From: Isurus oxyrinchus
Taxonomy: Eukaryota
Assembly: GCA_026770705.1 (NCBI GenBank)
Contig: JANJGN010000002.1
Coordinates: 74,462,001-74,526,000 of the forward strand
Reading direction: 5' to 3'
DNA length: 64,000 bases
Shown here: positions 1 through 64,000 of the stretch, piece by piece
Layout: every line of letters starts with the position of its first letter
How positions within the stretch are numbered: the first letter of the stretch is position 1
The notes under the pieces: model-generated
Database searches by the model: none
What the model was told of the DNA's origin: nothing
The model's input: only the letters and a program-made list of their open reading frames with translations
Program-made: the position numbers and the translations under genes

Positions 1-1859
1 AGAGATTAAATATCTGGTAAATGGTATTTTTAAAATATTCACAAATCAATATTGGTGCTGTGGTTTTAAAGCCAATTGTTACTTGGATTCCAATTATTTG
101 TTTCACCATTTCAAAAAGTGCTGGGCTAGCAGAAGCTATACTCAAATTGCCCTTTGATGTTTATCATTATAGCCAAACACTTGAGGTCACCTCAGCGTAG
201 CAGACTTGGCTCATACTCCCATCAGTGCTTTTCACAAGGATCCATCTGGTCAATATACACATGAGCTCATGAATCAGTATAGCTCTGCAGTAGCTGCAGG
301 TGACTAACTATTTGAAACCACAGGGGTGATGTAAATCAGGCTCAAGACCAGCTCAAGCTGACAGAAATCAATAGGTTTTGTGAGGTGACAATAAAATGAA
401 GTGATCTATTATGCAAGAATAAAAGCAACATGAGGTACTAAGCACTTCTTCTAGCAGGTTCTGTTTAACTTAGAACCAATTCCATGATGCTTAAATTAAA
501 TATTACTTTAAATGTCATACTTAAAGAGCTGGTGGCCCAATGCTCGATATTTTGCTTTTCCAGCAGTTGAAAGCAAAGGTAATAGGATCCTAAACTGTCT
601 GATGATTCAATTTTCTGTTTCATCTGAAATTAATTTTAAATGAACTGAATCACTACAAATATAATAAGGCCCTGACAAAATCAAAACAATTGCTTTCAAT
701 TGGCAATTTATTATATTCCCAGGGTTAATCATTCCTATGTTAAATGTTGTAATTTGAAGCAGAGCCTGCAGTGACAATTCAACTTTGGCTTTCTCCACAT
801 CTACTACATATGCTCTTTCCCAGGAAGATAATCTGTGCACCATAAAAGGTTCAGATAAAATTCTCAATTTAGGTCCAAAGCCTCTTAATTGTCCCTCATT
901 TATCATGGTGTAACTTGTTGAAAACTTAAAAACCATTCACCTATCCCTCTGCCTGTGGTACATAACTATAATCAATTCAGTCATGTTAAGAAAGATTGTC
1001 AGCCGTGTCAAAAACACTGATTTTCAGAACAGTGTGCTCACTTATGCTGTATATATTGGTAGGACCTGACTCCAGATTTATCCTGCAAATTTAGCATTTC
1101 TAGCAATTCTACATGGCAGAATAAATGCAATGATGAAAAATCACAAGTGGAAACTCTACAAAAATGAAGTACTGTATGTTATAATGGTCTATAATCTCTG
1201 TATAGATTTAGATTCTAAAATAAAAATCAAGCTGCCTACATTAGTTTGAGACTGGCTGAATATTTAATTCAAAAATAAATGTTCAGAAATGAATGTTCAT
1301 ACAATCACTGCAAAGAATTTTGCAACAGTATCCAGTTAATATTAGCATTTAAAATTTTCCCCATTAAAATCAACATTTAGAACCTTAAATTAAGCTATTT
1401 CCAGAAAAGACCAGCCAGGGTGCAAACAGCTGAAAAAGCTTAAACACTTTTCTGCAGGGGATGGTGTTTATTTTGCTTCAAAGAGCAAGTTCCCACCATA
1501 ATCAGCACCCCCACCCCCTCCTTACATTTCAGTACAGCAATTAGCACATCCAATTCAAAATGTTCCATCAAAGACAATTAAAATTCAAAATCACTGCTGT
1601 GGACAACATTGCATCATTAAGAAAGATGTGGTTTAATTTCATTACAGGTAGCTCTGCTTTACTTTTACTGACCAAAACACCCATTTTATTCCCTTTCTAT
1701 TCAATAGCTTTTCATCATTTTATTCATTTCTTACAATCACTCTCCTCCTCCAAAAACAGTGCCATAGTTTCTCTGGAGCATACCTGATGGTATTAGGTGA
1801 ATTAAAAGCATTGGAGTATGCTAAAATAAGTCCATTTAAGGTATTCTGGTTCCAAAAGT

Positions 1860-3980
1860 GGACCCTTCTAATCCCCAATTTGAAAATCTTCATCTTTGTT
1901 TCCAAATCTCTCCGTTGCCTCCTTCATCCTGATCTCTGTAATCTCCTCAAACCCTACAAGAACTTGCATTTGTATAGCACCTTTAATGTATCAGAATATC
2001 CCAGGGCACTTCACAGGAGTGTATTCAAAACAAAATTCAACACCACATCAATTAAGGAGATATTAGGCCAGGAGACCAAAACCTTTGGTCAAAAAGGGAG
2101 GTTTTAAAGAGTATCTTAAAGAGGAGAAATGTTGTACGATGGAGAGGTCTAGAGAGGGAATTCCAGAGTTTACAGTCTGGGCAGCTGAAGGCATAGCCAC
2201 CTATGGTGGCATGATTAAAATATGGGAGTTAAAGGAGGCCAAAATAAGAGTACAACAAATAACTTGGAGAATTGTAGGGCTGGAGGAGATTACACATATA
2301 AGGAGGATTGAAGCCATAAAGAAATTTGAAATCAAGGATGAAAATTTTAAAACTGAGGCTTTGCTGGACTAGAAGTCAATGTAAGTTGGCAAGCAAAGGG
2401 GTGGTGGGTGAATATGATTTGAGAGTTAGAATGTTGGCAGCAGAGTTTTGGTGAATGCAAGCTTATATAGGGTGGAATACGGGAGGTCATCTAGGAGAGC
2501 ATTAGAATAATTAAGTCTTGAGGTAACTAAGACTTGGATAATGATTTCTGCAAATGAGCTGAGACAGGGCCGGAGTCATGCAACAGAGGTGGGATAAGGC
2601 GGTCTTGGTAATAGAACTGATATGTGGTCGAAAACTCGTGTCTGGGTCAAATACAACACCAAGTTTGCAAAAGGTCTGATTCAGACAATTGCCAGGGAGG
2701 GGGAGCCGACTCAGGTTAGGGAACAGAGCTTGAGGAGCTTTGTTCCTTCCCAATATTTAGTTGGACAAGCAGTTTGATAAATGAAATAGTGGAGGGCTCA
2801 AGAGAGGTCATGGTAAGGCAAAGCTGGGAATTATAAGCTGAGAATCTGACATTTTCGAATGATGTCACTGAGGGGCAGTACATAGCTGAAAAATTGGAGG
2901 GAGCCATGGGTAGATCCTTTGGGACTCTAGAGATAATGTGCAAGAACGGGAAGATAAGCTATTGCAAATGATTCCCTGACTACAACTAGTTATCAATGGA
3001 ACCAACAAGGCCAGTGCCACCTAACTTGATGACGGAGGAGAGGTGTTGGAAGAAGATGGTGTGGTCACTGGCTGTAAACAGGCCGAGAAGAATGAGGAGG
3101 GTGAGTTTGTCATTGTGACAATCACATAAAACGTCATTTGTGATTTTGATTAGAGGCAAAACCTGAGTGGTGGGATTCAAACATGAGTATCTAGGTGTGA
3201 CGCACATAAATTTAGGAGGCAATGCGCATTCAAGGACTTGAGGGGAAAAGGAGTTGGAGATGGGGCTGGTTTTCAAGTACAGAGGACTCATGGGTATTTT
3301 TTTTGAGGAGAGGACTGACTACATCAGATTTGGAGGGGAGAGAAACAATATCTGAAAGATGGGACCATTAACAGTAACAGTTGGGAGGTCAGCAGTTTGG
3401 TGGGACTCGGGTCAAGGAAGAGGGTGGTGGGTCTTTCTGACAAGGTGAGCTCAGAGATTTGATGGGAGACAGGTGAAAAACTATAGAAAAGGTACAAGGC
3501 TATATACAGGAGCTGTATTACAATACTGGCCAATGTGGTCCTTTTAACATGAGATCACTTTAACCAGCTTCTGGGCTCTGGTGTACCAATAAAGTCTAAC
3601 CTGTCATTTAGAATAAAAAATATGGAATACAAAATTAGGGCAGGGGATACCTTATAGAACATTTGGTCTTGTGGGCTAGGGGAAGAGAAAGAAGCAGCAG
3701 AGACAGCTGAACAGATCCTCAGAGATACGTGTGCTCCTCCAATTCTGGCCTCCAGCAAACCCCTAATTTTCTTTGCATCACTACTGGCAATCATGCCTCC
3801 AGCTGCTTGGTTCCAAGCTCTGGAATTCCGTCCACCCATCTTTTACAATGTTACTTATAACCACTTCTTTGACCAAGCTTTTAGTCCTCTGCCCTAATCT
3901 TGCCTGTTTGTTTGATATTTGTTTCTGTCAAATGTCTTGGGACTTTGCACTACATTAGAGGCACTATATAAATGCAAGTT
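1860..3980 (+). mobile_element. L2 LINE 3' fragment, split (1860-1959 and 3715-3980) by a later insertion
   Basis: LKIFIFVSKSLRCLLHPDLCNLLKPY resembles the L2 RT C-terminus; resumes colinearly at ~3715 and ends in the L2-type tail ggcactatataaatgcaagtt. Confidence 0.75.
1960..3510 (-). mobile_element. L2 LINE, degraded RT region and 3' tail
   Basis: ORF pieces LIKITNDVLCDCHNDKLTLLILLGLFTASDH and KLGVVFDPDTSFRPHISSITKTA; tail aacttgcatttgtatagcaccttt at 1961. Confidence 0.85.
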
Positions 3981-4399
3981 CTTTTTGTCATTTTTGTTAT
4001 TTGACCAGAGGTACATTATGTGCTTCAGCTAAGTCATATAATGTTTTTTATTAAATTCAAAATACAGCGATTATTTCATAATGCCACATGCAATGAATCA
4101 TGGGCACACCATTTGGAATCCAAGCCAGATTTCAGCTGTGTCACAACTAAATTAAGCCAGCGAGAAAGGATTTCCTTTAGTTTAGTTTACTCCAAATTGG
4201 AGACAGATCAGGATTATTATAAGTACATCAGGAACTGGCTCTCAGCCATATACATCATGGATTCAAGAACATGGTTAAGTGTGCAATACAAGGAGGCATG
4301 GATCTGAAACTACAATTGCAGCATACCAATCATTTCACCACTACAATTCAATTCTTAGCTGCCAACACCTAGTTTGCAGCAAGCTGGGAACCACAGTCA

Positions 4400-4765
4400 T
4401 ATGGGTCAGGGCAGTATCTTTTGCAGACAGAAGGAACATGTCCACACATTACACCTTTTTCAACTAAACAAAAGCTTGGGAAACAGTCATTCCCTGGTTC
4501 ATTCCCAAGGGCAATGCCTTGACCAGAGTCGACCTGCCCGATTTGAAGTTGAACAAAGCTGGGCAGTTCACTGTTCAATGCCGCATTCTCCATCATGACA
4601 CCCCCAACAGAGTCCACTTGCCAACCAATCAACACCTCTTCTCATGCAATATAAATTGTTATTCCCCTTTACTGTTGGTTTATTTTGCATAGCTATCCTG
4701 ATGAATGCAAGATGGAAAGCTTTGATAGCATGTCTCGTTTCTTCAGCAATATTCAAGATCTGTAA
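4400..4765 (+). mobile_element. Penelope-like element 3' end/pLTR, same family as 44346-45845
   Basis: Colinear similarity to the reverse complement of 44360-44720; contains a hammerhead motif. Confidence 0.85.
4692..4729 (+). ncRNA. Minimal type I hammerhead ribozyme motif (degenerate) in PLE pLTR
   Basis: gctatc-CTGATGA-atgcaagat-GGAA-agct-TT-gatagc; perfect 6-bp stem I, palindromic stem III. Confidence 0.7.
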
Positions 4766-5290
4766 TATCCAACAACTACAAAATTATTCTTTTCGGAAAG
4801 GCAAAATGGCAGATGTTGCAATTTAAACCACTTGTATATTAAATAAAGAGAACTCTTTGTGGAAACAAAGGACTTAGGTGCAAGAGTAGGCCATTTAGCC
4901 CTTCAAGCCTGCTCAGCCATTCAATTAGATTACGGCTGATCTGGTTGTGGTCTTGGCATATAGTAATATTCATAAACTGAACTGGGAGGTTCTTCCACTT
5001 TTCCTGAAGTGTTGATTTAACTGGCTAACAGAAACCTCATGTTCACTTTCATTTTTTTCACCAAAAGTTGACAATGACTCTACATAGTCCATTAAAGGAA
5101 GTCAACATTCTATCTCAAAGTGATTCATTCTTCAATGAAAACCATTCCTGTGCTCAAGAACCATTAAAGTGCTTTTAAAATACACGATTGCCAAACTCTC
5201 ATTTTCAGAAAAAGTACACAGCAAATCAAAATATAGATATTTTCAAGTGAAATGCAACTTAGTGCCCCCTCCCCACTCAGGCTCTTAATC

Positions 5291-8045
5291 GTTTTTTTCC
5301 TTTTTTCATGTGGGCATCGCTGGCTAGGCCAGCATTTATTGCCCATCCCTAACTGTCCTCCAGAAGATGGTGAACCACCTTCCTGACCACTGCAATTCAT
5401 CTGTTATAGGTACACCTATAGTGCTGCTAGGAAAAGAGATGCAGGATTTTGATCCAGCGACAGTGAAGGAACGGCAATAAGCTTCGAGTCAAGATGGTGT
5501 GTGACTTGAAGGGGAACTTGCCGGTGATAGTGCTCCCATGCATCTGCTGTCCTTGACCTTCTAGATGGTAAAGGTCACGGGTTTGGAAGATGCTGTCAAC
5601 AAAGCAACACTGGCGAGTTGTTGCAGTGCTTCTTGTATATGTTATACACTGCTATTACTGTGTGTCGATGGAGTGAATGTTTAAGGTGGTGGACAGACTG
5701 CTGATCAAGCAGGGTGCTTTGTCCTGGATGGTCTTGAGCTCGAGTGTGGAACTGCACTCATCCAGGCAAGTGGGGAGTATTACATTACATTCCTGACTTA
5801 TGCCTTGTAGATGGTGGACAGCTTTTGGGGAGTCAGATGAGTTACTAGCCACAGGGTTCCAGCCTCTGACCTGCTCTTGTAGCCACAGTATTTATATGGC
5901 TAGTCCAGTTCAGTTTCTGGTCAATGGTAACCCTCAGGATGTTGATGGTGAGGGATTCAGCAATGGTAACGCCATGGGGAAATGGTTAGATTCTCTCTTG
6001 GGTGGCGTGAATGTTACTTGCCACTTATCAACCCAAGCCTGGATATTGTCCAGGTCTTGTTACACATGGACATGAATTGCTTCAGTTTCGGAGAAATTGC
6101 AAATAGTACTGAACATAGTGCAATCATCAGTGAACATCCCCACCTCTGATCTTATGATGGAAGGAAGGTCATTGATGAAGCAGCTGAAGATGGTTGGGAT
6201 CAGGACACTCCCTGAGGAGCTCCTGCAGTGATATCCTGGGACTGAGATGATTGGCCTCCAACAAACACAGCCATCTTCCTTTGCACTCAGTACAACTCCA
6301 ACTAGTGGAGAAACCACACACACACCCCACCCCACCCCCTCATCCCCCCAATTCCCACCAAATTCAATTTTGCTAGGGCTCTCTGATGCCACACTTGGTC
6401 CAAAGCTGCTTTGATGTCTACTGCTGTCACTCTCGCCACACTTCTGGAATTCAGCTCTTTTATCCATGTTTAGACCAAGGCTGTAATAAGGTCAGGAGAC
6501 AAGTGGTCCTGGCAGAACCCAAACTGAGCAGGTATTGCTCTGTAAGTACCATTTGATAGCACTCTCAACAACGCCTTCTATCAATATGCTGATGATTGAT
6601 AGAGTGGCAATTGGCCAGATTGGATTTGTCCTGCTTTTTTGTGGACAGGACATACCTGGCCAATTTTCCACATTGTCAGGTAGATGCCAGTGTTGTAGCT
6701 GTACGGGAACAGCTTGGCTAGGGGTGCAGCAAGTTCTGGAGCACAAGTCTTCAGTACTATTAGTGATGTCATCAAGGTCAATAGCCTTCACAGTATCCAG
6801 TGCCTTCAGCTGTTTCTTGATATCACATGGAGTGAATCGTATTGGCTGAAGACTGGTCTCTGTGGTGCTGGTGACCTCAGGAAGCCGAGATAGATCATCC
6901 ATTCGGCACTTTTGGCTGAAGATGATTGCAAATGCTTCAGCCTCGTCTTTTGCACTGATGTACTCGGCTCCCCCATCAAAAGGGATGGGATATTTGTGCA
7001 GCCTCCTCTTCCAGTCAGTTGTTTAACTGTCCACCTCTATTCATGGTTGGATGTGGCAGGACTGCAGAGCTTTGATCTGAGCCATTGATTGTGGGATCAC
7101 TTAGCTCTGTCTATCGCAGGCTGCTTCCACTATCTATCATGCACGTAGTCCTGTGCTATAGCTTCACCAGGTGGACACTTCATTTTTAGGTATGCCTGGC
7201 GCCACTCTGGCATTCCTCATGCTCTCCTGCACTCCTTATTTAACCAGAGTTGATCCCCTGGCTTAATGGTAATGGTACAGCGATGGATATGCCAGGCCAT
7301 AAATGTATAGATTCTGGTTTGGTTCAATTCTGCTGCAGCTGATAGCCACAGTATCTCATAGCTGTCCAGTCTTGAGCTACTAGATCTATTCTAAATCTAT
7401 TCCATTTAGCACAATGTTAGCGCCACAATGACAGATGGTATCCTCAGTGGAAGATGGGACTTCATCTATACAAGCATTGTACAGAGATCACTCCTACCAA
7501 TAGTATCATGATTGGACACATCTGTGACAGGCAGATTGGCAGGGCGAGATCAAGTAGGTTTTTCCATCTTTTTGGTTCCCTCATCACCTGCTGCAGGCCC
7601 CATCTGGCAGATAGGTTCTTTAGGACTTGGCCAACTCAGTCAGTAGTGGTGCTACTGAACCATTCTTGGTGATGGACATTTTGCACCCTTGTTACCCTCA
7701 GTGCTTCTTCCAAGTAGTGTTCAACGTGGAGGAGTAATGATTCATCAGCTGAGGGAGGGAGGGCAGTACGTGATAATCAGCAAGAGATTTCCTTGCCCAT
7801 GTTTGACCCAATGCAATTGACTTCATGGGATCTGAAGTCAATGTTGCGGACTCCCAGGGCAATTCCCTCCTGACTCTATACCCTGTGCCACCACTTCAAT
7901 TGGGTCTGTCCTGTCTGTAATATGATATAACCAGTGATGGTACTAGTGCTGTCTGGGACATTGGCTAGAAGGTATGATTCTGTGAATATGACTATGTCAA
8001 GCTGTACTTAAATAGTCAATTGAACAGCTCTCCAAATTTTGAACC
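5291..8045 (-). mobile_element. CR1/L2-group LINE (Crack/Daphne-like), degraded ORF2 and 3' tail
   Basis: VLKTCAPELAAPLAKLF..SYNTGIYLTMWKIGQVCPVHKK, DIKAALDQVWH, GSVLIPTIFSCFINDLPS..MFTDDCT; frameshifted. Confidence 0.85.
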
Positions 8046-8329
8046 ACATTACTATGATAAAGAAGGGAGTAGAGGGAATAACAACAGGAGATGGTTACCT
8101 CCACAACAGTGTGACACAATGCCCAGAATTCAGCCCAGGAAATCAGAGATTTGACTATTTTCGTCCTTCCTTTCCACTCCACCTCCCAAAATGTGGGGGG
8201 AGGGAATGCATCACTATACAACACAGAAATCACACTGTTAACTAATCCTATGAAATATGCTTTAACTAAATAAACTTAGAAAGTTACTGAGACATTTATG
8301 TGTGACGAGCTGTCCAGGGCCAATGGTTA

Positions 8330-8712
8330 CATAAGAACATTAAAAAAATGGGAGGAGTAGACTATTCGACCCCGCTATCCTGCTCTGCCATTTAATATCA
8401 TGGCTGATCTGATAGTGGCCTGAAATGCTCTTTCCTGCCTGCCCTCCCCCAACCCCATAACACTCAACTGCCTTGTCAGTCAAAAATCTGAATATATTCA
8501 AGGCTGAGTTAGACAATGACCCAGCCTCCACTGCTCTCTGGGGAAGAGAATTCCAACCACTAACAACCCACAGAAGAAATTCCTCATCTCCATCTTAAAT
8601 GGGAGATGACTTATTTTGAAATTTTGAAACTGCATCCCTGAGTCCTAGAATCTCCCATAAGAAACATCCTCTCAGTATCTACTTTGTTAAGCCCCCTCAG
8701 AATCTTATGATT
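8330..8712 (-). mobile_element. CR1 LINE 3' end
   Basis: Typical CR1 3' UTR and RT terminus (WNSLPQRAVEA-type coding on minus strand). Confidence 0.8.
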
Positions 8713-8819
8713 TTAGTCTTATATGGGTGTAGTATTGGATGTAGCCAAGCAGCTAAGACAAAAACAGAATTACCTGGAAAAACTCAGCAGGTCTGGCAGC
8801 ATCAGCGGAGAAGAAAAGA

Positions 8820-8856
8820 GTTGACGTTTCGAGTCCTCATGACCCTTCGACAGAAC
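8820..8856 (-). ncRNA. Minimal hammerhead ribozyme, core variant CUGUCGA
   Basis: Minus strand gtt-CTGTCGA-a-gggtc-atgag-gactc-GAAA-C-GTC-aac; ACGT palindromic stem III, GUC triplet. Confidence 0.75.
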
Positions 8857-8917
8857 GTGAGTTCGAGTCCAAGAAAGAGTTGAAATATAAGCTGGTTTAA
8901 GGTGTGTGGGAGGGGCG

Positions 8918-8943
8918 GAGAGAGAGAGAGAGAGAGAGAGAGA
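8918..8943. repeat. (AG)n microsatellite inside PLE 3' UTR
   Basis: Direct reading. Confidence 0.95.
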
Positions 8944-9243
8944 AGTGGAGGGGGGGATGTGGTTGTAGGGACAAACAAGCAGTGATAGAAGCAGATCATC
9001 AAAAGATGTCAACAACAATAGAACACATAGGTGTTAAAGTTGGTGATATTATCTAAACAAATGTGCTAATTAAGAATGGATGGTAGGGCACTCAAGGTAT
9101 AGCTCTAGTGGGGTGGGGAGAGCATAAAAGATTTTAAGATATTTAAAAATAATGGAAATAGGTGGGAAAAGAAAAATCTATATAATTTATTGGAAAAAAA
9201 AGGAAGGGGGAAACAGAAATGGGGTGGGGATGGGGGAGGGAGC

Positions 9244-9670
9244 TCACGACCTAAAGTTGTTGAATTCAATATTCAGTCCGGAAGGCTGTAAAGTGCCTAG
9301 TCGGAAGATGAGGTGTTGTTCCTCCAGTTTGCGTTCGGCTTCACTGGAACAATGCAGCAAGCCAAGGACAGACATGTGGGCAAGAGAGCAGGGTGGAGTG
9401 TTAAAATGGCAAGCGACAGGGAGGTTTGGGTCATTCTTGCGGACAGACCGCAGGTGTTCTGCAAAGCGGTCGCCCAGTTTACGTTTGGTCTCTCCAATGT
9501 AGAGGAGACCACATTTGGAGCAACGAATGCAGTAGACTAAGTTGGGGGAAATGCAAGTGAAATGCTGCTTCACTTGAAAGGAGTGTTTGAGCCCTTGGAC
9601 GGTGAGGAGAGAGGAAGTGAAGGGGCAGGTGTTGCAATTTTTGCGTGGGCATGGGGTGGTGCCATAGGAA
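9244..9670 (-). pseudogene. 5'-truncated but open PLE GIY-YIG endonuclease domain
   Basis: CPRKNCNTC Zn-finger-like linker, NLVYCIRCSKCGLLYIGETKRKLGDRFAEH, VACHF, FRLGTLQPSGLNIEF. Confidence 0.9.
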
Positions 9671-11357
9671 GTCTGAAAGCACAAAAGTACTGGATGCTGG
9701 AAATCTGAAATGAAGCCCAAAAATACCTGATATGAACAGGTAGCTGATGCTGCAGGTGTGAACTTTTCATAACACTTCTGACAAAATTATTTAATTTGCC
9801 TGGCTCCAATAATATGCTTATAAGTTCTGTTCTTTCACCCATACATGAGCATGCTCAAATGCTCTCTTCAGAATGGTTACATATTAAATGTTGAGAATGT
9901 GCAGGCAGGGATATCCACACAGTATAAAACACTGAAATCAATTACAGATCAGTAGTGGGTTCACTGAATTGGGGCCATACTTGAATTGGCATGAATTCCA
10001 AGCAATGTAAAACTCAGATCACCTCTTTGGAGTCAGATCTGGCCTGGACACCAGAACTGTACTACAACTTTGGCATCAAGCTATTTTGCAATGACGCTAA
10101 AGTAACAGAAAATGCATTCTATAAATAAGAGCTGATGGCACATAAGCTGTAATTACCAAGTACACTCTGGGATTCCAAAGTATAAATTGATAATAGTGTT
10201 TAGTCATGCAGTACAAAATAAACCAAACAATAAGTTTGCATAATACATGTTTAAGATTAAGGGATATCACAGTTTCCTCCTTGAAAAATGCACTAGCTGT
10301 GTTGTACAGTGGACTGCTATTTGGAATAATAAACTCATATAAGCAGGTGCAAATGACTACTTATATGCCCTTGCTGCTGACACAATTCGGTCACTCAATA
10401 ATACTTTAAACAAAGCCACTCATTAATATCAGAGACTCTACACAGAACAAAAAACATTTGTTATGCCATCTTTCAATTACAGACAGTATAATTACATTGT
10501 GTGCCTTTTGTTCCCTGCAATATTATACACAGCAGCGTGGAGAGGCATAGAACATAACACAGACAGATGTAGACTAGATCACTTTAATAAGGTTTAGCTT
10601 TAGGCAAATTATAAGTACTGTGAAATATTAACTTTCTTAGCCATTAATGAGAACTATAAGATTAGTGGCGCTGTTCCTGCAGAGGGATGTATAAACTTAT
10701 TTTCACATTGACCAAATGAAACTACGTCCTGAGGTCACTGCCAACAGCATAGTGACAAAAGCCAAGGGAGTGGCTGTAATGTGGAGTTAGAGGAAACTGG
10801 GCTCAAATACAATTACCCAACAATTCAATTTACACTAAGCATGAAGGCACAAAAGCAAAAGCTACTAAGGAAGTGGCATGTTGGAATAGCATACAACACA
10901 TTGTTAGAGTGCTTCCTTTGGAAGGTCCCACCTGCCAAATTTGTTTCATTAGTGATGTGGCTATGCATAAATTACCATGTGTAAGATCTGATGAAATGCA
11001 ACTGCTCAAAAATCATGAACTGGAGAAGATTTCACTGTCAGCCCAAGTTTCCTTCCCTCTGTCTGTACTCTGGCCTATGTTTCTGTGTATGGGACTTTCC
11101 TCAATGTTAAGATGATCTGTGTAAACCAGTGATACTGAAAATACATTGCTCAGCTGTATAGTTGAGCTGAAAATTCAGTCCATTTGGGACCTAGAGCAAA
11201 GCTGATACATCTGTCTATATCACTGTGTTCAGCCAAATTAGTATATCAGGGCATGGCCGAAACTGACAAGTAATTTATTCACTTAACTTTTAATTTCCTG
11301 ATTGTGTTGCCATTTTGAGTCTGACATAAATGACAGTGCAGCATTGGAGAACATTGA

Positions 11358-11526
11358 AACGAAAACAGAAAATGCTGGAAAAACTCAGCAGGTCTGACAG
11401 CATCTGTGGAGAGAGAAAAACAAAGTTAACGTTTCGAGTCCATATAACCCTTCTTCAAAAATTCAAAGCTGACCCTTCCTCTGAAGAAGGGTCATACAAA
11501 CTTAAAATGTTAACTTTGTTTTTCCT
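11358..11526. mobile_element. Short inverted-repeat PLE derivative with two opposed hammerhead-like motifs
   Basis: gttaacgtttcgagtccatataacccttcttca ... ctgaagaagggtcatacaaacttaaaatgttaac. Confidence 0.8.
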
Positions 11527-13033
11527 GGCCAACATGGCCCTGGCAACGGCCATTTATATGTAATATTATCCTGAGTTCGGCTCAACACTTCTCCAAGGAT
11601 GTCTTGGTATCTCTTATAACTCCTGTTTTGTTTACTTTTTAGGATTCCTCTTTAACACCAAAGCTACATTTATATTATGGTCCACTCCTGATAATTTGAA
11701 TTTTATTTTGCACGGAGAGGAATTAAAATGGTCTAGTATTTCAAACTATCTAACCTTGAAGCTGTAGCTGAAGACTAACACTTTGTATTTCCTTGTTCAG
11801 CAAATAATACATGGTTCTGTCTGCCAGTTGCATTGCCAAATCAAAAACACACAGCTAGGTCTCCAAGTTGAGCTGGGCCGCAAGGCTGGAGACTCTCCAT
11901 AGCCCAGAACACTTGTTGCCTATCTTCTTTCTTCCTGCGAGGAGATAAAATCTCTACTTTTACACTAGAATGATGATTTAACTGGGAGACTGTATTCAGT
12001 CTGGATTATCTGAACATGAACATGATCTCTACAGGTTTTTCTGATAAAAATAAGACATAAGAAAAATTTCAAAGCTGACCTGGAATGTTTAAACTTGACT
12101 TTAAAGTTTGCAAGAGATAATAGCTAAAAAAAAACATTTATTTTGTGAAAACACTGAATTCCAATGAATTCCTCGAGTAGAATATTTCAAAACGGTGGCT
12201 GCAGAAATCACAGACCAGTACTCAATATATGATGCTTCAAAATGTAATGCCCGACAAATGCTGCAGCTTTCAGCAGTTTATTCACATATATTTGCACAAG
12301 GAAACAACTTGTAAGGAATGACCATGAATAGAATATCATAATCAATAGCTTGTTGTATATTACCAGACTGAAATAAGTAGAGTTATACTGCCTGTTGCAC
12401 TTCTCATGGAGTTTGGCCAAGATAGCTCTCAGTTAACCTTCCCAGTAAGCTGTGCAAGTGTGCCAGCACACTGCAGTCCACAGCTTATAGTTCAGGGGAC
12501 GAAATGGCCACGTACAGCAGTGGTTTCTTTAAGATATGCATGTTTGGTTATGTGGAAATCTTAAAGAGACTGTGCAGTGTATCAAATGGGCCCATGTACA
12601 ATGAGGGAAATTAGAAGGAACATTGCTCTGTGCTGGCTTCCATGCATGTGCCCAGCAGTAAATTCTATTAACGTGTGTACACAGGCAGGAGCAGCTATAC
12701 CCCAAACATTAAAAAGACACTCCTCAGCATACTGTTAATTGACCATATGGACATGTAAAATGTGGTTTTATACCCCATTCAAAATTATATGACATTAGGT
12801 AAAAATCCAGAGTGCTACGAAACACCTACTGGAGGAGGCTTTACTCTCAGGATAAGTTTCCATCTCTCTATCTCTGATCTCTTCTAAGTTTCTATGTATG
12901 CCCATCATTTAGTTGTTTAGGTACCTTTTTCCATTTCTCTACCTGTATGATACAAAAACCATCTTTTCAAGTTTGCTTTTATTCCACCCGCCCCCCTTTC
13001 TGACCCTCCTTTCCTCCCTTTGACTCTCTTTGT

Positions 13034-16000
13034 GGACAGAATCGTCCCAGATTTGCACAAAGTGCAGTAGCAGGCGGGAAATAGAACGTTTTACCCACTG
13101 GCCACAATGGCGGCTTTTCATGCCATATCATCTCATTCCCAGCATTAATAATGCATTCATGGAAACATGCCAGATCACTGGCAGGCAGGCTCAGGTTTGC
13201 CCATGATGCCATGACCTTAGCGCTTCCTGATTCCAAGCGCCATATTTAAACACCAGAGCACAGCCTACTTCATGTCTTCAAACCAGGACTGCTCCAGGCG
13301 ACAGATGGCCCCAAAAGCATTGAAGACAGCAGCCTGTCTGGGGCACCTGTTGGATGCAGTGGAAGGCCGCCACGATATTTTCTACCCCTGCTTTGGTGGA
13401 TTCTGGAGGTCCACCAGAGTCACCAATCTGGCCTGGGAGGCGGTGGCAACAGCGGTCAGCACTACCAGAGCACAGAGGTCAGCTATGCAATGAATGATCT
13501 CATCCATTCCGCCAGGATAAGTCAACCACCTCATCACTCTCACTTCTCTCACTCTGAAACCCATCACACATCCACAGGGATCTCACACCTCAATGGACAA
13601 CACAACTAACTCTCTCACACAGTCTCACATCTCCATCAGACTCATATCCTTTGGAGCATACATATTCATCCCATCCATGGCTCCACTGATCACACAAACA
13701 TTTCACGCAGTGCCATGCGTCTTCTCACATTCTCGCCATCTGTTTTCATGCAGAAGCTGGCTGACGACAGCAGGAAGAGGTCCCAGAATAGAGATGGAAT
13801 GACCCATATTAGGCCCCTCACTCATTTTGAAGAACATGCCATCGTGCTGACTGGTGAGGACATGGACCATGCCTGCAGCTAAAGGTGAGGTTGGCAGTGA
13901 ACACCCACGTGAGGACCCTGCACCCCATCATCCCTTTCTCAACACAACTGTGAATGCCCTCTCTCCTGCTTTTGACAGTGCTGCCATGCACTAATCATCT
14001 CTACTTTAGTTCACAGGGAGCTCTGTCAAGCGACTGACGCCCTCAGCCAGCCAGTCCCTCAGCTCCATCCATATCCTCATCTCCACTGAAGAGCTGGAAA
14101 TAAGCAACTTGGAAGACCTGTGACAGCGCTTACCCACACCCTCCACCAGCGCAGAGATACACACCTCAGTAGGGTCTGGATCGAGAGCAGACCCGGGTTC
14201 ACAATCTGGTGGTCACCGCACGGACACATGTCTGCAGCAGGAGGAAGCAGGTTCATCCGAGCTCCCCAGCACTCTGAGGACTGCTGGGAAGAGGCATCTG
14301 TGAGGTCCGGCTCAGATGATGAACCTCTGGATTCACCCTCAGCTCATCCTGGAGAGTCAGCAGAAGGCAGAGCTGTTGGAATCCCTCAACAGAGTGGCAT
14401 GCGAGTCAGAGGAGTACGTCCGCCTGCTCTCTGAAGAAGTGATGCCCACATGTGCGCCTATGGAGGTCTCCATGGGCAGGATGGTGGAAGGCATGGAGAC
14501 CCTGGACCAGCAGAACGCAGAGATGTGTGCAGCCATGGGCGAGTTCTTGCAGTGGCAACACGACAGGGAAACAGGCACCTTGACATCCCTCCAGGTGCTT
14601 CTTCACCTCAAGGAGTCAGGCACCCAAAGGGATGAGGAGCGACAGCTGGACACTCCTTGGTTATCCACTCAGGAATCTCAGTCTGTCCTCTCCCTCTGAG
14701 TCCCCTTTGCCTGTGACCTCCTCAACCTCGTCCTCTGTCACTACAGAGGGAGCAGCTAGCCCACAGGAGGACAGCCAAAGCAAGCTGGGGTCCTCAAGGC
14801 CTCAGCTCTCCAGAGGGTCCATGCCAAAGTCATCAGAGGCAACAGGCCCAACCATTGCACAGGTTCTCTTCACCTGCCGAGGATGTCAGGGCAGCACCTA
14901 GATGAAGTGGTACAGCTAGAAAAGTAAAGAATTTCTGATCACAAGTGACTACACGGGTGAACACATTTTGTCACTTTATAATCTGAAATCATAATCACTT
15001 TCACTGAATAATGTGTAATGTTGCCTTTCAGCTTCATTTACAGGCTTCACGAGACCTCCCCCTGCACACAACCGGACCACGAGCGATTTTGGAGGGAGAA
15101 GTGTGTATGGCATAGCCTTTCGGTGCCTCATGCAAGCATTCTCCCATGGATGCGAAGTCTTCATCCATCACGCCCATCTCAATGCCCTGAGCATTTTCAA
15201 TGCTGCCTGCCGGGGTTCCCTTTCAATTGTCCATTTAAGCTGACCCGCATCTTAGCCCACCCACTGACTGCACTCCCATGCAGCACCTGTGTCTCTCCGT
15301 GAGGCCCCGCTTACTTTTGATTTGAAAAACATGGTCGTAGTCAAGTTTCTCATAAGCTCCCTTGACCTCTCCCCTCTCCCAGTCATCCATGTCCTTTTCC
15401 CCATCACTGTTGACCCCCTGACATCACCTTCCACCTCCCCACCATCACCTACCAACTCGAACTCTTTTCTTTCCAGAATGTCCAGGTGAACATGCACATT
15501 CCCTACCTTCCTGAGAATCCCAGCCCCATCGACATTGACCTCCCTGACCTCCTCCTTCCCAACCCCTGGGGGTCTGCCCCCGGGTTCCCACCAATAATCC
15601 CTGCTGTCCCTTTTATCACTGCTGTCACACCCTCACCCTCCCGGGTCACTCTGCCCCGTCTCATACTCACCATTCCCTTGTACCATGCACATCCTCAGTT
15701 CGCTATCTACCCCCACCCCTTTTCACCTCCACCCACCACCCAGGCTCCTCCTCCTCCCCCACTGGACTCTTTCCTCCCTCCAGACTCCTTCCCTTATGCC
15801 TTCCTCACCCTAGTACACCTACTTCCCCACTTGCGCATTCACCCCCATTACACCTTCCTCCCCCTGTTCTCCCTCTTCCCAAACTCACCCTACCCCCAAC
15901 ACCTTCAATCCCCCCTGCCCCCCAACAGCCGCAGCCTACCTTCCTCTCCCAGTCACAGCCGGGCCTTCCTCTCCAACCCTCGCCAATCACCTGTAGCCGC

Positions 16001-16490
16001 CCATGGCTAAGACCATGATGTTCCGAAGCAGACCAAAACATCAATGCGGCAGAGCCATGTCCATGGAAGTCAACCCAACATACAATGCCCAGCTTCCTCC
16101 ATGTTCCGGTAGCTGTAGGGTTCCAGCATATTCTGCTCCTCAGCTCTCTGTGATCTGAGCAAGGGCCTAACAGTAAGATCTGACATCTGGACAATTGTGA
16201 TGTGCAGAAGTGTTTTGGACTGAAAGTGTTTTCCCACTGGTGTAACGGTAAATCTGGCATGGAGAGGGGGGGGGTGGATTCTGGTCGGGCCTTACTTTGC
16301 TGAATGCAAAAATCGATTTCACACTGGTGTGAAAGCAGGATTGGTGTTCCCGAATGCGGACACCATCGATGATCCCATTGTGTTTTCACACCAGTGTGAA
16401 ATCGATTTTTGGCTTTCTCGCCATTCTCCTCCCCCCAACACCGCCCACTTACCATGATGCCTGACACCAACAGGGCTGGAAATTCCAGCC
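13034..16490 (+). mobile_element. PIF/Harbinger transposon A (Myb/SANT gene only, no transposase)
   Basis: Ends ggacagaatcgtccc and ggaaattccagcc; colinear with 59167-63705; left end homologous to the end of element B at 25389. Confidence 0.85.
13305..14938 (+). pseudogene. Harbinger Myb/SANT-like DNA-binding protein, 3 exons (13305-13516, 13754-13908, 14017-14938), disrupted
   Basis: LLDAVEGRHDIFYP..AWEAVATAVS..RSAMQ SANT-like motif; intron 1 donor mutated to ataagt; branch point cactaat and acceptor tcacag; ends RKVKNF*. Confidence 0.8.
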
Positions 16491-16597
16491 AGTACTTTCT
16501 TGAAAATCCACTGTCAATTTTCCATCCTTTGCTTTGCAGCTGCACTGGAGGTAAGGGGAACGGGAGCTATTGATTGGATTGAGTTCTTGAATCATAC

Positions 16598-16692
16598 CTT
16601 CAGCAGGTCTGGCAGCCTCTATGGAGGGAGATCTAATGTTCTGAGTCCAGTGTGAAGAATCACATTGGACTCAAAGCTAATACTGACCCCAT
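16598..16692. mobile_element. Old short palindromic PLE derivative
   Basis: tcagcaggtctggcagc pLTR motif; inverted repeat tgagtccagtgtga / tcacattggactca. Confidence 0.6.
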
Positions 16693-16741
16693 GAAGTTAC
16701 TTTTTAAACCAAGACCAAAATCAGGCAGGGTTCTTTGAGTA

Positions 16742-16993
16742 AAATAAAAGCAAAATACTGTCGATGCTGGAAATCTGGAATAAAAATAAAAATAGCTGGA
16801 AAAACTCAGCAAGTCTGACAGCATCTGTGGAGAGGAATACAGCGTTAACGTGTTGAGTCCGAATGATTCTTCATCAGAACCCTTTCATGAGTTCTGATGA
16901 AGAGTCATTCGAACTCGACACGTTAACGCTGTCTTCCTCTCTACAGATGCTGTCAGACCTGCTGAGCTTTTCCAGCTAATTTTGTTTTTGTTT
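16742..16993. mobile_element. Palindromic double-hammerhead PLE derivative with ~16-bp TSD
   Basis: Arms ~16775-16880 and 16891-16996 are inverted copies; CTGATGA core on each strand; TSD cagggttctttgagta / cagggctcttagagta. Confidence 0.9.
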
Positions 16994-17734
16994 CAGGGCT
17001 CTTAGAGTATTTGTTTTAGTTATTTCAGTCATACAAAATCACAAAAAGCATTACAATGTTACTCATCACACATCAAGTTTACCCATGAATAGCTGAGTCA
17101 TGTATACCAGCAGGCATTAGTTTCAGCCACTGCCATGTTAGGTTAGCCAGAGTTTGGATTCGTTTTTTGATTTCTGAGACTTTAAAACTTTATCCCCCCA
17201 AACCCCCCCTCCACAGAAAGAACATAAGGGAACCTTACCTCCAGCATACATCAGGAAACTGTATACAGCCAGCTGTGATTTCACCGGGAGGCTATGCAGA
17301 AATTTTAGCCCATCGCCTTTCCTTTCAAAAGCTTACATTTTGGTAATAGTTTTTGTGTTTAAATGAACGGAAAATGAAATGCTTTTCCACTTGGACCACC
17401 CAGTTTCAGCATCAAGCACTGAGTCTTTGATTAAAACTCCCTTTACCAACAAAATGCTTTATACCCAACTCAGAACAACCCACAAATCCAGGCTGAAACA
17501 GGGTTGTTTCATTTTTCAAATCAATTATTTTAATTTTTCTTCTTGGGAGGGCCAGAAATTGCCCAAATTTACTATACAAGTCTCTTATAGCTAAATAAAA
17601 GCAGAAACTTTCCTGTAGTTATTCAAACCCAGAAACTGGATAAGAGGTAATAAATAAAATTACTGCGCCAACCAATGCCCCAAATAGGACTTTCATTTAT
17701 TCTACAGAAGGCTCTACACACAATCAGCCTGAGG

Positions 17735-18172
17735 CACCAGGCCACAATCAGGGAGCACAGGTGAGTGAATGTGAAATCGGTGGGAGGCCATCAAGCAGCC
17801 CGTGCTTCCCTTGAACCGCCAAGTTTCCCAAGGCCTGGGAGACCCAGTCAGTCAGTGTTAAAGCTAAAGCAGGGAAAATCTTAAGCACATAGCCTCATTA
17901 AAGTATCTAAATGATAAACCCACCTCTGAGAGTAGGGTGGTAATCTGCACCCAACCCCCATCCTGCCTCCATTAAAACTGGAAGAAGAGTCATACGGACT
18001 TGAAAGATTAACTCTGTTTTTCTCTCCCCACAGATGCTGCCAGACCTGCTGAGTTTTTCAGCTTTTTCTGTTTTTGTTTTGGTTCAAGGTGGGTTGGTTC
18101 AGTTTGAAATTGTCAAAATTTTAATATCCCACCTGACCCAAACCAAACATTTTGGGGGCTTAAACTCACCCC
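17735..18172. mobile_element. Degenerate Harbinger-like MITE containing a PLE pLTR fragment (17976-18080, +)
   Basis: End ttaaactcacccc resembles other Harbinger termini here; internal gaagaagagtcatacggacttgaaagattaactc HHR-like motif. Confidence 0.5.
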
Positions 18173-18399
18173 ATTGTAGCAGACACTTTTAAAGCAGAAT
18201 CTGAACTCAAGCATTCTTCAACCTAGCTGTAATAGTCGTAAAATCTGAAAGAATCGGCAAATAAAATGATACCTTTAAACCCATTACTCAGTTAAATTCT
18301 GCCACACGCACTGCTTCTATTTGCTCAATAAAGATCAACAACAGAGATTAACAAACAGATTTATTGCTATACGTAACCACACCCTGTCCACCCACATAT

Positions 18400-19420
18400 C
18401 AGAACCAAATGTTCTTTTAAATTGGAAAATTGTGCGCGTCATTCTGCTTTTTAAGAAAAGGTGAGGTTGGGGGGGAACCAGGGAATTATACAGAGATAGC
18501 AATAGATTAAGTGAATAGGTAAAACTTGCAAATGGATTTCAACGTAGACAATTGTAAAGTGACCCACTTTGTGTTTAAGTTGATAGAACATGGTACTTTC
18601 TAAACAGTGAAAAGCTAGAAACAGTGGAGGGCTAAAGGGACTTGTGAATCCAGGTAGATAGGTTATTAAATGTCAGGAACTAGTTCTGTTGAAGGGTCAT
18701 GAGGACTCGAAACGTCAACTCTTTTCTTCTCCGCCAATGCTGTCAGACCTGCTGAGTTTTTCCAGGTAATTCTGTTTTTGTTTTGGATTTCCAGCATACG
18801 CAGGTTTTTGTTTTTATCAGAAAATAATCAAAAAGGTTAATGGAATTCTTTATACTTAGAGGGTTTAAACACATGGGAGTGGAAGTCATGCTTCAGCTGT
18901 ACATAACACTGGTTAAACCACACCTGGAAAACTATGAGCAGTTCTGAGCATGACACCCTAGGAAAGATTCTGACCTTGGAGGGATTGCAAAGTAGATTTA
19001 CCAGAATAATACCTGGACTCCAAAGGGTTAAATTGTGAGGGCAGATTTTAGAATTTAGAAGGTAATGGGTGATTTGACAGGAGTTATCAAGATATTTTGG
19101 GGAAACAATAAGGCATAGGGTCTAGCATTAGTGGCATCATCTAAAAATTAGAGCAAGACCTTTCAGGAGTGAAATTAGGAAAACACTTCTACACACAAAA
19201 GGATGGCAGAAGTTTGGAACTCTCTTTTGCGAATGGTAATTGATACTAAGCTCATTGTTAACTTCCAAACTGGGACTGATAAACAAACATCAAAGGTATT
19301 AAGGGATATGGGGCAAAAGTGAGCATAAGCAGTTAGGTTACAGGTCAGCAATGATCTCAATGAATGGCAGAACAGGCGTGATGGGCTAAATAGTAACTCC
19401 TGTTACTATTTTCCTACACT
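18400..19420 (+). mobile_element. CR1 LINE fragment interrupted by PLE pLTR
   Basis: Degraded RT C-terminus (LVKPHLE) and CR1 3' UTR. Confidence 0.8.
18677..18818 (+). mobile_element. PLE pLTR copy with hammerhead (18682-18720, core CUGUUGA)
   Basis: Near-identical to the reverse complement of 8758-8856: agtt-CTGTTGA-a-gggtc-atgag-gactc-GAAA-C-GTC-aact. Confidence 0.9.
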
Positions 19421-19504
19421 TGACATTTTCTTCATAAATCAACCAGTTGCAGATGCAGCTGTCCATGGCAACACTGATACCAGTAACATTCTTGTAAAGA
19501 AAAA

Positions 19505-19926
19505 AAATTGCTTTTATGTAGCACTTTTCATGACCACTTTGCAACCAACGAAGTATTTTTGAAGTGTAGTCACTATTGTAATGTAGGAAACGTGACAGTT
19601 ATTTTGCAGGCGACAAGCTCCCAGAGTGCTGTGATAATGACAAGATAATCCATTTCTGTGATGTCGATTGAGACATAAATACTGGTACGGACACAGGGGA
19701 TAAATCCTATGCTCCACTTCAAAATAGTGCCATGGAATCTGACAGGGCAGATGGGGCCTTAGTATAATGTCTCTTCCAAAAGACAGCCCTGCTGGCAGTG
19801 CAGCGCTCCCTCAGTATTGAAGTGAACTGTCAGTTAATTTTTGTGCTGAAGTCTTGGAATAGATTTGAACACGGAGGCTTCTGACTCAGAGAAACTAGTG
19901 CTGCCAACTGAGTCACAGCTGATACT
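19505..19926 (-). mobile_element. DeuSINE-superfamily tRNA SINE (SacSINE1/AmnSINE1-like)
   Basis: Deu-domain-like tactgagggagcgctgcactg..gtcttttggaagagac..ccatggcactatttt on minus strand; tRNA-like head; L2-type tail. Confidence 0.8.
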
Positions 19927-20478
19927 GACAAAGTCCCATCTTCGCACTGAGAACGCCCTCTATTGTGCTGCGTGACACTATCATCATGCTAAATGGAACA
20001 GATTCAGAACAGATCTAGCAGCTCAGAACTAGCTATCCATCAAGGTAGTGTGGGCCATCAGTAGCCAAAGAATTGCATTCCATCACAATCTGTAATCTTA
20101 TGGCTCAGCAAATCCCTTACTTCCATCGCCGTTGTTGTGATCTCGGTGGAGACCAGTAACTTCTAATAAATTCAAACTCGCAGTTATTAACTGGAAGAAG
20201 TATGCCACAAGATTTCATGTTTTAAACAAAACTTTTAGAGTATAAGAGTTAAGCAAAGTACTACTAACAACACTATAATTTGTAAACGCCTACACTTTAA
20301 ACCTGAAGCCCTCAACAGTACACTCCCCGTTCTACTTTTATACCCACCAAAGTGTTTTCCTATACTTTCCAGGATCTTGAAGGTTCCTTCACTTCTCCTG
20401 GGGCCAAACCAAGGGGTGCCACACTTCAGGAATTCAATGCTTCTCCTCAGTATTCTTGCTATTCCCCGAGGTATAAAG

Positions 20479-20727
20479 GGTGGCAGTGACATAGTGGTAT
20501 TGTCACTAGACTGGTATTAAAGAGACCCAGGGTAATGCTCTGGGGACTTGGGTTCAATCCCACGACAGCAGATGGTGAAATTTGAATTCAGTAAAAATCT
20601 GGATGATGATGACCATGAAACCATTGTCGATTGTTGTAACAACCCATCTGGTTCATTAATGTCCTTTAGGGAAGGAAATCTGCTGTCCTTACCTGGTCTG
20701 ACCTACATGCGACTCCACACCCACAGT
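20479..20727 (+). mobile_element. tRNA-derived SINE (Meta-domain/MER131-like core), 3'-truncated
   Basis: A-box-like tgacatagtgg, B box ggttcaatccc; core atgtcctttagggaaggaaatctgc; homologous to 23628-23985. Confidence 0.8.
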
Positions 20728-21789
20728 AAAAAAATTTCTTGGCGCTTTTTCATTAGGCAAACCTTCCAATTCTCCTTCAACATCTCAAGTTGTGGCTCCC
20801 CAGCTCAAGTTTAGGCCTCACTGCATTCTTGCTTAGTGACACCAAATCAGAAACACCCTGGTTTCAGGTAGCCCTCTGCTGCTGATTCCAGTGGCTTTAC
20901 AGCTCCTGACCCAAACTCCAACTGCAACCTGCAGCTTTCTCTTGCTGCCTGTTCCCAGAAGCCCACTGCCCCTTCCTGTGGGAAATTACAGATATAAAAA
21001 CTCAAACCAAACAAAGTGCCTCCATGCAATCTATCTTAACAGCAATGTGGCACACCTGGGATGTCCCAGATAGAAATTTGAACTAATTATCTCCAATTCC
21101 CAAACCTCCCCTTTATTCTGGGAAACCATATGAATAATTTAAACCCCTTGAGACAGCTATACACATCCTGGGCAGATACATCCGTGCCTGTTGGCATCGG
21201 GCATGCTAGGCAGCGTGAGCAGACAATATGGCAAGAAGACCAGAAATCAGTTCCATGACGTTGTGAAACCAGTTTGCAATTGTCCACTCAGCCCATCAAT
21301 GGCGAGTCCCGTTTCCTGCCATCGGACATTGGGAGCTTCATTCTAATACATCTGCACATCATTATAAGGCCAATCCGCCGGAATCATCCGCACCCACCTC
21401 CCCCTCCACCAATCTGCCTGTAATTGCACGCCAACGTGTTTCACATTTGCATACACTTGGTGGGCTGTACTTTGAGGGAAACTGGGAGGTGAGTACACAG
21501 TAACATTGAGCAGCGTCGCCCAAGTTGCCTGTTGGACTTCTAAGTTGAGGCACGTTAGAGGTGTGGGGGAAAGGCTGCCCTGCAGTTGGAGGTAGTGCAC
21601 AAGCACATGTGGGATGGGGTGAGGGAAGTGACCACGCATTAAGGGAACCTTGTATAAAGTGACCATTCCTCTGCAGCTGAAACAGTTCAGACACAGCCAC
21701 ATTGACATGTGTGGAGTCGGGCCTCCAGCTTATCTGCTCACTCAACCAACGCAGAGGTATTAAAGAGCCACCAAATGCTCCAGAACTTT

Positions 21790-22289
21790 TCACCCCTCAG
21801 ACACAGACTGCAAACTAATGAGCATTTAGTGGACTGCAGAACAGTTGGACGACTGGGCACTTTGTACAATCTCCTTGCTAAAGCTGGCCATGGGGCAGTC
21901 ACTGGTGGAGGCACTCACAGCCCCTTGCAATGTCATCATATCACAACTTGGTGGAGCAAACCATTGGGATGCTGAAAATGAGGTTCTGGTGCCTGGACTG
22001 GTCTTGTGGAGCCCTGAAATATAGTCCACAGAGGGTGTCACACATCATCGTCGCCTGTTGCGCCGTTTCCAACCTGGCGCTGCAACAGGGAGAGGAGCTG
22101 GCTGAGGAGGAGATGCAGGAGATGGAGGTCTCTTCCAATGAAGAGGGCATCGATGGTGATGAGGATGAGGAGGTCCTCGAAGGCAACGATGATGGTAATG
22201 AGGCCTTCACACTTGCCAGACGAGGTAGGCGTGCTCGGCAGGCTCTCATAGCTGCTAGATTTGTAAAGGATGATGACAACATACAGTGA
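21790..22289 (+). pseudogene. Harbinger (HARBI1-like) DDE transposase, C-terminal remnant
   Basis: LVEQTIGMLKMRFWCLDWSCGALKYSPQRVSHIIVACCAVSNLA, acidic tract, RQALIAARF. Confidence 0.9.
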
Positions 22290-23012
22290 GGAGATGCCAT
22301 GGGTCCTCACATTGTATCTACGAACGTTTGATTCCAGTCTGGCTGATGGCAGGACGAATACCCTCTGTGAGAATGCTCCTGTCATTAAGATGCAGTGGAG
22401 CCCTAATAGTCACTTGACTGCAGGAGGATGATGACGACGACATTATGTGAGGATACTCCACAGATCTCCACATAGCCTCTGAGAATGTTTGACTCCTGTC
22501 TGTCTGAGGGCAGCTTACTTGCGATCTTGTGATCAGAGTCACATCATGGAGACACGACGATGGAACTTTAAAAGCACCTGATCCTTTGTCCGCCTTCAGC
22601 ACTGAGCCTTTCAGGAGCAGAGTGTTGCTGGTCACAAATGCTGAAGAGTTGGGGGCCAGCCCCACCTAAAAAGGTGCTGAAAGCACACAGAAGGAATGAT
22701 GGAACTCTGCAACACCTGCCCACGACATTCTGGCAGCAATGACAAGCACCGTCAAGGTGCAAGCATCAGTAATAGGTCCAGGGAGTGAGGCACCAGACCA
22801 TCACTTCAGTCTGAAGGCTGTGCAAAGCACAGGGAAGAGGCCCTGGACTGAGACAACTCGTGCAGAAAGGTTTTACATCTGAGTGACATGAACACTGCTC
22901 ATCAGAACAAGGAACCAAAGGCAGAGGGACATTCTTGGGAGTTTATTTACAATAGTGAGCATTATGTACGAATGATCAATGCCCATGCCCAGGCTGTGCA
23001 AATAACATCTTC

Positions 23013-23202
23013 CTTCCGTGCTCAGTGGGCACTGACGGGACTGAGATGTTTTATTGATCACTTTAATCACATTTTGGTTTAATGTTTGTAAGTTTCCTTT
23101 AAATTTTGCCTTTTGTTTTTGCAGATTCTCTTTAAGGGGCTGCTTTTTAATTTATCCCTTGATTTGTTCATTTAATTTATTTGTTTTGGATTCGAAAGAG
23201 TT
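23013..23202 (+). mobile_element. Short 5'-truncated LINE 3' end (probably Tx1/L1 clade) with 8-bp TSD
   Basis: acatcttc at 23005-23012 and 23203-23210; codes FRAQWALTGLRCFIDHFNHILV* followed by a T-rich UTR. Confidence 0.6.
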
Positions 23203-25151
23203 ACATCTTCTTAACTTTCCTAAACCTGCAGCTATGTCTTGGTGGTCCCCAGGCATCCATAGCAGAAGTGCTGACTGCTACACCCTGTTGTCTGTGATGA
23301 CCTTGGTGGACGTCCTTTGGAGGGCAAAAACCTGGAGGGCCCCGGCCTTAGGGGTCCTGCAGTGTGGCACCCTCCTTGGCCTGTGGAGCTGGAGCTCCTG
23401 GGGTCACAGGAAGAGGAGATTCGGAAGGGGCTGAACGCTCCAGGCATCACCTGGCTCGATGGGGATACACCTGCTGACCCTTCTCTCTATGGATGCCTGA
23501 GGGCCCCTGGCTGACTTCTTGAGGAGAAGGGGTAGCTGGAGTGAGAATGAGCCGACTGCACCCCTCTTACATCAGCGATGGGGTTCAGCAACATTCTGGA
23601 TCAGGGTCTCCATGGCAGCCGCCATCCTTTTTTAAAAATTCATTCATGGGGTGTGGGCATCACTGGCTAGGCCAACATTTACTGCCCATCCCTAACTGCC
23701 CATCAGCTGAGGATTTAAGAGTCAACCACATTGTTGTGGGCCTGGAGTCACATGTAGGCCAGACCAGGTATGGATGGAAGATTTCCTTCCCTAAAGGACA
23801 TTAGTGAACCAAATGGCTTTTTATGACAATGGTTTCATGGTCATCAGATTTATAATTCCAGATTTTAATTTATTCAAATTTTGCCATCTGCCATGGTGGG
23901 ATTTGAACCTGGGTCCCCAGGGGATTACCCCTGGGTCTCTGAAATACTCATTCAACGACAATGCCACTATGCCACCACCTACCCCTAGTGTTGACCTCGG
24001 TGCGTTGCAATGCCGGTGCAAACACCTAACCTGAAAGTGGATGGACTCCTCCATTGTGCCTTGCAATCTGAGGAGTGCAGCCAACAACCCTTCCTGATGT
24101 TTCCTAGGTTGCCTTTGCAGCTCCAGCAACTGTGACATGACCAAGTCCAGAGGCTTGTCATCTGACTCAGGCTCAACAAATTACTGACCTCCAGCAGTTT
24201 CCAAATGCCGGAAATCTGAGAAGTCCCTGCCCCGGCCTGCTGTGGATCAGACTGTGTGATGTGCTCACCAGACTGTGGCCCCGAGGTTGCTCTAAAGCTA
24301 GGTGCCACCGAGGTGTGCGACTCTGCGCTGGTGGAGGGTGTGGGTGAGTGCTGTGATGAGTCTTCCGGAAGGGTTTCAGCGGCTTCCTCTTCTGAGCTTC
24401 CCTCAGGGCATAATTGGAGGCCCTGTGGACTCTCTTAGCTGTTTCCCAGATGTGCCTGTGAAAGCAAGGCAAGATAATTAGTGCATGGCAGTGGGCTGTG
24501 AAACAGGACATATCATTCACGGCACAATTGTCTGATGGATGTTGTACTGCTGGATCCTCACTTGGCAGAGCAACAGCGACCTCCGGATCCAGATCCTCGC
24601 CACCAGCTGGATGGCTCTGTTTTCAAAGTCCGTGAGGACCTTGAATTCAGGCATTCCTCCACTGGTCCGTGATCTCTCCCTCTTGTTGTGTGCCAGCTTG
24701 TCCTGCATGATTAGAGATGGAGAGAGTGTAAACAGGATGCCTTCCAAGCCAGTTGATAAGATGCATGGCAAGTGTGGGTGGTGGGTGGCCCCACGGACAG
24801 GATGAGGACAATGAAGGTGTGTGAGAGAGTGAATGATGATGTTCCTTGAACTGGCAGTGCGTGAGGGCCCTGTAGATGTGTGATGGGTTTGAGAATGAAA
24901 ATTGAGAGTGATAAGAAGAGTGACTTACCTCGGCAGAACGGAAGAGATTATTCATCTTCTTTCGGCACTGAGTGGCTGTCCTTTTTTGCAGGACATTGGG
25001 GCTGAACACCACAGCCACCGCCTTCCAAGCAGGGTTGATGATGTTGCTGCCCATCACAGCAGGCCTCCACTGTGTCCAAAAGGCACACGAGGGACGCATC
25101 ATTGAACCTGGGGGCTACAGTCTTCATGCCTTTCAGAGCCATGTCTTCCAT
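23201..25151 (-). pseudogene. Harbinger Myb/SANT-like gene, exons 25151-24929, 24702-24562, 24455-23201
   Basis: APRFNDASLVCLLDTVEA, AWKAVAV..KRTATQCRKKMNNL, DKLAHNKRERSRTSGG; canonical GT-AG introns; ends RKVKKM*. Confidence 0.85.
23628..23985 (-). mobile_element. Full-length tRNA SINE inserted in Harbinger B; tail shared with LINE at 5291
   Basis: Head ggtggcatagtgg..ggttcaaatcccacc; same core as 20479; tail gggatgggcagtaaatgttggcctagccagtgatgcccac. Confidence 0.9.
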
Positions 25152-25389
25152 GCAGCAGTCCTGAGCTGGAAACAAGTGTGCACACGGCTGCGCTTTAAGT
25201 ATGGCGCTCGGCAGGATGACGATGTGGTGGGTGAACGACAGCCCACCCACCACGGAAACAGTGTGTTTCCCGGAAATGCGGCAGGTTTGGGATGATACGG
25301 CATGAGAACCTGCCATTGCAGCCTACAGGTAAAATGTCATTTTACCTGCCCGCAACCACATTTATTGCAAATCTGGGACGATTCCGCCA

Positions 25390-26755
25390 ATCCCCCCCCC
25401 CAATCTCTACCAAGAATTGGTGGACAATTAAACAACTAATAGGAAATGGGGGCTTCAGAAACATTCCTATTCTCAATAATGGCTGAGGCCAGCACTCAAG
25501 CAAAAGAGAAGGCTGAAAAATTCACAACCATCTTCAGCCAGAAGTGCCAAGTGAATGATCCATCTCTTGCCTCCTTCTAGGATCCTTATCATAACAGACA
25601 TAAATCTTCAGCTAAAATAAAAGCAAACTACTGCAGATGCTGGAAATCTGAAATCAAAACAAAGTGCTGGAAGTACTCAGTGAGCCTGACAGCATCTTTG
25701 AAGAGGGAAACAGTTGACATTTTGAATCTAATCTGACTCTACGTCAGAACTTGTGCTGAAGAACAACTTATTCTTCAGAACAAGAGTCATATTTAACTCA
25801 AAACACCAAGCTTCAGCTGACTGATACATTCCACATGATAAAGAATTGGCTGAGTGACCTGGACCCCTACAATATCCTAGGTGTAGTGCTGAAAACTTGT
25901 ACTCTAGAACTAGTCACATTTCCAGCCACCAGCCTCAATCCATCAAAATGGAAAATTGCCCCAGGTATATTCTGTGCACAAAATGCATGAATCAATTTTG
26001 GCCAATTTTCACCCCAACAGCCTATTCTTAATCGCTAGCAAAATAATGAACAGTGTTGTCAACAGTGCGTCTGAGCAGCAATTACCACTAACCTGCTCAG
26101 CAAGGCTCAGTTTGAGTTCCCACTGGACCACTTGGCTCCAGACCTTATTATGTCCTTGGTCCAAACATGCACAAAAGAGCAGAATTCCAGAAGCCAAGGT
26201 AAGAGTGATTGCCCTTGCCATCAAGGAGCATGTGACCAATTGTGGCATCCAGAAGCCCTAGTAAAATTGAAATCAATGAGAATTGGGGGAAAACTCTCCA
26301 CTGACTGGAGTCATACCTTGCACAAAGGAAGATGGTTGTAGTTATTGGGCCAATCATCTCAGCCCCAGGGTATCACTGCAGGAGTTCCTGAAGGCAGTGT
26401 CCTAGCTCCAACTATGTTCAGCTGCTTCAATGGCCTTCCCTCCATCATAAGGTCAAAAGTGCAATGTTCCCTGTTGATTGTACGCTGTTCAGTACCATAC
26501 ATAATTGTTCACATAATGAAGTTAGCCCAAGCCTTGCTGCTTTGGGCATGGGACAAGAGGAAAGTAATGTTTGTGCGTCAAGTGCCAGGCAATGACTAGC
26601 TTCGACAAGTGAGTCTAACCACTTCCCCTTGACATTCAATGAAGTTATCATCGTCAAACACCCTGCCGTCCACATCTTGAGGGTCACTATTGATCAGAAA
26701 CTTAATGGAAACAGCCTTATGCAAATTGTGACTACAAGATATAATACTAAATATC
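25390..26755 (+). mobile_element. CR1/L2-group LINE, same family as 5291-8045
   Basis: WWTIKQLIGNGGFRNIPILNNG, GVPEGSVLAPTMFSCFNGLPS. Confidence 0.85.
25614..25810. mobile_element. Palindromic PLE derivative with 8-bp TSD cttcagct
   Basis: pLTR motif gatgctggaaatctgaaa; cttcagct at 25606-25613 and 25811-25818. Confidence 0.8.
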
Positions 26756-26949
26756 CCTGGATACAAGGTGTCCAGGGAATCTAGGGAATGAAATAAAAGA
26801 AATGGGTGGCAGTTTTGATTAAAAATTAATATTAAAGTGCTAGAGTTAGAGGCTGTCCGAGAGGTGTCAAGAACAGAACTACTTGGTTGCAACTAAAAAA
26901 CAACAGTAATACCATTACACTACTGGGTGTATTTCATAGACTGTCATTC

Positions 26950-27535
26950 AATAAGACCAAAGCTGATCTGAGTGTAGCTTTAACTCCCCTTTCCTGCCGC
27001 AAACTCCAAAATCCTCGACTCCCTTGTAGATCAAAAATCTAACTCAGCCATGAATACATTCAATGACCCAGCCTCATGCTCACTGGGTAGAGAATTCCAA
27101 AGATTAAGACCCTCTGAAAGAAAAATTCCTCCTTCCTTAAATGGGAGACCCCTTATTTTGAAACTGTGCCCCCTAGTTCTGGATTCCACCACAAAGGGGA
27201 ACATTCTCTCAGCATCTACCCTGTCAAGAAATCTCAGAATCTTACTTGTTTCAATAAAATTACCTCTCATTCTTCTACACTCCAAGGAGTCCAGTCCCAA
27301 CCTGCTCAACCTTCCCTCATAAGACAACCACTTCATCCCAGGAATCAAACTCGTGAACCTTCTCTGTATTGTCTGCAATGCAAGTCTGTCCCTCTAAGTA
27401 AAGAGACCAAAACTGTATGCAATAATCTAGGTGCATCTCACCTATGCCATGTACTATTACAACAGGACCTCACCTACTTCTGTACTCTGTCTCCCTTGTA
27501 ATAAAGGCTAACACTCAATTTACCTTCTTAATTAC
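26950..27535 (-). mobile_element. CR1 LINE 3' fragment
   Basis: QRRFTSLIPGMKWLSYEGRLSRLGL..ESRTRGHSFKIRG. Confidence 0.9.
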
Positions 27536-27536
27536 T

Positions 27537-28650
27537 GGCCAATCAGTCTAACATCAGTGGTGGGGAAGCTTTTAGAGATGATACTCAGAAACAAAATTTT
27601 CACTTAAAAAATTCTGGGTTAATAAATGAAAGCCTGCAGGGGTTTGTTAAAGACGTATTGTATATGTCAAACATGATTGAGTTTGTTGAAGTAATGGAAA
27701 GGATTGATGAAGGTAGTGTAGCTGATGTAGTGTATTTGGACTTCAAAGGGCATTTGATTAAGTACCACATGGAAGACTTGTTAGTAAAATTGAGGCCCAT
27801 GGGCTTCAAAGGGAAGTGGTGGCATGGGTTAAAAAGTTGGCTAAGCGACAGAAAGCAGAAAGCAGTGGTGAAAGGTTGTTTTTCAGACTGGAAGGAAGTG
27901 TACAGTGGTGTCCCACAGGGGTCGAACACAGACTGGTGAAATGGGTTGAAACTTGGCAGATGGCATTTAATGCATTTTGGAAGAATGAAACTAAATGGTA
28001 CAATTTTAAAGGGAATGCAGAAACAGAGACACCTTATATTTTATATACACAAATCTTTGAAGGGGCAGAACAAGCTGTTTCTAAAAAAATATGAGACCCC
28101 TATCTTTATAAACAGTGGCATAGCATTCAAAAGCAAGGAAGTTATGCTAAACCTTTATAAATCAATGATTAAATTGCCACTGGAATATTTTGTCCAGTTT
28201 TGAATATCACACTTGGGCAGGATGTCAAGGCCTTAGAGAAAGAGTGCAGAAGAGAATCAGTATAATGGTGCTAGGGGTGTGGAACTTCAGTTATGGGAAA
28301 GACTATAGATGCTGGGAGTGCTCATAATAGAAGAGAAGGTTAAGGGAGGATTTAATAGAGGTGTTCAAAATTTTGTAAAATCAAAATCAAAATAAGGTGA
28401 TAATTATTTACAATAGTAAAGAAGTCAGTGACCACCTGACCAGAGGCAGAAGAACCAGAGCAAAGATCAGGGGAATGCAACGAGTTATGATCCGGAATAG
28501 ATTACCTGAATAAGTGGTGGAAGCAGATTCAACACTACCTTTCAAAATAGAATTGGGTGCATCTTTGAAGCGAAAAGGGGAGGAGAATGTGACTAATTGG
28601 AGAACTCTTTCAAAGAACCGTCGCAGTCTTAATGGACCGAATCCTCCTAT
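27537..28650 (+). mobile_element. CR1 LINE RT fragment
   Basis: DEGSVADVVYLDF, WLSDRKQKAVVKGCFSDWKEVYSGVPQGS, FKSKEVMLNLYKS. Confidence 0.9.
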
Positions 28651-29184
28651 GCTGAACCAATTTAAACCTCTCCCTCCAAATCTGGTCCAGATATATATCT
28701 ATGTACTTCTATTTTTGAATGCAAAATCCTTTTATTCTTTCCAGGCTTTTGGCGCGACATTATATGATAGAGTTTAGCCCTGTTTCTTCTTTAAGCAGTT
28801 ACAGTATACTGTGCTAGTTTTAGAATCTGTTCCTTTGGTAATGCTGCCAAACAGCAATTGATTTTTAAATGAGGGGATGATTTATATTTGGGTTAGAGAC
28901 TGTAATGTAAGTTTTAGGTTACACATGCTTTCTACCAAATTTTCATTGAAACATTGTGTAGAGATTCTCCGTGAAGATTTATAATATAAACCTGATGTCA
29001 AGTTGTTTGTTTTGAAAAGGTGGCTCAGATATTTGAACCCTTCCTTCCATAAGTCTGCCGTTGAGAATGCTATTGGCTTTTGTTATGCAATTTTTATTAT
29101 AAATGATTTATCAATACCCTAAATGAAAGTTGGTATAGACTGCCAGTGAAGTTCTTTTCAATCACTCTATCGCAAGCCTAACCC

Positions 29185-29545
29185 AAAATATTTTCTCCCC
29201 ATTTTCCCCTACTTTCCTCAAGTTGGTTTACGGTTCAGTATTGCATTACGTTTCTATGGGTACCTCTTCAGGCTTTTCAACTGCAAGGGTCAGCCACTAT
29301 ATTGCAGCCCAATTCTCTTGTTGCTTGGTGATGGCACATGATCACTTTCCAGCAGGGACATTGGAAAGTGATCAGACGTAGGGGACGGATTCATTTCTTA
29401 ATCCTACCTATTCCTGGGGAGCTGAATGCAAATATATTGCTTAGATGGCTGTTCAAGCCAAAAACTGATCAAGAATCAAAATGGAAATTTCTTTATTCCT
29501 ATGACTCAGTATCACACATTATAGTACATTCACCCACTGAGTTAA
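29185..29545 (-). mobile_element. Old SINE-like element (third family; relatives at 43790-43940 and 45990-46105)
   Basis: Shared motif gatcact(t/a)tccagcag and head-end motif tatg(a/g)(c/t)tcagtat. Confidence 0.5.
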
Positions 29546-29602
29546 TACCACACTATGTGTAGCATTAACTCCTAAGCCACTGTAGAAATCTAACTTAAAT
29601 TA

Positions 29603-30328
29603 TATCACAGAATTTTAATGGCACAGAAGTAGGCCATTTGGTCCATCGTGTGTGCACCAGCTCTCCAAATGACCATTATGACCTGGTGCCATTTCCCTGC
29701 CTTTTCCTCGTACCCCTGCACATTTTTTGAATTTAAATAAATAATGCCCTCCTGAATCCCTCAATTGAACCTGCCTCCACCACACTTCCAGGCAGTACAT
29801 TCCAGACCCAAACCACTCGCTGTGTGAAAAAGTTTTTTCAATAAAATTACCTCTCATTCTACTAAACTCCAAGGAGTCCAGTCCCAACCTGCTCAACCTT
29901 CCCTCATAAGACAACCCCTTCATCCCAGGAATCAAACTAGTGAACCTTCTCTGTATTGTCTGCAATGCAAGTCTGTCCCTCTAAGTAAAGAGACCAAAAC
30001 TGTATGCAATAATCTAGGTGCATCTCACCTATGTCACTTTTGCTTCTTTTGCAAATCATTTTAAATCTGTGCTCTCTAGTTCTTGATCCTTTAATGAGCG
30101 GGAACAGCTACTCCCTATCTACTCTGTCCAGCCTTCTCGTGATTTTGAGCACCTCTATCAAATCTCCCCTTAGCTGCCTTCTCTCCTAGGAGAACGGTCC
30201 CAACCTCTCCAATCTATCTTCATAGCTGAAATTTCTCATCCCTGGAACCATTCAAGTAAACCTCTTCTACACTCTCTCCAATGTGTTCACATCCTTCCTA
30301 TAGTGCAGTGCTCAGAACCGTACATATG
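29603..30328 (-). mobile_element. CR1 LINE 3' fragment containing a 198-bp templated insertion
   Basis: CR1 3' UTR (atcacagaat tail) and RT end; 29836-30033 duplicates 27249-27446. Confidence 0.88.
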
Positions 30329-30396
30329 AGGGTCCAAATAAATTCCTAAGAATTCAGTATGTCTGCCAAATAATTCTGCCATGCTTAGTCCTACTA

Positions 30397-30749
30397 CAGG
30401 TCAAGTATCCTTTATCTGAAAGTCTTGGGGCCGATTGCATTTTGGATTTCAGATCATTTTGGTTTTCAAATACCGCATATAAACTTACATTACAATAGCC
30501 TAAGCCTAGGCTTGCTATAGTCTAAAGTAAATAAAATGGCTAGAAAAGTAAGATGTATCAGTGAATAATAAATACAAGTTACTTGTAATGAGTTTCTTTT
30601 TGACATGTTCACTACAAAAATTGCAAGGTAAAAAGAGTGCAGACAAACAACTAGACTTTCCGTGCTAAAGGTAAATGAAGTTCAAAAAAAAAGTGTGGTT
30701 TTTGGGTGTGCTTGGTTTTCGGACTTACAGATAAAGGATACTCAACCAG
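30397..30749. mobile_element. Tc1/mariner-pogo (Tigger-type) MITE
   Basis: TA TSD on both sides; 28-bp TIRs CAGGTCAAGTATCCTTTATCTGAAAGTC / CTGGTTGAGTATCCTTTATCTGTAAGTC. Confidence 0.9.
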
Positions 30750-32746
30750 TATCTGTAAGGTACTGAGTCCTATTAAAAGAGTTGGAAACCGTTCCTGAAA
30801 CTTCCCAACTTTAGTGGGATTTTTACTCAACCAAGTAGATAAGATAGGATCCAATTTGTGTTTCTCCCCCCCTCAAAAAACCTCCTGTGCTTGCACACTC
30901 AGAAAATTAAAAACAATAACCTAACACATTTCCAATTATAGCAGGTATGACAGGTCAAATGGCTGCCTTCTGTATTATATGTCTGGCAATGTTCCTCTCC
31001 AATAAGATCAAGCATAACCACCTCCCTAAGACATTCAACGGCATTTCTATCATCCCAGTCCCAATATCGACATTGTGAGCCTCATCATTGACTAACAGAT
31101 AATGGGGCTTGCCCTGGTCAGTTGAGCCCTGAAATGGCAATTGCAAAAAATTACTCTTCTAAAAGCTTACATAAACAGCCAGCTGGAGGAGTTTATCAAT
31201 TCCCTCAATGTGAATTCCCAGTAACCGGCAGAGTCATCATAGAAGGTTCAAGATCTGAAAATAGATCAGTACTAAATTACTTGGCCTGAAGCAGAGCTAC
31301 GGGGAAAAAAATATCACACTGGCATAGAGACAGGTGCTCTTCTGGGCCTGGAGGTAAGAAAGGATTGAGGCACAGTTGGAGTGTTTAACCCATATACAGT
31401 GCTTGCTGTGAACAGAGCATGTAAAATGAAAAAAATGCATAGACATCCTGATCTTGAGCACAAGGGCAAAAATGTAAATTTATACAAATAGTCAAATTCA
31501 CAGCAGCAGTCAGGACCAAGTGTAGCCTTCAGATTAAGAAGGGTGGGAAATAACTGAACCAAGCCACATGAGTGTAATTTTGTGGGTATTTTAAAGACTT
31601 GCATTGTTATTTTTCTTCAGATTTCCATCCTGTCATACTTATAATGGAAATTGCCTATGTAAACTTGCCATGCTGTAATCACATCCTGTTTTTTGTGTTG
31701 CCATGGAGTGTGAAGAGAACATGAGCAGGAGATGGAATGAGAACTAATGAGGAAGGAGGGAGAAGACATGGAGAGTGAGAGGGAGGGAAAAAGAGAACAG
31801 GAGTAGAAAGAATGGAAATTCAGGGGAAGCAAGAAAAGCAGAGGGGCTAGAGTGCAGGAAGGAGAAGATTTGAATCTAGCATGCTCTAGTAATGTTTGAC
31901 ACTTCTCAATAATACATTATTAATCAATTTATTAAATCAATATGTTCCATTTTTTGTATTAGTATTCACACCCAAACCTTAAAAAAGCTGATTAAAAGAT
32001 TCAGAGTGTGAGATATGAAGTTATATTAAAAAAAAGGAACATCTTTTGAATGGTGAGAGACTGGGAAATGTTGGTAGCCAGTAGGACCCGGGTGTCCTTT
32101 TACATGAAACCAAACTTGCACTGCCTGGAACAATACACAAAAGTCCCTTACACAGATTTCAGTGTCAGAGACTTGGTTTAAGTAGTGTATAAGGGCTTAC
32201 AAAAGACATTTGATAAAGTACCACATGATAGGCCTTTTAGCACAATTGAAGGAAATGGGATTAAAGGGACAATAGCAGCTTAGATACACAATTGGCTCAG
32301 AGAGCCAAAAGAGAGGGTAGTGTTGAATGCATGTTACTCAGACTGGAGGAAATATACAGTAGTGTCATTTCCCAAGAGTCAATATTAGGACCTATTCATT
32401 AGACTGAATATTAATGACCTTGAGTTGGGTAGAAATGACAAAAATAATGTAGCAAAGAGTGAGCAGGTTAGTAACAGACTTCAGGAGGACAACTGTTGAA
32501 ATGCTGAGACACATGAAATGTAATGCAGTGAAGTGTGAAGTGCATTTCTTGGAGGGAAGAAGTTGAAGAGGCAATATAAACCAAACAGCACAAATTTTAC
32601 AGAGGGTGCAGAGGCAGAAAGGCCAGGGGTGGTGGGGGGCTGGGGAGGGCTGTGGTTCACATACACAAATCTTTCAAGTAGCAGGACAAGTTGATATGGC
32701 TGTTAAAAAAGCATGTGGGCTCCTGGGCTTTATAAATAGAGATATA

Positions 32747-33461
32747 GGCCAGGATTTTTAGGGAACACATCCCCGCCAACGCTGCCTGCCCCACAGGCAC
32801 TTAGGCTCCAAAGAGCATTAATTGGCTGAAGGCGGGACATCCACGGCACACTCGGAAGGAAGACCCGCCTTAGAGACCTGCTGGCCACTCAGATTGGCCA
32901 GCAGTTCTCTAGCCTGTGCAGCACCAGAACTGCACTGGGTAGGGCTGGGACTACTAGCGGTCAGAGTCTAAGTCCTGGGATTCCAGGAACAGGTACATTT
33001 TGGGGGTCTCAAGGTGGCAAGAGTAGGAGAGACGTGTAGGGTGTGAATAGAAGAGCATTGGGGTGTCGGCAGAGAGGGGATTGGGGTTTCGGCAGAGTGG
33101 GGAGGGAGGTCCTGAAGTTACTGGACCTTCAAGGGGGGTGGTGGGCGATGATAGAGGGATTCCCACCCCACTTCCCGTTCCCACCCAACTTCCCAACTGA
33201 GCCCTGAACCAGATTTATTTTTGAGCTTCCCCCATATCCCAGAACTCCTCCTGCCAGCCTGTAATTTTCATGGGTGGGAAAAGGCCCCCAAGCAATCAAT
33301 AATTGGTCACGTAAGGGCCTCAATTGGGGCAAGGGCGGGCAGGCCGCCCATCCCAGCGTGAAATTGGTCGAGCAGGCAACCCAGCAGGCAGCCCATCCAA
33401 GGAATTTTACATTCATTCACCACCTACAAACCTACCAGCGCGGGAGCATAAAACTCTGCCC
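32747..33461. mobile_element. Harbinger-type MITE with 3-bp TSD ATA
   Basis: TIRs GGCCAGGATTTT / GGGCAGAGTTTT(rc); ata at 32744-32746 and 33462-33464; CR1 frame resumes exactly. Confidence 0.9.
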
Positions 33462-33609
33462 ATAGAGTATAAAAGCAAGGAAACTATGTTAAACCTTTAT
33501 AAATCATTGGTTAGATGGTGTTTCCAATTCTGGGCACTATACTTTAGGATATTAAAACCTTGGAATTGATTGAAAGGAGATTCATTAGAGGGAAACTAGG
33601 AAGGAGAGT

Positions 33610-33773
33610 CAAAAGCCAAGTACTGTAGATGCTGAAATCAGAAATAAAAATAGAAAATATTGAAAAATCTCAGCATAATACTGTACTGGCAAAGGTCATT
33701 GACCTGAAATGTTAATTCTGTTTCTCTCTCCAGATACTGCTCGACATGCTGAGAATTTTCAACATTTTCTGTT
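33610..33773. mobile_element. Old palindromic PLE derivative with hammerhead remnant
   Basis: agaaaatattgaaaaatctcagcat / atgctgagaattttcaacattttct inverted arms; aaggtcattgacctgaaatgttaa. Confidence 0.8.
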
Positions 33774-36700
33774 GTTATACCAGGGGTAAGCAACTTCAGG
33801 TACATAGAGACTAGAGAAGCTGGGTGTGGTCTCCTTAGAGCAGAGAAATTTAAGAGGCATTCAAAAGGTATGGCTAGTTGGATACAGTAAAGAAGAAATA
33901 TTTCATTGGCAGGAACATGGGTAATCAGAGAACACAATGGTGAAAAAAAGGGAGGGGAGAAGAACCTTAAGAGCTGATACAAGTACAATGGGCTGAATGA
34001 TCTCCCATGCTGTTTGATTCTATGACACGAAGGGGAGAAGAAATGGAGGGGAATAATAGTTCCTTACAGTCTTCTTAATATTTCAAAAGTGTGATGTTGT
34101 CAATTATTAATCTTAACCCAATTGTACAAAAAGCTATAAACTGAGGAAAGATACAAAACAGAAAGAAATTATGGGTAACTCTCAGTAATTGATGTTTCAA
34201 TAAAATTTTATTAGGCTTTAGAAAATCATCTGTGTCCATTTGCAGGATATATTTTGTCTTGCATCTTTTAATTACAAGACAAATGTCCAACTTTAAAACG
34301 ATTGGAATTCAAGCTTCAATAACTTCTAAACTTATTTTAAGCTTTCACAGGAAAGTCCCAATGTATTTCGTACATTTTTTTTTGCAGTACCACATGGAAG
34401 CCCATTATGGTTTGCCACCCTAAAGAGAATTTGATTTTTTTAAAATTCCAATAAGGAATACATTTAGTATAAGTCTGTCACCTGTGGCGATTTGGTTACA
34501 CCACTCATTAAGAGAAAGCTGCAGACACACAACTAGTATGACCAGATAATACAAAGTGCAAATATGAAAATGCAGTAGTGGTGAGTTCCTAAAAAGAAAT
34601 GAGGCATGAAAAGGAACAAAATGATATAATACAGGTGGAGTGCACAGAATCAAAACAATGCAAATTGTTGAAAACAAAGGGTGGATTAGCAACCCCCTGC
34701 ACCTAGCTAGATAGCTGGATATACTTGGATTGGTACTGACAACCAGGGTGGAACGTCAAATGTGACTGAACATACTGCCATTAATTTTAGAAATGTAAAA
34801 GGATAGTCATTATTCTTCATTACTAATGCAAACACTCCAGAACTCATTATAGTTTAAAGTGAGTAAATGAAACCCTTGACCTCTGACAATACATAGAGAC
34901 TGATCAACCCCAATGTCTGCAGAAGAGACTTAGTTTTCATCATCTTCTGCAACCTAAAGAGTGAATAAGCTTGTGGTAGAAAAACGCTTTAACCCTGTGT
35001 TCAGTAAACAAATTATTTAATTTTAGGCAAGATTTGTTTGATTTGCAATGCTCTGAAAATTAAAGCTTAAGCTGCTGCTTTCTGGGCTGGCTGTTGATTG
35101 ACAGTTCTGTGGGTTGAATTTGTACTGGTTAAATAAATCTTCCTGATCTCCTCCTCCCACCCAAACTCAAGTGGGATTACACTGCCCTCTGACAGGAATC
35201 AGTCTGAACAATACTGGAACCTGAATTTTGCTCAAGGCATGTGAATGAGAACCTGGTTTGTGAGAAATTAATAAGATGGCACTTAAGAACTTTTAAGATT
35301 TCAGGGACAGTAAAGTAGATTCAAAGACTTTCCATTATTTAACAACGTACCTGAATCCATGAAACAACTCCTCTACATCTCTGTAGGTACTTCAAGCAAT
35401 GAAATTATCATTATACACCAGTTTTTCTCAAAACTAATTTTATTTGAAGTTCTAAAAATACTTTGAGGCAAATTCAAACCTTCTTTCTAGTTTGAACTTT
35501 TAAGATTCAAGTTGCTCACTCTCCTAGATCAGATTAGAACAAGTTTTGTTTTCATGGTCCAGGCGGAATCCTTATGGGCTTAGGTCATAAAAATAAATCA
35601 GAATATATACAGAAATGGATAACATCTAGTAATCCTGATTCAGATGTGAACCATGTCATAACAGAGTGTAAGTAACTATCAGTAGCAGAAAGAATTTTAA
35701 ATCCGGACAGATGAAACTCAATTTAGTCTAGACTAATCTTATTTTACTGACCTGCACAAGAATGTTAATTGCGTTTTTTTTAAAGCATGCTGGGGATCAA
35801 TCAGGAATGTAATGATGTTTTAAAATTATAAACACACAACAGCATTACTGCCTGGAGCACTGCTGATTTAATGCAAGGCCCAGGTTTTATAACAGTCTTC
35901 AGGGACCATTGTAAAATGAGTTCAATATTGTTCAGGCTTGAAGAGAATAATTTTGTTGTTCTGCTAGATACATTGTTAACGGGATTACGAGACAAATTCA
36001 TTAGCACTAAAGTACAGCAGCTGTTACTCTGTCTTCTAGGGTTTAGCATTTCTTGTTTAAAAATAATTTCTAATCCTTCAGTTATCCCAGGTCACAGAGC
36101 TTTTTGGCTCTCACACCTTACACTACCAGTCAACATAAATATTTTTAACCTTTGAATCAGCTACCTTTTCTCTTGTGGAATGGATGAATTCTGAGCTTTC
36201 CCGCAGGCTTTTCTAATTCCTCAGTCTGGGCAGATTTAACAATGCTGAAATCTAACCAAATGAAACAAAACTCTATCGTGAGAAAGATCTACCACAGAAG
36301 TGACTTTCCATGTTGCCACTTGAAGTTGTTAAAACCATAGAAGTTAGCATGCTTTGTAGCACAGAATTACCCTTCCCTATATTCCTTCCTCCTGGAAAGC
36401 TGTCTACAAACTAAGGTTTTGTTCCTGAAATATCAAGTGGCTCACACTAGAACGTTTGTTTACATATCAGGTAAGGATCTGATTTGGCTCAGCTATAATA
36501 TTAAAGCATCTATCAAGATTCACATATGAAGAACATAAACTTCGGTAAAACCTGTCAGTGGCACACCTCTGGAACCAAACCACACCAAGTGTTAGTACAA
36601 AGGAAAGCAGAATATTATGGAATGACAGGAAAAAGCGATACAAAGTTGACTGAAAAAAGATATTCTGGATTAATTTGTACAGTAGCCTATCTACAACCAC

Positions 36701-37519
36701 ACAGGATGGAGTGACTGTCATGGAATCATATATGCTCCACAGCATTCTGCCTTTCCAGTTACTGGAAGGTGCACTGCTACAAATTATTGTTTTCCATAGT
36801 CACAGTGCTGCTGTAAAAATATTTAAGTAAAACATACACAAACCCTAACTTGTTTTCGGTGAGCACCACAGCTTTTTTTTTATATTTTAGAAATGCAATA
36901 GGCATCGCAATAGCTAAGGACACCATAATCCAAAACAATCAAAAAAAATTCTCACAACTTACACTGTTTATTTTGTACTTAAGTTATAAATACAAGATAT
37001 CTTGCCAGTAACTCAGGACAATTTATCACGTTTGACAGAAAGGACCATAATTCACATTTATGAATACTGCTGTCATCTTTTAGGTCTGAATTTCCTCTGA
37101 GAAAGGACCAGAAAATTAAATAAATGTTCCTGCTTAAACTAACCAAACAAGATATTGCACCTTTAAACATTATTAACATTTCTTGTTTTATGACAGGAAA
37201 ACCCACACAAGATCAACAAAATAAATATGTACCCAATACAAAGATTAGGAAACCTCAATAGTTCATAAACTGTAGATGAACCAAAGATGATGGCAACATT
37301 TTGAAGGCACAATTGCATAGTTGAACCTCCGCGAGATAAAAATTTTCATTCCATGACTAAGTGCTTGTGTACATTAAACAGTATGCCAAAGCTTTCCTAT
37401 AGTACCAGGATCCATTTGTTTCATTCATCATGATGCACCAGACACCCATTGGTACTTTGTCAAATGTCCAATCATCGTAAACCTAGGCAGTTAGCACCAG
37501 CAAGTTATGCAATTATTGA

Positions 37520-37675
37520 ATTTTTAGCACAGGAGGCCATTTGGCCCATTGTGCCTGTGTCAATTATTTGAAAGAACTCCCAATTAGTCCCATTCCCATG
37601 CTCTTTCCCTATGGCTCTTTAATTTTCTCCCCATTAAGTATTTATCCAATTTCCCTTTGAAAGTTACTACCAAAT
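37520..37675 (-). mobile_element. CR1 3' UTR fragment
   Basis: agcacaggaggccatttggcccattgtgcctgtg motif shared with other CR1 ends. Confidence 0.7.
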
Positions 37676-37830
37676 CTTAGTAACACACTGAGAGGGCCAT
37701 CTCATTTGTGCTTTCCAATAACAGTCATGAATAAAGTTCAAGAATGGAAACTCTAGTAACCATGATAAAAGCCCCTGATTAAGATAGCAATTTGACATCT
37801 TTAAAATAAATAATTTCTTGGGATTTCAGG

Positions 37831-37925
37831 CATCAGCCTTCAATCAATGGTAGCACTCACTTCAGAGTCACTAGGTCATGGGTTCAAGCCCCACTCCATG
37901 GATGTGGTGCTTGAAAATCTAGTGT
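37831..37925 (+). mobile_element. DeuSINE tRNA-like head fragment
   Basis: tggtagcactc..gggttcaagccccactcca, similar to the head of 19505-19926. Confidence 0.6.
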
Positions 37926-39001
37926 GGTTTTGAATACCAAGAGCATGGATCCAAGCTATGGCAGGAGGAGGAGTAGTGGCTGCATAAAGAAGGGGAGAAG
38001 GCCCCAGACAGAGAATGGAACTTAGTTGTAGGAGGAGCAGCAGTGACAGCATATAACTGATGAGAGAGAAAAAAAAATCAAGAATTGATGTATTTTTTCT
38101 CAGCTGGAGCAGTGGGTTAAACTAAGAAATTTACTTAGTGATGCAAAAAGTCTATATTTAGTAAGTTTGAAATTTGGTTAAGTTTCAAGAAGGCTTGTGA
38201 CTGAAATTTTAAGTTTTACTTTGAATAAGTTTAGATAGTAATCAAATAATAAAACCATGGCAGGGCACTACAGTCCCGTCGAATACACATCGTGTGCTAC
38301 GTGGGAACTTGAGAACACTGCTTCTCCAGGAAAACCACATGTATAGCAAGCGCTGTCAGCTGGAGGAGCTTGAACTATAGGTTTTGGAGCTTGAGTGGCA
38401 GCTGCCATTACTGTGGTGTATCTGTGAGGCTGCAAGCTACATGGATAGCACATTTCTGGAGGTGATCATCCTGCAGCTTAAGACATTGCAGGCAAAAAGG
38501 AAATGGGTGACTGTTGGATGCCTCAGCTGTGCTGGGTAGGGAGCAGAGAAGAAAGATTAGGAAAGCAGTAGTGAAAGGAAATTGAATACTATGGGGAACA
38601 GACAGTTGTTCCTGCAGCCACAAATATCACTCCAGGATGATATGTTGCCTCCCTGGTGCCAAGGTCAAGGATATAATTGAGTGGCTACAGAACTGAACAG
38701 GGGTGAGGGAGGGTGAACAGCCAGAGATCACGCACCATATTGGTACCAACGAGATGGCTAGTGTTACGAATGCAAGGTTTTATTAAGATAAATACGCTTT
38801 GCGACTGTACTCTTTAATTGAAGGTAAAATAGGGTAGTGAAAAGAGACATGTGATCTGTTCCAAATTAAACCTGACAACAAGACTGGATGGTTACCAGAG
38901 GAACAGGAGAGTCCAGGGTGAGACTCAATGGGAGCAAGGTGTAAAATGTTCACACCTGAAACAAAAGGCAGGAGCAGCTGGGCTAACGGTAGACAGATGG
39001 T

Positions 39002-39750
39002 CAGAGAGAGAGAGGGGGGCACACACGGGCAGAGAGAGAGAGAGAGAGAGAAAAGAGCGAGAGAGAAGAGAGGGGGAGGAAAAAGGAGGGCGGGGGGGAA
39101 AAAGGAGGGCGAGAGAGCACGGGAGAGGAGAAAGGGAGAGGGGGCGAGAGGAGAGAGGGAGAGGGGGCGAGAGGAGAGAGGGAGAGGGAGCGAGAGGAGA
39201 GAGGGAGAGGGGGCGAGAGGGGAGAGGGGGCGAGAGGAGAGAGGGGGCGAGAGGGGAGAGGGGGGCGAGAGGGGAGGGGGGGCGAGAGGGGAGGGGGGGC
39301 GAGAGGGGAGGGGGGGCGAGAGGGGAGGGGGGGCGAGAGGGGAGAGGGGGCGAGAGGAGAGAGGGGGCGAGAGGAGAGAGGGGGCGAGAGGAGAGAGGGA
39401 GAGGGGGCGAGAGGAGAGAGGGAGAGGGGGCGAGAGGAGAGAGGGAGAGGGGGCGAGAGGAGAGAGGGAGAGGGGGCGAGAGGAGAGAGGGAGAGGGGGC
39501 GAGAGGAGAGAGGGAGAGGGGGCGAGAGGAGAGAGGGAGAGGGGGCGAGAGGCGAGAGGGAGAGGGGGCGAGAGGAGAGAGGGAGAGGGGGCGAGAGGAG
39601 AGAGGGAGAGGGGGCGAGAGGAGAGAGGGAGAGGGGGCGAGAGGAGAGAGGGAGAGGGGGCGAGAGGAGAGAGGGAGAGGGGGCGAGAGGAGAGAGGGAG
39701 AGGGGGCGAGAGGAGAGAGGGCGAGGGGGCGAGAGGAGGGAGGGCGAGGG
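39002..39750. repeat. Polypurine tract: (AG)n grading into 23-bp minisatellite CGAGAGGAGAGAGGGAGAGGGGG with shorter variants
   Basis: Unit spacing of 23 bp (C at 39431, 39454, 39477). Confidence 0.95.
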
Positions 39751-39756
39751 AGGGCG

Positions 39757-40762
39757 GCGCACAGGCAGGGAGCGAGAGAGGGAGGCGCGCAGGCAGGGAG
39801 CGAGCGAGAGAGGGAGGCGCGCAGGCAGGGAGCGAGCGAGAGAGGGAGGCGCGCAGGCAGGGAGCGAGCGAGAGAGGGAGGCGCGCAGGCAGGGAGCGAG
39901 CGAGAGAGGGAGGCGCGCAGGCAGGGAGGGAGCGAGAGAGGGAGGCGCGCAGGCAAGGAGGGAGCGAGAGAGGGAGGCGCGCAGGCAAGGAGCGAGCGAG
40001 AGAGGGAGGCGCGCAGGCAGGGAGCGAGCGAGAGAGGGAGGCGCGCAGGCAGGGAGCGAGCGAGAGAGGGAGGCGCGCAGGCAGGGAGCGAGCGAGAGAG
40101 GGAGGCGCGCAGGCAGGGAGCGAGCGAGAGAGGGAGGCGCGCAGGCAGGGAGCGAGCGAGAGAGGGAGGCGCGCAGGCAGGGAGCGAGCGAGAGAGGGAG
40201 GCGCGCAGGCAGGGAGCGAGCGAGAGAGGGAGGCGCGCAGGCAGGGAGCGAGCGAGAGAGGGAGGCGCGCAGGCAGGGAGCGAGCGAGAGAGGGAGGCGC
40301 GCAGGCAGGGAGCGAGCGAGAGAGGGAGGCGCGCAGGCAGGGAGCGAGCGAGAGAGGGAGGCGCGCAGGCAGGGAGCGAGCGAGAGAGGGAGGCGCGCAG
40401 GCAGGGAGCGAGCGAGAGAGGGAGGCGCGCAGGCAGGGAGCGAGCGAGAGAGGGAGGCGCGCAGGCAGGGAGCGAGCGAGAGAGGGAGGCGCGCAGGCAG
40501 GGAGCGAGCGAGAGAGGGAGGCGCGCAGGCAGGGAGCGAGCGAGAGAGGGAGGCGCGCAGGCAGGGAGCGAGCGAGAGAGGGAGGCGCGCAGGCAGGGAG
40601 CGAGCGAGAGAGGGAGGCGCGCAGGCAGGGAGCGAGCGAGAGAGGGAGGCGCGCAGGCAGGGAGCGAGCGAGAGAGGGAGGCGCGCAGGCAGGGAGCGAG
40701 CGAGAGAGGGAGGCGCGCAGGCAGGGAGAGGATGAGAGAGGGAGGCGCGCAGGCAGGGAGAG
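39757..40762. repeat. 32-bp minisatellite GCGCGCAGGCAGGGAGCGAGCGAGAGAGGGAG, about 31 copies
   Basis: Mostly identical units, period 32 (40201, 40233). Confidence 0.97.
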
Positions 40763-43700
40763 AGGTCTCTCAGAGGGACAAAAGGTTTCAGCTAGTATGG
40801 CCAGCAAAGAGGTGTGTGGTGTCTTTCTGTGAACTACCAGGCAGATTGCAGGAAGAGGGGCAGCTTCTCTGGTCAAAGAGACACATCCTATGACACTGAA
40901 GGCTGGGAGATTTGCCCTGGCAAGGCTGGAAGAAGAAATCACTGGAATGGGCCTTACTGCTGGTAGATGGTATGGAAATTCTTCAAAAACTCAGTGAAGC
41001 GCCTTTCAAATGTGACTCAACGTTACGACTCAATGAAATGAGATGACATGAACCGATCGGAAGTTGTTAACAACTGTAAACAGTGTCTTTTAAAGACTGA
41101 AATCCTGTGAAGAGCATGTTGGAAAGTATGTGTGTGCAGTGTGGGGTTAGAGTCACATTACCATGTAATAAGGGTTATCGTTTCTATTGTTTAGAGTACT
41201 CCTTGCCTACTAAGTAATGTTTAATCTATATTGCTTTTAATTAGTTACAGTAAAAGTTTTAAAACTTGAAAGCTTGTCGCACAATTCCTTTAAGTTGGTC
41301 ATTAGGAATTCAAATATCTTTTTAAAAGTTATAGGTCTTTACAGGTATCATAGCACTAGAAACAGGGATGAAGTTCTGCAGGCAGATTTTAGGTGCTACT
41401 TTTTAAATTTCTTTCATAGCTCCCTCAAAAGTAGTTACCTCCATATTACCCCTGGTACCACGCACTATGAGAACAGAAGTACAAGAATAGTGCATTTGAA
41501 TGCATGACTGGAGAAACAGATAGTGTAAGAAGGAGGGCTTTAGACTCCTGGTGCATTGGAACTGGTTCTGGGGAGGTGATAGTGTACAGACTAGACAGGT
41601 TGCACTTCAACAGGGCCAGGACCAATATTGTTGCATGGTGGTTTGCTAGTGCTGTTGGAGAGGGTTTGGAACCTGAGCATAGATTTAGAAGGGAGAGAAG
41701 AAAAGACGGAAATAGAAGGCCTAAATTAGTAAGCAAGTATGGATGGTCAACTCAACAAAGGCTAGAAAATAGACAATAAACCAGTAATTAGTGGTATATA
41801 CTTCAAGGGGTCTAGTGAATAAGGCAAACGTGCTGAGAGCACATTATAGCTAGGAATTATATCATAGCCATTAATGAAACGTGGTTTATAAAAGGGCAAG
41901 AATGGCAGCACAATATTGTTGATAACTGGAAAGTTTTTCATCCTGTCCATGTACATTTTCTATATTTCTATCGTTTAGAATATCTAATTTTGTGACTCTA
42001 ATGTTTTAAGAGTATAGCTTTTAGTTTTGGGAATTGAATTTTTAAATGTAAGATAAATGGAAAAAACCTGGGTTTGAGAAACTGGTAAAACACCACTCAG
42101 ATAATTGCAATTCAAAGGATTATTTAATTCTGCTGATTCCTTTCAGAATTAAAAAACTTTAATTCTGAGCAGACAGGCAGGACTATTGTAGGATATATGA
42201 TCCCACCAGTAACCACTCTAAAAAGTCATTGCATGATGGATGCATCACTATTTCCTTTAGGTTGGTTAAAACTGTATTCCTCCCTTGCATGAATGGGCTT
42301 GATGGTTCAGCCAATGTCAACTTGGTTACACAATCAACTATCAGCCCAAGTACCTGAGGGAAGGAGTTCAATAGAAGATTCTCTAGAAAGGAGAAGAATT
42401 TAATGAAAAAATCAGCAGTGAACTGGCAGTAATAGGTTGGATCTTCAGCCACTCTGCAAGTGTTAGGGCATGCATTCCCATTGGGATTTTTCTGCACAAG
42501 AAGTCCCTTATTCCAGCTCTGTGACTGTATGGAAATTCTAGAGGCCAGGTGCTTTTCCATTTGGAGGCCAATCACCCAAGCTAATTGCATATCTCCAGAG
42601 AGACATTGAAAGAGGTACAGAAATCACACCTGATCTGTCTCTGCTGAGAAATGTGAACATGAAGTAGCAAAGTACAGAATGCAGGTTGCAATCTTATTCA
42701 AAAGCTTCCCAACTACATTTCACAGGAATACTAAAGGAATACAAAAAAAACATAAGACAGGCTAAGTTGAATTTGTTGCATTTAATTGTATTAAGCAATT
42801 AACAAAATTGTATTCCAGTTAGGGAGGGCATAAACATCATGTTGACCAATCAAGTCATTGCAAATCTATGCCATGCCCCCATAGCTAAATCAAGATCCAA
42901 ATGAAGATCCAAATAAAGTCAGATATTTGAATTTTTAGATCAATTACTATCAACCTGAATATTAATTTCTCCCTACGTTTAATCACAAAACATTTTAAAC
43001 TGGCGTTGGAAAATGTGACTCTCTATTCAATATGTTATTCCAGTCCTAATTCTATTTCGTTAGCAAAGTAGCTACAGCAAAGTTATACTAAGCACAGATT
43101 TGTGAAGGAAATACAAAATGAGCACAAAAGAACTTTCCTTCCTGCCCATATAGCAAACTTATCTGTTTTCGTCGGTCATCATTAGGCAATCCAGTCAGAA
43201 AAGATGCAACACCGGGTACATGTCACACAAATTTTAGCATCTCCAGGGGAGAAACACTTATCCAACATCCAGGCATTTTTCTTTTAAAGTTGCTAGTTTT
43301 TAACTGGGCGGAAGATGGAATTGACATGTTTGAAAAACCAGCACGAACCAACTTCACTGGAACACCAGAAAATATTATCCTAATCTACCACTAAAGGCAA
43401 ATTTTCTATTTATTGAAACAATCTTTCAGTTGGAACACAATTTTACTTTGTTGAGGCATGAAAACCCATACATTCTTTCAAGCACGTCAGAGCTCCAATG
43501 ATACATTTAACAAAAGTTCATGATATATGACTGCTTGTGTCGCATACAGGATCCCACAACAGACATTAAGCTAAAAGGAACCAGCTACACAACAGCAATT
43601 TGTAATTGTGGGGTTCAAAGAAACCTCTACCAAAAAGAAAAACAAAAGTCGAAGTTCCAATTCCATCCAAATTTTTGATCAACAAATAGTGGTATGGCAC

Positions 43701-44345
43701 ATTGTTGTACAGAGAATCTTTTCAATCCCAGTTTAATTTACCTTACCCCTCTTGAATGTATAATCTCATGCTGGCTATAGCTCCTTTAGTTCCACAGGAC
43801 CAGAGCCTTCAAATACTTCACCTAAACACATACCAACCTTGATGCTGTCTTCACCCAACATGTATACCTGATCACTATCCAGCAGAGCAATCATTGGTTG
43901 GCAATCAGAAATCCTTGCCAGATCATTCTTTTTCCTAGGCTATAAGGCTCTGGTTAGGGCATACCTAAAGTAGTGTACAACACTGCGCACTGCATCATCA
44001 AAAGAATACATTAGCCCGGAGAGGAGTGCAGCGGCGATTCACCAGAATGTTACCAGGGTTACCAGATTACAAGAAGAGATCAAATAAATTGGGCTTGTAA
44101 TCAATGGAATATAGGTTATGGGGGTGATTTGATAAAGATTTTAGGATGTTGTAAGGAATTGAGAGGGTAGATGGAGATGGAGCTAGTGGGCAGTTTGGGA
44201 TAAGAAGGCATAATCCTAAAGTCAGAAACAGGCCATTCTGGAGAGACAAGTTAGGAAACACTTTTTCATGCTATAGGTGATAGAAGTATGGAACTCTCTC
44301 CCACATAAAGCAATACGTGGTACCTCAAAAGATAAATCTGAGATT

Positions 44346-45845
44346 TGACATTTGGTAGTACAAAACTTGAGGATTGCTGAAAAAAGAGACTTGCTGTCAA
44401 AACTTTTCATCTTACACTCATCAGGACAGATTTGCAAGAATACCAACTGTAAAGGGAACAACAATTTATACTGCATGAGAAGAGAGTTCTGTTTGGTTGG
44501 CAGGTAGACTCTGATTGGTAGAGGCGTTGCCATGGAAAATGCACCAGGGAACAGTTAACTGCCAAGCTTTTGTTTACATTCAAACCAGGCAGGTTGACAT
44601 TGATTGGTCAAGGCATTGCTATGGGGAATGAACCAGGGAATGGCTGTCTCCCAAGCTTTTGTTAAGTTGAAAAAGGCGCAATGCATGGACATGCTCCTTC
44701 TGCCTGCAAAGGATCCTGTGTATGAATATATGTAGCTTCTAACATGCGTTAGCCACAATGTGAGCCCAACTGATAATCTTAATTTTTGCCAAGAATTACA
44801 CTGACAACCAATCAGGATTGTTTAGCAAGTGCTGTCCAATCACAGAATCACATCTAATGTTGGATATCATGTTTTGAGTTTTGCAAGCACAGGTTGGTTG
44901 GGTACTGTCAGTACCTTGATTGTTGGAAACAGCGGGACGTGCTGTTTGATACGATCCATAAGTCATTGGGACATATGACCTATATACCTGGCACCCCACT
45001 GGCACTGAAATTCAAATACCACATTACTCATTTGTGTATTAGGCAGAATGTCTTTCTGGCTTGACAACAGCATCCTGTTAGTGGAGAAGACCATTTGTAT
45101 TGCTACTAAATGGCAGCTGCATGAACAGCTAGCTTCACCTGTTGCTCAAATTTTTTGAGACACCTTACCCTTCCAGGGTAATCTGAGGTCGACTGGGCAC
45201 TTTTCAGGATCAAAAGTGACAGCCTTAGGCTCATTCATGGGTTTGCTCAATATACAGCATGCAATGATCTGATCAGGGTAACCATTATCTCGCAGAATGG
45301 CTTTGATGCACCCTATTTCAACATCAAGTTTGCACAGTGTGCAATGGCTCAGCATTATTTATGAAGCTGATCAGGCCAATCTTGTAGTGCGTGGAACTGT
45401 AGAAATCCCAATCCATATATTGTCCAGTCAAGATAGGCTTGTGGTAGACTGTAATAGAGAACCCACTGGCAGATTTCTGAATTAAGACATTGAGGAAAGG
45501 GAGTTCATTTGACTACTCCATTTCAAAGGTGAATTTGAGTGCAGGATGGACCATTAAGGTGTGTAAGGAAATTCTTACATGCAGCTGCGGATTCAAATAC
45601 AGCAAACGTATCATCTGTGTATCAGAAATATGCAAGGGGTAAGAGGTTAGGTGTCATTCCATCAAAGATGTGTTTCTCGTGGAAACTGACAAAGATATTT
45701 GCGAGAGCTGGGCCTACAGTGAATCCCATGGCAACACCATCCAACTGGATATACCTGGTGTCGTTAAAACTGAATTCAACTGCACGAGCTGCTGAGTTCA
45801 TAAGTTCAATGAATACAGATTCAGACAATGGCAGTGTGTCTACAT
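44346..45845 (-). mobile_element. Penelope-like element (Poseidon-type): RT, GIY-YIG and pLTR, degraded
   Basis: FSFNDTRYIQLDGVAMGFTVGPALANIF, YF*YTDDTF, ILRDNGYP, LRLPWKG, VVFEFQCQWGARYIG, SVIGQHL; duplicated atctgaga at 44336 and 45844. Confidence 0.92.
44394..44429 (-). ncRNA. Minimal type I hammerhead ribozyme motif in PLE pLTR
   Basis: ctgtc-CTGATGA-gtgtaagat-GAAA-agtt-TT-gacag. Confidence 0.75.
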
Positions 45846-46782
45846 CTGAGACTGATAGATTTGTTAGACAAGTTTATGAAAGGATATAGAGCCAAGGGAG
45901 GTGGGTGGAGTTAAGATGCAGATCAACCATGATCTCATTGAATGGCAGAAGAAACTTCAGGGACTGAATGGTCCAGTCCTGTTCCTATGGCACTGAAGTC
46001 AGCTGTTATGTCCCAGTGATTGAAGTCCACTAACTCAGCACAAATTGGACATTAAGCCTAAAACTGCCTGACCCATATGGTTCAGTATTGTACCTCACAG
46101 TATTATAAGGCGCTCCAAAACCTTCCTTTCATTCTCTGCTTCAGTGAAATGTTCAACATGTTAACCACGTACTTAAAGTAGGCAATCTTTCTGCCCACCC
46201 CAGCATAACTGTGAAGATACACAACTGCAGATTCTAAAATGTAAATAGACTCCATCAAGCTTTTCTGTCTGTAACTTTCTATCGAGAACGATTTTACCGT
46301 CGACCAATGTAGGCTCTAGTTCTCCTGAACCGTTACATGTGTCATCCTGATAAAATCCAAAATAAATATTCGTTGAAATGGTTTAACAATGTTTATCTTT
46401 TTTAAAATAAAAGAGTCGCTTTGCTGTCCAGAATCTCGACAAGAGAAAGAAATCATTATGTTTGGAATTGCTACAATCGGGAAGGATGGATCTGAAACAG
46501 AGAATGTCACTTGACACCTTTGCTTCTTTTAAATAAAAATACAGTCACTGAGAATATAAAGTTTAAAGTTTAGATTACCACTTAAAAATGCTAAACTGCT
46601 TGCTGGTTAAATCTTTCCAACTGTATTCCGTGCTGTAATATAGATCTAATTGGAATAATGTGTCCTGACATACTGCCACGTTATTCCCGGAGTAGGAATT
46701 TCCTCTCGGCACGCACCATGCAGTAAACTCTGTCATTACAATTTGGCACCAATCCGTCCAGTTTTCTCCATTCCAGCACTTT

Positions 46783-46785
<3 letters not shown>

Positions 46786-46822
<37 letters not shown>

Positions 46823-46830
46823 CACACACA
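46786..46830. repeat. (TA)n(CA)n microsatellite
   Basis: Direct reading. Confidence 0.95.
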
Positions 46831-47839
46831 TAACAGGCTCTTTTCAACCAGTTTACTTTTGACTTTTCTTTATTCCACATATTCACAAGACGGCCAGAAT
46901 AAAAAAGGAGCATAAAAGAGTTTGAGGTTGGGTAAACTGGATTTGGGTATTCCAAACATCACAAAAAGTAGCTTAAGTAATCTTATAAAAATAAACTACA
47001 CTGACGAATAGAAACTGTTTTACACCTCTGAAGGTGCCGCCCTCAATTCAGATTTAAAAAAAAATACAGGCGCATATTTAAGATCGTCAGCCCGTCAATT
47101 TGTAAAGGCATAATCATAGATCTGAAAAGACTTAATTTTCAGGGAGTGCCTCCCATCCCCCACACGGTGACCAAAGCCATCGCTCCTTCCCCAGGTAATG
47201 CCATGACTTTCCGCTACTTTCACTTCTTGCTATCCCCAGAGAAACACGGATTACTTTCCAGGAGTTGATGCTGTTCTTCCCGTCATTAAACGCCATACTT
47301 TTAACTTAGTGGTTGTTGTAGTACTGACGAGGGAGCTTAGCCTCTCGCATTCACCTCAGAAACTCTCCCCAACACAAAGCGGCTCCGACTGCCGCTCAGG
47401 TCTATTCTCGCCTTCTCTCAATTGGGAAATGCTGGCTTTGGTAAAATCAAGCAGATTGTCTGACAAACACATTCCCAAAAGGTTTGAGAAAAAACTCAAT
47501 GTACAGCTTCAGGAGAACAGAAAAATCGGCATGAGACTGCAAAGGAACCCCAGGGTAGCACAAAGGCAGCTTTTAAAAGAAGCGAAGTCGAGCAAGGGTC
47601 TGCAGTAGAAAGTCCGGTGTCAAACTTACCACAGCTGCTGAAAGAAACTTGCCACTAGCTGACTTTCAGGAAAGAAAAACACGATAGCCGTTCTTTTTCT
47701 TCCTTTCATGCAACGGTGGAAAACATGCCTCGTTTAACAATACAGTAAATGGCCCAGTTAATCAGGCAGCTACTTACTGCCCAATCTGACTTCTAACCCG
47801 CACTCGTCAAAACTTCTCTCAAACACTGAGGATACTGCT

Positions 47840-47970
47840 GCCTCGGCACGCGAGCGCACGCCTACATGTTCATTGGTGGCTCTGCTCTATCCATCATGCA
47901 GATCCTCCACTCCCATTTGCTAATTGTCTCCTAATCCCGCCCTTATTGCATCTAACGTCACTTTATATGA
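47840..47970 (-). promoter_or_regulatory. Candidate RNA Pol II promoter
   Basis: On minus: TATAAA 47962-67, TGACGT 47955-60, GGGCGG 47937-42, CCAAT 47872-76, NRF1-like GCGTGCGC 47854-61; local CpG retention; strong donor GTG/GTAAGT at 47630. Confidence 0.55.
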
Positions 47971-48557
47971 GTTCAGAGTTTTCACTGGAGTGAAATGTTA
48001 TTGATATACTTTGATGAGTTTCACGTCAATTGTATCTTCATTTTATTTTGCAAAAACTGGTTCAATCAAACAAATTGGATGCCATCACCACTACTTTCTT
48101 TTGTTTTGTTGTATGGATCTCTCCTGTGTCTCTACCCCACCCTCATTTGCACATGTTTTTGTCTTTTATATTCATGCATTATTTCACTGATGATAAGATA
48201 ACTTTTTTTATCTAACAATTTGCAGGGCATTTAATCAATAAGATACATCATCGTGATTGCAGTATCTTTTGATTTTCTCTCACTCCCCCCATTTCCTTTC
48301 TTCAGGCCCAATGAAGAGTCATACCTATCGCTTCAAAGATCTATCCTGTAACTTCAACATTCACATATATATTTACTGAAATATTATTTCAGATTTAGAC
48401 CCCCATATCCTCTTCATCACAAAGACTCCCTACTTCCACCACCATTAAATCACCTGGCATTACCATTTCTACCACTAAAACACTATCCATGGTTTTGTCA
48501 CTTTCTGCCTTGGCTATTAAAACTCTCTCCGAGTCTACTCTTCATCACCCAGTGTAA

Positions 48558-49530
48558 ACATATGAATATACAAACAAGGTGCAGGAGTAGGCCATTCGGC
48601 CCTTCGAGCCTTCTCCACTATTTAATAAGATCATGGCATATCTGATAGTAACCTCAAATCTGCATCCCGCCTACCCCAATAACCTATCACCCCCTTGCTT
48701 ACCAAGAATCTATCCACCTCTGCCTTAAAAATATTCAAAGACTCTGCTTCCACTGCCTTTTCGGGTAAAGAGTTCCAAAGACTCGCAATCGTGTGAGAGA
48801 AAAAAATTCGCCTCATCCCCGTTTTAAATGAGCAACCCCTTATTTTTAAACAGTGACCCCTAGCTCTAAATTCTCCCACAAGAGGAAATATCCTCTCCAT
48901 GTCCACCCTGTCAAGACCCCTCAGGATCTTATTTGTTTCAATCAAATTGCCTCTTACTCTTCTAAACTCCAGCAGATAGAAACCTGGCCTGTCAACCTTT
49001 CCTCAGAAGGCAACCTGCCCATTCCAGGTATTAGACAGGTAAACCTTTTCTGAACTGCTTCCAAAGTATTTACATCCTTCCTTGAATAAGGTGACTAATA
49101 TTATACAGCATACTCCAGGTGTGGTCTCACTAGTGCTCTGCCTAACTGAAGCATATCCTTCCTACTTTTGCATTCAATTCCTCTCACAATAAATGATAAC
49201 AATCTATGAGCTTTCCTAATTACTAACTGTACCTTCATATGAGCCTTTTGTGATTCATGCCCTAAGACACCCAGATCCCTCTGCACCTCTGAGCTCTGCA
49301 ATCTCTCACCCTTTAGGTAATGTGCTTCTCTTTTATTCTGCCTGCCAAAATGGACAATTTCACATTTTCCCACATTACACTCCATTTACCAGATTTTTGC
49401 ACACTCGCTTGCCTATCTATATCTTTTTGTAGCCTCCTCATGTGCTCTTCACAACTTACTTTCCTACCTATCTTTGTGTCATCAGCAAATTTGGCAACCA
49501 TCCCATCCATCTCTTCATTATATAAATGAT
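48558..49530 (-). mobile_element. CR1 LINE RT/3' end
   Basis: VAKFADDTKIG, MECNVGKCEIVHFG, QRDLGVL, RALVRPHLEY, RARGHCLKIRG. Confidence 0.92.
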
Positions 49531-49549
49531 ATAAATTGATGAGCTAATT

Positions 49550-50542
49550 TGGTTTCTGGTCCTCCAACGCCTCAAATTTGAAATTCTTGTTCCCATGTTT
49601 CAGTTCCTCTATGACCGTGTCCCTGCCTTTCTCTGTAACTCTCCACACCCCAAACTTTCCATTCCTCTGACTCTAACCTGTCATCCATCTCACCATTGGC
49701 AGCCATATTCAGCCATCTAGGCTGCGTGCTCTGGAATTCCTGCCTCTAAACCCCTCCAGTTCTTTCTCTTTTATTTCAGATTTCCAGCATCTACAGTATT
49801 TTGTTTTGTTTTACTTCTTTAAAAACCCTCCATAAAACCCATTTCTTTGGCCATCAGCATCATCATCATCATCAATCTCCCATGACAAGGATGATTCTTC
49901 CTTGGCTGGAAGTAAGATGTTTGTGTTAGCTATGGGTTTGCAAATGGATTATGAGTCATATCTCAGCCTTGCAGGCTCCCCCACAATCAGGACATCGTTT
50001 GTCAGTCAGTGAAGGTGCTGGCTGATTGTTGGCTCCAGCAGCTGCCCTCTCTTTCTGTCTCTCGCACTACTTTTTTTTAAATCAATGGCTGCTCTTGTTG
50101 ATTGGAAGGCCTTGACACCATTTTTGATTGGATTGTTATTTTGGTCGCAACTGGGCATCTGCTTCTCACATGTTGATGAACCGGCCTTCATGGAGACTTT
50201 GAAATTGTCTTTGAAATGTTTCCATTGGCCCTCATGTGAATGGACTCCCCAGTGTAACTCTGAATGGAGCACCTATTTGGGCAGACTTGAATTGGGCATT
50301 CAGGCAACATGGCCCGTCCATCTCAGCTGATGTGAGATTCTTGTGGACTCCATACTTGACACATCTGTGTCTTGAAAGATGCTCATGTTTGTTCTTTTGC
50401 CTTCTAAAGGAAGAAATATTTCTTTGACCAAGCTGTAGGTTAACACTTCTACTATCGTCTTCTTTCATTTGATATTTCCTTTTTCCTCTGTGAAACAACT
50501 TGTGCCTAATCTTGCAATAAAGGCACTATATAAATGCAATTA
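49550..50542 (+). mobile_element. L2 3' fragment interrupted by a PLE tail (49767-49812) and an RTE element
   Basis: RLKFEILVPMF-like coding, ctctggaattcc, tail aaaggcactatataaatgcaa. Confidence 0.65.
49856..50345 (-). mobile_element. RTE/BovB-like LINE 3' end
   Basis: LHSELHWGVHSHEGQWKHFKDNFKVSMK..GVKAFQSTR..RDRKR; (GAT)n tail. Confidence 0.8.
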
Positions 50543-50869
50543 TTTTTGTTCCAGTATTTTCAGTTTTTTCTTTACATCCCTATACTTACAGTTTGATTTT
50601 AACTCGCAATGACACCTAAAATGTTTAAGGGTTTATTGGTGCTTTCACAATCATGCAAACACTGAATGGAAGAGAAAATCTTGGCTCATTGCCAGTCATA
50701 AAAATACAAGGAAAGTGGAGGCATTGTACTTAGAAGTTGAGGGGAAATGAAAGGGACTTCTACCTAAGAATGTGTGTGGCACAATAATGAAATAAATTGT
50801 GCAGTTGAAGCAAATTAACTTTAAATGTTGGTCATTTATTTTGTAATTAGGTAGTATAGTACCATTTGA

Positions 50870-51700
50870 CAAATGAGGTGCCCACAGAAAATCACCACCT
50901 TTTGCAGGCAGATCTGAAAGCTCAATGCAGGCAGGGCAAGAATGGTGCTGCCAATGGCTGCAAAAGTGACATGGCCAAGTTTCTTTGTATCGAGTGCCTT
51001 CCAGGCTGGAGCAGGTGACATCTGTAACATCTCCTGGTTTGCCAGCCATTGCTGCATGAGAAAGGTGACAGACACTCTGTATGCCAGGAGAGGGGATATA
51101 TTGTGTTTCCTGGCAAGGAGCAGGCAGAGAATCTCATGTGGCTATTGCCAGGATAGTGAGCCTCCACATTTAGCAGACTGCCATTGACTGCACACACGTG
51201 GCTTTGCAGGTGCTACAACTAAATGTTAAGATGCACTGCAAAAGCAAAGGTTACAATTCACTGAATGTGCAGTCAGTACATTCAGCATATTAGTGAATGC
51301 CTAATATCCTAGCAGCAGCCATGATACAATTATTCTGTGTTAACCCATTGTTCATTCATTATTTGAGCCATCACATCAAATCAGAGGGTGGCTGTTGGCC
51401 AAAGAGGGCTACTCGCTCAACACCTGGCTCATGACTCTGCAGTGCAACCCAACCACATGTGACCAGCATACGTATGATGACAGCCATGCTGCAGCACAAA
51501 ACATCATAGACAGACCATTGGTCAGCTAGCAACAGTTCCACTGCTTAGACTGCACAGGAGGAGCCCTGCAGTACTCGCTGGAACGTGGCTCCAGATTTGT
51601 CCTGGTCTGCTGTGTCCTGCATAACCTTGCCGTCATTATGGCACAGTTCTTGACATCAGGGATACAGTGAACAGCTGAGGAGCAGGAGGGGTAGAAGGAA
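50870..51700 (+). pseudogene. Harbinger (HARBI1-like) transposase, frameshifted
   Basis: LPMAAKVT..FQAGAGDICNIS, AIDCTHVAL, KGYNSLNVQ, SSHD, WLLAKEGYSLNTWLMT, CLDCTGGALQYS..CCVLHNLA. Confidence 0.88.
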
Positions 51701-51707
51701 GAGTCAA

Positions 51708-52362
51708 AGAGTCATAACAGCACAGAAGGAGGCCATTCATCCCATTAAGTCCATGCTGTGTAGGGCAACATAAACAGTCCCAGTCCCCAGCTCTGTCGCC
51801 ATGACTTTGCAAGTTATTTCCTTCAATTGTCCACCAATTTTCCTTTTGAAATCATTTATCATCTTTGCTTCCACCAATTACATAGGAAGGAAGTTCCAGG
51901 TCATTACCACTTAAAGTGTAAAAGAGTTCTTCCCTAGATCCCCCTCTAGCTCTAGCCCAAAACCTTAACTCTGTGTCCCATAGTCCTTCTACCAGTAGGT
52001 AATGGGAACAGCATCTCTTCAGCTACCTTTTCTAAGCTTGTCATAATCTTGTACACCACTATCAAATCTCCTCTCAAACTCATTTGTTCCAAGGAGAAAC
52101 CTAACCTAACCTTTTAATTAAAGTTCCTCATCCCTAGTATCATTTTGATAAATTTCCTCTGCATCCTTCCAGAATTGGATGCAAAATGCCAGTTGTGGCC
52201 TAACCAGAGCTTTATAAAGATTCAGCAATAACTTCCTTGCTTTGGTATTAAATATCTCTATTTATGAAGCGCAGGATTCCATATATTTTGCTAATTACAC
52301 TTTCAATATCTCCAGCCACTCTCAAAGATCTATGCACATGAACCCCCAGTGCCCTCTGTCCC
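51708..52362 (-). mobile_element. CR1 LINE 3' fragment
   Basis: CR1 3' UTR and degraded RT end. Confidence 0.8.
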
Positions 52363-52464
52363 TGCGAGGTCTTTCCGTACCTGGTTTTCTGGCATTGGCT
52401 GTGATTCATTCATTGTGCACCAGTTACCTGTGCCTCTTCTTTTTGAATCAGGCCATCAATTCAC

Positions 52465-52655
52465 AGGCTACTGAGTGACAAGAGGCACAGGAACAGTTTC
52501 AGAGCTGGTGTACAACAAGAGCCACAACTGAGCTGACCATTAGTGTGCTTAAGCAACACATCTGCTGCCTGGACCATTTGAGAAGGGTTCTACTGTACAT
52601 TAAAGACTGTTATCCAGATTTGTGTGCTTATGCTTCATGCTGCACAACTATGTGC
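52465..52655 (+). pseudogene. Harbinger transposase C-terminal fragment
   Basis: LLSDK, YNKSH, TELTISVLKQHICCLDH, CFMLHNY. Confidence 0.7.
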
Positions 52656-52978
52656 CACTGAATGGTATCCTTAGGAAACCATTGAAGGATTGGGTTTCAG
52701 GCTTTCCCAAAATATCACTGAATCTCACGGACAAGTCAATGTGCCAGGATCCGGCACTGTGGGCAAGGAGCTGAGAGTTTGCTCATTATAACTTCAGTAA
52801 CTGATGTGCTAGTACGAAGCCTTTATCCTCAGGGGCAGTCACATCTTTCAATTTTGTGTGATAAAGGTCTGCTCTCCTTGGTCTTCCATGGGGTAGAGGA
52901 TGCAGAGTTCTGGTGGAGGCTGGCAGAGGTGGACACACATTCAGAGGAGGCATTGGTTTGCAGCAGATGGACTGCTGG

Positions 52979-54760
52979 TCAGGAAGATGTCTCATTACTG
53001 CGCAAACCATTTAAAGATGAGGTTGTCTCCGACAGCCCTGACACTTCTCTCCATGTCCCTGGCATCTTGGAAAGGTGCTGCATTATCTCTAGCTTCTTCT
53101 TCATATTCCTCTCCGTCATCCTATCTGAGGAGGAGAGCAGATCCTCCATGTTGTCGCATGGCAATTCCTCTCCTGTTGCAATGCTACTTTGAGCAATCTT
53201 GGATACCCTTTGTGATGTGTATTGCAATGCTCTGCCTGAGTGGTCAAGGCATCAGAAATATATTTTTCAACACCCCTATGGTCTGCTCGATGATTCCTCT
53301 GGTTGATCCATGTGATGCATTGTGATGCTCCTCTGCAGGACTGTGGGGATGATACACTGGTGTCATGAGCTTCGTCCTAAGGGGATAGCCCTTGTCACCC
53401 AGGATCCAACATGGCACTTGCCTCAAATAGGGCATGGGAGCTGCGTGAGATGTAGGAGTCATGAGAATTCCCTGGGAAACGAGCACAGACCTGCATAATT
53501 TTTTTCCTGTAGTCGCAGAATAGTTGAACGTTAAGTGAGTGAAATCCCTTCCAATTGACAAATGTATCTGGCTGTTCCCAGGGATCTCTACTGCTCATGA
53601 GAGTGCAGTCAATTATATCCTGTGCCGCGGGAGCAGCAAAATGACCCAGAAGCCAACTGCTGTTGCAGCCCAGATATCAGCATCAATTGTGAACTGAATG
53701 AATTAATTGGCCCTTCTGAACAGGACATTGGTCACCCTGCCTGAGGCGTCTATGTGTTGCAGCCACACATATCTGCAGTAGACCCCGGAATGATCCACTT
53801 GCGTAGAAATTCAGCGAGCGCAGTCAATTTGAGGGCAACTGGCATCACGTTCTCAGCAAAATTGTGGGGCTGCAGGCCTTGTTTAAGAGTGCACGCATGA
53901 CTACCTCCTTGGAAAGCCGTAGCCATCTCTGGCATTGCCTCTCAGTCATTTGAAGGTAGTTAGGGCTGAATTCTCTGGTCAGCGAGTGGAGGCGGATGGG
54001 TGTCCTGTCGTCACCACATGTCATTTAGATTTCCAGTGCGGCAGGCGTGCAGCCGACTTGGCTGCGCACCCACTGAACTTTCAAAGGCCTATTAAGGGCT
54101 GTTAAAAATTAATTTAAGCAATTAAATGAGCTGCCCGTCCAACCTTAAGATTGTCGGGCAGGTGAAGAGACCAGGCGGCCTTCACATTTTTCATGAATCC
54201 CCATCCACGGGCAGGATGAGGTTTCATGAATTGTTTTAAGATTTAATAAAAATTTTTAAATAATTCTTTGGTGTGTCCCAGCTCATTTGACAGTGTGACA
54301 TGAGGGGGCATGTTTTAAGTTTTTAAATTACTTTATTTCAGTTTCTAATTATCAAACTGATCTCCCTGAGGCATCTCTGTGCATCAGGGAGATTTCTGTG
54401 CTCTTTTGCGTGCATGTGAAAGAGCTCCAGCCCTGACTCAGGGACCCCCTTCCACCTGCACAGGGAGCGCTCAGCGCTTCCAGGCGAGCGTCATATTGGG
54501 TGGTCCTTAATTGGTCTGCTCACATAAAATGACGGTGCGGCCCCAATCAGGGGCGCCGATCGGGTTCTCGCCCACCCCCACCCCCTCCCGCCCCCACACA
54601 ACCCCCCTGACGGAGGGAACCTGTTTCCCTTGGTGCACATTTTGAACACACACTCGTGCTCCAATGCTCATTGCCAACAATGACCACCCCACCCTGGTTG
54701 CCTTCCTCCTGACTTCCCTCCCCTTCAGCTAGTACTGGCTGATAGCCTTGTGCCAGTGTA
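52979..54760 (-). pseudogene. Harbinger transposase of element D (right terminus at 55045), split by a MITE
   Basis: [76 protein letters not shown]. Confidence 0.9.
53963..54629. mobile_element. Harbinger-type MITE, same family as 59270-59936
   Basis: Starts gggctgaattctc; internal homology (gtccaacc, catccacggg.(a/g)ggatgaggtttc, ctccctgaggca); imperfect TSD tta/ttg. Confidence 0.8.
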
Positions 54761-55088
54761 TTATTTGGCCATTGCCTTCCCCTGGTGAATTCTGTCCTCC
54801 ACCGTCGTGGTTGCAAAAAAATTAGGTGTGTGTAACCCATAGCAAATCCACAAAGTGAACTGTGTCAAAAAGACAGGCATAGATATGTGCACCTCTGTGA
54901 CATGGTCGTCACCCATATAGCAGCTGCAGTTGACCAATGGGAATGCATGACCCTCCCACTGATCACAACCAGAACTTCTCCCAACCCACAGTCACCCACC
55001 CTTCCCCTTGATACCAGCTCCCAGAGACCCCATTAAATTCTGCCCATAAAGTATAAAAGCAAGGAAGTTATGATGAACCTTAATAAAA

Positions 55089-55800
55089 GCAGAGACCTGG
55101 GTGTATATGTACATAATTCATTAAAGGTAGCAGGACAGGTAGCGAGAGCTGTTTCTAAAGCATACAGTATTCTAGGCTTCAATAATAGAAGCATAGAGCA
55201 TAAGAGCAGGGAGGTTATGATGAACTTATATAGGTCGCTGGTTAGACCTCAGCTGGAGTATTTTGTACAGTTCTGGGTGCCACACTATGGGAAGGATGTG
55301 AACGCTTTAGAGAGAGTGCAGAAGAGGTTTATGAGAATGACTCCAGGGATGAGACACTTCAGTTATGAGGAAAGATTGGAGAAATTGGGACTGTTTTCCT
55401 TGGAGAGGAGAAGGCTAAGAGGAGACTTAATAGAAATTTTCAAAATCTTGAGGGACCTGGACAGAGTAGATAGGAAGAATCTGTTCCCGCTCGTAAGCAG
55501 ATTGAGAACCAGAGGGCACAGTTTTAAAGTGTTTTACAAAAGAAGCAAAGGTGAGGTGAGAAAAAACTTTTTTACACAGTGAGTAGTTAGGGTTTAGAAT
55601 GCACTGCCTGGAAGTGTGGTGGAGGCAGATTCAATTGAAGCATTCAAGAGGGCATTGGATGATTATTTAAATAGAAACAACGTGCAGGGTTACAGGGAAA
55701 AGGCAGGAGATTGGCACTAAGTTAAAATGCTCAGAGAACTGGTGCAGACACGATGGGTTGAATGGCCTCCTTCTACACTGTAACAATTCTGTGATTCTGT
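55089..55800 (+). mobile_element. Younger CR1 3' end nested in an older CR1 (55046-55088 and 55801-56362)
   Basis: Open frame RDLGVYVH..LVRPQLEYFVQFW..LERRRLRGDLIE..; terminal (ATTCTGTG)2 repeat; older copy resumes colinearly. Confidence 0.9.
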
Positions 55801-56399
55801 GAAAATATTGGTTTAGCTTCAACCTAAGTATTACATCCAATTCAGAGCATCTCACTTTAAGAAGGATGTGAAGGCTTTAGAAAGGCTGCAGAAAAGATTT
55901 ACAAGTATGGTTCCAGGGATAATGAACATCAGTTAAATGGATAGATTGGAGCATCAGGAGCTCTTCTCCTTGGAGAAGAGGAGATTGAAACAAGATTTGA
56001 TGGAGGTATTCGAAATCATGGGGGGTTTAGGCACACTAAATAGTGAAAAATTATTTTCATTGAGGAATAGTTGAGAACCAGATGACATATGGTGAATGGG
56101 AAAAGAACCAATGGGAACATGAGGAAAAACTTTTTTATTTAGCACATGATTAGGATCTGGAATGCAATGGCTGAGAGTATAGTGGTGGTAGACTTAATCA
56201 TCACTTTCAAAAGGATATTGGACAAATACCTGAAAAGATAAACAATAGCAGGGCTATGGGGAAAGGGCAGGGGAGTGGGGCTAGCTGATTTGCTCTTGCA
56301 GAGGGTCAGCACAAACACAATAGGCTGAATGGCCTGACTTTGATATGTAACAATTCTATGACTCCAAGATTCAGCTGCCCATACTGTCAGTGATTAAAC

Positions 56400-57200
56400 T
56401 ATGATAGGCACATCACCCAAACACATTGCACCACACTGATTGGTACACTTCCATTTCTCTTGCAAGACTAAGGGCACAAAACTGTATCAGTGGAGGGGAG
56501 ACATGGCTGCATAGCCATCTTTGCCACTACTGAGATCGTGGCCTGTTATGAAGCTGAAAACTCACTCCTCACCTCCCACTTCTCCCACTTCCACAATATC
56601 TTCTGACATACAAACTGCGGGTGGTCTAAGCATGCACCTCTTGATTCCTCCCTGCCTCCTTCACCACAACTCTACCCTTGTACCTTTCTCCTTTCAGATA
56701 AGCAAGAACTGCAATCTGGTTAAGCATTGGTGCAGGAGCATGAAGTGCATGAGGAGAAGGATACTGATAATGAAGAAATACCATCACTTGATCTGACACT
56801 CACAACCATCAGCTCAGATGCCAGCACAGCAAGAATTCTAGAGGAAGCAAAGAGGCGGGATCAGCATGTGGTGATTTATGCACACAAGAGACCTGCAGTC
56901 AATGCAGGGAAAAGAGTAGCATGGGTACCAGCTCCCAAGATAAGGTTGGACTTGAGTTCAGCTGCAGGTGGCTCAGGTAAGGACTTTGATGGGGTGGCGT
57001 ATAGAGAAAGGTTGATGAGTCTGCACAATGAGATGCTTGGTGCATTGGGAGGCCTGCCAGAAGAAAATGGAGGAGCCTGGCACCAGCCTGCCACAGGTCA
57101 CTGCACAGAACTGGAGCCCATCCTTTCTGGCATGTCAATGGTGGCCAACACCATCACAGCACCTGCAGACCTATCATGCTGCAATGTCTAATGCTGATGC
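56400..57200 (+). pseudogene. Degraded accessory (Myb/SANT-type) gene exons of another Harbinger family
   Basis: Acceptor ctcctttcag, then EEIPSLDLTLTTISSDASTARILE..RLMSLHNEMLGALGGLPE, similar in layout to exon 3 of elements A-C; probable terminus near 58697. Confidence 0.5.
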
Positions 57201-57304
57201 CTCAGCTTCTGTTGTTGCCCATTCACTTGCCAATTTTCTGCCTTCTATTTCCAACTTTGCTCCACACCCTTCTCAATCTGAACTCAGGGTCCCACCTTCC
57301 AAGC

Positions 57305-57715
57305 TAATGTAAACCCTCCCAAACAGCACTAGCAAACCTTTACACAACATTCTTGGCCCTGTTGAGGTGCAATCAGACCTCCCCCAGAACCAGTCCCAGC
57401 AATCTAGGCCCTTCTGTCCTGCACAATCTATGCAGCTATGCTTTCACCTGCACTATCCTTCTAGTTCTATACTCACTAGTGCATGGCACTGTGTGTAATA
57501 CACTACTACCTTAGAGGTCCTGCTTATTAATTTATTTTCTAGCTACTAAAATCCTTCTTTAGGACTTCATCACTTACATCCTGAAACATGCTAACCACAT
57601 AGTTCTCAATCTTGTGGATGCACCTCAGTGATATCAGCAGCTGTTCAAGCTTCAAAACCTGGAGCTCGAACTCCTCCACCTGACTCTTCCTGTGTGTGCA
57701 CTCAAAGGTACTGAG
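57305..57715 (-). mobile_element. CR1 ORF1 fragment
   Basis: VEEFELQVLKLEQLLISLRCIHKIENYVVSMFQDV, homologous to 38350-38465. Confidence 0.7.
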
Positions 57716-59269
57716 GTGGTATGCCATTTATTAGACTACTATCAAAACTTACCAGAAATAAACTTAAGGCTTGTCCCTGAAATGCCTAAAAAGACAGCTA
57801 CTGACCAATTATTTCCTGATATAATTTTGCGTGATTTCTACCTCTCCTTTTGTGCTCCTAACCTCTGGCCTCTTCAGATTAAGTAAGGCCTATCACAGGG
57901 ACCTGCTCTTTATAACCCTCCCATTGCTATGCTGCTCGGCCACCAAACTCTCATAGGTCTGTGCTCTCTTCTGTGTTCCCTCTAATTTTTTTTGTTGATA
58001 GCAACCTCTTCATTTCAATGTATGGTACCTTAATTTTTTTCGCGCAACCATAATCTTAAAAGGATCAACTTGCAAGCAGCCTGCATGGTATCTTCCAGGT
58101 TGCTGCACATCCACTGAAATGCACACCTTGGCGGGAACAATATCATTACCTTGGGGCTTTGCAATTTATTTCTTAGCAACTTACCTCTGAAAGGCTAAGA
58201 TACACTTTTACTGACTCTCTGCTCTCAATAACTCTCACCGGTCTCAGTGTCACCATTCCCCTTTGACTTCATCAACTTTAAATAACTCTGTAACCCACTA
58301 AACACTTCGACAGACTCGGATAGAGCCCGTAGAAATTAATTAGCAAATCACCTGAGAGGATTAAGATCCCTTTAAATAGTGCCTCTTTGGGGTTCTTCCT
58401 GTTGCTGAAGGCATGTTCAGCTAAGCGTATTTAAGACAGGGTGTTAGCTGGAGCAATAAGGTCTAAAATGGCAATTCTTGCATCACATCAGCATTACACA
58501 CAGACTGACTTCACAATCTGTCTGCTCTGCATATTTTTGACCCATGATCCTAATGTCCACACTACTGATTTCCCAAAAATTGTGTCTGCTGCATGCCACA
58601 TGGGAAATTTGTGCATGAAATGCAAGCGCCATTTTGGAATCAAAACAACACCCATAGCACTGAAACTACAGGCGCTACAATGATAAATTTTGTGGCCAAA
58701 GTATTTGACTGTGTAAAATGCTAATTATAAGCACTTTGTCTATCATATAATTTTCCAGCTCCACCCCATTTTTCCACCAAATAAGAAATTACACCGTTTA
58801 AAAAAAAGCGGTAGGATTCCTGTTTTCCTTAGTGTTCTACTATCAAAATTACAGAAACACGATTACTTCTGTGGGTTATTCATTAGAGAGAAAAATTCTT
58901 ACATTTCTTCTTAAAGGAGCAAGTTCATCCAGAAAATATTAACTGGTGAAATTTGAATTATTTTAAACATTTTAGATTTTTTTGCTTCCTGCTGCCATTG
59001 GTACCATGCTACCAAGTTTCAAAATAAATTACCAACATATTTAGTTAATTTGTTTAAACTGCATGTTTTATTTCATTATTGTGACACACTCACTCTTAGG
59101 TAGAAGTCCCTGTAATTTCCTTTCAACTTTTAAGCACTTCGCCTGCAAATTTCCTTGTATTTTTATAGGCTGAATGTTCTGTGACTGCTGGCATTAGGCG
59201 TGTTTGGCGGCTTGAGCAGACAATGTGGCGAGAAGGCGAAAAATCAATTTCATGGTTTTGTGAAACCAG

Positions 59270-59936
59270 GGGCATGATTTTCAGCTCAGCGTGCGGGCGC
59301 ATGCCTGACAAGTACGAGTGTGAAATAGCGCGTGATGGCATCTGGTGAGCTTCCTAACATCATCGCACATTCGTGCGATATTTCGGTCGGCGGGCGCGCA
59401 TAAGTGTCAGCAATTGACAATTAAGAGGGCTATTAAGGCCCTTAAGCTGGTAAGTAATTTGAATTTTTCACTGCCTGTCCAACCATATGGTTGGTGGGCA
59501 TGCGAATAGGCCAGGTGGCCTTCGCATTTTTTGCGAAACCTCATCCACGGGTGGGATGAGGTTTCCATAATTGAATAAGAAAAAATGTTTGGGTGGATTT
59601 TAACAATCACCATGTAAAGGTCCATGAGTCCATACTGCGGGCATTTTTTCCGGATTTTTAACATCTTGAATTTTGTTTTTAAAAATCTTCAGCTCCCTGA
59701 GGCAGCTCTGTGCCTTCAGGGAGCTTTCAGTGAGCGCACCCCAGTGCGTGGCAGACTTCGGCGCTCTCACTCCTCCTGCCTCCACCCCTGCAGTGCTGAG
59801 GCTCTCAGTGTGCGTTTCATGCTGGCAGGCCATTAATTGGCCAGCCATCATAAAATCATGGTAGGGTGGCAGACCATCTAGCGGCCGCTCCCAGGTCGAC
59901 CCGCTGCGCCTGCTCCACGAGGGGAAAATCCTTCCC
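59270..59936. mobile_element. Harbinger-type MITE with TSD CAG nested in element C
   Basis: TIRs GGGCATGATTTTC / GGGAAGGATTTTC(rc); cag at 59267-69 and 59937-39; empty site gtgaaaccagtttgcaattg present in element B. Confidence 0.93.
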
Positions 59937-61718
59937 CAGTTCGCAATTGTCCACCCAGCCCATCCATGGTGGGCCACGTTTCTCGCCATCAGACGTCAGG
60001 AAGCTCATTGCAATAAATCAGCATATTATTATTAGGCCAGCTCACCAGAATCATCCCCCCATGCTGGATCAACATCAGCAAGAAAACATGCCGGTGCAGA
60101 ACATGTCTTGATAAGTGTGATGTGCAGATGTTGGGACTTAGCACCAGGGCCTTGCTCACATCAGAGACATCCAAGGAGCAGAAGGTGCTGCAGCTCGACA
60201 GCAACGGGACCCTGGAGGAACATCCATGGCATGCTGGGAGGATTCTCATGGACATGGCTCTGCTGAGAAGCAACTCATGGAAGGTGGGAAGTCACCTTTG
60301 AGGGTCTGCTCACAATGGATGATATTTGAGGGGGTGGACAGGAAGGTCCAGCTGTGTTTGGGAAAGGAAGGTCTCGGATTGACTGGGAGAGGAAGAGGTG
60401 TCGGAAGGGGGTGTGGTTGGGACGGGGGATTGAAACTGTCAGGGGGGAGGTCAGGAAGGGGGAGGGAATATCGGGGGAGGAGGGAGTAAAAAGGGAGGAG
60501 ACAGCAACTGGGGAGGTAGGTGTAAAGGATGGTGGAAGGTGTAAGGGAAGGAGTTCAGAGGGGGGAAGGAGTAAGGAGAGTGGAGGGAGCTCAGTGGGAG
60601 GAAGGGGGGTAGTAGGAGTGTGGAGAGGGGAGGGAGTAAGGCTGGAGGAAGAAGTAGGGCTGGAAGAAGGAGTTGGGAAGGGGGAAGGACTAAGATTGGT
60701 GGAAGAAGTAAGGGTGTTTGGAGGAGTGAGGAAGGGGGAAGAACTAAGTGGGGTGAGGGGGGAGCAGGAGCAGGGGTGGAGTCCAGAGGTGGGGAAGGAG
60801 TCCAGGGGGAGTAGGATTTCCATGGGAGAAGGAGTTCCAAGGAGGGAAGGTGTTCCAAGGGGGTGAGGAGTCCGGAGCAGGGGGGTTATCAAGGTGAACA
60901 TGAAAGGGAGGGCTCTGATAAGTCCATGACTGCCTCCTGGGCAGTGAACTGATGGTGGGACTGGTATGAGGGATTAGTGAGAATGACCAAGGGCAGAGTG
61001 AGGCAGTGGGGTGGGAGGGTGAGGGTTCAATGGTATCGGAAGAAACGACAGCGAGGGTGGTTCGTGGGAACTTGGAGGCAGACATGGACCCTTGGGTGAG
61101 AAGTAGGAGGTTGGGCAGGTTCCTGTGGATGGAGGTGGGATTTTCGGAAGGAAGGAAACATGCATGTTCACCTGGATATCCCTGAAAGAAAAGGGTTGTG
61201 CTGCCAGGTCACGGAGGGCAGGTGGAAAGTGTTGCAGGAAGGTTGACAGTGAGGGGGGAAAGGAAATGGGTGACTGGGGTAGGGGAAAGGGTTGGGAATG
61301 AAAGAAAAACTGTAGCACTACCATGCTAAATTGAAAGTGAAACGAGAGTCATGGTTGGTGAGATCAAGTGCTGCATGGGAGTGTGATCATTGGGTGGGCG
61401 GAGATGCAGGTCAGCTCAGATGGACCACTGAAAGTGAACCCCAGCAGGCAGCATTGAAAATGCTCAGGACATTAAAATGAGTGAGATGTGGGAAGGATCT
61501 TTGTGCATGGGAGAGTGCTTGCATGAGGCTCTGAAAGGCCTTGCCACACACACACACGCACACTTGTGGGTCGGCTGCATGCAGCTGAACAGCTGGTGTG
61601 GGTGGACTCGCAAAGCCGGTCAATGAAGCTGAAAGACATTACACATTATTCAGTGAAAGTGCACATAATTCCAGATTGTAAAGTGATGAAATGTGTTCAC
61701 CCATGCAACCAACACTGA

Positions 61719-63440
61719 TCAGAATTTCTTAACTTTTGAACACCTTGGCCTTCTAGTTGCTGCTCTGATGTCCACAGCAGGGGTGGAGACAGCCTGTGCA
61801 ATGGCTGACCCTGTTGCCTCTGATGCCTTTGGCATGTGCCCTCTGGATAGCTGAGGCCTTGGGGGCCCTAGCTTGCTTTGGCTGTCCTCCTGTGGGCCAG
61901 CTGTTCCCTCTGCAGTGACAGAGGCTGAGGTTGAGGGGCTCAGAGGCAAGGGGGACTCAGAGGGAGAGGACAGCTTCTGAGATTCCTGAGTGGATGATCC
62001 AGAGGTGTCCAGCTGACACTCCTCCTCCCTACGGGTGCCTGAGGACACAAGGGGCAGGAGCACCTGGAGGGATGTCAAGGTGCCCCGTTTCCCTCTCGCG
62101 TTGCCACTGCAGGAACTCACCCATAGCTATTATGATGGAGTGCAGGCCTGTGCACATTTCTGTGTTCTGCTCGAGCAGGGTCTCCATGGCTTCTGCCATC
62201 CTCTCATGGAGACCTCCATATGCACACATGTGGGCACCACTTCATCAAAGAGCAGGTGAATGCATTCCTCTGACTTGTGTGCCATTCTATTGAGGGTTTC
62301 CAACAGCTCCATGTGATATTCCCCCGCCTACTGCTGACTCTCCAGGATGAGTAGGAAGGCCAAATCCAGAGGTTCATCATCTGACTCAGACCTCACAGAT
62401 GCCTCTTCCCCAACAGTCCTCCAAGTGCCGGGGAGCTCAGCCAAACCTGCCCCCTCCTGCTGTGGCCATGTGTTCGTGCGGTGACCACTAGATTATGAAC
62501 CTAACCCTGCTGTAGATCTAGATCCCATCGAGGTGTGTGTCTCTGCGCTGGTGCAGGGTGTGGTTAAGTGCTGTGACGGGTCTTCCAGGCTGCTTATTTT
62601 CAGCTCTTCAATGGAGGAAGTGTCCTCTTGGCTGGAGCTGAGGACACAGATGGAGCTGAGGGCCTGGCTAGCTGAGGGCGTCGGTTGCCTGGCAGAGCTC
62701 CCTGTGAACCATAGAAGAGACAAGTAGTGCATGGCAGCAGAGTCAAAAGCAGGAGAGACAGCACTCACATTTGTATTGAGAGAGGGATGATGTGGTGCAG
62801 GATACTCATGAGGGTGTTCACCGCCGACCTCACTGTCACCGCAGGTACGGTCCATGTCCTCACCAGCCAGCATAATAGCACACTCCTCAAAGTGAGTGAG
62901 AGGCCTAATGTGGGCCACTCCGCCTCTGGTCTGGGATCTCTCCTTGCTGTTATGGGCCAGCTTCTCCTGCATGAAAACAGATGGCGGAAGTATGAGCAGG
63001 GCACATGGCACTGCATGGAATGTTTGTATGGTGAGTGGAGACATGGACGGGATGAGTATGTGAGCTCAAGGGGACATGAGTCTGAGGAATATGTGAAGGT
63101 GTGTGAGAGTTAGTGGTGTTGTCCCTTGAGATGTGAGATCCCTGTGGATATGTGATGGGTTTATGAGTTTGTGAATTGAGAGTGATGAGAGAAAAGTGAG
63201 TTACCCTGGCGGAACAAAAGAGATCATTCATCCTCTGCAGTATTGGGTGGCTGTTCTCTTCTGCAGGGTGTTGATGCTGACCCCCGCTGCCACCGCCTCC
63301 CAACCCAGATTGGTTATGTTGCTGCCCGTCCAGAGTTGGGGTAGGGGACATCATGGTAAGCCTCCACTGCATCCAAAAGGTACTCGAGGTATGTGTCATT
63401 AAACCTGGGGCCTGCAGTCATTTCAGGCCATGTCTTCCAT
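61719..63440 (-). pseudogene. Harbinger Myb/SANT-like gene, exons 63440-63205, 62966-62810, 62701-61719
   Basis: RMNDLFCSAR/gtaact, EKLAHNSKERSQTRGGVAHIRPLTHFEECAI, ends SKVKKF*; intron 2 donor mutated to atgagt. Confidence 0.85.
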
Positions 63441-64000
63441 GCAGCAATCATGGGCTGGAAGCACTGAGAAGTTGCACTTGTTTGCACTTTAAATATGGCA
63501 CCTGGCGTAATGAATCATCGAGGTGATGGCATGGCAGGCAAATGAGAGTCTGCCCACCATCGAAATGGTGTGTTTCCCAGCAATGCAGAATTAATGCAGC
63601 AGGATTGGAATGATATGGCAGGAGAAGCAGCCATTGCAGCTGGCGGGTAAAATGTTGCTCTTCCTGCCCACTACCTCATGGTGCAAAGCTGGGACGATTC
63701 CGCCCTATGACCACACATGCCAACATTTACTCTTCTTTCAATGTTTGCACGACAAGTAAATCTTGAACATTTTAATTGCCATTCCAAGTTAGAAAATCAA
63801 ACTGTAAGTAGAGGAATGCAAAGAAAAAACTGAAATTTCTCTAGAAGGATAAAGTTTGTGGCCTGAGAATTTTAACACACATTTACAGTCGGAGCAACTA
63901 CTAAAAGATGTTACAAAGAAGCAACATTACCTCAGATTAACTGAGGTTTTATCCATTGTTCTGCCACCAAAAACATCAAAAATAGATTAACTGACTTTCA

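Follow-up and report, generated by a model that had tools for sequence, protein, structure and literature searches.

The focal palindrome lies at positions 16726 to 17009 of the window, the whole 64,000-nt stretch of DNA analysed here, and consists of two inverted PLE pLTR arms enclosed by a single TSD. Each arm carries a hammerhead motif with a broken core, and the junctions of the family to which it belongs are heterogeneous. We regard it as very probable that this palindrome is a single, old and minimal inverted-pLTR PLE insertion, the mirror half of which was made during integration and the ribozymes of which are predicted to be inactive. A previous sequence-only reading of the same DNA had proposed a non-autonomous retrozyme or viroid-like unit; mutated cores, one motif per strand and differing junctions speak against that proposal. 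Statements cited from PMC3846280, PMC8557442, PMC2377424, PMC4209133, PMC6765202, PMC7229834, PMC11167929 and bioRxiv 10.64898/2026.07.22.740005 refer to the parts of these papers that were covered.

Structure of the focal palindrome

The left arm (16775-16880, sense on the minus strand) and the right arm (16891-16996, plus strand) are inverted, 106 nt long each and 90% complementary, with 11 mismatches, nine of them transitions, and no indels, and they are separated by a spacer of 10 nt (16881-16890). Arm mapping thus confirmed the two-arm inverted unit of ~250 bp with a 10-nt spacer that had been described before. A Penelope tail of 35-39 nt (16740/42-16774, minus strand) is attached to the left arm only and was absent from the earlier description; it corresponds to the sequence into which the family extends behind 16996, and the right arm is tailless. 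The TSD copies at 16726-16741 and 16994-17009 (plus strand) agree at 14 of 16 positions, as had been claimed (16 bp with two mismatches); the last 2 nt of the left copy overlap the commonest family tail end, and the first 3 nt of the right copy overlap the arm end. Their score was reached in 4 of 2000 position-constrained controls and in 29 of 300 under a looser control that allowed sliding by 30 nt, also into the AT-rich tail, and on both strands of the window only these two sites match the focal TSD at 13 or more of 16 positions.

Folded as RNA, the palindrome reaches -171.1 kcal/mol (z -23.5), and none of 200 shuffles was equally low, which supports the earlier expectation of a long hairpin from whichever strand is used, conditional on transcription. 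The insert is 252 bp long and has no ORF, hence not the RT-EN ORF of an autonomous PLE, and it is a PLE product in truncated form rather than an autonomous element. Inverted pLTRs, a one-sided tail of 30-40 bp and a TSD make up the published PLE layout (PMC3846280, PMC8557442), known from rotifer, fly and other PLEs (PMC3846280, PMC8557442, PMC2377424). The focal insert has head-to-head pLTRs, the one-sided tail, the TSD and hammerheads of the minimal type I, and the link to a GIY-YIG ORF is provided within the window by an arm of 78-80% identity that caps ORF 9244-9672, which supports the proposed origin of the arms from a PLE pLTR. An unrelated inverted repeat, distinct from the PLE arm, is present nearby at 16307-16411 (38 nt, 89%, 29 nt apart).

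Hammerhead motifs and their state

From the centre outward, each arm contains a stem I of 3-4 bp, CUGAUGA, one unpaired A, a stem II of 5 bp, the position of the GAAA box and a palindromic helix III of 4 bases. On the plus strand (16891-16927) these parts are stem I at 16891-93/16925-27, the core at 16894-16900, the extra A at 16901, stem II at 16902-16916 and helix III at 16920-23, with the site after 16924; the minus-strand motif occupies 16844-16880. The claim of CUGAUGA in both arms on opposite strands was therefore upheld by topology mapping. This identification was made by manual mapping of the topology and not by Rfam, a search of which at E up to 1 returned no hammerhead family and only a below-threshold match to the MIR5048 hairpin, which reflects any long hairpin.

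Both minimal type I motifs are broken. The plus-strand motif carries A14C at 16919 and has lost a stem II pair at 16912, and the minus-strand motif carries G12A (16854), A14C (16852) and a stem II mismatch at 16867, so that G12-A15.1 reads GACA in the right arm and AACA in the left. Contigs from five runs, DNA or unlabelled genomic, show A at position 14 of the family motif in 95-99% of the depth. Mutation of G12 or A14 reduces hammerhead activity more than 100-fold (PMC4075628). Because A14C is found in both cores and G12A in one, and because a stem II pair is lost in each, both ribozymes of the focal copy are predicted to be almost certainly inactive. The ribozyme reading is further weakened because the minimal type acts as a same-strand dimer, yet each focal strand has one motif without a same-strand partner; minimal PLE hammerheads showed no cleavage as single motifs (PMC4209133) and weak cleavage as dimers (PMC4209133, PMC6765202). 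The term "double hammerhead" used previously normally denotes two same-strand ribozymes that form such a dimer, and does not describe the focal layout. According to the fold calculations, forcing stems I and II inside the hairpin would cost 54.6 kcal/mol on the plus strand and 53.7 kcal/mol on the minus strand, while for nascent transcripts that stop shortly after the motif the penalty would be no less than 45 kcal/mol. Whichever strand is transcribed, the antisense arm would come first and would sequester the hammerhead motif. With A14C in both cores, a single motif per strand and a penalty of ~54 kcal/mol, the claimed working ribozymes in both polarities are not borne out. As a separate observation, position 14 (16919/16852) is A in only 78-92% in the putative RNA runs X20 and X18, which could be due to a few deep contigs or to transcribed copies favouring dead ribozymes.

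The two arms share rare changes at 16919/16852 and 16928/16843, where the family has the other letter in 95-99% and 92-96% of the DNA depth, respectively. Under a simple model, the coincidence of two such changes by chance has a probability of ~0.008-0.04, and this comparison of the letters supports a common source of the arms. Both changes are within 10 nt of each other and inside a difference-free stretch of 15 nt (16918-16932), so one later arm-to-arm conversion would also explain them. Consequently, the reported change of GAAA to (G/A)ACA in both arms (GACA/AACA) stands, and the single template deduced from it becomes one of two options, a common source or a later conversion.

Related copies and the PLE of the window

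A profile built from eight arms of the window detected 13 stretches there, whereas the reversed window gave no hit; the stretches comprise five fold-backs, two single arms, the PLE pLTR and tail-end pieces at 9684 and 49755. All of the fold-backs (11358, 16598, 25614, 33610) and single arms (17976, 18677) listed by the earlier reading were recovered by this profile. The copy at 11355-11524 has a long left arm, a short right arm and a junction of ~21 nt with a further inverted piece; that at 16600-16690 is an old short fold-back with its junction within stem II; that at 25606-25818 has a tail, an 8-bp TSD, a multi-fold junction and a short right arm; and that at 33603-33800 is an old fold-back, whose tailed left arm has lost its innermost part and whose right arm stops at the tailless end. 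The single arms are located on the plus strand at 17976-18079 and at 18675-18817, the latter having a tail, 96% identity to the PLE pLTR and an inverted stub of 7-8 nt at its 5' end. The TSD claimed for the 25614 copy proved real (CTTCAGCT at 25606/25811, its score being reached in 5 of 2000 controls), and a TSD search at the fold-backs 11358, 16598 and 33610 found none that was convincing. Immediately in front of its TSD, the right arm of the 25614 copy (25785-25810) ends a few bases from the position at which hammerhead cleavage is predicted.

Identities among the compared window copies range from 65 to 88%, and the palindromes belong to different subfamilies. The focal arms are 90% alike along their full length, compared with at most 82% to any other window copy. 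An arm's own partner is clearly its best match only in the focal copy (92% vs 77%); it is marginally so in three other fold-backs, and this fails for 25614.

The PLE on the minus strand at 8758-9672 is 5'-truncated and comprises a GIY-YIG fragment with an upstream Cx4CxxC, a 3' UTR and a hammerhead pLTR (8758-8856, core CUGUCGA). Its GIY-YIG frame (9244-9672) was recognized by Pfam (E 5.6e-05) and shows 62% identity to a protein of the whale shark, which points to a cartilaginous fish as the probable host; the fragment carries no RT. The presence of Cx4CxxC upstream of GIY-YIG conforms to the CX2-5CxxC motif defined for Neptune and Nematis elements (PMC8557442), a motif common to both groups, and together with GIY-YIG it supports the suggestion that the window holds what is probably a Neptune-type PLE. 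The same element had also been put forward as the parent of the palindromes. Since its pLTR shows 78-80% identity with the focal arms and 96% with the 18683 arm, this RT-less fragment appears, on sequence identity, to represent a sister subfamily of the focal arms, a relative and not the parent. The core of this sister subfamily (8758-8856, 18683-18817) is non-canonical, CUGUCGA or CUGUUGA (A6 to U), in an otherwise intact motif. Directly upstream of the truncated PLE and in the same orientation, 9684-9729 is a diverged fragment from the tail end of an older arm, next to which the PLE was possibly inserted.

A Pfam scan of 150 of 568 frames of at least 48 aa gave one DDE transposase hit and two below-cutoff hits, and no host gene was identified in it. 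The window contains a DDE_Tnp_4 (Harbinger-like) transposase remnant at 21882-22289 (Pfam E 3.1e-07), a second such remnant at 53244-53594, judged by eye from the reading frame, possible host exons at 50860-51015 (below-cutoff DUF7630 match) and 45539-45889 (protein-like frame), and a low-complexity tandem repeat of ~2 kb at 38783-40990 with open frames on both strands.

Abundance and junctions of the family

Contigs of seven public runs from two organisms (A and B) were mapped on the focal locus; depth in these data is not copy number, and overlapping contigs can count one locus repeatedly. In two DNA runs from organism A, the arm family was represented by 15,728 and 31,582 contigs. The spacer, read at position 16884, had a depth of 96.5 in run X4, 32 in X6 and 0 in two putative RNA runs, and the arm bins adjoining it had depths of 16,614 and 182,724 (X4) and of 5,903 and 83,304 (X6); the spacer thus has 0.04-0.6% of the adjoining arm-bin depth, and its amplification is below a detectable level. 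As a flank contig of the focal locus has a depth of 17.4, the spacer amounts to ~5.5 single-copy equivalents, overlaps and chance extensions included, and since this figure is not 1, a few sibling copies of the focal junction may exist. The unique flanks of the focal locus had little coverage, the right flank (17021-17180) having a depth of 0 in all four runs of this comparison, organism A included, and neither an empty site nor an orthologous copy of the insertion was seen among these contigs.

All five fold-back junctions of the window differ in position and filler. In the public contigs, at least 10 fold-back junctions ending in the right arm were found, and all those listed differ, nine of them coming from DNA run X4 (depth 12.9-26, roughly that of a single copy) and one from the putative RNA run X20. 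Three of the listed junctions recur in organism B at a depth of 5-8.3, which fits old orthologous single insertions. At the listed junctions the sense arms start at 16886-16894, without shared filler or common upstream sequence, a narrow range that is partly forced by a reference holding only 40 nt of the right arm, with ~25 possible starts. Joints not ending in the right arm and the "opposite strands" joints 16841-43/16925-27 were left out of this count, the latter because, with a reference that ended inside the right arm, an ordinary single arm produces the same signal. Young palindromes are under-represented, given that perfect palindromes interrupt contig graphs and that the reference copy has diverged; within this bound, the many copies with one junction and one length that mark a unit-amplified (MITE-like) element were not found. 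A unique junction in every palindrome was the outcome that the earlier reading itself had named as contradicting amplification as a unit, and this is the outcome in the window (five of five) and among the listed contig junctions. Pattern scans for paralogues gave no match in viral contigs and none in metagenome contigs. Among the matches listed, no RNA run contained the focal locus, which is not informative about its expression. A joint of 16821 to 16894, belonging to another locus, was observed in the putative RNA run X20 of organism A on a contig of depth 150.9, and some palindromes of the family may lie in well-expressed RNAs.

Formation of the palindrome

For the route by which the insertion was formed, we propose twin priming, to which, among the insertion products, we give somewhat less than an even chance. 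In this model, the element protein would make a staggered cut in the target, with the nicks 11-16 nt apart, and from each 3' end the 5' pLTR of RNA transcribed from a single source copy would be reverse-transcribed, one cDNA beginning at the tail-end start site and the other at the tailless start site. Both cDNAs would run to the RNA 5' end just before stem I, and their ends would be joined via a short filler, generating the order TSD, tailed arm, filler, tailless arm and TSD, after which the arms and the TSD would decay neutrally. The start point of the pLTR may be the 5' end of the transcript, since in the window PLE a TATA-like run is found ~32 nt upstream of the start point of the pLTR sense arm.

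The outer ends of the focal copy are consistent with this route. A recurrent outer end of the family at 16740-16746 was indicated by 501, 404 and 447 contigs that pass into unrelated flanks (X4), and a second one at ~16989-16993 by 248 contigs into unrelated flanks (X1), with 180 contigs continuing into the tail behind 16996 (X1). The focal left arm ends at the first of these family ends and the right arm at the second (16989-93), and two outer ends at two recurrent family ends fit priming from both nicks. The Anolis PLE protein cuts and extends both strands in vitro, and two internal RT start sites bound the tail (PMC11167929); in addition, a dimer is predicted for it, and ribozyme mutants still insert, hammerhead cleavage being dispensable (PMC11167929). 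Opposite-strand pairs of minimal hammerheads 100-700 bp apart have been described in Schistosoma (PMC4209133). As regards the subsequent decay, the TSD and the arms have diverged to about the same extent (2 of 16 vs 11 of 106, Fisher p 0.68), and changes preserving G-U wobble pairs are not significantly enriched in the arms (6 vs 3, p 0.51), so there is no sign of selection on the hairpin.

Several points weigh against twin priming. The in vitro support comes from a Poseidon element and not from Neptune, the twin-priming step is itself a proposal, and an identical palindrome would be expected if a single nick-primed cDNA snapped back, copied itself and was released by endonuclease resolution of the hairpin at the tail boundary. 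This snap-back alternative, the main rival of twin priming and in our view somewhat less likely, would give identical arms automatically and so explain the two shared rare changes, and it has precedents in the self-priming invoked for PLEs (PMC3846280) and in the ascription of the tail to endonuclease resolution (PMC8557442). It would also fit better three of the four other window fold-backs, which have short right arms or multi-fold junctions; repeated fold-back is suggested by the multi-fold junctions of the copies at 11358 and 25614, by the stub at 18675 and by a long filler among the contig junctions. However, the end of the focal right arm coincides with a recurrent family end and adjoins the TSD, for which snap-back would need an extra cutting step, and in PMC11167929 the two boundaries of the tail are assigned to RT start sites. 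An origin of the mirror symmetry after integration, from two independent single-arm insertions that landed back to back and were later homogenized by gene conversion, is very improbable. Single arms are abundant, and the two shared rare changes, lying within 10 nt in 16918-16932, are what one conversion tract gives, but the two arms lie within a single TSD (score reached in 4 of 2000 controls), and the arms are alike along their full length at a level (90%) that no other window copy approaches (at most 82%). Even so, the shared changes could be due to conversion between the arms of one insertion.

The remaining alternatives hold that the palindrome multiplies as a unit. It is improbable that the PLE protein re-mobilizes whole transcribed palindromes as a non-autonomous, MITE-like unit, with or without ribozyme activity. 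The frequency of fold-backs (five in 64 kb), the ~5 single-copy equivalents of the spacer in both organisms, pieces of runs X9 and X20 that reach 16883 and the finding that pLTRs suffice in cis for mobilization in trans (PMC3846280) would agree with such a unit; against it are the differing junctions, five of five in the window and all those listed in the contigs, the assignment of the window palindromes to different subfamilies at 65-88% identity, and a spacer depth of only 0.04-0.6% of arm depth, in which overlapping contigs recount single loci. We think it most improbable that the palindrome gives rise to a retrozyme or viroid-like RNA, with working hammerheads in both polarities that yield circles or unit-length RNAs. 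A recognizable hammerhead motif on both polarities, the very stable hairpin and the family sequence in putative RNA runs, including the junction of another locus at depth 150.9 (X20), are compatible with this possibility, but A14C affects both arms and G12A one, a stem II pair is lost in each, and one motif per strand provides no pair of cuts that could release a unit, single minimal motifs having failed to cleave (PMC4209133). Furthermore, the computed cost of the forced fold (54.6 and 53.7 kcal/mol for the whole unit, no less than 45 kcal/mol for nascent prefixes) would disfavour cleavage, and the non-LTR retrozymes consist of tandemly repeated units with canonical type I motifs (PMC7229834).

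The focal locus by itself is ordinary, an old scar of a family with tens of thousands of contigs. Tentatively, such stubs may be the smallest complete record of PLE integration, combining a dimeric protein, priming at two nicks on one source RNA, run-off at the hammerhead and joining. If this is true, the inverted pLTR, the tail on one side and the TSD would all follow from one mechanism, and the focal copy would show that a template with a dead ribozyme was mobilized in vivo. How PLEs form inverted pLTRs and tails is left as a question in PMC3846280, and the later steps were unvalidated in PMC11167929. With short, TSD-flanked palindromes in a vertebrate family of high copy number, the products of twin priming and snap-back become countable in assembled shark genomes. 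In addition, such hairpins, if transcribed, would be ready substrates for ADAR or Dicer.

Comparison with known systems

In the literature covered, which was mostly open access and seen by title or the start of the abstract, no report dealing with twin priming in PLEs or with the present shark family was found. EN+ PLE insertions such as Pen2a_Av share with the focal copy the head-to-head pLTRs, the single tail, a TSD of similar size and a variable inner junction (PMC3846280; PMC8557442), whereas the focal insert of 252 bp has neither an ORF nor a direct pLTR between its arms and belongs to a high-copy vertebrate family. The short helix I, the unpaired base between 9 and 10.1, the G10.1-C11.1 pair and the palindromic helix III are as in the minimal type I hammerheads of metazoan PLEs (PMC4209133). 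In the opposite-strand hammerhead pairs of the same study the motifs are 100-700 bp apart (PMC4209133), whereas the focal motifs are 10 nt apart and both have mutated cores. The Anolis Poseidon element PAc resembles the focal model in its two internal RT starts bounding the tail, in the cutting and extension of both strands and in not requiring cleavage, but it belongs to another clade, and the inverted product does not appear in the parts of the paper covered (PMC11167929). The start site of PAc is not homologous to the cut DNA (PMC11167929), whereas overlaps of 2-3 nt are seen in the focal copy.

The focal model also recalls an inversion process of another retrotransposon. In L1 twin priming, both target nicks prime cDNA synthesis, leading to an inversion, with each cDNA copied from a different part of the RNA. 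Priming from both nicks would thus be common to the two, but the focal arms would copy the identical part of the RNA.

Like the focal insert, non-LTR retrozymes are short, non-coding and PLE-derived, with a type I hammerhead and a TSD of more than 4 bp (PMC7229834; bioRxiv 10.64898/2026.07.22.740005). They are, however, same-strand tandem repeats that give rise to circular RNAs (PMC7229834; bioRxiv 10.64898/2026.07.22.740005), whereas the focal insert consists of two inverted arms, and the single motif on each of its strands is predicted to be dead. Of the features of a retrozyme, neither tandem repeats with at least two hammerheads on the same strand (one per strand here) nor a canonical intact type I hammerhead (minimal type with A14C in both arms) is present, and, given the core mutations and the computed ~54 kcal/mol, neither strand is predicted to hold the intact, foldable ribozyme of a viroid-like RNA. 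Hammerhead viroids carry ribozymes in both polarities within a self-complementary RNA. The focal palindrome shares with them the motif in both polarities and differs in its broken cores, its near-perfect hairpin, its nature as a TSD-flanked chromosomal insertion and the lack of any sign of unit replication. The focal element is a PLE insertion in the form of a truncated product, and it is neither a member of the retrozymes or viroids nor does it work like them.
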